A stretch of DNA of 64,000 nucleotides from Parasitella parasitica NRRL 2501 (taxonomy: Eukaryota; Fungi; Mucoromycota), in contig MU619367.1 in NCBI GenBank assembly GCA_025201805.1, positions 26,119 through 90,118 on the forward strand, given 5' to 3'. Shown here piece after piece: positions 1-64,000 of the stretch. Position numbers and translations under genes: made by a program. The notes beneath the pieces are model-generated. The model was not told where the DNA came from. It made no database searches and worked only from the letters and a program-made list of their open reading frames with translations. The stretch's first letter is position 1; the number at the start of each line of letters is the position of its first letter.

Positions 1-188
1 ACACAGTGAATAAGCTGGAAGTTAAATTCTCTAGACTTTGGACGCAATGTCAGCGCTGTCAAGAGTCATTGCATCAAGACGTTATTTGTTCTAATAATGA
101 CTGTCCTATTTTTTACATGCGTAAAAAAGCGCAAAAAGACATGGACGAAGCTTCTGAGCGTTTAGATAGATTTAACTATGAGTGGTAA
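1..188 (+). CDS. POL3: DNA polymerase delta catalytic subunit, 3' end (partial)
   Basis: [32 protein letters not shown] is the CysB Fe-S motif at the Pol delta C-terminus; stop at 186-188. Confidence 0.95.
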
Positions 189-271
189 ATAAAATGGACT
201 GTTAATTGTGTGTAGAAAAACTGTTTTGGTCAGCTACGCTTATTGCTTGTTTGATTAGAATATACAGCATT

Positions 272-774
272 ATGACTAAAAGACGTCTTGACGACAATGA
301 TTTTGTGAACAAATTACGTCAAAAGCAAAAGGAGGATCCTGAAATGAAACATCAAGCAGGTATTTGAACATAAGAAGGCTTCCATACTGTCATTCATCAA
401 AACATTTGTAGCTCAAAATACTCTTGCGTTGTTGATGCGAGCTCAGCACTCTACTGGAGTAGCTGCTCCAGCTAATGATCCAGAAACGCTACGCCAGTAT
501 TTAACCAGCCATAACCCAGCACCGAAAGTAGCAGTGTGCTATAAATGCCCCAATGCTACAATATACGATAGATGTAGTCATTGCGAACATGATTTATGCC
601 TAAATTGTCTACAGCAGTGCAATTCGTGCCAACAATTATACTGCACAACCTGTTCAAATATCAAGTTAAGTCCTTTACATTTCACGTAACTGCTTGAGCA
701 CTGACTGTATTCAAACAATTAGCTATTCTCAATCTTTAGAACAGGTTTTTTGCTTGTCATGTACGCAAGGTTGA
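272..774 (+). CDS. Small Cys-rich zinc-finger protein, Siva-like (exons 272-359, 412-664, 723-774)
   Basis: GT-AG introns 360-411 and 665-722 join an open frame ending CYKC..CSHCEHDLCLNCLQQCNSCQQLYCTTCSNINYSQSLEQVFCLSC, the Cys spacing of the Siva C-terminal domain. Confidence 0.7.
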
Positions 775-1193
775 TTGTTATACATTTTTTTTTTTTGTAA
801 TATACCACCGTAATCCTTGACATTTTCTAAATGAAAATTTAAAATCTATAGCACCTCACTCTGTAACAAATTGAACGCAAAGTTTATTAGTAGAAAGACG
901 TTTTCCTGAATAATGAGGAAGGACGCTGTAACAAAATAAGACCAAAATTCAAATCAACATTTTCAGGTACCAGAGATCCATCATCTTTTTACAGGTAGCA
1001 CGTCCAATAGAACTATGTTTTGTGAAAAAGGGATTATGGCTGTAAAAAAAAAAAAAAAAAAAATAGACAAATCATCTTTCCACAATCTATTGACTAATAG
1101 AGAACGCAATTAAGGTGCTCAAACATTGATATAAATTATAAAATCGCTCCTATACAGCGAGGATATCTATTTTACAGGTTAATCAAAGAGGAT

Positions 1194-1688
1194 TTGGCCT
1201 ACCAGATGATCTCTGTGAATTCTGTGGCTATCTTGAAACCACTGCTCATATGCTTTTTACTTGTCCTTCTCATCTGGAAATCTGGTCCAACTACTTCTCC
1301 TTGGTCTTTGTGCCCACTGGCGCTCTTGATATGAGTAAAGTTTATCAAGACGTCATGTCTCTCAATCTCTCCTCGAACTGTCTTCTAGATTCACCTCTCA
1401 AGGTGTCCGTCTTTGAAGCAGTTACCTGTGTTATCACAGCCATTTGGCGTGCCAAGTGGCGGGCCCATTTTGACAATGCTGATTTTGGCAACCAATCCGT
1501 CGTGGATCGTGCCATGATCAACTTGAGACACATATCGTCTTTAAACACTTTTTAACAATTTTCTTTGCCCTCTCAGGGCGGGTCACTTCATATTACACCC
1601 GCTCCTTTCAAATATTCAATTCAATAATATTTTTTTTTATGAGTTTATTTCTTAATAAATCTTCATACTTACAAACGAAAAAAAAAAA
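1194..1688 (+). mobile_element. 5'-truncated L1-like non-LTR retrotransposon (ORF2 zf-RVT end, 3'UTR, poly(A))
   Basis: Frame reads LCEFCGYLETTAHMLFTC...AIWRAKW (CCHC zf-RVT); A-tail 1678-1688; identical TAATCAAAGAGGAT at 1180-1193 and 1689-1702 is the TSD. Confidence 0.9.
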
Positions 1689-2451
1689 TAATCAAAGAGG
1701 ATACTTTTACTCCTGTTGAGATTCTCTAACATAATGCTGTTTCTGTAGTAAAGATTTCAGAATCATCTGTTTAATATCATACGAGAATTCACACTACTAA
1801 TACTACTCTGAGATTGGCTTTGAAACCTGTTATGCTTTCAAACTGTATATATATGCTTTACCGGCGAGCTCTTTTATCAATCGGGAAGCGAAACATGAAT
1901 AGCATATTTCCTGATTATTGTGGATAGACACATCACACTTGCACGAAGCTGTATGACGGAAAAATAAACGTAATGCAGACGAGTATACATTAAAGTACTT
2001 TGGTGGGATATAAGTTTGATTCAGGTAAATTCTGGATTATGTTTTAGTATTTGCCACTAAAATCCCTACTATTATTAGCAAATTACTCTTGATAGATAGG
2101 CCGCTTTAAATGAAGTTGTATCGACAAAATAATGGCAAGTTTCACAGACACAGCAAGCCATCTTACACAATCTCTTTTATATCATAATAACTTATGCACG
2201 ATAGTGTGATGTATGTTTTACTCACAAAAATTTACTATGATGTTAATGGAAAAGGCTCGCATTTTTAATAGTCAAAGTAGCTATTTGCGGCAGCCGATAA
2301 CTGCTTTATTAACAGAATACAAAAATCTTAAAAATTGCATATAAATGTTTACAGATTTTGACCAAGAGCAAAATCGGATAAATTGATTCAATTTTGAAAA
2401 CACAAACATCGCTATCAGAGCATATCTTGGTTTCCACTGGGCAATGTCTCT

Positions 2452-2852
2452 ATCAAAAGTTATCTGCAAAAACAGTTTTATTTTTCATTATTTATCATAA
2501 ATATCAGATATTTGGTTATAACTTTTGCTAAAATGATCGTAGAACCATGATCTAACTTGGAAAACTTAGCGCTGACTTGGCGCTATCTGGCAACAACATT
2601 GGCTTTCATGTTTTTATTGATATCTATACAGTTATCAGATGATATCACAAATTTATATATCAGAATTGCATATAATCGATGATAGGCTTCGATAAAGAAC
2701 AGAATAAATACTGTCTTATGCGCCATAAAAACAGGCATGATCATCGCTATTTGAGCATAACTTAATTTTGCTTGGGCGACCTGTTAATCAAAAGTTATCT
2801 GCAAAAACAGTTTTATTTTTCATTATTTATCATAAATATCAGATATTTGGTT
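2452..2852 (+). repeat. 66-bp direct repeat (2452-2517 and 2787-2852) in a TE-derived island
   Basis: ATCAAAAGTTATCTGCAAAAAC...AGATATTTGGTT occurs twice, identical. Confidence 0.9.
2508..2606 (+). repeat. Dispersed repeat, copy 1 (copy 2 at ~53507-53606)
   Basis: Shared TGCTAAAATGAT..GAACC..GATCTAAC.TGGAAAACTTAGCG.TGACTTGGC.CTATCTGGCAACAACATTGGCTTT. Confidence 0.85.
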
Positions 2853-4230
2853 TTAATCGGTCGCCCAAATTGCCGATGGCAAAATTTTTGGATTTTCGGG
2901 GTTTAAATATTGAAACCCCGCATTTTTCGAATTCAGGCATTCAGAAGTGAATGGCATTATTGATATTAGTATATGGAGATAGAAGGTTTTTTAAACTTTT
3001 CGAGTAAGATTTTGTAAAAAATAAAAACGAAATGTTTGTTTATGTTTAGAATATAGATCAAATCTCAGTGATAATGTGTTATACTTTGTATAATACATGA
3101 TAAAGGGAGCATGAGTAGAAACGTGTAGTAGAATGGAATGACTTTATTTAGACATGGTAAAGAGACGTTAGTGGCCATATCCTATGACATTTGATTTCTG
3201 AAATCGGTGTTAAATCTTGATGAATGTTCCTCCACCAAAGGTTTACTATGAAGGACATTGATGTGTCAATTTTCCAACCGGAAGTCAAACTCAAGTAAAC
3301 TCAATACTAAACACAATTCAGGAACTTATCCCAATGGATCATGTTCCTTATTTATAAGTCAACATGACATGTTCATGGACAATAAGATACAATCTATCGT
3401 TCCATTCTCTAAATCACACCATGTCTCACACTTGTATCTTATCCTCCCATCAGTCCACTTAGATTCACTAGTATATAAATCATCATTTTTTCCATATTGT
3501 GGAATCGGTATAAATTGTTATATGGATTCACGGAAAAAAACTATAATAAAAAAACAATAAAGTCAACTTGATAAAGGTGTGGATATAATATCCATACTTC
3601 ATACATCGATCATCATTTCATGCTATATTTGAATCATGAGTGTACTACTCAATAGATATTATCAAATGTGTACATAGTCGGAAGAATAGAATAACCAACA
3701 TATAAGATAAGAAATGAATCTTAACAAATCACAATACATGCAAGTCAATGTATAATATAGCCTGATATTTTGATCAAAGATCTTAATCCAATAGTGAGGC
3801 TACATGAATAGATAGAATATTCTTTGAAGATTGATAATGATTGAGATGTGATAGTGGAAACTATATAAAGAGGGCGTCAATCTGTAATGATTAGAGTTCT
3901 CCATGTCGGTTTTCGCCTATTAATTGAAGGTTGAATCTCATCTCAATTCCAATATTGACACTGACATTCAAATGGAATTGTATAAAGACTTTTAGAAACC
4001 AGGACCAGAGCAATCCTGGCTTCCTTTTCAATCTTTAATAAAGACCCTACGTTCTCCGTGATATAATCGCTTGTAGTCTCTTTATTTAATTGTCTTTGGA
4101 AATAATCGTTATTCATATAACTCTCACTCCAGTCTGAACTAAATAATAAATCTATACGTTATCTAGTTGACTTATCTTGTTTTTTTATACTTTTTTTCTG
4201 TGAATATCCTTACATCAAGCATATTCCACA

Positions 4231-5011
4231 AAAGGTATAGGTTTTATTATCAAATCGACAGGTGTATAAAGCTCCAGTTCATCTACTGGCCAGGTAGATG
4301 AACCTTTATATACTTAAACTGTGGATAAATGTTCTATTCTCGCAATTTAACATGTACGACAATACTGCGTAACTAGCATCTTAACTTTGTGCTAACCTAC
4401 ATATCAGCAGACTCAAGATGATAACTTAAATATATTTGAGTCAGGAGATAGACTTTACCCGAGGTAGTACCCTGATCAATCTTCTATGCGAAGATTATTA
4501 ATATCGATCCATAAGCGTATATCATTCCTTGTATAGTCTTATCCAGTCTATATTAATAGTACATGTCTGAGTGTATATCACTTGGTATTCATCTTAGCAT
4601 ATATCGGTATATGTAGCACGTCTATAGCATGTCATAAGCATATCTATAGCATTGCACATATTGTACAAGTCTGTAGTACATGATGTATCTGTAGCTAGTA
4701 TCATGGATATAAGTATATGTCTTGTAGTGCGTATCTAGAAACTGGGAATACGCATCTGAAGCATAGATCTTATATAGCATAAGCTCGTAGCATATACTAA
4801 ATCTAGTAAATGTCTAAGGCTCGTGTCGAGATATAAGTATCAGTCTATAGCGTCATCCATCCTAATGGTGCCGTCTCTAGCTTATATCTTATATAGTATA
4901 AATCTGTATTGCACATCTTATTATCTGTGCGCATATGTAGTTTATATCAATTTAAGGTAACTGGATGAATCTAGAAGTGGAATGCAGATCATCATGGTGA
5001 ATGTATTTCAC
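4231..5011 (+). repeat. ~750-bp non-coding dispersed repeat, copy A (probable TE internal/terminal region)
   Basis: Colinear reverse complement of 38579-39287, with many exact blocks (e.g. GAAGATTATTAATATCGATCCATAAGCGTATATCATT). Confidence 0.9.
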
Positions 5012-5779
5012 ACATGTAATAAACGAGATCTTTACCTGATTAATTCACAACCGTTTTATTTGAATAATTCCTCATTCTGATAAATCGGACATTTTATCCT
5101 TTATACGGAGCTGTGCTCTTGCTTGATTGATAACTCGGAAACTCTTATCCACAAAGCTTCTAGGGATTGGTTCAAGGCGTAACCAATGATCCCCCATCCT
5201 AGATCGTGGTCCTATTGCTGCGGCACTGTCAAATAACTATAAACACCTTCAAAACGTACATTAGTTTAAATCCTCATTCTATCTTGGAATAGCAAAATAA
5301 ATATATTCAATTCTAAACGTATTTTGTTAGATAAAAAAAAAGATAATGAAAACCAAATGTTAACGAGATACGAAAACTTAAAGACACTTTATTTAAGATC
5401 GAAATTGCATACATGCTATTTATACTTTTTACAACTACATAAATTTATGACGACTTATTTAGATTACTAATTGACAAGACTAATTCACAGTGACAATCTA
5501 CTTGACAGGGTACGATGTAAGGTTATACAACAAGGGCTACACGCCTTTAATCTGACAGTGCCTTAACCTTTATCCTGGTGCTCAGATCTGTGGTACTTAC
5601 AGGAATAACCTTCTTGATTTGAAACAGAGACTTTATTCTCCAATTTACACAACAAGCGTATCACAGCACATCATTGGACAATCTTCAATCTTCAATTGAA
5701 GTACATTGCCATGATCTCCTGTCTATAGTTATGGCAGATCATATTTTTCTGTCTGTATTTCGTTATTCTAAACAGTTTA

Positions 5780-6850
5780 TATTAGCGTAATATAACAAAA
5801 TTATGATTTTCAAAAATTACCAAATTTAAAACGGTAATTTGTTGGTTTATAGTAAAATGAAGTGTTGGGGGAAGAAGAGAAGAAATGTGAAATGTTGATG
5901 AATGGGTGAGTTTTATAGATCCAATGCGACCCAACGGTTGCATGAATAGAATGAAATGCGCTGCAATCCATATCAATATCTTTTCATACAAAGTTATTTT
6001 TATGAGGACACACTTTGTCATTATAGCTAAACATTGAACTTGGTATGTGTTACCAAGGTATGCGTTTTTGAACACCTACTGGTATTTAACATACAGTATC
6101 TTTACGAAGCTTGAATTCAGCAAGCCAAAGCCAATTTTCTCTATTTTGCAAAATATTCGTAGGCCTAATTCTCAACAAAGTATCATCAAGACACTTTGAC
6201 TCAAGTCGTCATTAGAATCTGCTTGCAACAAATTGTGTAGTAGAGATAAAGAATATTAGCAAAACAGTTTTTTCATATAGTCTTTATGGACAGCTGATGA
6301 ATTTTAAAAGTTCTCATGGATTTCAAAGCGATAAATGGTAAATGAAATTATTGCTTTGAGAGATGCAAATAGTTCTAATTGAGTTCGATTAAATCCTTTT
6401 TGTTTTGTTGAAAAGCGATAATTCCAGTTAAAGTAAAAATCATCTGTTCAACAAAGTCGAGACAAGATTTTGGATTTATGGGTATTTGTCTGTTCAAAAT
6501 ACAAGTGCTTTCGGTAAACAAAAATTCATTAAAAACGTGGAAACATAAAGCTGAGATTGATATGCAGCTTGATATCAATACATCAGTATTCAGAGTATCT
6601 AATTTCAATTGAAGAGTGCGACATAATCCTGACTGATAAATTGTAAGTGTCTTGATATAAACCAGCAACTGAGATGCTGCAGAATATATTCTCGCGAGCC
6701 ATGGTATGTAGCTTCATTTATGGGTTGAAATAAATACGCTAGTCTACAATATTGCTTAAAAATCTGATTAGCAATGTATACTATCTGTGAAATTATGGAG
6801 TTATTTATGTGCCTCTTCATCATGACCAAGTTTCTCTAGTACTTTTTGTC
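5780..6850 (-). pseudogene. Degenerate, frameshifted Leu/Ile-rich coding remnant (possibly F-box/LRR-like lineage-specific family)
   Basis: Overlapping short minus-strand ORFs in different frames; no diagnostic motif. Confidence 0.25.
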
Positions 6851-7185
6851 GTTAACTCTGAAATATCAAGACTAGGGGCTATATACGGCAGTTTGAGCAT
6901 TTAATCTTGCTATATCTATAGGAAGTTTCGGTTTGTATTGATGATCAGACGAAAGCTCATATATAAATCGATCCGCCATGATGAACATGACTTTAGGCTA
7001 ATGTTTTCACAATTGCAAAGCAGCATTGTCTATTTTCTGAAAAATTGCGTTGTTGAAAGGGATAAGAATCATGTCGATTTGCAATCAAAGGCAGTCAATT
7101 CACAACTCAGCTTCTCTTGGTTGAATAACTTACATGGCCCTGTCGGTTGTCATTATTTTATTTCTTTTTCCATACAGGCTCCACC

Positions 7186-8103
7186 ATGTTTGTACGAACG
7201 ACCACCACAGCACGGTGTCTTGCGACTCAGCAACTAAGAAGCTATGCCACCAAAAGAAAGGCAGCGTTCAGAGAGGATCCAAACGCTGTCGATTTGAAGC
7301 AAGCTGTCAACATCCTTAAAGCCTTTGAAGTCGGCAACCCCAATCACCAAATAGAAGCCCACGTCCAGTGTAAAATCGAGAAATCAACACCACTTATCCG
7401 TGGCTCGCTTGTTTTACCCAAGAGTATCAAGCAAGAAGCTACCATCTTGGTTTTTGCCACTGGCAAGAAAGCAGAGGAAGCCAAGGCAGCCGGTGCTCAT
7501 TTCGTTGGCGGTGAAGAGTTGATTGAGAAGGTGCAGGCTGGTGCACTCAAGTTTGACAAATGCATCGCTACCCCTCAAATGTTCCCTTCAGTTACCAAGA
7601 TTGCTCGTATTTTGGGCCCCAAGGGTTTAATGCCTACCGTCAAAAAGGGTAAGCATGGGCATTGTAGATTCAGCCAAGTTGTATTAATTGATCTGTAGGC
7701 ACTGTTACTGACGACATTTCCAACACTGTTCGTACATCCAAGAGTTCGTTCGATTTTAAGGCAGATAAGCACGGTGTTTTACACACAGGTAAATTTTGGG
7801 AAGGGGAGAGAGGGGGGGGGGATGGGAGGCAGAAAACGAGGAAATTTATCGAGTATTTTGGTTCAATAAAGGCATTGGCAAGATCAATTTTGAAGCTGAG
7901 GACATTGAGGCCAATCTCAAAGCCATTCTTGAGGAACTGAGAGTTTTCGGAAAGGCCAACAACTTGAAAGGTAAATTACACAGCGAGATTAAGAGCATTT
8001 TGAAAAGCAACTGACACGCAAAATGGTAGCAATGATCCAAAATGTGATTCTGTCTTCCACTCGTGGACCTGGTATTGCCATTGTTGGCGGATCAGTTCTA
8101 TAA
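7186..8103 (+). CDS. MRPL1: Mitochondrial ribosomal protein uL1m (4 exons)
   Basis: Presequence-like N-terminus; IRGSLVLP, AGAHFVGGEELI, ARILGPKGLMP and LSSTRGPG motifs; introns 7649-7698, 7789-7871, 7970-8028. Confidence 0.93.
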
Positions 8104-8322
8104 ATCTTTCTATAATTGTAATAAAAAAAAAATGCATGTAATTATCTCTATGCCTAAGCCTTCCAGTGTTGAGTGACTAACCTGCCTCAACACACAAGAA
8201 CCAGGGTTGCTTAAAGGGAAATGGAGTGTGAAATGTTTTTTTTTACAGAGAAGGGAGGGGGACCTTATTGTGTCTGTAGAGTGTTTCTTTCTCTCTTTTT
8301 GCATACTATTCAATAGCAAAAT

Positions 8323-9222
8323 ATGGCGGCCTCATTATTAAGAAATGTTTGCAGACTCCAATTCAGCCGCCAGCTCGCTGTTCGTTCATTCAGCTCAACA
8401 GCCACCCCTGCCACTTCGCATGGTTTGCTTCGACTCAAAGAGTATTATGATAGTACCCTGTCAGAGGATTTATTAGTGTTGGGCTATGATCACACCCGCG
8501 TTGCGCCTCCCACTTCCAGATATCCTGACATTGAAGCCCAAATCGAGAGAGCTTTAGATGCCCCTTCAACCACCAAATCAGCAGAATCAGTCAAGGATAG
8601 CTCATCCGATGCAGTTCGCACTCGCAAGGGTGGCAAACCTGTCAAACCTATTCATCCCCTCAAGAGTGCAAAGGTCATTCCTAAGCTCGATAAAATCACC
8701 CTCCATTCCATGGTCAAAGACTCTATTCATAGCAAAAGTCATTTATTATCAGCTTTTATGGCGTTTCAAAGTATTACAGGCGTCCGACCTGATGTAGTAT
8801 ATGCAAGAAATTCTGTGGCTAATTGGAAGTTGCGGTAAGGAAACTGATGATAGGTCGCAGGAGGTAGTCTATGAGCTGACACATGTGTTTGTTTCCATAG
8901 TGAGGGTATGCCTGTAGGCGTTAAAGTGACACTTCGTGGCGAGGAAATGTATCAATTCATGGACAAATTGATTGAAATTGTTCTTCCCCGTCTAAAAGAG
9001 TGGCCTGGCCTCTCGATGACAGCAGGCGATGGCAATGGCAATATTGCACTTGGATTTCCTCCGTCTGCCCTTGCCCTTTTCCCCGAAATTGAAGGCTCGT
9101 TTGATGTCTATCCCAAGATGACTGGATTCGATGTTATCTTCAACACGACTGCCTACACAAACACTGACGGTCGTTTGCTACTTTCTGCTTTCTCTGTACC
9201 TTTTAAAAACGCCAAAAAATAG
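8323..9222 (+). CDS. Mitochondrial ribosomal protein uL5m (yeast MRPL7-like)
   Basis: SVANWKLR|EGMPVGVKVTLRGEEMYQF and GDGNGN L5 motifs; intron 8835-8900. Confidence 0.93.
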
Positions 9223-9473
9223 ACGATATTCCTGTAATAAATAAACAAATGAGTGTAGACAATTTATACATGTACAAAACATCACTTTAGCAATGATCAC
9301 CGATGGTGGTACAACAATCGGTTCTGGATGGTACTTTTTAGAACAAAAAAAAAAAAAAAAATAGCACTGATGGCATTTTTTCCCTTTTATTTATCTGTAA
9401 CAATTGTGTCCTTTTTCTTTCTTTCTTTTCTTTTCTTTTCTCTATCTCTCTTTCTCTCGTTATTAACGTCAGC

Positions 9474-9562
9474 ATGCTGCTCAAAAAGCGACAGGGCTTC
9501 AAGTTTGCCAGCAATGAAAGCCACATGACAACATCTGTAGACAAGGTGCTTCGGTACACTAG

Positions 9563-9594
<32 letters not shown>

Positions 9595-12168
9595 GCAACA
9601 GCAAACAGGAACAGCCTGAAGACATTCTAGCAGACAGCATTATATTCCAGTTTGAAAAGCCCCCCATTTGGAAGAGAAAACGGTTTCATTTCATCATTGG
9701 TCTGTCTGTGGGCCTAATTGCAGCCTACGGTGCCTCAACAACGCCTGTCGCTCAAACGCATTTGAATGATCTGCAGTCGTATTTATCGTTGCAGTTGTCT
9801 GAGATGGATTGGGAGAGGATTATGCCTGTAACCGATATGGTGGACGAGCTGTTTGGAAATGTGACAAACTTCTTTACGCCTACGCCATCCACCGACCAGC
9901 CGTTCATGCCTGCATTGGAATACAGAGAGACGTTGGACCTGAAACCCCATTTCCCCGTGGTGCTGATTCCAGGCATCATTTCGTCAGGCTTAGAAAGCTG
10001 GGGCACACTCGAAAAATCGAAAAGGTTTTTTAGAAAGAGAATGTGGGGCACTACCAGTAACGTATTCATTGTTTTTTTTTTTCATGTCTGCGATGCTGTT
10101 GATTGATCCGTTTTGCGAAAAGCCATGTTTAGATCCGTTTTACTTGATAAAGAGCTTTGGACAGAGCATCTAAAACTTGATCCCGTCACAGGCTTGGACC
10201 CTCCTGGCATTAAAATCCGGGCTGCTCAAGGTAATATGCAATCGCAGCCTTCACAGACAGACATTCTAAAACACCCAGTGTGTAGGCTTGGATGCTGCTG
10301 ATTATTTCGTAACCGGGTATGTGCATAGTGGGACTCCAACGTAGATTTCTTGCTGATAAACATGTGAATTCTAGTTACTGGATCTGGGCTAAAATCATCG
10401 AAAATCTTGCCTATATCGGCTACGACAACAACAACATGCATCTGGCAAGCTATGACTGGAGACTATCATTTTCGAATCTTGAAATACGAGACCAGTACTT
10501 TTCAAAACTACAATCCATGATTGAAATTTCAAAAAAGAGCTCTGGCGTTTCTGCCGTTATTGTCACACACTCGATGGGTAAAAAAAAAAAAAAAAAAAAA
10601 TTATAGGGTTCAGGTTATTTGACGGTATTAAATATTCCTGATTAGGATCTTCCATGTTTCCCTATTTTTTAAGGTGGGTTCAGAGTCCAGAAGGAGGCAA
10701 TGGAGGCAATGATTGGACAGAAAAGCACATTGCTTCATTTGTCAATATTGCTGGCCCGATGGTGGGCGTACCCAAAGCACTAACTGCCATGTTGTCAGGT
10801 GAGACCAGAGACACAATGTCACTGGGCAGCTTTGGTGCATATCTGCTGGAAAAGTTCTTTTCGCGAAGGGAAAGAGCGTCTCTAATGCGTACGTGGAGTG
10901 GAGGAAGCTCAATGTTACTCAAAGGAGGCGAGACAATCTGGGGTAATCAGACATTTGCTCCTGATGACGAAGCAAATTCTCAACAGCATTCATTTGGAAG
11001 CATATTATCATTCACAAAGACAAGCGAGGGCGAGCCAACTGCGCAGGAAAAGGACCAGAATCATACGGCCAAAAAGATGGTGAATAAAGACATTGACCAG
11101 AATTTCAGTGCGAACGAATCGATGGAGTTGCTGTATTCAGTAGCTTCCCCAGACTACAGTCGTATGCTTAGGTCAAATTACTCTTTCGGTATCACTACAT
11201 CTAAGAAGCAGTTGGAGAAGAACAACAACGATTCTAGAAAGTGGTCGAACCCTTTGGAATCCCAATTGCCAATAGGTATGATAGTATGCTGTATTTGAGC
11301 CATGTATTCCTGACAACTAGCCCTTCCCCCCCCCCGCTTTATGTGCACTCTATTATAGCGCCCAGCATGAAGATCTACTGCTTGTACGGTGTTGGCTTGC
11401 CTACAGAGAGAGGTTATTATTATACCAAAGCCAAAGATGATATCAGCAAGACACATGCAGACTGCGACACAGACTGCGAATTTGACGTTTCAGCCCTATT
11501 AAATGGAGCTGACATCAAGGAAGAGGAATTTATAAATGCAGTCGTGCAAAAATCCATCAAAGAGTCTGGTCAAGATGATAAGCACAGCGACGAAAGCATG
11601 CCACAGTCATCTCCCATTGTAGGTATTTTAGCAAAGACACGGATAGACACATGTATTTAAACATCTTGGTTTTGCACAGTACATTGACGGCGTTATGCAT
11701 GAGCCTGCAAGAGGTGTCGAGATGGGTGTCCGATTTGCAGACGGGTAATGTAAATGTCAATATGCACAATTGCTCGTATTAACGTCAAGTTGTATAGTGA
11801 TGGCACAGTGCCTGTTTTATCATTAGGTTTCATGTGCGCTCCGTCTGGTGGGTGGACTAAACATGCCAATTTGTATAATCCAGGGCGTAGTCCAGTCTTG
11901 CTCAAGGAGTATTTGCACGAGCAAAGCGACAGCAAGTTGGATGTCCGGGGTGGCTCAAGAGCTGGCGATCATGTGGATATTCTTGGTAATTGGGAAATGA
12001 CAGTAAGTCTCCTATCTATTTACTTGATATATCCCCTTATTGACTTTGCACTGTATATAGCTGGATATTTTGCAAATTGTCTCCAACAAGGGCAAAAACA
12101 TTACTGAGCGCATTTTCTCCAACATTGAGCAGTATGCACAAAAAATTAATATCAAGCCATTACCCTAA
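9474..12168 (+). CDS. LRO1: Phospholipid:diacylglycerol acyltransferase (PDAT)
   Basis: N-terminal TM, PVVLIPGIISSGLESW, FRKRMWG, YDWRLS, HSMG nucleophile, DGDGTV, HVDILG; multi-exon. Confidence 0.93.
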
Positions 12169-12540
12169 TAATAACAAGTACAATTCATTATACATAATAT
12201 TCAATATCAAATGCAAGGGATTTCTTTTGTGTTGTATACATAAACAACATACAAGGGGACATCATACTTGTTTGAAGGAGAATTTCAAGATTTGTTTGAG
12301 AGGTGTGCTTTTTTATTACAGCGCAGAAAAAATCAAGGAGCATATTGGCAACCAGTTTGGTTGACTTGGTAATTTAGTTTGCAATTCACCCCTAAGGTGC
12401 ACCGCAGATTTGTTTTGTGCCATGTTTTATTGTTGTATCTATAGCACAGGACTATCCAAAACGTATCATAAATCTTGTTTATTGCCCTTATAAATCCGTG
12501 TATGTGTGTGGTGTGTACAAATACCCCTTTTTAAGCTCTT

Positions 12541-12544
<4 letters not shown>

Positions 12545-12583
<39 letters not shown>
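12545..12583. repeat. (TC)n microsatellite just upstream of the kinesin ATG
   Basis: Direct read. Confidence 0.85.
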
Positions 12584-12598
12584 TTCTTCAAGCAACAA

Positions 12599-14319
12599 AT
12601 GGCAGTATCATCACACAGCGAAGGACCTATTACACCACCTGCCACACCGCTGTGGAATCAATCATCTGCAAAATTCTCATCTAACATACCAGTTCCAATG
12701 AGTCAAGCAACAGCAAACAGCATTAACCATAATTCGTATCCAAGCCCTACAACTTCCTCGTCTAGATCGTCATCCTCTGCATCACTGCGGCCCTCATTTT
12801 CTACACGGTCTACGTCCATTCGAGAAAATGTGCAGGTCATGGTTCGATGCAGGCCTAGATCTGAAAAAGAGCTTGAATATGCCGAAGAGCCTTGCTGGCT
12901 GATTAATCCTGAAGAAGGATTAATCGAGCAAGCAAGATTGAAAGCACCAAACAGCATCCGTGCCTTTTACTATGGTAAGTCTTTTTCATACTATTTGTTT
13001 TGTCTTTGTGTTTTTTAACCTCTGCCCCGCCTTTAGATAATGTAGTTATGGGCACTGATAACGCTCAGGTCTACAAGGCTGGTATTCTTGATCTCGTGAG
13101 GTATGTGTATATTGATTGATCATTTTATTCTTTTTGTTGCTGTAACAAATTGACTAATTTTATATTATTACTGCTAAATTAGATCGGCCATGATGGGCTA
13201 CAATGGTATGCAAGGAATATTATAGCAGCAGTATTCAAATTTTCCCTGATATTAATACACATATAGGCACTGTATTTGCATATGGACAGACAGCGAGTGG
13301 AAAAACTTATGTAAGTTGTGCACCCTAACACTTTTTTTTATTATTTTTTTTTTTTTTTTTGTGCAATTACTATTCATTGTTGTAGTTATATTAAATCATT
13401 AATCATTTTATTATCTTGACCAAAAATAGACAATGGTACTTGACATTTTTCTAATACGAATATGTTTTTAATGATATTAACATTTGATCTGTATTATTAT
13501 TACTTTTAATTCTTGCGATCTTTGAAATGTAATAGATGGGTAAGTGTAGCAATACTTTCAACTGTGAAATCAATTCAACGCTAAACCCGCTTCTCAGGTA
13601 CCGAAAAGGAACCGGGTGTCATACCGCGTGCCGTGGAGGACGTCTTTTCCTACATTGAAGATGTGTGTAATTTTTCACATGTGAAACTATTCATGCAACT
13701 TGATTAATTTGTGTTATATGATAGGATACCAACGGACGAGAATACTTGCTGCGAGTTTCGTACATGGAAATTTACAATGAAAAAATCAAAGACCTTTTGT
13801 GCGTTGAGAATACAAGCCCTGAAATCATCGAGGACAAGGTACGGAGATTTCTCCCATCCCACGATGCATAACTCAGCATTTCTCAATTTACTAGAAAGGC
13901 GTATATGTCCGTAATTTGAAAGAAGTGATCGTCAAGACTTCCAAGGAAGTGATGGACTGCATCAGAGAAGGTGAAGGCAATCGACACATCAGTGCGACTG
14001 ATTACAACGAACGCAGTAGTCGGTCGCACACCATCTTCCAATTGGTAATTGAAAGCCGTTCAAAGGGAATCCCAACGAGCGAAAATAGAGGCGTCCGCTT
14101 ATCTCAATTGGTATGTTGACGACATTAGTTCTAAACTTACATGTTGGAAATTAATTGGGCTCCCCTCGTTTAGAATTTGATCGATTTGGCAGGCTCCGAA
14201 AAGGTTGCCACTGATATCGAACGAAGAAAAGAAGGAGCTTACATCAACAAGAGTTTGCTAACTTTGGGAAACGTCATTTCGAAACTTACAAGCGACGAAC
14301 CGTAAATATTTATACGCCC

Positions 14320-14356
<37 letters not shown>

Positions 14357-16131
14357 CTGAATCACATGAATCCTAAATGTACTGCTCTATAGTGCTTCGC
14401 ATATACCATTCAGAAACTCAAAACTAACCAGAATCCTTCAAGCTGCTTTATCTGGAAATGCCCGCATATCCGTTATCTGTACCATAAACCCTACATTTGC
14501 GTCCAAAGATGAGTCGCTAAACACATTGCGATTTGCTCAACGTGCAAAGCTTGTCAAAACCGCGGCTAAAATGACACGGGTAATTGATCAACTGACTCAA
14601 AGCGCCATCCAAAGGCATGCAAAACTAACAACTTTCGCTGATAGATCCTAGATAACTCCGAGCTCCAAAATTGCTTAATAAAGATTGCAGAGCTGCAGAC
14701 AAAAATGCAAGAAAAAAACGATGTAAGAGGGAGCAGCTAATTTAATTTGACGGCACCAGTTCTTAATTAATGCTGCTTTGTAGCTTGAGGCGGAAACAAG
14801 AGAACGCTTAACCAGTCTGCTAAGTCTGATCCTGACTAGCTCAAAAGATCACGATGACAGCCAAAACAATGAAGGCGATGCAATGGTAATTTTGATATTT
14901 CGCTTGTTTTTCCACAAATCCCATCTAATATGGCCTGTAAAAAAATAAGTATGCTCGGCTATCAAATATCACATCTGATGATTTGAAAAATGATGCAACC
15001 ATGCGCGATGTCGTCGCTCGATGTGAACAAGGGATTGCAGCCCAAGTCATCGCACACGACAAACAGATGGCCAAAATGACGACATCTTTAGAGTCAATGC
15101 AAGACATGCTCAATGTCATGGAAGCCGCTCATGATAAGCAGCAAGATGCCCTTGCCCGACGAGACGTCCAGATCGATAAACTAAAGCAAGAGCTATCAAA
15201 TGCAAAGGCGAGCATGATGATGAGGCCTTCAAAAATACCTATGGGACCACCACCAACAGCAGCAGTGCCATCTTCCCCATCGTCTTCAACCGCCTCGAAA
15301 AAGCCTGTTAGCAGCAATAAAAAAGCAGCTGCCACACCAGCACAGTCAAACGTGAATGATTTGGCACCTGCTATTGCCTTGGCAACACAAAAAATCACTG
15401 ATGCCATCTCCAGTGCGTTGCAAATGGACAGATACAATAGCGAGGATGACGACGAGTATGATATGCTGTCAGCATCGTCAACTGATCCATTGTCCAACAA
15501 TGCGAGTATTTCAGAGGCCATTGGCTCAGTTCTTAAAAAAGTAATTCTTTCGTCCGCAAACAGCATGTCGCAAGAGGATATCGAGTGCGATACAACTACA
15601 ATTACAAACGCCATCCAGAATGCAGTCAAGAACGCTGTCCACAATGAAACCGTTTCGTCCCTATCCGTAGCCCCCAGCAGCGATTTTACGCCCATTCACG
15701 AAGCCGTGTCATTTGTTCATTCTATGTCTAGTGAATTTATGATGGGATCTGCCGTATTCATCGACGAACCTGAAAAAGGCGAACAAGGCGAACAAGACAA
15801 ACAAGGCAAACAAGGCAAACAAGGCGAACAAGGCGTGCCAGCGCTTGTGCAGCATGACCGACAGTCAGCTCGATTTGTCGCAGGTGATTCATCCGACTCG
15901 AGCGATGCCGACGACTCTGCTGACCCACAAGAGATTTCGTTGATGAAAGAGCGTGTCCAGCATGTTTTGGACACTAACGAAACTGGGGAAATGCACCCCA
16001 AAGAGGTAGTATTGGAGACTCAGCACTACGAGCCGTACGCTGCATCCATCGAACAACCCTCTATTTTGCCCATCTTATTCAACAGATGGACGCTTTTTAT
16101 GGCTGTTGTGTACGTTTTATCACAATACTAA
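12599..16131 (+). CDS. Kinesin-7 (CENP-E/Kip2-like) motor with coiled coil and hydrophobic C-terminus
   Basis: [55 protein letters not shown]; many short introns; last exon 14950-16131 in frame. Confidence 0.9.
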
Positions 16132-16301
16132 GCTTATTGACTATACTACTATATCCTCTCTCTCTCTCTCTTCTCCCCCCCCCCCCCACAATTCACTTGT
16201 AAATAACATGACTATAACCTAATCATTGCAGCATAAAATAAATCTCTTCCTCTCCATTGCTACATTAATGAATTTAACATGTAATATAAAGATAGATTTT
16301 A

Positions 16302-17012
16302 TTAACAAAAAGTAACGGTAAAGCTCTCAGCTTCGCATTCATATGTCGAATCTTGGTCGTCGTACGCAAAGCTGTACGCATCAGGACATTGCGATTTGAC
16401 AAACGACGAGCGGGTGCTTGCTTTACAAGTTGACGGGCTATTGTTGCTGCCAGTGCAACAGTCTTCCGAAGACCCTGTCTTTGAGCAAGCACTCTGGCAA
16501 GCTACGACGTTGCCGGTAGCGTCAGTGACAGCAAACTCCTTTGGACAGTCTGAAAGGGCGCATTGCGGTGTCCCGCATGTGTAGCCGTTGGGCGTAGCAC
16601 CGCCGCTGGGAGCAATAGACATTGCCATGTTGTAGCCGTCCACCAGACTGATGTCGTAATAATCTTTACCGCCTGCACCCTTAAAGAAGAATTCTGCAAG
16701 GGTAGCAGGGTCGGTTGCACCAGGAACACCACACTTGCTTGTATCTTTACCGGCAGAACCAGAACAATGATAGCGGGCCCAAACTCGCCCGCCCCACGAA
16801 TCGGATTGACTGAAGCTGTTGCTAGCCGATGGAGTCAAATCAAAACTCTGTTCCGGTAAGCTAGCACTCACGCCATTAGTGAGCACGCCGACTGTAATAA
16901 CGTTGCCACAGTTGTTCTTTACCGTGATTGACTTGTCGGCCTGTGAAAAAGGGACAATAGCAATGATCGCACATGCAACCATCCACGCACTGACAAAATT
17001 AGAGCGTAACAT
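16302..17012 (-). CDS. Secreted thaumatin-like protein (PR-5)
   Basis: Signal peptide, VKNNC, WGGRVWAR, ATLAEF, YDISLVDGYN, CPDAYSFAYDD, TVTFC; intronless. Confidence 0.95.
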   Translation of the reverse strand: MLRSNFVSAWMVACAIIAIVPFSQADKSITVKNNCGNVITVGVLTNGVSASLPEQSFDLTPSASNSFSQSDSWGGRVWARYHCSGSAGKDTSKCGVPGATDPATLAEFFFKGAGGKDYYDISLVDGYNMAMSIAPSGGATPNGYTCGTPQCALSDCPKEFAVTDATGNVVACQSACSKTGSSEDCCTGSNNSPSTCKASTRSSFVKSQCPDAYSFAYDDQDSTYECEAESFTVTFC

Positions 17013-17206
17013 TTAAAGAAGAAAAAAGCAAAGAAGAAACGGATCTCTGTTTCCGTTTGCAAAAAAAAAAAAAAAAAAACGTCTGCTACTTTTTGACTTT
17101 CATGGGTCTTTTTTTTTATCGCCTGTGAAAGCATTGACATGTCAAGTGTAAGAATAACCCTGAATTAGCTTGGTAAAAGTGAAACCCTTCCCCAAAGTGT
17201 TTATTG

Positions 17207-19720
17207 TTAAAAGTAGTCCAGATCGAGCTCGATTGTGCATGGCTCGCTCTTGATGCTTTCGTTCGAGGAGCATTTCGACCCCATGTCATCGTTATGGCTA
17301 CCTGCTGCTGTGGGTGCTGGCTTGTATGAAAATATGCTCCATCCGCCGTCTGCGTTCGGGTCGTCCATCAAGGCCTCGTCAACCATAGCTTGGTATACCA
17401 TTTCGTTGTGTCCAATTTTATGCGCATTCAAAAATTGCAGCATATCCTTTTCCAGCTGGCTTTCATCAAACGATCGTCTCGTTGGTGTTGTTTGATACAA
17501 GCGCAGTAGTAAAACGAGACATGCCCTACTGACGTACACAAGCGCCGGCGATCTTCCGTATTCGGACACGTTGGACTATTCCATGTGTAAATAAAAAGTT
17601 AGTGAGATCCAAAAATGACAGGCGAAAAGAACAGCTTACACTAAACATATGCTTTGCGCTCATAAAGTGGTATAGATACGGCCGAAAGAAACAATCAAAC
17701 TTTTCCTCTGATTCGGATGATGACTTGAACCAGCTCTGAAACAGCTGCAGAATAGCCACTGCAGCCTGAGATGTGTGCAGAATCGCTTCATTTTCGTCAG
17801 GCGTCAATGCCCGTTCACCCTGGTGGTTTGCTGAGGGCAGCAATGCTCTGTACATGGTAATCCAACATTGACAGTAGTCCAGCAAGATGCAGAAATAGTT
17901 GCGTCTCTTCCACACCGATGCATCTGGCGGCAACGCTACTTGGTTTTGATTGCCAAATTGCAAGTGCTTGGGCAAAGAGTGGTAGTGTTGCAACAGCTTT
18001 TCTCTGAAATGGTTGACTAGAGCTCTAGGGCGCATTCTGCGAGATTCCTCAGAAATAGAGCCTGCTAATTTTCGTATTTGGATCAGGCTGATAGCGAACG
18101 TTGCTTGGTCTAGCTCAACAGTGTTGAATTCCGGCAGTAGTGTGGGCAGTTCAATCGAGACTTGATGCAGCTTAATGGTAGATAGCTGGTCGTGGAAGAG
18201 ATGCGAGACCATGCTGTCGTAAAACCACACTGTCCAGAATATTCGCTTTGACTGTTCCCTCTCAAACGGTGATTTGCAAGACAGGTAGCCTTCAGGACGA
18301 TGCAAGTTCAGCATAAAGCACATGCGAATGGCAATACCAATATGCAGAAACGCCCGTCTCACCCTCCCCAAGTCCAAATCATAGGTGATAAGTAATGTAC
18401 GCTGGTGAATGTTAGAGAGGTTCGCTGGCTCGTCGATGCCAAGCAAGTCGTGTGAGTGGTTATAAAACCTGTTTCCCAGCTCCCGAAAGTTCTGTATCTG
18501 CGTGAGGTGGGGATGGTAAATGCAGCAGTGAGGTACAGAGTGTGAGAACACAGAGGACAGGACCAAAGGCTTCAGCTGCCCTTGTCGGTAGTGGTTTTCA
18601 AAGCGGGAGGGGCTCACAAGCGTTGGAAATCCACATTTGTGATGCTGATGGATTATGCGGGTCTTGACGTCCGTCGATAGATACTGCTCATCGCTTGTGC
18701 CGCCGGACGTCTCGGCCGAGCTTTTGCTGCCAAACGACTTGGTGTAGCGATTCAGGCTTTCAAATAAAGTAAAGGTATGCTCTTTCTGGTCCAATTCGTC
18801 TGCGTAATTGGTAATCGAGGGTCTTTTGTTGAATAAAGATGGGGTATTATGCAGCGAATTCAAACATATGTCGACTCGGGAAATGTAGTTCAACTGCTGT
18901 GGAAGTGCATTTGGCTGTTTGTACAACGGGTTTCCTTTGGTGTCGTAGATTGTTTTCACAGTGTTCCGCAGTGTCTCACTGAGATCTTCAAAATTCTTGA
19001 TTGTCGTAAAAATAGACTTTATGCCGTCCGTGTTTTCGATCACTGGCCAGCCGGTTCCAATCGCCCAGTCGTACACACTAGGGCCGTCATAGTCTTTGCT
19101 ATTTTCCAGCACCCGAGGTATGATAGTGTTTGTTGGCTGTGAACTTGGGTGAGGAGGCTGTTGTAGTTGTGCTACATGGTGTTGCACGGGTGGCTGTATC
19201 ATTCTGGGTATAGTCGACCGATAATCTTGCTCAAGGGAAGTGACAAACGAGGTGAGCCAGCCTACTTGATTCTCTAGTTCATCCAGCCTCTGCCGCATTG
19301 ACACATTGTCCAGGCGAAGTGCGTGATTGCTGTACTGGCAGTTGTGTCTGTCTTTACATTGGCCGCATATAGGCTTTCCTCTATCACAGCCGACTCGTCT
19401 TTCACGACATCTAAAAAGCATGGTTTAGTAAAGATTTTAATATAAACAACATGTATCGTACTTGTCACATGCATAGCCTACATGCTGTCTCTTTTTCTTT
19501 TTAGGCTGAGGTTCGTCTTGTTGCTGCTGTGATGGTGGCTGTGATGGTGGCTGTGATGGTTGCGGTGGTTGCGGTAGCTCTTGAGGGATTGCTCTTTGTA
19601 GCTGCTGCTGCTGTTGCTGCTGCTGCTGATTGTTGTGTGTGTTCAAAGTCATAACTGATGAAGAAGAGGATGAAGTATCGAATGGACTGGACGCACGCTG
19701 CTGATGTTGATAGTGATGTG

Positions 19721-19754
<34 letters not shown>

Positions 19755-19820
19755 ATTTGAATATTGAATATAAACAAAAGGACGGACCTGTTTTTGCATC
19801 GAAATATCATCAAAATACAT
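17207..19820 (-). CDS. Zn(II)2Cys6 transcription factor with fungal_trans domain
   Basis: ACDK|CRERRVGCDRGKPICGQC..C across intron 19411-19461; AIRMCFMLNLHR...KRIFW; poly-Q/S N-terminus. Confidence 0.92.
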
Positions 19821-21132
19821 GGACAATTCTATTTACACACTATTTAACACAAAATTAAAAGGAAACAAAGAAAGGAAAAAAGCTTTTTTCTTGTACATGA
19901 AAGAATACATGTTTCTGTGTAACGAGTAATTATGTTACAGCAAAGCTTGTGTGCTTCGAGGTCTGCTGGTCATCCCTTTTGCTCGTGGTTTGCAAGCAGC
20001 AAATGACGCAAGAGTGCTTTATTGGGAGGAATACACCATAATTGCGAATGAACAAACACTGCTCCAACTTGGCATATGCGAAAGATTGACACCTTTACTA
20101 AAGACCAGCATGTATCCCTGTGGTGACACACACCTTTGATTTGGAGTGGTCATTGTTCCTCTCTAGTACCCAAGAGCTATGACCATGTTTTAATATCAGA
20201 CATGTACGCTAATGTATCATACACATCAATATACATAAAAAGGTTGGGCTTCAAAATAGAACAAACAAAAGTGAATAGAAGCAGAGTGGCCTTATTGCCA
20301 AAAGAACAGCAGCTTTCAACATGGTTCAACTCTATCTATCCCCAAAGCATACATATTCATTTCCAATCGAGCACAATTATAACTTTAACTCAAACTCTAT
20401 TAATAACACTAATGTCTCTTTTCTGCACAACAAACATTATAGCTATGAAGAGGCTTTTATCGCTTTGGCTGCAATCGCAAGATATTTCAAGCGGGTCAAG
20501 AGCACCAAAGCTAATGAAGTCAGCATACTCTAAGCTACGCAACTCCTAGCATTATGTGAGAGAATACCTGTAAAATAATAGTACATGCAAAATAATGCCT
20601 GATAATTCCAAACTATTGCTTATAATCTGTTGATTACGCAAGGAGACAATAGTTGTATTCAATCAATACAAAATGCCAAGCGAACTATTCCACCTTCAAA
20701 CGTAATTCGTCATCCATAAAAGAGCAGAACAAGAGCCCATTACTATAGAATCCCAGATTAGCTAATGATAATAAATCCTCATGCAATAAATGTGTTACCT
20801 TATGCTTGAAGTATGTATCAGATGGCATTGACGAAAGAGCAATTATATAATGCATTTATATAACTGATGTGGGTTGTGTGATTCATTCAACAAGTTGTAG
20901 CCAAAATCTTCAGCTTTTGCACATAACTTTTGATACTCAACATCAACCATTATAATGGTAACAAGTATAAAGCATTTGTTATTTTATTTATTACAGAGAT
21001 GTATAGGTATTTATATACAACCCATTGGCTTGGTGCTATATCAACTGAGCTTGTTCACTATCATTTGAAAAGGTAACAATCTTGATGAAACAAATGTAAT
21101 TCCTTTTATGCACTCTATTCTATTGGTATTAG

Positions 21133-21988
21133 CTATGATGGCGTCTTAATAGCAGCAGCCTCCTCATCTACAGCAGGCATTTCACTAGCCCAACTCTCTA
21201 CAGTAATTAAAAACAACACTAGAGAATATATCTTGGTGTGTTTTACTACTGGATCGCTGCTTACGCTTTTTGAGGGTGATTTGGCGCGAAAGCTGAAGGA
21301 AAACGGGATATTAAGGATACCAAGCAATACCATTGTCATTACTGCACTTGTCTCCAACACATATAGATTCTGCTTGCTCTCACTGTCTATATTTTTAACG
21401 AAATAAAAAAAACATGCTTATGGAAGGCCAAAAATCAAATGTTTGACTTACAGTAACTAGCATAGTCGGCTTTCAAGTAAAATCCAGTGGTTCCGACCCT
21501 GAAAAAAAATGCAAACAGTTCCAATATCATAAGAGTTAGTGAGAATTGAGTAGCGATTATGTTTGGTCTATCAGATGTTGAAGTTTTGGAACGACCGCAT
21601 AAGCAAGATAATCCCATGGGAGCTACTACTACTGAAAGGATGATTGCCTCCTGTATACATAAATGTCTGAATAAGTATTCAATTGGAGATGTATTTAGTG
21701 TTGTGTCTATATTTACTTGAGCCATTACGATAGAAGGATAGTTTCCTTGCTTTAAAAATCCATCAATAGCCACTATTTACCAATCGCTTTAGTATTACTT
21801 GTTTGGATGCACTTTACACTGATAATACTCTTACTTGCCGATAATACAAGACTCGTAAAACAGCCAAACAGAACGCCCAAGCTAGTGACAATGACAAAAA
21901 GAGGGTTTTTCCATGGCAAGTATTTAATGCTGATGAATTTGGGCATGATTATTTCAAAGCTATATGAAAAGTAGCTATTAAAACACAA
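21133..21988 (-). pseudogene. Disrupted multi-pass membrane protein remnant
   Basis: Consecutive hydrophobic minus-strand ORFs broken by stops/frameshifts; family not recognised. Confidence 0.3.
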
Positions 21989-22808
21989 TTGATGTTCTGA
22001 AAAGCATGCTTTTTATAACAACCGTGTTAAATGACAAAGAAATCAGATCTGAAACTAGAAAATAAAAATAATGGTCAAAAACCATAGAGATCAGTAAACC
22101 TAACTTTTTACAATGATTGTGTTTTCATCTAAATCTATAAATGGTAGTGCTTGCCTGGTAAGCAGCAGAATTTTCACTATTGACGGAGATTGTAACGATT
22201 AAACAATGATTCAACATATGGCATATTATGGTTGATTGTGAGCGTTAATTATCTTGCCATTGCCTTCGCCTGCTGCCTGCCGGTTTTGCAACCATTTCTG
22301 TCGCCTGAATAAATAAACATACACTCTTCTCGTCAATGCTATGCAAGGAACCACATCGATAAGCTTGAGCTTATTTGAGATGATGTCAAGGAGCACAATT
22401 TAAAATGAAAAACGTTTCCTGGTTTATTGCGCACGAGCAATCAATGAACCCTGGATTAAAAGTAGAGCCGTAAAATTGTAATTAACTCATCGATAATCAA
22501 TTTATTTATTTACTCTTTTTGTGAGTCCAGCAACAACATTATCATAGTCGTCTCTGGCCATTCTCCGTTGTACATGCTCTCAAATGTGTACATTTAAGTA
22601 TCAGTTCTCTCCTGCTCAACCTGTTGCTTATTTTCCTTGATAATGTGATACACCCTTATTAATTAGGATTTGAGTTTCATCCACCTCTAATGTTGATTAA
22701 TATGTTTGTTTGTTTTAGAATGTTTGCTATTACATGAAATGCTCTCACTTTTACATTCATACATAAACACCATATTAAAACCCCTGTTGCATCAAGATGA
22801 AGTATTTA

Positions 22809-23957
22809 TTATGTATCGTTAAATTTTAACGAATTTGACGGAACCAATTTGAGTTGACATGGTTCCGTTGAAGGGGGCAGTGATGATGTGGGAATGTCTG
22901 AAAATAACGATAAAATTCTCTCTTTTTCTGTGTTCCAGTGTGCTGAGCATAATCTGTATTCAACAGGAATCCACGATTCATCTTGCCGTTGTACAATACG
23001 ATAGCGAACTATAAAAGATTGGAAATAAGGGCCTCCGCAAGAGGAGCATGCTTTAGGCCGTGACAAGTAGTAGATGATATGGTTGGGTAACTGCTGAAAA
23101 GTCTTGTAGCGCTGCTTTTGCAACTCCTTTAACTCTCGTTTTTTCTTTTTCTTCGCCATAATGTCGTATAGAATCGGCTGTATGATTTGCCTGGCACAGA
23201 TTTCAACCAGGCTAAATGGGTTATGTGCCGTTCTTTGTTGCAATTCAATAGATTGATCCAATAATCGAGGACAATGATCTGTCTTGATAACCGTCATAAA
23301 CAAGTTGAGCAACTCTGCTGGAATAGAGCTTATCTCTGTGTTGGACAGATCAAGAAAGTTGAGGTTGTGCAATCGAGCGATGTTTGCAGAGACTCGAGTG
23401 ATTGGATTGTAAGATACATCGAAATGAGTTAAGCTGGTCAATGAGTATATACTTGCTGGCAGATGATGGATATTGTTGTGGGATAAGTTCAAAAGCTTCA
23501 GGTTTCTCAATTGATCAATATTTGATGGTATTTTCAATAGTTTGTTGTGAGAAAGATCAAGTATAGTTAATCTGGTTAATAAAGCAACTTGAGTAGGAAG
23601 TGCAAATAGTCCAATATTGCGACTATTGTTTTTTTTGTTTTTTTTTTTTAAAGTTAGTAATACCATCCGTTTGAATGCACAAAATATTTACAGATCAAGC
23701 CTTGAGACAGATGTGACCAAGCCAATGGTTTTATTCAGCACAATGGTGTGTACACTGGTTTGGTGTTTTTCGTTATGCTGTTTCTCATCTGAATTGAGCA
23801 ACATTGGCAAATAAGGCTCCTGGTTCTGCGTCTGATTCGAGTAGTAAGTCTTATCCACGTAGCTTAAATCATGATCCAGAGCAGTAGGCGAAAATAAACA
23901 ATGCATTGGAAAATGGTCCAATGACCGTATTGTTCGAAGAGTAAAATTACTACTCAT
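22809..23957 (-). CDS. Leucine-rich repeat protein (LRRC58-like C-terminus)
   Basis: LxxLxLxxNxL repeats; SLVEICAR..CSSCGGPYF..LCSAH; one intron ~23614-23691. Confidence 0.85.
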
Positions 23958-24053
23958 ATGATGATTTAAAGTATTGTATTAAAAGAGGAATAAGTGATAA
24001 ATTTATATATAAGAAGGTATAAAACAAAAAAAAACAATCAACAAATGTTTGTT

Positions 24054-24629
24054 TTACAAAGCACTCTCGGACCATTTCATATCATCTTTCCATTTGCTTA
24101 TAACATCAATATTGATAGCTCGACCAAACCTAAACGCGTTTTTTAATAGCAATAAACGAGCCTGTGGGTCAATCCCTCTCAAGAATCCAATTTTTCCTTC
24201 TCCTGATTCGTGCTTGAAAGCAACTGTGCCAATAATGTGTCCTTGCTTGGTCATGATCCATACATTGCTTTTTTCGCTCTTGCGAATAGCAGCCAACTCA
24301 TCCGTCATTTGCTGGCAATTTTTATTCAATGCTGCCTCATATTCCTGTCCGATAATTTTGAACCAAAACACGCCTAATCCTGCGCTCCATAATAGTAATT
24401 CGACCATTAGCAATGCTGTATGCTTGACAGAAAATATCGAGTATTGCGAGAGGTGAATGCCTAATATACCAACAAGTCCTGCTTGCAACGTTCTCTTGGC
24501 ACTGGATCTTTGTCGAAGAGTATGTAACACTTGGCTGGTTCTCTTTTTACTTTCCATGTCAAGGTAGAATCGCTTTAATTCATGCTGGTCTTTTGATTCA
24601 TATTCACGAATCTCTGTGTCTTTATCCAT
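24054..24629 (-). CDS. NAT8/Camello-like GNAT-fold membrane protein
   Basis: IREYESKD start, internal hydrophobic segment, VWIM..GHIIGTVA strand. Confidence 0.55.
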   Translation of the reverse strand: MDKDTEIREYESKDQHELKRFYLDMESKKRTSQVLHTLRQRSSAKRTLQAGLVGILGIHLSQYSIFSVKHTALLMVELLLWSAGLGVFWFKIIGQEYEAALNKNCQQMTDELAAIRKSEKSNVWIMTKQGHIIGTVAFKHESGEGKIGFLRGIDPQARLLLLKNAFRFGRAINIDVISKWKDDMKWSESAL

Positions 24630-25860
24630 GATTGCCGATGAAAAAAAGAAGAAGAGAGAAAAAAAAAATTGCAATAAAGAATACAAGAGGCTTTATGAAA
24701 GGATTTGCAGTTGCCTTCAGAGTCACACGCACGAGCTCTCACCACCCTCACACACTCAACATCCAAACCATTGTCTGTGTCGAATTACCGTCACCAGATA
24801 CTGTATTAAAGTGATCGACACTTTTAACCCAGGAACAGCATTTTTGATCATGCGAAAAATGCATGACTCCATATTTTTTTTTTCTCCTCGGTGTCTTGTT
24901 TCCAAATCTAAAAGAAAATACGTATGAAGGCTTCAGATAACAATTTATCGAATATACACTGTTTATTTTACAAACAAACAAACAAACAAACATACAAATA
25001 TTGAGACAGTGTCTGGTTTGAAATTAAAACAGATCACATTGACCATATAATGATATGAAAACGTTGCATTCTGTACATGTCGCATTTGATCTGTGCCCTT
25101 CATTGCCTTGCGTTACTGACCTCTAAAAGGCAAAAGCCTAAACTGCAAACTTTGATATAGTTGATAGCAATGTGATAGCCTTTTATTCATGCGGTCAGTT
25201 ATGCTCATGTACAAAGTGAAAGATTGATAGTCATCTCAACTCGTAAAACTAGATTTGGGTAATATGTGATATTTTTATTTGAAAACTTATAGCTGCAAAA
25301 TGAGTATGGATATATGAACAATCGATGCCGGTATGTAGTACCATTGAATTTGAAGCATATGCTTTATCTCATAATGAAAGCATAAGCAGAAACCATATTG
25401 CTCAAAGCAATCAAGTTGGTTTCTTGTTTAAAATGCCGTTTTATAAAAGTAGGGAAACAACTAGAACTGACTTATTGTGAAGTATAAATTGACAAGCTCT
25501 CCATTAAATTCACTGTCGACATCTTCATCATCATCATCAAATACAGCAGCACCTTGTTAATCGGGGTTTGTACCTGTTCTTTCTCCAATTTTTTCTATTC
25601 TTAGCGATATGCCGTAGATACCAATGTAAAGCTATCATCTTCATCATAGTGATGCCTCCTTGAGGATGGAGATCAATTATCACCATGCTGTTTTGTAGTT
25701 AGCTCCAGGGACACTCAACATTTATGTTCTAGCCCTTGAGTATAGTCTTAGTTTATATGTCTAGGTAAAAGTAATCATGAAGCTTATTTTTTCTTTTATT
25801 ATTCGAGACATTCAAGCCAAATAACATTTCATCAAGAGAGGAAGGAAAAAAAAAGACACT

Positions 25861-27065
25861 CTAGAACAAGGTGAAGCCCAATAGAATAGTCATAATTAAA
25901 CATCCAAATGATGATCTAGGTGCAATACTTGAAGCGTTTGATTCTTGATTCACTTCTGTGCCGGGTAAGAGATGTCTATTCATAATATCTAGTAAGTATT
26001 GTCATGTAGTATTAGCAAAAACTGTAAATGCAGTAAAATAAATGCATCTGATTTACCAGAAATTTGACATGGCGTCTTTGATTTACTGCATGATGGAGGA
26101 GAATTGCTTTCGGAGGAATTGAAAAACAAGTTAAGGTGTGAAACCTTCAAATCTGCGTTTTCAGAAGGGGGGCCGCCACTGAAATAAGGGTTCCCGTCAG
26201 TCCAATGGTTCAAAAGAATTCTGCCTGGAGAATCAGGGACGTTGGTCGTCATCTCACGTACAAAGGTGCCATCAATGTAGAATTTAACTGCATTAGGCAA
26301 CCAGTCAAATCTGTATTCGTGGTAATCCTAAATATTCAAATGTTTTGTAACAGGGTACATGGTTAAGGCTGCTGTGTAGGTTTTACCTCAGTTGGATTGA
26401 ACGCTAGATCATGCTTTTCATTTGTTAGTGGAGACGCAGCGCCGTGGTCGTATATTTGGGGTTGGATAGCAAAATAAGTCTTGTATGGATCATGAAAACG
26501 GCTAAGTGATTCCATATCGATTTCGCTAGTATCATTGCGATAAAAGAAGAAAGCAGCTACAGTACCCGCAACATTGCTTGTCTTCATACGAGCGCGATAG
26601 GTACCATATAAAAAGTCGCTCCTGAAAGAAGCATTGGGGTTAGCTTTGAAATAATGCATATTTAGCAATATTCTACCTTTTTGTTCCAATTGCCGCAGAC
26701 GTGTATTTGCCATCGCTGTTTTGCTTGACAGATAGAGTAATACCGCCTTCGTGTGTCAATTTAACATTGCTGGGTGAAAATACGCGCGCAAGAGTATCCT
26801 TATGTTTTGCTCCTACTGTGTAGTCCATGACAAGGTAGTGTGGGTCATATTGTAAACTTGATTTATACAGGCCATAGTCGGCATACCAGATGTCTGTCCA
26901 AATATTGTGATTTTCGTCTTCAAATCCACAATCACAAACGACAGCTTCGCTCAGATTAATTGTTTTTTGCTTTGATGTTGGATCTGTGTTGTCATTTTGA
27001 GGTTTTTGCCCATGACTAATATGGCAAAAAACTGCCACTACTAATAAAATTGGCCAAATGTGCAT
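25861..27065 (-). CDS. GH16 glycoside hydrolase, secreted, likely GPI-anchored
   Basis: Signal peptide, YGTYRARMK, SEIDMES (ExDxE), YHEYRFDW, NHWTDG; hydrophobic C-terminus. Confidence 0.9.
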
Positions 27066-27543
27066 TCTTTTTTGACTCAATTCCTCGAATATGTGAAGGA
27101 AAAAGAAGGAAATATATGATAAACTTGCACATTTTAAAGAACATACCGAGTTCTTTTTCGTATGGTCTAAAAACAAACAAACCTTCAAGATTGAAATTTG
27201 TCCTGCTGATAATGCTTGGTTAATTCATATTTAGAAATGATTTACAGGATTGCCATCATACGCTAAAGATATATAGCAGACTTTGTCTTTGGCATCTATC
27301 TAGTGCCATGATCCTTACGGAGCAATAATTTAAAGTCATTTGATCATTATCCTCCTGTATTGACAACATATTACATATCTAGAAAAACAATATATCAATA
27401 ACAAACAAACAGCTGTTTGTGCACATATACCATGGTCAAATAAGCTTCAAGTAGTAAACAATAATACAGAAAACATGTCTGGAAATAAGGTAGCATGTGA
27501 TTGTACTTTTATTGGCTTTATTCTAAAAGTCTTTATTCTTTTA

Positions 27544-27717
27544 GAGCATCTCCAACGGAGATGCTAATTTTACAAAATTTCCAAAAGAAAATTGGTGAGA
27601 GGATAATACTTTCTTTTTTTTTTTTAGACAATTTTACTCGCCTGTAATGGTGTATAGGATAAACCGAATACCCACGGCGTATCAAAGAGTAATATCAATG
27701 ACACACAATGCTTGCAA
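27544..27717 (-). ncRNA. Candidate Fanzor omegaRNA scaffold region
   Basis: Lies between the Fanzor stop and the element end; nested stem 27634-27692 and terminal 9-bp hairpin 27545-27565. Confidence 0.4.
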
Positions 27718-27901
27718 TTATTCTTTTGATCCAGAACGCTGGAATGGTGAAAGACGAGCGTCATTGTTTCTTACTGCATAAAAAAATATGTTGACACTGT
27801 AATACAGAATGTACTCTTCGCTTTGCTGATCGTTGCACAACGTTTTCAACATTTCTTTTTTTGCAGTTGTTGCAGACTTGACTGGTGAGGTATTCGTCTA
27901 G
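27718..27901 (-). pseudogene. Fanzor (eukaryotic TnpB) C-terminal remnant
   Basis: Manual translation LDEYLTSQVCNNCKKRNVENVVQRSAKRRVHSVLQC (RuvC-II Glu plus Zn ribbon), then a shifted frame NIFFYAVRNNDARLSPFQRSGSKE*; WNRD segment missing. Confidence 0.8.
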
Positions 27902-28081
27902 GCTACTGAGAAAAAGTGGGTGCTAGAAAAGGGGGATAATAGATGGTCCTGTGGATAATAAATATTCCGAGTGGTTATGGGGGGTACTGAAATAATTTAT
28001 GCAAAAACATTATCGTTTCATGATCTGACAAGTCTTTTTATTCAAAAGCTTCGAAAATATACATAATTTATTATTAAAGTT

Positions 28082-29193
28082 TTATTCAATTTTTTTATAA
28101 CAAACGTACACGGTATTCTCTGTATACTTTGAGATTTTTGCCGCTCTTTCATGATCAAATGTAATTGGAATAATGGCTTCGTCAATATTATCAATCTTTA
28201 CGAGACACAGTCTACCGGAAATCATCTTATAGCAAACTGTATGAAAATGGCTACCTGTAGCTGTAGCTGAATAAACTCGTGCATGCAGACAATATGTGGC
28301 AGATTCATGGAGTCCATTTCCAAACGATATTTTGAAAGTCTTGGGGAAGTATACATTGCCTTTGTTTTCACGAATTAAGCTGAAGTTGCACATGTCCATC
28401 ATGAAAAGAAATCGAGTAATGTAGCAAATTTGTTCTTTCTAGTCATTTTGCTTTTACAAATGTCGTCGTAGTCGCATCGCTTTTCTTCTACCGCATAAAT
28501 ATATCTTTGAAGAAATATTTCAGAAAACTTCTCTTCCAATTTAGCTTCATTATGATAGCTATTTGCAGACAAGCTTTGGTAAAGATCCAACCATACGCCA
28601 ATAAGTCTGGCTGGTTGAATAACATCAGTATAATTGTAACCAGCATTGCACTTCTTGTTCGAAAAAATTGTACCAGGATCTACACTTATCATAGTTGCTA
28701 GCTCAGGAGACAACTCATTCATGATCTTCCGAAAAACAGAAGCACAGCAAGCTTGCTCTCCTTTTCGAAACAGTAGATTTCTTTTGGCGTCTTTCAGACT
28801 CCAAACAAAGTTTCTTGCCATCAAAGTTGCCTGGTCTGTCGAATCCTTCTTTTGTTCGCGATACAATTTAAATGAATCCAGTAGACATTTATCATATGGA
28901 TTTTTTGAGGAATGGACGTGGTACCCTGAGAGATCAACGAACGGAAGTACGGCATTCCAGAGAAGCTCCAGGTTAGCGTCAATGAAGCAGGCATTTTGTG
29001 AGTTAACCTTAATATACGAGTAGAATTTGGGCTGCTCACAGATGGAAACCATTGGAGTGAAATTAACCTGAGACACTAGTGACCTATAATCCATTAGTGG
29101 CGGTTCAGATTCTTCAAAAAGAGTGTTGACAGCCCTTTTAGGAGGTATCTTCAACTGTTTTTCAGAAGACTCCAATAAGAATTCTATATCCAA
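28082..29193 (-). pseudogene. Divergent USP/C19-like cysteine protease split by a 1-nt frameshift at ~28400
   Basis: Cys box VNSQNACFIDANLELL, GEQACC box, His box YCLHARVYSATATGSHFHT, KIDN, terminal VYVCYKK. Confidence 0.7.
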
Positions 29194-30329
29194 TTTGCAG
29201 TTTGTAACAGCTTCAGAGCGTTGATAGTATTTTTTTCAGTTACAGAGATATTTGTTTCTGATTCAGCTGCAGGTTGTCGAGATTGAGAAGCAAGATTTAG
29301 TTTGTATAATGGGTGGTTTACAGTATGAAGAAAAAATATTATTTATATACCTTGAAACAACCTTTTTATATCACTGTCTAAGTCTTTTTCTTGAATTTAG
29401 GTTGCAGGCTCAACTATCATCAACCCTCCAGCTTCGTTTCTAAAGCCATCCAGTGGGCTTCGAAGCAAAGTCCAGACATCCAAAGAGAAAGCAGATTATT
29501 GGAGTGCCAATGATTTCAAGACAATGAGCCGCGATCAAGTCTCAGCACTTGCAATTGGTCTTGCTGGTCTCGGTTGCCTTTTGTTTGGAGTAACTTTCCC
29601 CTGCTTCGACCAAACCCCACCATTGCCAAGCGCACACAATTTAACAATTTAGCCCTATCTTTTTTGTACAGAAAACGGATACTGGGCTCGCCTTTCGATG
29701 GAGGCACTACTCTTTGAAGATTAATAACAAATATGAAAAGTGGGGATAACTCAATACTAATCCAGCGCTGCATCTTTATTTTTGACCTTTTTATACTATT
29801 GGAGAAGTGATATTTCGATTTATAAGTTGTTTATAAAAAGTAATCAAAATCATCTGTTTCTTCTTTTGATATTTAGCTTGCTATGCTCTTACAGTAAATC
29901 AGATGCGTAGAAAATGTGAAATAAAAGTTACAAGGAAGGAGTTGTATCGACCATACAGAAGAAGGTTGGTGGCCGTGGTTGGTTTCAGTTTGGCGCACAA
30001 AAACATTAGGGCGTTGGTTGCTACAGACATTAACCTAAAAGGCATTTTTTGCATTAACCAATTATCCTGATTATAATATTTTGTAATGGTATCGTACGAA
30101 TGGTAATATTCATTTAAACTTTTCTTTTTTTTTTGTCTCCCAGATGTATCAACAGCGATGATAATATCACAAACTCAGGGTCGACAACCCAAACCTAACA
30201 ACCTTTGTCAATATCGTCTATTTCTTCTTGACGGCAAGGTAGAAGAGAAAACAGATAGAATAGACGTCAGTAGTTATTACGTTGCTAAATACAAATTAAA
30301 CCAAGTCTAAATAAAACAAATGTATACCT

Positions 30330-30810
30330 CAGGACAGACTCGCTTTTTTTGCCTGCCGGATATCCTGGCACACCAGACGTTTTCACTAATTTCCAAAAGG
30401 CTTGTGCATCAACTCTATACAAGAGCATGGAATCAGTGCGTTTAATTTTTTCCGGGCTCAAACGTCTTGTCAGACAGCTTGCTTGTTGATCGCTCTTGAG
30501 TGGTTAGATTGCAAGAAGAGCACCGTTTTTCTTTTTCGCTTCTACTGTCTTCAATTCTAAATTGTAGCAAAGCACTCTTCTTAAAGCACTTTTTGGTAAG
30601 ATTCCAATGCAATTATCTTATATTCTTAACCTCAAGCAATTTTGATTCGTTCGAATTGATTTATTTCCATACAACATCAACGGGATTTATCAAAAGTTGT
30701 GAGCTGCATGAATCAACCTTGTCAGATTTTTCAAGCTCCATTCAAATCATATCTGTTCCTGAGATCTGGGATTCCACACCCTACCAGATCTTTCCGCTCA
30801 TCTATAAATG
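30330..30810 (-). pseudogene. Degraded coding remnant of unknown family
   Basis: Minus-strand frame with coding-like composition but repeated stops, following an intron-like acceptor. Confidence 0.2.
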
Positions 30811-31737
30811 AGAAGAGAAAAAAAAAATACATATCGTCTCCAGATTAAATGCATGAAGCTGCGCAAAAAAAGCCTTGAATATCTTGATTTCTCGTCATCA
30901 TGTCGATAGATAATCAAGTATAGATCATTTGTACGAGTATCAGCAATATCTGTCATTTGCGTCAATCGATTAACGAAAGCTCATTTGTCGCTGCCAGTTA
31001 TACATCTGCATGTATGTAACCTTTAGTTTTGTTTAAATCTCGGCATTCTGGACGTTTATATTGAAAAAGGAATAGAAACGGATAATTCTTAAATATCAAG
31101 TAACTTAAGACATCAAGTATGACATTAATGAAGATATTGAATGGAACGGTAATGCTCTTCCTTCCTTGGTTCCTTGTTTTGAATATATATACATATATAT
31201 ACATATATATATAAAGCAGGAGTAATCAACCAATACATAATAAATGATAGAGACTTTAGCAAAAGGAGTCAGAGTCAGCAGCCATAAAATACATAAAACA
31301 CAGGAAAATTTATCCCTGAATCTCTCCTTGAAAACTTTCCGTCGTTCCGTCAAACCAAAAAGTATCATAGTCGGTGCCAAATACTGCTAGAAATAGATTT
31401 CAAGCCAAGGTGTTTAAAAATTCGATAGTTTTGTATGTGAATTCGCCACAACAAACAACAATAAAGAGATGCTCACTTTCTTTTTTGCTCTTTCCCTTTC
31501 CTTTTGTTATATAAATCCACCATTGCACACTCTTTTCCTCAATTCGAAAGCCATTACTCATTTATCTTTATTTACTGAAACACAACGCATACATCCAGTT
31601 TGTTTGAAGCGATGTCACAATAATCTCGATTTTTACTGCACAACGTAAGGAGCTGCACAGCTTTTTGGATTTGTTCTGTAGTATCCAAAAGCTTGGATAG
31701 CAAATGTATATATATAAAACTACGTACATTTATTTTA

Positions 31738-33849
31738 TTATACAAAATGATCATCCCTTTTATTGTAATGAATGGTATACTTGTTTGGTTGAAGTGACAT
31801 GTCGGACGATTCATGTGCTTTACAAGCACTCAACATTTCATCAGCTCCTGCCAATGCATCAGTCGCCGTCTGCAAAAAGTCCTTATTCCCGTACTGTTGT
31901 TGTGCTTCCAATAAACTGCCAATATCTGCCACTTTTTGTCTCAAAATTTCGTATTGCTTTTCAACTTGTTTTGCTTGTTTTTGCCTCATCAATCGAATAG
32001 CATGTTGTTGTTGCGCCTGTTGTTGCGCTTGCTGTTGCGCCTGCTGTTGTGCTGCTTGCTGAGCAGCCTGTTGAGCAGCCTGCTGTTGCTGGGCTTGCTG
32101 CTGTTGTTGTGTAATGGGAGAGTGGCGACCTTGAGGAGAATGCTGCTGCATGTGAGAAACTAATGGAGGCTGATTTAAGGAAGACGGCATTTGATGGTGC
32201 TGCTGCTGTTGCTGCTGTTGCTGCTGTTGCTGCTGTTGCTGCTGCTTTTGTTGATGGTGTTGATGGTGATGTTGTGATACAAAAGGTGGGTGTGAGTGCT
32301 TATGAATTATTGTCACATGTGCCGTTTTCTTGAGCAGATCAATAATGATTGTCAATGCGCCGGCGCAATCGTATCTACTTTGTGCTTTTGGATGTTCAAC
32401 TTTTCTGGGTTTCGCAGTGTCAGCCCTTTGTGAGCAGTAATATCTTAAGGTGGACAATGTATCAGGGCTCTTTGTTGATCGTCGTCGGTCTTTGAGGCTA
32501 ATTCATTTGGTTAGCGCTCCGGTTTTCATATTACTTGTACGTATAAAGATACTGTACCTGAAATTGAACTTTGTTCCTTCCAGCACTCTCTCGCAAATAC
32601 CTCTACCTAATTGCGTAAAACCTGGATTTTCACCGATGCTTTCCATCAAAGCTCCAATATTCAAATGGTACTGCTTGCGATCAAACTCTGTCTCTCCTTC
32701 CAACTCCCTAACAAATGTATCCAAATCAATAAGTTCCTGTGAGTGTCTGTCAGCCGATGAGCTTGTGTTTTTGTGATGAGCTACAGGTGGTGTCGATAAA
32801 ATCGTTGATGTGGTAGGCGTAGGTTGGTTAAGGGTCGTTGGTGGCAGAGTGATGGGTGTTGAGTTTGTATTTGCTAAGGGTGATGGGCTGGGCAGGTTGC
32901 TATTGACAATAGGACTGTTTTTATCTAATCGATGAAGTAAGCTTTCATGCTTAATGTGAGATGTTGATGATATCTGGTGTAAATCTTGAGATTGCTGGGA
33001 TTGCTGGGATTGCTGATTTGGCAAAGGCAGGGAAATGGTAGGCGATATTACCTGTTGCTGTTGTTGCTGTTGTTGCTGTTGTTGCTGTTGCTGTTGCTGT
33101 GGATGCATGTGTGATTGGAGTTGCGGCTGATTCCGCATAGTGGGAGTTGTAAACATGTGTGATTTAGTGTTGTTATTGCTGTTGGCGGCAGCGTTGGCAT
33201 TCGTGTTTTTGCCAACTTGGGATAAAGACAGCATCATAGAAGAAGTGGGTGGAGACTGTTTAATCTGCGGTGAAGAAATCGTTTGAGGAGGCGGCAGAGG
33301 CGAATTCCCAGCAGAACTGCTATTCAAATTAATAGGGGCAGACGAGTGTAGTTGAGCAGGAGGCAATTGCTGCTGTTGCTGCTGTTGCTGCTGGGGTGTG
33401 GCATATTGGATTTGCTGGTATCTGGCTTGCTTGTAAGTCCTTTGCTGCTCTTCATAGAGTTCGTATCGCTCCAGCTGATGCTTCCTCTTTTGCATTTCAC
33501 GCGTATGACATATATTACACACATTATACTTGAAATCCCTTTCATGAAAGAACGACACATGTCGAAATGTCTGGCAACTGTCGCAGTACAGTGTTTCCTG
33601 CGTAGCATTTGGATTTATACCCCTACCTACACTGCTTGGACTGCGAGTGTTTGTATTATTACTACCTGTGCTGGTGGAATTACTACTAGGCTGCACTTGG
33701 CCAATTGCAGGCGGACTGCTTGTAACAAGAGCTTGCTGAAACGATTGCTGATTGTTGAGCACTTGCTGCTGTGATTGCTGCCTTGGCATGCTGTTGTTTG
33801 GTAGGTTAGAGTAGCTGTGAGCGTAAGGACGAGGCGGGCCGTGAGACAT
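31738..33849 (-). CDS. Glutamine-rich putative transcription factor with WRKY/GCM1/FAR1-like Zn domain
   Basis: Intron 32498-32557 (GCTAAC branch) joins FNFS-LKDRR..YYCSQ..RYDCAG..HKHSH; N-terminal CDSC..CNIC finger; long poly-Q tracts. Confidence 0.75.
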
Positions 33850-34483
33850 GTTCAGATTTGTAATTACAGGGTTTGAGGCTTCGAAAATAGTATAGAGTTT
33901 TCAAGCAGAAATCAAGATCAGGATGGAATAAATGGATTTGAGAGTCGGTATCAGTCCCCCGGTCCAAGTCTTTTATTCTGTGTGGATGTGGATGTTGTGA
34001 AGAATAGAAAGATAAAGGTAAAGCAACCTTTGATCAAAGAGCAAAAGGCCTCCTCAGAAAAGTGCTTTTTCACTTCTCAAGTGACGTCGATGAGGACACC
34101 CAATGATATGTGCTGCCATCCAAGGTTGTGATGCGGTTCGAGCACAATACAGCAGGCGGATCGAAGTTCCCAGCTGAAAAAGTCGATACATATAATGAAA
34201 ACACTCTGTCCAGCAAGGGGTATATGCTGTGGCACTATATCAAATTTTTTTCTGTTTTGTTGATCTTGGTATTCTTAGCATCAATCAAGGAGAGAGCAAA
34301 CTAGTCGCAAATGGCTCATAAAGCAAAAGCTGCTACTTATAGTGATTAGAAGCACATTTTGCCAGCGTACGCGCTACTGTAAATATGTATAGTGTCATCT
34401 GAAATCCACCCCAACCACACCAGCACCCTATTCAAGAGATGATCTTGTCTCTAGAAATCGACTCAAGCATAAAAGCATAAAAG

Positions 34484-35049
34484 NNNNNNNNNNNNNNNNN
34501 NNNNNNNNNNNNNNNNNNNNNNNNNNNNNNNNNNNNNNNNNNNNNNNNNNNNNNNNNNNNNNNNNNNNNNNNNNNNNNNNNNNNNNNNNNNNNNNNNNNN
34601 NNNNNNNNNNNNNNNNNNNNNNNNNNNNNNNNNNNNNNNNNNNNNNNNNNNNNNNNNNNNNNNNNNNNNNNNNNNNNNNNNNNNNNNNNNNNNNNNNNNN
34701 NNNNNNNNNNNNNNNNNNNNNNNNNNNNNNNNNNNNNNNNNNNNNNNNNNNNNNNNNNNNNNNNNNNNNNNNNNNNNNNNNNNNNNNNNNNNNNNNNNNN
34801 NNNNNNNNNNNNNNNNNNNNNNNNNNNNNNNNNNNNNNNNNNNNNNNNNNNNNNNNNNNNNNNNNNNNNNNNNNNNNNNNNNNNNNNNNNNNNNNNNNNN
34901 NNNNNNNNNNNNNNNNNNNNNNNNNNNNNNNNNNNNNNNNNNNNNNNNNNNNNNNNNNNNNNNNNNNNNNNNNNNNNNNNNNNNNNNNNNNNNNNNNNNN
35001 NNNNNNNNNNNNNNNNNNNNNNNNNNNNNNNNNNNNNNNNNNNNNNNNN
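34484..35049. other. Assembly gap (N run) followed by a poly(A) tract
   Basis: Direct read. Confidence 1.
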
Positions 35050-35764
35050 AAAAAAAAAAAAAAAAAAAAAAAAAAACCTCTATTGAATGTAATAACCTGA
35101 TATTTTAGCAGCTTCATCCGTCCTCGTAGTTACATCGAAGCAATAAAAGAGACCTAAAGCAGTGATTGGCTCGAAGCATACGATTGTCTTACTGCATCAA
35201 TTGTTCAGCTCGATCAAAACAAACTGCCATAAATGGTGCATTGTTACTTGAAGAGCACAATATTTTTATCCACCGACAGTTAGGCAAAAGTCTAGTTTGT
35301 TGTACACCAAGACATTACCACAGCCTACCTCATCGCTACCAGTCGCATACAGTGTATCCTTCTCAACACAATTTGAAATTGAGAAAAGAAAATGTTACAT
35401 GAGGCATTGAGATTAATCGTAAACAGGGTCATTAAAGTGGAATGTTGAAATGATAGTTTAAATGTATATATGAATTATTACAGTCGATTTAAAGATAAAA
35501 GTCAGTTTTAAGCAATTTACTCATCAATTCACTGTATAAGTTTATAGTCTGTGGTATATTCATACCACGAATATATTACTTGTGCAGCTAAAGATATAAC
35601 TAATCAGAGAAATGCAAAACAGACCTATTTTAGATAGTCCAAGATGTTTATTTAATCTTGATGCAAGTACTAATAAATTATCAAGAAGCTCGAAGAAAAC
35701 AGAATGAAAGCAAAGCAATTGTATACAACATGCAAAGTATATATATATATATATATAAAGTGTG

Positions 35765-37754
35765 TTAATTATCATCCGTTGGGCCATCTCCATTGACGCC
35801 ATCCATACTCTCTAACACAGGCAATACTTTCTCCCAGATCTCAGTGCCCTGATAAATCTGTTCAGTTACGGTTACCTTTACTTGTTAAATGCGAATTACC
35901 TTTTCATAGAATTTAATGTGGCAGTCTGCGTACGCTAATAAACCCTGCTTAAGTTCCAACATCTTGGTCTTTTGGAAAACTTCAAATTCTTTGATCACTT
36001 GATTAGAAAACGCATTCGAGTCGTCATTTGCTTTTGTTACTTCGTCTTGTAACTATGGCTTGCGATTAAAATGACTAGCGGAACGGATGGTCTACATAGC
36101 TTACCTCTTTGACACGCAGCTCTAGCTTACCCAGCTTTTCTCGTCTTGCTCTCTCCATATTGACTCCTCGCACTTCATTCAGTTTATCTGTCACGTAGTC
36201 TGAAATATATAGACCCCCAGCTGCCATGCCTCTATCGTTGTATTTCCTTCCTGGGTATTGGGTACGATCCCGTAGCTGTATTGTTTGGTGTAAATATACA
36301 GACAACTCTTCGAAATCAAGTTGTTTCTGATCTCTTGCTTTCAGCACATCCTATTCTGTCGTTCAATATGACGGCAGTCTCAAAACATCTCCTGGAATTA
36401 CCTTGGCTGAGTAGCAGTAAGCTAATAGCTCATGAATCTCGTTCAAGAATTGCATTTCTTCTATATCTGTCATATCTTTCATAGCTTTTGAATAGGCTTT
36501 GGACGTCTCTGCAAACTGATGTAGGGAATTTGTAATGTTTGTTTCCAAAGCTGATAAGCCCTGGATACTGTTTGCAAAGTTGGTATAATCGTTTTGTAAA
36601 TCCAGCTGCCTTTTGTTGATTCTGTAGTATAATTTCTGCACTGTGTTCAAGTTATCTTCCAATTTACTGATCTGCTCCTTCATATCCTCAAATCTTTCAT
36701 CTGGCTTCTTTAATTTCACAAACGCATTCACAAGCGTATCGCTGATTGAATCTATGATAGAGGTTGTGTGTGGTATGTTCAGGACTTGTGCTCTTTTGTC
36801 ATTTTTCTAGGCAATAAATCAATACATGACAACTTAAATATTGTCTTGTACCTACAAAATCATTTGATTCTAAAAAGATACGGGTACATTGTGACGCTTG
36901 CAGTAAGGGATGTCTTGATATTCTATCCAAAAACCATTGCAGACTATTGACAACATATTAGGAAAACTATGATGTATCCCCCCCCCACTATACACATCTA
37001 CCTCAATTGTCTTCTTTGTATGAATTCCGAACTGAACCTATCTCCTTTAATATATTCTAGCACACAAAAGCCTTAGTTTTCTGTATGCGAAATAAACAAG
37101 TTTCAACCATGTTACCTAGTCTGTGCTTTTCTGGTAATGGCGGAACAATACAAGCTGGATACTCAAGAGATAATGTTGTATGCAACCAAACAAAATCTTG
37201 ATATCGTCTTCTGACAGGTCTGGGTGTGCTGGAATGGAAATTTTCCACTTGTGTCTACAATTCACAATTCCATCAGCGATATGAACCATGTGTGGTATGC
37301 TTACGATTTACATTGGTTGTTACAAGATAGGTTATGAAAGTGCCTTGAGTTGCGTCTTGGTGTTTTTGTGGGTCACTTATAGTAATCTCCATATGTGCTA
37401 TTTCAGGGTTTCCCAATTCGACAGGCTTTGATTTAGGAGGAACAAATGGAGGTTTTGCTGTTGGAGTGGGAGGTGTAGTGCTCGTTGGTAATGAATCCAT
37501 AGAATCTAAAATAGGCGATGACGATGGAATGATGGGAGGTAATGGTGGTGTATCTTGAGCAGCTGCGACTACGTAGGGTGAATAGTAGTGATTCTATATT
37601 TATTACTCTTGTTAGCATAGACGGCATTTTGCTTGCTTTTGTCAGCACGAACCTCTGATTCACTGAACTGCGAAAGTGGATCATCGTACTCAACACGAGG
37701 AGTTAAAGCGTCAGTCGTTGCATGAACATCCCATTCAACGTAATCTTCAGACAT
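35765..37754 (-). CDS. SNX4: Sorting nexin 4 (PX-BAR, Atg24)
   Basis: VRRRYQDFVWL..PACIVPPLPEK PX domain; LKARDQKQLDFEELS BAR region. Confidence 0.9.
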
Positions 37755-38578
37755 CTGTTTTGTTTGTTTATTTGTATTTCTTTTTGTCTATTACTGCCAA
37801 GTAATAAAAGAGGAGCAAAAGAGAGAAAGGTATGAACTTGGCGCATACAACCCCTTTTTCTTTAAATAGTATTGGACTGCCATTGATCAGGTGGATGTTT
37901 CGTCAGCCATGCCATCCTTGCCTGACTTGGTTGCAAAAGACTTTTTTAATGGAGCATTTTTGAAATAATCTGGTAGTATATCAGAGTAGCAGTTTGTTTT
38001 ATGTATTTTGTAATTGACTACATTGCCATCGCGTGTTGGGAATTTTACCTACAATGATAATTTCGGCTCATGTCTGTAGTCAATGATGATCTAATCATGC
38101 AGGCATTCATTTAATCTTAGTCCTTTAACACGTGGCATCAGTGCTTTATGCTATTCCGTCAGGCTGACCAAGCCATAAACACTTTGAATTTGTTCATACC
38201 GTATCGCTAAACACATCCAAAATCAAAAATAATCCTAATACAGAAACATTTCCAAGCACGGCGACTTCGTAAGTATACGGTGGGTAGCTCACGTTAATAA
38301 CGGTCTGACATCCAGGTTCAAATCCTTCTTTCTCATTATGAAAGCTCATAGTATTAAGATGAAATCTTGGAGCTGTTGATTCATGCAATTTTTGAGTGGA
38401 ATTTTAGGCATCAAGGAAATATCTATAATTAGTGGTATCACAAGTGTACAGATTTGTAGAAAACATTTCAAATCAAGTGCCGTCATGTTGAGCATTATAA
38501 AAATCATATTATAACTTTTAATAAAATCAAATGCAATGTCAGTCTTGGCTAGTATTTACGTCAAGAACGTTCTAAAGG

Positions 38579-39287
38579 GTGAAATATATTCACTATAATG
38601 ATCTGCATTCCACTTCAAGATTCATCCATTTACTTTAAATTGATTCGGACTTGATAAGATGTACAAAGCAGATTTATACTATACCGTAGACTAGATATGG
38701 CACCATTAGAATATATTGATGACGCTATAGACTTATACTTATATCTCGACACAAGCCTTAGACATTTACAAGATTAAGTATATGCTACGAGCCTATGCCA
38801 TATAAGATCTATGCTTCAGATACGTATTCCCAGTTTCCAGATACGCAGACATATGCTTATATCCATGATACTGTCTACAGATATATTATGTACTACAGAC
38901 TTGTAAAATATGTGCAATGCTGTATATACGCTCATGACATGCTATATAGACATGCTCTATATATCGATATATGCCAAGATGAATGCTAAGTGATATACAC
39001 TCAGACATCTAAATAAGACTATCATATTAGAAATGATATACGCTTATGGATCGATATTAATAATCTTCGTATGGAAGATTGATCAGGTTCCTCGGGTGAA
39101 GCCTGTATGCTTACTCAGATAGATCCAAGTTATTTTTAGTCTGCTGAGATGTCGTTTAGCACGAAATTGAAGATGCTAATTAATCAATTCTCATAAACGT
39201 TGAATTATGAAAGTAGAACATTTATCCATAGATTGAATGTATAAAGGTTTATAAACCTGTTGATTTGATAATAAAACCTATATCTTT
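38579..39287 (-). repeat. Dispersed repeat copy B (inverted relative to 4231-5011)
   Basis: Reverse-complement alignment by eye. Confidence 0.9.
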
Positions 39288-39501
39288 ATCAAGTTGCCAT
39301 TTATTGTTTTGGGATTTCATGGCGCAATCCTACTAATTCCAAGTGCTTTAGCTCGATTCTGTCAACTACAAACGGTAATAGCCATAATATGCTGATATAT
39401 ACTGATTACAGTCGCTCATAGATGATTCAAATTTGTATCGTTCTTTTTTTTTTTTTTTTTCTATCAGATTAGCAAAATTGCAAGTTCGCATTTTGCTGTT
39501 A

Positions 39502-39918
39502 TTATTTTCCAAATAGTTTCGATAAAGCACTTCTTTGGCCATCTTTGTTTGCCTCTAAGGAAGAGACCAGTTTTGAGTAATAATTGGGATTTCCTGCTGG
39601 TGTAAGGATTTTGTCTGATATAGGATACTGGCAGAATGGTCTTTAAAATGGAATACAATGTTAACAAAAAACAAAAAAAAAGTGTACCTTTTCTTTGAAT
39701 GTATTGTCTAATAAAGTCTCTAAAGCATCGAGTTCTTTATGAGCTTTTTCCATGTTTATTTTTTCTATGCCAGGTGTTCTGAATGTTTCTTCTACTCTTT
39801 TTGCTAAAATTTGCTTCATTCCTCGGTTGGGCCTGATTTTATCTTCTGGCCATTCTCTTACAATACGTAAATATGATCTGTAAAGTGAATGAATCTCTTG
39901 ACGCGTGGGTGCAGACAT
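39502..39918 (-). CDS. CBP6: Complex III assembly factor 2 (UQCC2/Cbp6-like)
   Basis: YLRIVREWPEDKIRP..LETLLDNTFKEK|YPISDKILTPAGNPNYY. Confidence 0.8.
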
Positions 39919-40282
39919 TGTATGTATATTAATCTCGTTTTATCTCTGTGTAAAGAGAATGGAAAAAACCAACATTGTCTTTTCAAAAAAAAAGTTGAAA
40001 TAAGCGGAGTTGTGCCATCAATGTTGGATATTTACTTGTTTTGCTCATTATTAATCGAATTGCTTGTCATTCATGTACACGAAAATCGATGTCAATCAAG
40101 ATTGAAATCAGCAATGAAGTTGATTCATCTGGCTATTAAAATTCCCTATTACCCCCAAAAGAACCAAAATACTGGAAAATCAACTCGAATGAAAAGAATC
40201 TGTGAATTCACAATTGCATTAATAGAGAACATATATTTCACTTTTTCTCTTTAATTTATTTTTAAGGATTATTTGAATATAG

Positions 40283-40821
40283 TTAGTTTCTAGCTTTGAC
40301 AATCGGCTCCCAAGCATGTAGCTTGGAAACGGTGGTACTGTAAGTCTTGAATGCCTTGGGAGTACCAGAGAAATTGGGAATGGGCTCGCCCCACCACTTC
40401 TTGGGTTGAATGTTCATTTCGGTGGGTGGTTCTTGAGTAATACGACTCAACCACATATGCCTACGTATGGAGTCAATACGTTGTTAAAATTATCCTTTCT
40501 AGTATAAATCTACAAGTAATCATTACCAATCAGGAGCAATATCTTCACTATCAGGTTGATTGCTAGCATATTCGACCCAACGCTCACGACCTAAATGATG
40601 ACATGATGTTGAATAAGATTATAACTGACCATCCCACCACGAACATTGCGTTTTTTTTCTATACCTGAAACTTCGTCGAGATTTTCGAAATATTTATTGC
40701 CGTTGGCATCGGTACCAACAAGGCGACCCCACTTGGTATCGCAAATATTGTCGAGTTGCTTCATATAACTAGCTGGTCCAACTTTCATAAAATTTTTAAT
40801 TGTACGCCCAAGTGTCGACAT
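40283..40821 (-). CDS. NDUFA12: Complex I subunit NDUFA12
   Basis: LVGTDANGNKYFEN, RERWVEY, WHMWL, PNFSGTPKAFKTYST..W. Confidence 0.92.
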
Positions 40822-41010
40822 GTTTTATGAAATATATGTAAACGATGAGAGGGGAAAGAGTAGGGAGAGTTTGTATTAAAAGAAAAATGGTTAACACAAA
40901 AAAAAAAAAAAAATGGTGTGTACTGGCTAATTCAACGTTGGCAATTAAGAGCTCACTCACAATTCAGTTTGGTAGTGCTGATTTGATGGCTTGCCGCCCT
41001 GGTACTTACT

Positions 41011-41024
41011 TGACGTCGACGTCA
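41011..41024. promoter_or_regulatory. 14-bp palindrome TGACGTCGACGTCA (CRE/bZIP-like) upstream of NDUFA12
   Basis: Perfect palindrome with two TGACG half-sites ~190 bp upstream of the ATG. Confidence 0.35.
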
Positions 41025-41278
41025 CTTGCGAAGCTCTCTCCACAAGATTGATACCGTACTTCGGGGCCAACATTGCTTCATTTATAATTTACAGTATTGA
41101 TCGCCAAAAAGCGAACTAGATCTTTCTCTCCTACTTATAGCTCTTATGATATCTATTGAAGAATCCCAACTATAACTTAACAGAGGTTGATAAATAAGAT
41201 TTGTTTGGAAAAATCTAGAATCAAAACGTACATTAGTACGAGCAAGCTAGCAGTTTATTTACTGAATATTTATAAAAA

Positions 41279-42837
41279 CTACAAAGAATCCATTGCAGTA
41301 TTGAAATAACGTGCACGGTAATCATCACTGTTGTTAATTGTTAGTTCGATATTGATTTAGAGAAATTATTGACATTTACCTGCAAGTTAAAATTCCATTG
41401 TCAATGGGCGATGCCGCGACACAGCGAACGAGATTATTATGACCTGGGATCCTCTTTAGCAAGGTACCGGTTTGAGTATCATAGCAAATGACATCTGTAG
41501 AGGCTTCGTCACCAATCATGATGAAATCCTCATTGTGCGAAAATGCAGGCTGTAACATTTGTGCTCTTTGTTCATGGCCCTTGTATTCCATCAAAACTTT
41601 TCCACTCGAGATATCCCAAAGACGAATTGTTGAGTCCAAACCTGAGGTCATTATGTATTGCTCATTGCTTGTAATGCGAACACTAGAGACAGCAGTACCG
41701 CCATGAGCATCCAATGTTCGGATGCATTTTGAAGATACGCTGTCCCAAATACGCACAGTTCCATCCAGCGAGGAAGTAGCAAATATTTTACCCGTGTTGG
41801 AATAGCGGATTTGTGTAATGGATCCACGATGCATATCAGCATTACTGGCGTTGGTATAACATTGAAGTGTTTTCACATCGTAAACTCGAACAGCTGCATC
41901 CTTGGTTCCTGCTAATAAAAAGTCGCCTGATGGATGAAAACAAATTGAGTTGACAGGTTGGGCATCCTATATTGAGAGTTTATATACATAAATATATACT
42001 TTTTTTTCCTTTCTCTGACAGATATAAAAAAGTTACCTGCAAGTATCTAAAAGCTCTTTTTACACCAGTTTTCGACAGGTCGAATAATTTAATGCTTTGG
42101 TCGTTAGAACAACTAGCAAGTACGAGGCCATTAGGATGGAAACTAAGGTCATTGACCTGTTCTGTATGATCGTATAAGGTTCTAATCACTGGTTTATCTC
42201 CTGCATCCCCTGTCCTTTTCTTCATTTTATTGACATCGAGCAGCTTTAGCGAAGAATCGTGCGATCCAGTAGCCGCAAAACGCCCATCCGAACTGAAAAT
42301 AGCTGTGCGGCAAGGGCCTTTATGTTGTGTGTAATATAACTGATTGTACTCTGGCGCTGTTTTAGGTTCTAACGGTAAAACTCGTTAGTACTTTCAAGTA
42401 AACGACTTGATGGGATACATTACGAGCATTTTTCATTGAATCGACATCAAATCCAGGTGTGCTCATGGTTATATCCACGTTCTCGTTTTTAGGCGACTCA
42501 CGATCGAAACTTTTACCAGAATAATCATCGTCTGAATCTTCCTCTTCGTCTAAATGTCCAACATGGTTAATAAACTCGAAATGTTGCAAGCTTACAAGCA
42601 TCGTATTACTCTTTTCTTTGGCTATTTGTATTAATTCTGATAATTTTGCACTTGGCATCATATCAGTAGCAGCACCTGTCGCGTCAGCCACACTTTGCGC
42701 AACAGCGGAATAGCCGTATGCGATGAGTTGACTAAACAAAAAGTTGGTTTCTTGGCTAGATTGATACTCAATCTTTGCAATTATTACCTGATAATCAGAG
42801 GCAATACCTCCTCTTCTGTCACTTCTCTCGAATTCAT
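41279..42837 (-). CDS. CSTF1: Cleavage stimulation factor 50 kDa subunit (WD40)
   Basis: LIISQL dimerisation domain; TQHKGPCR, PVIRTLYDH, KRAFR, SDDYRAR. Confidence 0.9.
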
Positions 42838-43085
42838 TATTCTATAAGGTATTAAAATATATTAAAAAGCGTCTAAAAAAAAGAAAAAAAAAAAAAGAAA
42901 AGAAGACAGAGGATCTCCAGATGGCAAGTTTACAAGTGTTGATAGCTGTGACCAGCCTTTTTATCAATGTCTGAGATTTCTATGAAACAACTAATGCAAT
43001 TTAAAAAAGTATATAAAGAGAGGGGTGGGGGAGAGGATGGCTGTAAATAGTGAAGAGATATCTTCTTGTGCTCTTTCAGGGTGAT

Positions 43086-44352
43086 TTATTGTGCAACATT
43101 AGGATTGGTGGTATTTCTTATCATCTTCGATAAATCGTATTGACGCATTTTCCCAAGAAGAGATCTGCCCTTTTTAAAGTCATCATAGCTTCTAATTACT
43201 CGGGATTGAGGCCCTACAGCTGGTTGAGTGATGAATTTCCAATGTACCAAAACCCATGAAGTATGATATGATAGTTTGTTGTAGTATTCACTGGCTAAAG
43301 AACGGAGAGCGGGAAGATTAGACCAAGGAATCTGATAGAAAAAAAACAAGTTAAAACTACTATTAAAAAAAAAAAGAAACTTAAAACACAACCTTTTGGA
43401 AATCGTGATGTTCATTGTGGTAACCAATATTCATAAAGGGTATGTTCAAGATACCATAGTAAGAATATGTTTCTTGGCCATCGTCAAAGGTATAATGTTC
43501 TTGAACGAAATGAGCGGCTCCAGGATGGAGAGAGTAGCCAAACCAAAGAGACATAAGCAAGTAAAACAGGCCTGTCCAACCACAGTAATACTGAATAATA
43601 GTATCCATGCACACGGTGAAAACAACATTGATAATTTCCCATTTTGAAGGTGTCAAGTTTCTGTCCTTTTGCATGACAGCCCCGCGTACAACATACATAA
43701 TAGGATAGATCATGATCCATAAAAATTTGCATAAAGCATTGCCACGGATCAACGTCTTTTCCCATTCCAGTGGTAAATCCGGATCCATGCCCTCGACGCC
43801 TTGCCATGTGTGATGCTCAATATGATAACGACGAAACGATTGTGCAATTGGTACTGGTAGGGAGACATTGGCTAATAAACCGACATATCTGTTCACCCAT
43901 TTTTGCTTGAAAACCAAGCAATGACAAGCTTCATGAATGATAACGCCGATCATGCTTGTAAGTGTACCACCGATGAAATAAGTTACCAAGCAAAAAACAT
44001 ACCATGGAGGTGACCACACTTTACCAAAGACATAGGCTATCCCCAACTGAGCAACTGTGATAGCAATTGTCACGTATAACGTACGGATATCTGTCCCGTA
44101 TAACTTTTCGACTTCAGGGTACTGTCTCAGAATAGTGTGCTTGCGCTTCAAGTGAGGCTCATCCATGTCATCACGAGCAAAGTCCTCATCAACATAAGGA
44201 ATAGATCTTTTCCAATGACCGACAAACAGAGGGTGTCTTGAATCTGGATGTTTGTCCTCTGGCTCTTCATGATTTTCATCGTCTATCTTGACGGGTCTTG
44301 CTCTGAGAGTACTTGTCTTTTCTTCTTCTGCGTCGCTTGTAAAAGGTGGCAT
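43086..44352 (-). CDS. DES1: Sphingolipid delta(4)-desaturase
   Basis: DEPHLKRK..IL, His boxes HEACH / HIEHH / HNEHH, HPGAAHF. Confidence 0.93.
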
Positions 44353-44758
44353 TATTGTTTCGTAGAAAAGAAAGAGGGAGGAGGAAAAGAAGAAAGAAAA
44401 GAAAGAAAAAGAGATGTTCAACTAAACAATTAAGGGACAACAAAATAGCAATTTGGAGGACCAATTAAGCTTTGCTAAAGTGGTTTTCGTCCAATAGCAC
44501 CAAAACCTAATTTGATGCCAAGGTTACTCAGGGAGTACAAAAATTTAGCTTGATATGGTGGATCAAGAAATGTACTTTTCTCTGTAGTCTTTTCTCTGTC
44601 ATTTTTGTTCGCCGAATCATGGAATGAAACCATTTCAAGCAGACTAATTCTCTGACCTTACTAGTTTTCTCGAGTCTAGATATATGCGCAACACAAAAAA
44701 AATGCTGTCTTACAATCAAGCATTTATTAAGTGTATGTAGTTTAATATTATCGTCTAT

Positions 44759-47700
44759 TCATTCGTCCTCTTGTAGACTTCTAAGCATATCTTCCGCTGA
44801 AATAAGTGGCATGTGCCCAGAGGATGCTGTGGATGAGATACTGTTTGAACGATATGATCGTCTCATTTCCATCTTGTTCGCAAGGGATTGAGCGTTTCTC
44901 AAGCGCTTCAATCGTTGGCGAACTCGAAGTTGTCTAGACTTATTCTCTGTTTCACCAGATCTTAATTTCTCGAGCAAATCATCCATTAATCGTCGATCAT
45001 TGTCACCTGAAATCGATTCAGAATCTTGACTGCAATTAATGTCGCTGTCCATCATTTTGAGCGTTTTCATTCGCTTCTCTTCCATCTGTTGTCGTCGCTT
45101 CTCGGCAAGTTCTTGTTGACGAGTATAACTGGATTCTTCAATAGCGGATATCTTCCAGCTCGTAATAAACCGAGCAAAGATGTTGAAAAACTCGTCTGGT
45201 CGTTTATTTCGTGGATTTTCTCCATAATATACCATTGTATCTTTCCATTTAGCGTCCATATTGACATATAACGCCTCTAATTCTTCAAACCTGCCAATCG
45301 CTGATGTTTGGAACTCTTCCATTACAGAGTAAAATCGATCATGCTTATCATCTCTCCAGTGGGATTTCAATTCAGCGTTCAAATGCTTTAACCCTTGGCG
45401 CATATCTGCATACTGTTGGACAATATCCGCAATACTCGCCATCACTATACAAGTAGTTTTTCGTTAATATAGCATTGGTGTATAAACAAATATAGAGGTT
45501 TTACCCCGTGCAGCTTCCGTCACATCCTGTAGATCGTTTGTAAAGTTTAGAATTTGAGGGAATTCCCTCCTTATAATGCCAACGAGAACATGTAGCAGAG
45601 TCAATGGAGAAGAATTTGATGCTTTCGTATCTACCAACTAACAAGATCGCGTAAATATCAGTTTTAAATTCATACTTTTTGATAAGTTACCCTATTGATG
45701 CTTTCAATTCTCATGCCAAAAGCCCCACCTTGAATACCCGACGCATTCATGTAGTTGCCTAGGAGCAGGATGACATGCAGTAAATCTCTAAATGACTCCG
45801 AATTCCGTAATGCATCAGATGCAGATAGAACCACCGATAAGCTCTGCTTCAGCTGTTCAAATTTGTCCCAGTATTGAGTCTTAATTAGCATGAATTTGAG
45901 TCTTGACTCGTATCGGTATATCCGCATCATCTCAACTGTAAATTGCTCAGGTTGATCAAGCTTAAGGCAATCGACTGCAGGGCCATTCATGTATTTCTGC
46001 ATTGTATCAAGATCGTCGTCTCGACTTGGTGCGTACGTGATGAGGTTAATCAAAAAGATTTCGTCGCACAACTTGTCATCCATGGCTAGAATATGCTGTG
46101 CAACTTCTTTGTAGGAATCGAAATGTTTAATTTTTGGCATGATGGCAATGTCTTGAAAAAAAAAGAAAAAAAAAAACATAATAAATTATCACTGTTTTCT
46201 TGAGATGATTCTGATCTACTTACTAATATTTTTGCTCTTTTCCTTGCCCAAAAACCGAACAGAGCCATTATTTTCGGTTGTGCGTTGCTTGATGCGTTTA
46301 TTCTCAAGGAAAGTATTGATTTTTGCAGGGAATAGCTCTTCAAGTTTACCAAAAGCGCCCCTTTCATTTAATATCTCTTCTATAGTGTCTTGATGTTGAT
46401 CTTCCACATGCCAAACAGTTTTTTCGGCTGATTTAATGTCTAATTTTTGCCATTGCAGATTCTTGAGCTTGACCTGCGGGTAATGATGCAACTCCTTGCG
46501 TGCAGCTGTTTTGAAGTTGTTTGATGTTGGCACCAGTAATGTCTCTTTTATGAGTTGTGCTGGCGGAGGCGGGGGAGGCGGAGGCGGAGGTGGAGGTGGG
46601 ATAGTTAAAGGTGATTTACTGATGGAAACAGATGGTAATTTGCGGTGCATTGATTTTAAAGGTGGGGGTGGAGGTGGAGGTGGCGGCGGAGGTGGCGGAA
46701 CAAAACCTGGTTTCTCAGTAGTGGGTATATTGCCTGACTCTGGTAATGCTAGTGATGGCGGAGAAGGTGGTGATTCCATTCCGATAACATCACTGTCAGT
46801 ACTTGGCGGGAAATTTAAAGAATTTTGACTTGATGAAGATGTATGGTCTACATGTAAAGCATGAGTTGAAGTAATTTGCTACGACAATAATCGATTTTAC
46901 CATGTGGAGAGTGTGCATGCTGGCCGCTTACTGATCGCTGTTTCTTATGTCGACTTTTAAATGGCCATAAGAACCCAAACGTTCCTGATTTTTGCACTTC
47001 GGGAAATGTTTGAGGAAGGTGTTGCCAGTTGCTTCTAACCAAATGCTATATAGTTCAATGTAAAAGTTAGTTCAATCTACTCGTCTGTTTTTTTTTATTA
47101 TTATTATTATTATTATAAACATTACTCGCTCATCTAAAGATCTTCTTTCAGGATATGTGTTTTTCTTCTCAAGTAAGATTTCTGTAGCAGCATCAGAGGG
47201 AATAGAGTTTGCGTTTATATGCTGCTGCAGCATTGCAATTGTCTCTTTGGATTTCTTCAGCAAATCTCTCAGCGAGTTGTTTTCTTCAATCAAACTTTCA
47301 TTCCTGTTGGAAATGTCTTGCTGCTCTATCTGTGAAGGCAAGATACGCAGCTTTTGCACCTCGTTTTGTAGTGCATCTCTTTCTGCAGCCAATTTTTCAT
47401 ATTGCTTCTTGAGATCATTTGCTTCTATTTCGATCCCCTTTAAGCGGCTTAGATCATTGAAGTTCTGTATAACGGTGCCTACGGCCATGCCAAATGTTGA
47501 TGAGAAATCGTCGAATGTATCATGCTGCCTTCGATTTGTAACAATTTTTTCGATAATTATACTGATCATTCTGAACAACTGACATCTGCAAAATCGCATA
47601 AATCAATTTTTGGACAGAGAAAATAAGAAGAAAAAAAAAATACTTACTTTGTATCTACGTCCCCTTTTATCCAAGATAGATGCTTTAGAACTGATAAAAG

Positions 47701-49570
47701 ATACTCTGTGCCACGTCGAGAGTCTGATATATTCTCTGCAATTAGGTCTAATAGCTCTGACGGTTCTTTCGGTTCGTCGAACTCGACCAACTCACTACCA
47801 AATTCATCTTCCATGTCATTTTCTGCTGCCTCTTTGTAAGATTCAATTTGTATGTTGAGTAAATTGTAATTGAAAGCTTCTAATTTCGGCAATAGTGATG
47901 TCTGAACGCCAGCAGCATCAAACTGATTTCGCATGTAAATCCTATCATATACGTCCGAGGGAATGCTGGTCAGTGCATTGACCAAGATCATGTTGGAAAG
48001 CTAGTATATATAAGTTGATTTATCACTAAACTGATTATATATATATATATATATATATGCACTTACAGCGTATTCCATTAGGTGGCTCTCAGCCAACTTT
48101 TCATTGCTAAGGTATTTATCGTATACAAGTGTCCTTAGCAATACTTTGATCCAAGCATCGTACAAGCCAAGTGTTTTCTTGTATCTTTTCAGTAATTCGA
48201 ACCCGCGAACTACATGTTCATAACCATGAAGGTAGCATAAAAATGCCAGCAATTCACAAACCATTTTCCTTGTTTGCCATTGAGGGCATATAATCGAGAA
48301 AACAACAGCGTGTATGTATTCAGGATGATCCATTACTTCTTTCCCTCCTGCTTTGGTATTTACGATCGCTTTTATGCATTTGATGATTTCTGATTCCAGC
48401 TCCAGCGCAATATCTCGCCTATCCTCGCTATTGTGGTTCAAGTATCCGAGAGCATACGACAGAACATGAAATCCTTTTAGATGAATAAACTTGACAACCC
48501 AGCTATAGTAGCATCCAGAGAATAAGTAAAACAGTATAACCTCTGTGCATAAATCGCCATCTTACTCTATTGATCTGGTTCTTAGACTCACTTCAAGGCT
48601 TGCTGCAATTTTGGGTGTTACGGAACGTAAATTGGGATCGAGGAACTTTCGAACAAAGAACTCTTGAGAGTACTGGTCTACTGCATTGGCATCGTAATAA
48701 TGATCGTTTTTGCCGCTTGGTGTTGTTGGAGATACATGCATGCTTTTAGATCTACTTATGACAGGCGAGTTGTTGTGTGCCGAGCTGTTTTTTATCGAGC
48801 TTTTGTTATGGGCGGTATTCGCAACATTTGTACTGATAGGGTGAAGGGCGCTGGTATGACTCTTGGAAGAGATAGGTGCAGCTGATTTATGTACAGGCGT
48901 TGATATTGATTTTGTAGGTGCGGGGTCATCGACAGTTGGTTTTGTTTGTCGCAAGGCCGATTTACTTTGTGAACTCCTGGTGCTATGATTTACCTGTGAG
49001 CTGGGAAGTCGACTAATATCTATGCTTGCTCTTTCAGCTGCAGCTTCATAAAGTCTGCTGTGTCTGATGCCAGATGCCAAAAGCTCGGCTTGATGATCTT
49101 GATTGATCATGAGCCATTTCTTTTCCACTTGCCAGTTTTCCATGTTTTGTTTGATGTTGGGATCATGAATGCCTCGACGTTCCTAAAGCATCCATTAGGT
49201 GCCTTACTTTTATTGTGGATATATAATGGTATATACCAGCATGTCATCAAAAAGAGCGTTAACATCCGCCTCCGATGGGAGGCCTTTGCCACGAGCAAAG
49301 TTATGTTCAGCAGAGCCAGCTTCGAATGAAGAACTCTTTGGTATGATGGATTGCTGTCGTATATTAGCTGTTGCGGTTTGTATGTGTTAATATAGCAGAG
49401 TGCGAATTTATGCGAATATTGCACATGAAGTTACCATGGCGACTGTTAGGATGCATGGTCAATGCTCTTTTGACATTTGATGATTTACCACGAAGTGTCC
49501 TTGTTGGTGGAATAGGATCATCAGAAGCTCTCTTTTTCTTTTTATTAAAACGCTCAAACAATCCTTCCAT
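44759..49570 (-). CDS. Diaphanous-related formin (GBD/FH3-FH1-FH2-DAD)
   Basis: LEVSLRT GBD, polyproline FH1, KNLQW..GNYMN..GGAFG FH2, MDDLLEKL DAD. Confidence 0.92.
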
Positions 49571-49715
49571 CGTTTCAAAATCGAGAATGAGAAGAAGAAG
49601 AAAAAAAGAAGAGAAAAATGAGAAACTGAGACAAATCACTCTTTAATCTCTCCACCTTTGAAAAAAAAAAAAAGTGGTACTTCCACAGCAAAAATTCTTT
49701 TTTTTTTTATTGCAA

Positions 49716-52712
49716 CTATAAATGGCTTTCGTAAACCCGAGTTGTCCATTTCTCTCTATCATTCATGATGAGAGCAGCTTCCAGAACATCCCATATATTC
49801 TTTGCAAATACAAATTCAATGTCTTCCTTTAGCTTCTCGGGAACATCTTGTTCGACATCTTTGCGATTGCGGAAGGGTAAAATAATTTTACGAATACCTG
49901 CACGATGAGCTGACACAACCTTTTCTTTAATGCCTCCTACAGGTAATACTTGGCCTCTTAGCGATATTTCACCAGTCATTGCGGTTGTAGGAGGGACGTG
50001 ATAGCCTGAAAATAGTGATACAAGCGAGCTGACCAAAGTTACGCCTACAATTACGAAATGGTTATATTTTCATATTTTTAAAGCGCCATTTCTTCTCACC
50101 AGCACTGGGCCCATCTTTTGGAACAGCACCGCCGGGAACATGGATATGAACATCATGCTTCTCTACAAGATTAGCGTCCTCATTTTGCACAATTTTCAAC
50201 GCAAAGGCATGCGATTTAACCCAAGTTAATGCAAGCTTTGCAGATTCTTTGATTACGTCGCCCAAAGAACCTTGTGTGAATGCAAATAGAAGCATATGAT
50301 GAGTTTTCTCGTGATGCTGAAAAAAAAAAAAAATAGGAAATACCTGTCAATTGAAGGTCTCCATGGCCGGGCATCTTGGTTGATTCAATGAATAGGATGC
50401 CACCATTACCACTGCCAGAATAAGCCAAGCCAGTAACAACGCCTGGGAGAGGCTCCCTTTCAGCAACTTCCTTCTCGAAAAAGGCCATCTAACCTCCATA
50501 TTAGTCTATCTATTTGAAAACAGAGCTCTCTGATAAACTTACGCCCAAAATTGCCTCAACATCTGACAGTGATACCTCTGGATCATATTGAGATTCGGTA
50601 TTGGCTTCTCTGAAGTTGGCCAATTCTACACATTTAGCACGAACAATGGAAGCTATCGTTCTTTCCAAACTTCGAACGCCACTTTCACGGGTATAATTTT
50701 CGGCAATTTTCAAAAAGACATCATCAGACATTTGAACTTGGTCCTTTTCAAGGCCATGAGCCAACAGCTGCTTTGGTAGTAAATGAGATTTGGCAATGTA
50801 TAGCTTCTCTTCGAATGTATATCCATTCAAAGTAATCAACTCCATTCGATCCAGTAGCGGTTCTGGGATGCTTTCCACATTATTGGCAGTGGCAATAAAC
50901 AGAACGCTTGACAAATCAAAGGGCACATTGACGAAATGGTCAGAGAAGCTATTGTTCTGCTCCGGATCCAACACCTCCAATAGAGCAGCAGCAGGATCGC
51001 CGTAATGAGATGATTGCGCAAGCTTATCAATCTCATCCAGTAGGAAGAGAGGGTTATTTACTTTGCATTTTCTCAAGCCTTGGATGATCAAGCCCGGCAT
51101 CGCTCCCACATAAGTTCTTCGATGGCCTCTATATTGCAATTCACACAAACCTTATTAGAAATCAAATATACAATGCGGGTTGCATATACCTCATTTCTGC
51201 TTCATCACGCACACCACCCAATGAAATACGATGGAACTCACGGCCAAGCGATGAGGCAATTGACTTTCCAAGTGATGTCTTTCCCACGCCCGGCTATAAT
51301 ACCGCTTAGTTGATTGATAATCGTCATTGTTTTGTGCACTTACAGGTCCAACAAAGCAAATAATAGGTGCCTTTAGATCACCTTTGATCTTGATGACGGA
51401 CAAATACTCGATAATCCTCTTTTTGACGTGGTCCAAGCCGAAATGATCGTCTTGCAGCTTTTGTTTGGCCTGCTTTATATCAATGAGATCTTCTGACTTT
51501 TTGTTCCATGGTAAATCAGCTAGAAGTTCGAGATAGTTGCGAGCAACAGCATATTCGCTGGATGCAGGCTGCAATTTCTTGAGACGTTTCAATTCTCGTT
51601 GAGCAACAGTCGATGCCTCTTCTGGTAAATCGGCCTCTTCGATTCTGTGGCCTAATTGCTCCAATTCATCTTCATCTTTCTCGCTATTGGAGCTATCACT
51701 CTCTCCAAGTTCTTTTTTAATAGCTTCCAACTAGTTCCTAGTGCATCAGTTACAAGGAACCAGACTAAATGTAATGCGGTGCATCATGTACCTGTTGACG
51801 GAGGTAAAATTCCCTTTGCTTTTTGGTCAATTTGCCTTCTACGCTGGAATGCACTTGTTCCGATATTTTGAGGACCTATGACACAATGTGTCGCTTGTGT
51901 GTGAGTATATACAAGTGGCATCAAATCATTTGCATTACATGAAGTTGGCGAGTCATCCATTCAGATGCTTTCTCCACCCTTTCTTTGAGGTTGGAAGTAG
52001 AAAGCATTGTAAGCTTCTCATCAAAAGATGTTTCGATTACAGAAACTAGCAAATCCGCTAATACTGGAGGGGGGACTGAGTCGATCAATTTGGCTAATTG
52101 CTGAATCAAGTTTTCAGGCATGCGAAGGTCCTTCATTTTAGCAAGGAACTCTCTTACAAGAGCCTTGAAACGGATAATCTCATCAGTAGCAGCTTCCAAG
52201 TCCTGTTGCTGTTCTTCATTGTCCATGTATTTCACATTGACATGCAATGTACTGCCCTCGAGTGTCGTAAAACGGTCCACTCTGAAGCGAGACACTCCTT
52301 CGACAAACATTGTAAACGCACCAAGACCAGATCGCTGAATCCTAATAATGCGTGCAGTACAGCCATAGTTGAATAAGCGGCTCTTGTCTTCAGGTTTGAT
52401 AAAGCCTTCATCTTTTAGGGTGGTGCTGGGCTTGTCGTTGCTAGGCGTAGCGCTGTTCTTGGGATCATCAGAATTCTCGTTCTGCTGCTGCTGCTGCTGC
52501 TGCTGTTCTGTTGCCGTGGTAGGGTTAGGATCTCCAGTCAATGGAATACAAGCAACGTAGGTCGGCTTGCGTTGCTCATTAGACCGCAGATGCTTTCGGG
52601 TTAGGGCAACGGCATCCCTGCCTCGCATGTTTACCTTCAACACAACAGATGGTAGCAGGACTTTGTTTTCAAGGGGAATTACAATTAGATTTTCTGATGT
52701 TGCTGCTCTCAT
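49716..52712 (-). CDS. LONP2: Peroxisomal Lon protease
   Basis: LON N domain, [43 protein letters not shown]; C-terminal PTS1-like SHL. Confidence 0.93.
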
Positions 52713-53506
52713 ATTGCGTATTAGTAAAAGTCAAAGCAAAAAAAGGAAAACGAAAAGGAGGAGTGTTGCACTTGCATGTGATGTTTTCTCACAAAAATCA
52801 TCTCTTTTATCTACTAGCCGGTATTTCAAAACCAAACAAACCAATTATGAATGCTTTGTAGCTGCATTGGCAGAATGCCCCATAAACTAATTCTTCTATC
52901 TTTTTGAGCGAAAGCTCGTAATTGTAATAAAAGCTTATAGCATATAGATAGAATGTGAAATGTAAAGGCCTAGCTACTTGATTAATGTAGTAATTCAAGT
53001 GTAGGACAGTACTCGCCAGAATATCACTCTCTTGTCGATCCACCCTGTTGGAAATGGCGCGATAACCATCCACAACATAACATAAGAAATGGCTGTCTGT
53101 TATGCACAATGCCTGTATCCCAGAGTTGCCTTAAGAGCACACAAAGTAGTTATGGAGCCTGTGTGACATTTAGAGCCTTGTTCTGCATTATTGTCTTGGC
53201 TACCCGCTCGTATCAACGCATTTCCATACTACCTATGAGTCTCATGGGCTGCTCCTGAATTGAAAACAAATACCCAACACCAAAAAGCATATCGTACAAT
53301 CTACTACAGTTCAGAAAATTATTTTTAAATGATAGCTCGATTTACGTATTTCGTGTTCAAAGAAATAATAGTATTCGGAAGTTCTATGATTTCAATTGGT
53401 TAAATATTTCAGCTGGTACTTACATTGTTAATCTATCGTTTCACATTCTTAAAAATTAAAATAGAAAGACTCTTTTCTGCAGTTATTACACAACAGAGTT
53501 GAGGCC

Positions 53507-53606
53507 ATATTTGTTCATATAACTTCTGCTAAAATGATTGTGGAACCGCGATCTAACATGGAAAACTTAGCGTTGACTTGGCACTATCTGGCAACAACAT
53601 TGGCTT
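53507..53606 (+). repeat. Dispersed repeat, copy 2 of 2508-2606
   Basis: Direct sequence similarity. Confidence 0.85.
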
Positions 53607-54154
53607 TTTGATAATAATTTATCATAATATTTAACAAAAAAAAATAATAATAATAATAATTATAAAAATCAGATGTTTGGTCATAGCTCTGTTAAAAAAA
53701 CCGTAGAACCTACAATCTTAATTGCAAAATTGTGGATTATTTATTCCTAAACTGTTACTTCACGAAGATGTGTACGAGACAGAGCGTTAGCGGAGGGTTG
53801 AGCACACGATATCCATTCGCTGTTAAAGGCATAGCCAAGATAATACATGTGCTCTTTGATATGATTGTACAACGTAAAGTATAAATTCCAACATATTCAA
53901 TTGCACATATTCATTTTGTCACATTTGAACAATCCGAAGCTCCAGCAGAGAATCCGAAAAAGCCTAATATTTCTTACCCATCTTATAGGCTCATCGGATT
54001 CGAATTGACGCATAATTGCATGACATGACATTCGTAAAAAGGACATCAACAGGGCGCTTCGATTAATGCAGCCATAAATAACCACACATCAATAATGAAG
54101 AAACCCCCCCCCGGAGTTGGTTTTTGATTTATTGTAGGTGAGTGTATTATATAT

Positions 54155-55349
54155 TTACATAAACATAGTGACATAGACTACCAAAGTAGCAAATGATAAG
54201 ATATACCCATTAGCTGTGGACTTTGTCATTTGTGAACCAGACTTCGCTTTTGCGTTTTTATCTTTAGTCATTGACGAAGCCTTGGCGGTAGAAGCAGACG
54301 ATGATGAAGCGGCAACAGGAAGCTGCATACTCAGCTTGGGTACAGTGGCAGCATTAGAGGCAGCATTGACAACAGCAGCAGGAGCAACAGCAGCTTCAGG
54401 ATTGATTATGGTATGAGGCTTGTCATCATTATTACATTCAGCAGCAGTAAAGAATTTGTAACCCTTGTTTTTTAACAATTCAATGACTTTGGGGACCTGA
54501 TCAACGGATTGCTTATATAGATCTATTAAATGTACATTAGCAAAGTTAGCATTAGAGCAATATTTGTAGGTTACCGTGCTGTAAACTTATAAATCCAGGA
54601 TCCTCATGAAGGTTCAGACCAGTATCGTTACCTTGAACGGCCATTTTGAAGGAACCTTGAATCAATGAAGAAACTTCACGCAGCATATAGACATCATAAT
54701 CGGTAGGATCGACATTCCAGAGCAAGACTTTGTAACCCATGCTCTTCAAAAGACCCTTTACTCGTGCATCAGCTTCACCAAAGGGAGGGCGAATATAATG
54801 AGGCTTGACACCAATGGCCTTTTCGATAGCTTCTTCAGTTGCCTTTACTTCATAGATGATTTCCTCATTGCTTAAGCTCATTAAATGAGGATGAGAGAAA
54901 GTATGAGATGCAATCTGATGACCAGATTCGTACGCGCGCTTCAGAATTTCAGGATACTGTTGTACATGAGCGCCCATTACACAGAAAGTAGCCTTGACAT
55001 TTTCCTTGTCAAGGAAATCCAATAACTCGCTAGTGTAGTTACTTGGCCCATCGTCAAAAGTAAGTGCCCAATGATGGTCTTGTGGACAGCCGTATATATC
55101 TTCGGGTGCTGGTGCATTTCCGCAACTCTCAAAGCACTCATCGCTATCGGTACCATCGCATGTGGAATCGGGACACACACCGGAACCAACTTTACGGATT
55201 GGAAGTTTTGGGACTGAGCTCATGTCAATACCTTTGAGCCACTCTGGATTTTTGGGGGTTTTAACGTCGTCATAGTCGATTTGGCCTTGCACCAGGGTTG
55301 ACACCATTGCCAGAATAAACGCGCTAGAGATGAATTTCTTGGCAACCAT
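54155..55349 (-). CDS. Chitin deacetylase (CE4/NodB), likely GPI-anchored
   Basis: Signal peptide, TFDDGP, HTFSHPHL, RPPFG, LQHD, Ser/Ala-rich stalk and hydrophobic tail. Confidence 0.93.
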
Positions 55350-55746
55350 GTTGTTTCTGAAAGGGAATAATTGTGTCGAGTACAAGCAAACGCTACAGCA
55401 CTTGCTTTTTTTATATTCAATCAAGTGGTGTTTGTTTGCAGTGGTTTAATCATATATATAGCCAGTATCTTAATTCTATACCTTAGGAGATTTCCCAAGC
55501 CAATAGTGTGAGCTAACTCTTGTCTTTTCCATGGTTTGAAACAAAACAGAGTTGGAGTAAACCAGAATTTTAAGCTGAAATCATTCCGAACAGCTCAACG
55601 CCGTTTGCAGTTGGCACTAAACGTTGCACGCATCAGAAGCTATACCTGCAGCAACTGAATTGACTTTAAATCATTTACAACCAACAATAATTTCGTGGAT
55701 TGGCACTCCCTTTTTTTTTTATCAATCAACTCTACAATTTTCAACT

Positions 55747-56819
55747 ATGCTGGGCACTTTTGCTTCGATAGAAAGGAAAGTAATTGGTCAAGGCACTTGT
55801 GTTGCTTATAAAACTTATTCAAAATCACACGGAAAACTTGTATTTCAGCATTACAAGCGAGAATTATGGGCCTTGAAGAGGCTGGCAGTTGCCACCAAAG
55901 AGGACTCGGTTCAAAATCATGTAATTGCATGAAATACAACCATGTGAAAGTAAGCTAATTTTCTGAAATAGATTGTGCAATTTCTGGATAATCAGGAGTC
56001 TGTCAGCAGCTATCATTTGATATTTCCCTTTCACAAAGATACGTTAGCGATGAGAATGAGCAGCAGCGCCAAAAATCCGAGTTTAGCATACGACTTCTTA
56101 CAGCAGATATCAAAGGGGCTATCCTATATGCATCAGCTTGGGATTATTCACTGCGACTTGAGTCCAAGCAATATTTTGATAGACGACACATCTGGCTGCA
56201 TGTTGATATGCGATTTTGGGTGTGCTCATTTAGACACAGTTATTAACGAGGATAGCCAATGGGTTGCAAATGAAGAGATCGGCACTAGGTAAGAAGCTTT
56301 ATTTACTGCCATACTTGTGATATCTGAGCAATTGCCAAACAGATACTATAAAGCACCAGAGCACTTGTTTGGATCTCGAGCATATAAGCCAGCAACGGAT
56401 GTTTGGTGTTTGGGCGCCATTTTCTCGGAATTGTTGATAGGATATCCAATCTTCAACGGTGAGAGCGATATTGAACAGATTGGAAGGCTTGTTTTGCGAC
56501 TTGGAAAACCTTCTTTGCAGGTGCAGACTGAGGTGAGTGATGCTTGACTTGTAGTGCATGTCACTGAAATGGTTCTATAAAGGAAATGACAAATTACCCT
56601 GATGCGAACAAATTGATCTTTTTTGACGATAACGATTCCGAGATAGAAGAAGACTCTGATCAAGACGACGGTTTTATAAGCATCAGAATGCCTCTTGCAG
56701 ATTTGCTCAAAAAAGAGCAAATCTCTGATGATAACCAGGATATCATTATACGGATTCTGACTTGGTCTGTAAAAGATAGACTGACTATACCTCAAATACA
56801 TGACCATCTCGCACTGTAG
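55747..56819 (+). CDS. Divergent CDK-like/CAK-like Ser/Thr kinase
   Basis: IIHCDLSPSNIL, DFG, IGTR|YYKAPE, DVWCLG, FNGESDIEQI. Confidence 0.8.
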
Positions 56820-56904
56820 ATATGTTTATAATGATACATTTACATTTATTTGTAAAGGAAAAAAAATTTGGTAATGGTATAGCTATTTTGTACACTTGTA
56901 TTAT

Positions 56905-58199
56905 CTATCGTCTTGCTGCATAGTTTCTGATTTGTTCAGATTTGCTCAGTGCTCTCTTTCTCCTGAATCTAGTCGGTGATGGTACATGAAGGCTATCATT
57001 TGCCTTCAAAGTAGTAGGTCCAGTTTCATCGGTTTCATCCTCATCATCAGAGCGAACATCAGTAATGCCCGTATTACTTACTAATCGATAAACCACCTTG
57101 CAAATCATAAAAGTCCAAAAGATAATCAAGACATAAAGGCCAAGCATTAGAATCAGGATTATATACTTTACAAAATGAGGAAACCAAAATCCATTGACAG
57201 GATCCAATTTGAATTGAGGAACGTAGAGCTCCGGCTCTGAATAGGTAGAGAAAATGATGCGTCCATAATTATAAATACGAGTGTACGTCCATGAGATCAC
57301 CATGACTAAAAATGTCGCATCACAAATGAATCCATAACCAAGATAATGCAATGTCTTTGCCAGCTACAGAATCAAATTTAATTAGCTCCAGTTATACAAC
57401 GCTACGCTTCTCCACTTCCGTTTGACTCACACATAAAAGAACATCAGGCAGATCCATACAAACAAACACAGCGTTACCGATAGCTGTGAAATTGCATGCA
57501 TAACTGAGACTGATGAGTAGCAGCGTGTTGGCGTGATGAATCATATATTCTGTGTAGTCTTTTCTCGGTGCTTCGATCTGAAGGACGAAAGGTTGCTGTA
57601 TCCAGAACGCAAATTGAAGGAGATAATAGTATTTGAAATAGCCCTTCAACTCCCAAACTGGATAATTGCGCCAAAAGTAAGAAGTGTCATTCCATGCGGG
57701 AGAATTATAGAGTATAGCCTATCAAATTATCAGTACAGCTCCAAACCCTCCCATTTGGAACAAGAAAATTACCAAACCACTGCAAAAACTGATGGAATAA
57801 TAAGCAACCAGCCAGCTTTGTTCTGCAAATCTAAGCTTCTTTCCATGAGGGACTTTTAGATGCACAGACAATGGCTTTAATATGTATTCCATGGCAGAAG
57901 CCCGCAAAAAGGTAAAAACCAAAAAGTAAAAGAACAAAAAGGCACAATCCCATAAACACTTTTTGTACAAGCCGTTTGGTAATTTGCCAGAGATAAAGAT
58001 AAAATGGTCGCATATCTCCAGATGAAGGAAATGTCCTATAAGAATAGGCAGGACGATCTTGACTGGAATATCTGAAAAAATGCCTACATTTAGCATCTTT
58101 GTGTGTGACATGAACGAATTATATAATTTGTTTACCTATCTGATGTCTATTGAAGAAATCCGCCAATCTTCTGTCTTCAGCCACTTCAATATCTTTCAT
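56905..58199 (-). CDS. LAG1: Ceramide synthase (TLC/Lag1 family)
   Basis: RFAEQSW, FKYYYLLQFAFW, RKDYTEYMIHH, MDLPD..AK..YL Lag1 motif, DVRSDDE. Confidence 0.92.
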
Positions 58200-59650
58200 T
58201 TTATAAATATATTGTTATTGTTTGATCAAGAGGAACAGAACGAAAAGGGAAGACATATGAACATCAGACATCAAACAAAATGATTTTTTCATTAGCCGCC
58301 AGGTGTCAAAACTGTTTTGATAAACCCATAACATTGATCAACAGCCCTTGAACCTGTTATTGGTTATGTTCGCATAAAGTATATGCTCTAATGTAGGCTC
58401 TTCTTCCCTATTTTTGAATGAAACAATACACATAGAATAACAGATATTTTCATGAATTAGATCAATTGACTCGAGTACAATTCTAATGCAAGAGCGCATT
58501 GACATTGATATACCGTAGAGTGTATATTCTTTGGTTTCATGGCACATCGCGCACATAACGCTGTTTTATGAATGTAAAAGAAACACTGGTCGAATTCAAT
58601 GTCTTTTAGCTTTCCTAGGTATGATCGTCTTCCTTTAGTATGTATTGAGGATGGAGAGACAGATATTGCCTCCAAGAAAATTCAAACATTCTTGAAAATC
58701 ATAATATCCTATCATAAATCAACAGAAGACTATTTCGGGACAATTTTTATGAAACAGATTTGATATAATTCCCCCAAATACCCAGAAGTTGCCCCTCTTG
58801 AATAGGTTTATTGGAACACAATGTTTGAAAAATGAATCAAATGATAGACATGAGGATACAAATATATGCCTCATTAAATGCCAAGAATTGCATGCATTGT
58901 TTTATAAAAATCAGTGCATTACTTGTAGCAATCTGCATTCAAAGCCGTTTCTATCGTCCAAAAATATCGGCTTTTCGAAACAGAAACCTATCACTGCAAT
59001 CACGTATAGGCTCTTATAGGTTGCTTATCCACCTGCGCAACTAACTCTGATACTTCTTTACTGATAACACCCTTATTTTTCAACTTTATAAAACCATTTG
59101 CATGTAATTCAAGGCAAATCAAGATCCATATACCCGATTCCGTAGTTTAATCCTTAAAACCAAAGGGTATGAAACTGCCACGTTTTGAAATACATCTGAT
59201 CGTACGACACGATAATCCAATACTTTTCATTCAGACACCATATTGGCCCCAACAGCCAATCAAGTGGGTCCCAATATTGACGAATGTTGATCAAAAATGT
59301 CCCTAAAATCATGCACTGTTTGAAGTTGCACACAGCTTTTAGGTAACCACAAAATTATACAGACATGCATACAAATATTAAGTCAAAAACCTCAATAGAC
59401 CATTTTTATGTGCTGAAAATTACAATCAAAAGGATATTTAGTGATATAATCGATAATAATATAAACAGAAAGTGATTCGATATGTAGATGGATTGCCAGT
59501 TTTTCGTAATCTACTAAAGAGGATAGCCACCCCAACATCAGTAGTTTTCAACGGGATCTCAAACATGGAAAACTGTTAAATATGAAATCGAAATGTTGAA
59601 ATTTCAGCTCACTTTTCTTCCTCACTTTGCTACTAGTAGATATACGCAAA

Positions 59651-61556
59651 ATGACTGATTTCACAGACTCCCTCATCAAAAACATTGGTGCTCACTCATC
59701 CTCTCCTGTCATGACATCTATCAACATGGGTCAATTGGGCGAAAAGCTTCTACAAGCTCGTACCTCAACTCTTGCTTCTTTATCTCAAGCCTTATCAAAG
59801 AGACCCAATGCCATCACCACTACCACCATCAATGACACAGAAATGCAGCTTCCAGCTTCTGAAAAGGCTACAAGTCAATTGGAACTCAATGTCGTTGAAG
59901 CTCGCAATCTTACTATCGCTGATGCCCGTAAAGCTGATACTTATTGCATCGTACATTACGAGGGAAATACGACATCTACCCTTGATAAAGTGCAGGACAG
60001 CATTTTGCCTAGTTCTCCTCTCGTCATGAGACCACAGGCAAGTAGCGGTGCCTTCAAAGCGTTTGAGATTATGATGAGTGCAAGTTCTCCCAAATGGATG
60101 CATCGCGTCAACTTGTAAGTATAGCTTAAGCACTCGCAATCTGTTAATTCTGACATCTACATATAGTGATGTTACTAATGGAAACCAAGAAATCGCTGTT
60201 TTTGTATATGATCGCGGAAACAAACTACCTAATGGTGAGGATCGTTTCTTAGGCATGTCAAGCATCGTACCCAAGCTGGTCAATAAGAAGACAGTTGAGC
60301 TCATCTTTCCTCTTCATGGTCGCCATGGTGACGACCAAGAGGTCACTGGAGATGTTCGCCTTCAAGTCACTTTTACTGACGCTACAAAGGTAGGTTTAAG
60401 CTTATATTTGGATTTTGCATCATGGATTTCTGATTTTTCATTATAGGCTAACCTTAAGCCTGAAGACTTCCGCATTGTACGCATGATTGGGCAAGGCTCA
60501 GTTGGAAAGGTGTATGAGGTTGTCAAGCGTGATTCAGGCCGTACCTACGCTATGAAGGTTCTTTCAAAGCGTCTCTTGTTGGCCGAGAACCAGGTCGACG
60601 CGGCATTCAATGAGCGTAACGTCCTGGTGCAAACTCTTTCTAGCCCTTTTGTCGCAAACCTCAAGTACAGTTTCCAAACTACCAACCATCTCTTTTTGGT
60701 GATGGATTATTTCCCAGGCGGCGAACTGTTTGATTTTCTGGAACGTGAGCGTTGTCTTAGTGAAAAACGCTGCCAGTTCTTTGCCGCAGAGATTGTGTGT
60801 GCTTTTGACAACATTCATGCTCGTAATATTGTTTATCGCAACCTCAAGCCCGAGAGTATCTTGCTCGATGCTCATGGCCATATCGCTTTGACTGATTTCG
60901 GTCTGTGTAAACAGCTGACGAATATGGACTTGATTCAAGGTGTTCCTCATGCCATCACACGAGAGTATCTTTCTCCTGAAATGGTAATGCAAAAGCCGTA
61001 TGGCATGGCCTCTGACTGGTGGACTTTTGGCGTCTTAATGTTTGAACTCTTGACTGGATCCCCTCCTTTCCATTCCACCGAAGAGGACGAGTTATTTAGA
61101 CAAATCCTCGAAGCTCCTGTCAAGTTTCCTGCTGGTGGCTGTATCACTGAGGAAGCCAAAGATTTCATCTGTCAATTGCTTGAGCGCGATCCGTCCAAGC
61201 GCCTAGGTAGTAAAGGTGGCGTCGCTCAAGTCAAGGCACATGCCTTTTTCAAGAATTTGAACTGGAATGTCGTATACAAAAAGCAAATGCAATTACCTTT
61301 CGTTCCTGAGGTGGAAGAGCAACTTCGTGAAGAAGCCATCGCTGCAACTGCTGCTGCTGCTGCTGCTGCTGCTATCAATATCCCAAAGACCAAGGCCGAG
61401 TCTGTCAATACCGTTACTATGCCTTTTGCCGACCAAACCAAGTTTAAGGGATTTAGTTACATGAGAGATGATATCATAGCAGTGAAAGGCGAGCATCGTC
61501 TTGGCATCAACCCTGAAGATGAAGACCCCGAGGTTGATTTCTGGTTTAGACAGTAA
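59651..61556 (+). CDS. C2 domain + AGC kinase (Sch9/Ypk/PKB-like), catalytically degenerate
   Basis: C2 (VVEARNL..FLG), GQGSVGKV, YAMK, YRNLKPES, DFG, FKGFSY hydrophobic motif; introns 60115-60167, 60390-60446. Confidence 0.88.
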
Positions 61557-61866
61557 AAACCCTCATCTTTTTCTCGAACAGAGTACCTTCTTCTTTTTGT
61601 AAATACTTCAAATTCCAACAAAGCACAATAAAACAGACTTGTTTAGATACCAAAAGTTTGTCATAGTCCATAGCCCTAAGACATATATTATGTTTACCAT
61701 TTCGATTTATTTTCCGACTGAAAGCTTGTGAAACTAGGCCATTTTGCTGCAACCAAGACAATTGGGCGTACTAGTGTCATTGGTTGTTAATGCATGGGTT
61801 ATCACTGTAAAAATTGAGACACCATTCGACATTTATTCATGTCTTTTCACTCTCACGTAATCTCAA

Positions 61867-63343
61867 ATGTCGGTAAAGCCAAAATCTGATAAACATGTGC
61901 CTACCGTAGCCATCAACAATGTACCTATCACCAGCGCAATCCCATTGACCACAGAAGAACCTGTTCGTAGGCCATGGCTGAAAACAGAGCTGCAAGAACT
62001 GAACAATGAAGCAGAGGAGTATCCTGAGGACGCAAACATAGCTGATGAAGACGACGATACATCCAACGCATCCGACACAGCCGACAGTGACGAAGATTCA
62101 ATTACGGGCCAAAACAAGATTAAAAACATCATTGCCGCCAATGACAAGGACGAGAGCGATGGGGAGGAAATCGTTGAAGAGCAAAGTTCCCCAAGGAAGG
62201 AAGAATTCAAAGGAGGCGACATAATGGCCTACTTATCCCGGGAAATGAGTGATTATCAAGCAAAACAAGACAGCATGACAAATGAATACGAGAGAAAAGT
62301 TCGCCAGGCAGAGACTGAAGACGATTTACTGCAGGCATCTGATCCTGATTTGCTGCGTCGCACAGAGAGCAATAGACACATTCCTTATGAAGGCACAATT
62401 CAGCCTCCCAAAAGGTCAAATACCTTACACAGTCAAAGTGATCAGATACAAAAAGACTTGCTCGTGTTTTCAGATAATCCAACCGTCATTGAAGAGTCTA
62501 CCAAGCTACGTGTCGTGCAATACTATGGTGCTGGCAAAGGCGGCATTATGCCAGCTGAATTTCGTTCGAAACGTAGGCCGAAATCCTACTTGGTAGCCTG
62601 CGACTTTAGCAAAGAGAGCTTGTATGCTATAGAATGGACTATGGGGACAATGATGCGTGATGGCGATGAATTACATGTAGCAACCGTTGCTAACCGAGAT
62701 GACAATCCAGATGTAGTAAAGGCTACGGGCTTGGATCCTAAAGGAGAGGTAAGCATTACATTCTTGGATTTAGTATTTTATGGTGTTTCCTTTGCTAGTT
62801 CTAATACAATGCTAAGCTGCACGCCACTTCAGATGCTTTGATTACAGAGGCCAAAAAGCTTTTGGGACAGATGATGTTGTTTAATATCAAGTTGGTAACT
62901 CATGCAATGATTGGACGTGTCAAAGATGTGTTGAAATCCTTGGTAATATCAGCGTTCGGCAAGTTGGCTTATCATTCACTAACTGGAATTTATTATAGAC
63001 TCGAGAACATGATTATACAATGCTGGTTTGCGGTAGTCGTGGAAGAGGCTCTGTGAGAACGTACGTTGTCAGAAAAAAATTGATGTTGTATACACATATC
63101 TCAATTTTATTACCGTAGTTTGCTGATGGGATCAATATCCACTTACTTGATACACAAGTCGCCCATTCCTGTAGCTGTTATACGCAGACAAAAGAAAAAG
63201 AAGAGAGTCAAACACCAAGTAGTAGAGGCGCATTCATTGAGTGAAAGTAAGAGAGGTTCATACAACGCGTAAAACTTTTTCTGATTTATTAAAAAAAAAT
63301 AGGTGTTAAGTCTGGTCATTTACACGTAGATGAATTGAGTTGA
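61867..63343 (+). CDS. Universal stress protein (Usp) domain protein with acidic N-terminus
   Basis: YLVACDFSKESLYAIEW..DGDELHV, LVCGSRGRG, LMGSISTYL..KSPIPVAV. Confidence 0.88.
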
Positions 63344-63661
63344 TGGTGGCAATATCAGTGAAATGTATCAAGGCTTTGAATATAAAAATGGATGATATTT
63401 TGGACATCAATAAGCAACCATGTCATCGACTTACAAAACTACAGTTATTTAATATTCTTCACAATGGCTGCAAGTTATAGATATTTTGATTTTTTGGAGT
63501 CTTTCGTTTTAACAACAATAATAAAATAGTCTACTTTTAACAGTAGCTCTAGTTAAGGACTACTTTAAACATCTCTTGATACCTGACCGTATTCAAAAAG
63601 TTAAAAATCGACAGTTTTTGGTGAAAGTCAACTTTGAAAAAGAAGAAAGTCACTTTTTCGC

Positions 63662-64000
63662 ATGGTAGAATCACAACAGCAACAGCAACAATCTTCTAGC
63701 GATTCCAACAACAGGAGGCCCATGTTATGGACCCATGTTGTCAAATCTCGAAAAAAAGGCAAAAATCAAAAGGAACAGATTGTTTCTTTCAACCCAACCT
63801 TGATAACGAGACCAGTAACTGAGGCAGAGTCGACTCAGAATGCACTCAACGGCGCTACACCTCCGGCTCCCATGGCCGTTATACGTCCGTTCATTAAAGG
63901 AATGGAGCAGGATTCTATATTAATTGACCTTACGACTATCAAAGATAGATCGCTCTTGAACAAAGAACTTCTCAAGTTCAACGAGGAAGCTGAAAAACAT
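63662..64000 (+). mobile_element. Open ORF running off the window; probable ORF1 (gag-like) of a LINE
   Basis: Intronless MVESQQQQ..LWTHVV..DSILIDLT frame with no stop to 64000; resembles mucoralean LINE ORF1 N-termini. Confidence 0.5.

Follow-up and report, generated by a model that had tools for sequence, protein, structure and literature searches.

A 357-bp sequence at 27900-27544 (-) of the window, that is the whole stretch of 64,000 nucleotides from Parasitella parasitica NRRL 2501 that was analysed (assembly GCA_025201805.1, contig MU619367.1, positions 26,119 to 90,118 of the forward strand), comes from a Fanzor1 transposon with multiple copies, of which it is the 3' tail. It is very probably the ordinarily decayed 3' fragment of a non-autonomous PIF/Harbinger-type element, whose only cargo is a multi-exon Fanzor1 gene. 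A dead fragment as such is ordinary, the non-coding end of its family is less so.

Identity and lesions of the remnant

The first-pass annotation had recognised a Fanzor remnant on the minus strand in two frames, and both peptides are found where it had placed them, at 27901-27791 and at 27790-27718. The upstream part (27791..27900, -) codes for RuvC-II (DEYLTSQ) and a zinc ribbon with three of its four Cys, as judged from translation, sister-copy matches and alignment, whilst translation and alignment identify the downstream part (27718..27790, -) as the Fanzor1 C-terminus with its stop codon at 27720-27718. Between them, at 27790..27791 (-), lies the junction of a frameshifting deletion that took the fourth Cys and WNRD/RuvC-III, a loss that had been proposed from the letters alone. 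Pairwise alignment to the full-length copy on contig C70 puts it at 59 bp, out of frame, with microhomology at the junction of a 2-nt AA and no more. In total 37+24 codons (61) are left in two frames, with no start and no REC, WED or RuvC-I.

The remnant is not a product of chance, because the same 32.8-Mb assembly holds 36 protein and 55 DNA matches to it; it is 93-97% identical to its sister copies. The matches include tails that span both halves of the remnant and are continuous through LQCQ-ETAC-NIIWNRDIMAAKNIL-NIFL, rather than unrelated zinc ribbons, and as these copies read through both the fourth Cys and WNRD, the two motifs are truly absent from the window copy. A 41-aa piece of the remnant matches PF07282 weakly (E 0.003), the intact tails of the family, here called family A, are above the cut-off of that model. 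A profile built from 13 family tails found GtFz1 as the best match in the PDB (E 1.3e-7), followed by TnpB and SpuFz1 (~0.01), with PpFz1 not matched; PDB searches with the N-terminal and RuvC-I exons gave no match. The assignment to Fanzor1 is thus upheld. In the DEYLTSQVC of the window copy the RuvC-II E is six residues before the zinc finger, which is the Fanzor arrangement (PMC13565253).

Everything upstream of about 27905 had been thought lost, and the break is now placed exactly at 27900/27901, the first 'L' of LDEYL taking one base from the neighbouring element where the parent codon is V. At the other side the first reading had stopped too early, as the remnant extends past the stop codon to a right terminal inverted repeat (TIR) at 27567-27544. 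The window copy has the catalytic E and three Cys only, so that the RuvC triad D-E-D and the four-Cys ribbon are incomplete, which lowers the case for function and not that for ancestry. With RuvC-III missing and 61 codons remaining in two frames, the view that the copy is nuclease-dead stands. No left half of the Fanzor element was found in the window, nor a left TIR there or on the contig, and the copy therefore cannot move. It makes no nuclease and is most likely inert, as would be expected from the lack of its own promoter and a GT-to-GC change in a putative splice donor.

The parent family and its decay

The full-length unmasked copy on C70 is 3,655 bp long, is flanked by a TAA duplication and carries a multi-exon Fanzor1 as its only cargo. 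Its TDG, RuvC-I, RuvC-II, zinc ribbon and WNRD are present, the gene itself is frameshifted. The Fanzor1 parent has a long N-terminal REC/WED region, introns and a transposon context, all of which the window copy has lost; DPG, DEY, WNRD and the four Cys are all found in family A, spread over different copies. The left and right ends of the element are inverted repeats of 24 bp, with 58 genome matches to the TIR pattern against 0 for a reversed control, and a matching TAA or TTA is found on both sides of nine out of ten complete elements. In the window the right TIR (27544..27567, -), recognised from TIR pairs and its fold, is 24 bp, is itself a 9-bp hairpin and is of PIF/Harbinger type; the right target-site copy, TAA (27541..27543, -), is assigned from the same tally of duplications. 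This hairpin was at one stage considered to be a Helitron end, a reading dropped once the left TIR and the target-site duplication (TSD) were found.

A TAA or TTA duplication together with a short TIR starting GAGCATCTCC or GGGCATCTCC is the signature of PIF/Harbinger elements. Non-autonomous members and Tourist-like MITEs have the same short TIR starts and the same duplication, but in family A the DDE and Myb-like pair is replaced by Fanzor1. The unmasked sequence between family A TIRs revealed no Harbinger transposase, the C70 element holding Fanzor exons only, and the seven matches to PF13359 (DDE_Tnp_4) in the genome are none of them beside a matching TIR. As no transposase is tied to the family A TIRs, it is from the ends that the superfamily is called. 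A mariner transposase lies adjacent to the copy on C64, on its upstream side, and was set aside as a possible partner. Four MITEs of 586-637 bp (L072-L075, on C46, C112, C37 and C116) have the same 24-bp TIR and TAA duplication, with an interior unrelated to family A, and may trace an autonomous Harbinger partner.

Most family A copies are internal-deletion derivatives of 1.5-2.1 kb, with many different breakpoints in a deletion map of 33 copies. RuvC-III has been lost independently in L002, L018, L021/L025, L026 and L037, most of which also lose other parts. Since sister copies lose RuvC-III along with other parts at different breakpoints, the loss in the window is very probably ordinary decay and not adaptive. 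The first-pass annotation had described RuvC-III as cleanly deleted: the deletion is real, but it is frameshifting and not special, at least five other copies having lost RuvC-III at other breakpoints. It had also expected an intact relative to exist or to have existed, of which the second holds; no intact copy is visible now, and the only unmasked full-length one is frameshifted. Among the visible sequence the copy with the best long frame, on C45, has an E-to-K change in the RuvC-II of its tail, the C64 copy has a frameshift in its tail, and several long copies contain N runs of ~3 kb. Open frames of 830-1,124 aa in family A copies are artefacts of such runs.

Other Fanzor1 families and horizontal transfer

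Family A is not alone, with at least eight Fanzor1 families coexisting in the genome, nearly all decayed, and 73 genome matches to PF07282. In a tree of tails family A falls in an unresolved group among mariner-ended families. One of the other families, family B, has a tail 46% identical to that of family A, long TIRs, a TA duplication and mariner-type ends. Its copies (L054-L059 and L063, on C188, C104, C158, C4, C25 and C46) are 97-99% identical to each other, several keep intact DEYLTSQVC and WNRD, and a Parasitella parasitica protein matches the family at 95% identity. Judged from these sequences, in which the 5' parts are masked, family B would be the most promising source of an active enzyme. 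A metagenome scan with the family B tail gave no match. A Fanzor1 relative at L082:795-3414 (Logan SRR27489474) has frames of 518, 112 and 179 aa collinear with the family A parent and stands behind a decayed Tc1/mariner transposase; its multi-exon gene is apparently uninterrupted, and is a candidate for biochemical work.

Fanzor1 in the transposons of Mucorales has been known since 2013 (Bao and Jurka; ROr, PBl, MCi; PMC3627910). These elements, like family A, are non-autonomous, carry Fanzor1 only, have borrowed TIRs and are present in many decayed copies. Their Harbinger-linked family, MCi-5 (PMC3627910), has a Harbinger transposase, no TIRs and 6-bp TSDs, whereas family A has 24-bp TIRs, 3-bp TWA TSDs and no transposase; a 2026 review lists Harbinger among the host elements of Fanzor. 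Compared with the Fanzor1 of GtFz1 (9CER), SpuFz1 (8GKH) and PpFz1 (PMC10432273, PMC11423790), the family parent shares the RuvC-II E six residues before the zinc finger, CxxC..C..C, WNRD, TDG and DPG, as well as introns, carriage by a TIR element and a predicted 7-bp stem-loop 1 (SL1) after the stop codon. It differs in being distant from all three solved proteins (PpFz1 is unmatched), in that the window copy has just 61 codons and in an omegaRNA region that appears, by prediction, to contain an intron.

A 1.1-kb fragment from Cokeromyces recurvatus is 88-92% identical to family A copies, introns included, with a dS of 0.15-0.19 over 228-268 codons, against a saturated neighbouring host gene, DLIC (pS 0.75 over 397 codons, the one host gene compared). 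This large difference between element and host gene suggests that family A has moved horizontally between genera of Mucorales. Parasitella is a mycoparasite of Mucorales (PMC11423790).

A predicted intron in the omegaRNA region

Downstream of the stop codon a predicted omegaRNA SL1 (27678..27705, -) has a 7-bp stem and a conserved 14-nt loop, is supported by an 11-sequence alignment and forms in the MFE structure. This alignment covers families A and B together with seven loci of other Mucorales, sequences whose relatedness inflates the shuffle test. In it 96% of cells are paired, compared to 4-58% for slid controls, and two-sided changes occur at four of the seven pairs. All three solved Fz1 omegaRNAs carry a 7-bp SL1. 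An extra hairpin (27650..27676, -) is present in family A and one JGI relative, and absent from mariner-type relatives. The host flank at 27525..27540 (-), where the copies diverge, would supply the guide of any omegaRNA produced here, going by the SpuFz1 layout (PMC10432273).

Between scaffold and flank there is a predicted spliceosomal intron of 78 nt (27564..27641, -), with a donor CAG/GCGAGT (the slash marking the splice site), a branch-like CTCAC at 27599-27595, a pyrimidine tract and an acceptor TTAG at the inner edge of the TIR. The donor is GT in most sister copies and GC in the window copy. Across families a TACAG-like motif downstream of SL1 is followed by a splice-donor hexamer, which is within one mismatch of GTRAGT in 11 out of 15 loci scored, compared with a background of 1.2% where the motif occurs in the window, a comparison whose anchors were picked by eye and that carries no formal p-value. 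The four exceptions are decayed forms, including the GC of the window copy, and the same donor layout is seen in families with very different proteins. The distance from the element end to an inner AG is 8-12 nt for mariner-type ends and 20 nt for family A. The spans from donor to acceptor are 76-84 nt, or longer with AG/GT sites every ~60-120 nt, mostly near 80, and in family A donor, branch and acceptor lie within 76-78 nt, a host-like spacing. Ranked as a partner for the terminus plus TSD, the exon end comes within the top 8% at 8 of 14 loci, a pairing that fits the TSD as a possible part of the scaffold; most mariner-type families pass this duplex test and family A fails it (rank 0.64-0.70), having a TIR hairpin of its own.

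On balance, these signals favour the idea that the Fanzor1 omegaRNAs of Mucorales are built by the spliceosome, with one or several 80-nt introns, possibly recursive at AG/GT, removing the subterminal and TIR DNA and so joining the scaffold to the last 8-20 nt, the TSD and a host-derived guide. It is possible, if rather doubtful, that the signals are instead coincidental, with AG/GTAAG as the direct repeat that the transposase binds in mariner TIRs, and with one long unspliced RNA as the omegaRNA. The inner AG/GTAAGC sites do sit in TIR direct repeats in family B and in families C77 and C21, no splicing is needed for the exon end to form a stem with the element end, the published Fz1 omegaRNAs are unspliced and an AG close to an end is frequent by chance. 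The first donor, however, lies outside the mariner repeats and varies between canonical forms (GTAAGT, GTGAGT, GTATGT, GTAAAT, GTAAGC) in families whose downstream DNA is unalignable. Such repeats are absent from family A, which nevertheless has a donor, a branch-like site and an acceptor at a spacing of 76-78 nt. The donor background is only 1.2%, and the spans come in units of ~80 nt.

The omegaRNA of PpFz1 obtained from yeast has CAG/GTAAGC ~13 nt after SL1, in the place of the predicted donors (PMC11423790 Table S3), and if the guide is indeed spliced this RNA may be the unspliced form. Its pattern had no match in the assembly, and a literature search for a spliced Fanzor omegaRNA found no paper. 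There is a parallel with the IStrons, which combine TnpB with a group I intron (10.1101/2023.11.20.567912), and in which splicing and omegaRNA signals likewise overlap at the right end. Self-splicing of an IStron removes the whole element and competes with the omegaRNA, whereas the predicted intron here is of spliceosomal type, internal, and would build the omegaRNA. If guides are spliced in this way, the window fragment preserves the design in a dead state.

Surroundings of the locus

The 5' break of the Fanzor remnant coincides exactly with the terminus of an unrelated TIR element (27901..29398, -), of which the right part is present, with a TIR of ~37 bp starting GG and a weak UCH-like ORF. 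This UCH/USP-like element is low-copy, its TIR starts GGCTACTGAG, and further copies are found on C6 (L065), C24 and C31, that on C6 containing an L1-like fragment. Its ORFs are on the same strand as the Fanzor remnant and end ~180 bp from it. Two further Fanzor remnants, unrelated to the first, lie within 3 kb upstream. One is a tail of another family (29393-29896, +) that reads ..MSRDQVSALAIGLAG.., has at least 35 copies, ends at TA and has relatives with EHNTSQTC..CRD; its sister copies have a GTAAGT donor, a span of ~76 nt and an AG 18 nt from the end. Tail to tail with it is the other (29892-30583, perhaps to 31594, -), which has kept a RuvC-I region and the C-terminal tail and lost RuvC-II/III. 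Its ~80% DNA identity to a Phycomyces blakesleeanus locus (L086) raises the possibility of another horizontal transfer. On the downstream side a GH16 glycoside hydrolase gene (26363-27188, -; PF00722, E 1.5e-10) starts ~400 bp from the Fanzor1 remnant on the same strand. What lies upstream of this gene is an accumulation of dead elements.

Could such a fragment still act? One improbable suggestion is that it is a ghost locus, its protein dead, with a remnant omegaRNA made by read-through from the upstream element, loaded in trans on the Fanzor of another copy and guiding that Fanzor to the host flank. SL1, the TIR hairpin and the TSD are intact in the remnant, the ORFs of the upstream element run on the same strand and stop ~180 bp away, and ghost omegaRNAs are known to function with SpuFz1 (PMC10432273). 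Against this, the promoter is lost and the donor is GC, no visibly intact family A protein is found in the genome, and the 93-97% identity to sisters is typical of dead copies with no extra conservation. The ghost Spu-1 loci (PMC10432273) likewise have no functional ORF and retain the 3' scaffold, TIR and flank, but they have both TIRs, are amplified and are conserved as a class, whereas the window remnant is a one-off truncation with no left TIR.

It was also considered that the remnant is part of a composite Harbinger element (27544-29888) with Fanzor and USP-like cargo, as a GAGCAT hexamer with TAA before it is found at 29888. This is highly improbable and was rejected: the hexamer is part of the other, multi-copy Fanzor family on the plus strand, 8 nt in from its right end, and other copies of that family are without it, the UCH-like segment has a TIR of its own and is found at other sites with no Fanzor attached, and no second copy of the arrangement was found in the genome. 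Domestication as a nuclease-dead, TldR-like RNA-guided binder, with adaptive loss of RuvC-III and regulation of the GH16 gene, is scarcely credible and already largely refuted, for all that the remnant lies ~400 bp upstream of that gene on the same strand, as its 37+24 codons in two frames have no start and no REC/WED/RuvC-I, and the deletion is out of frame and private, with like losses scattered among dead copies.

Proposed history and significance

Ordinary decay of a mobile Fanzor1 element would have the following history. A Harbinger transposase acting in trans would have inserted the element at a TAA site ~400 bp upstream of the GH16 gene. Repair of a double-strand break, using little microhomology or none, would then have removed 59 bp including RuvC-III, as it may have done independently in many sisters. 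Next, a second TIR element would have inserted in RuvC-II, and the left parts of the two elements would have been lost later on. While the family was alive, the 80-nt intron may have been spliced out first, bringing scaffold and guide together, and the protein would have bound an omegaRNA from the 3' end of the transcript, consisting of the SL1 scaffold, the TIR hairpin, the TSD and ~15 nt of host flank as guide. The Fanzor1 would have cut empty donor sites, promoting homing.

What the family adds is modest, a Fanzor1 framed by canonical ends of Harbinger type and a horizontal transfer that is likely to have taken place between genera of Mucorales. For these ends, and for what is probably a spliced guide RNA as read from sequence, the locus deserves to be retained as an example of its family. 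An intron-containing omegaRNA, if true, would be a new way of making guide RNA and would outweigh the other points. It would uncouple the scaffold from the end of the host transposon, and would account for the passage of Fanzor1 between mariner and Harbinger shells. The working scaffold for fungal Fanzor editing tools would then be the short form left after splicing, and heterologous expression in budding yeast may fail to yield it.
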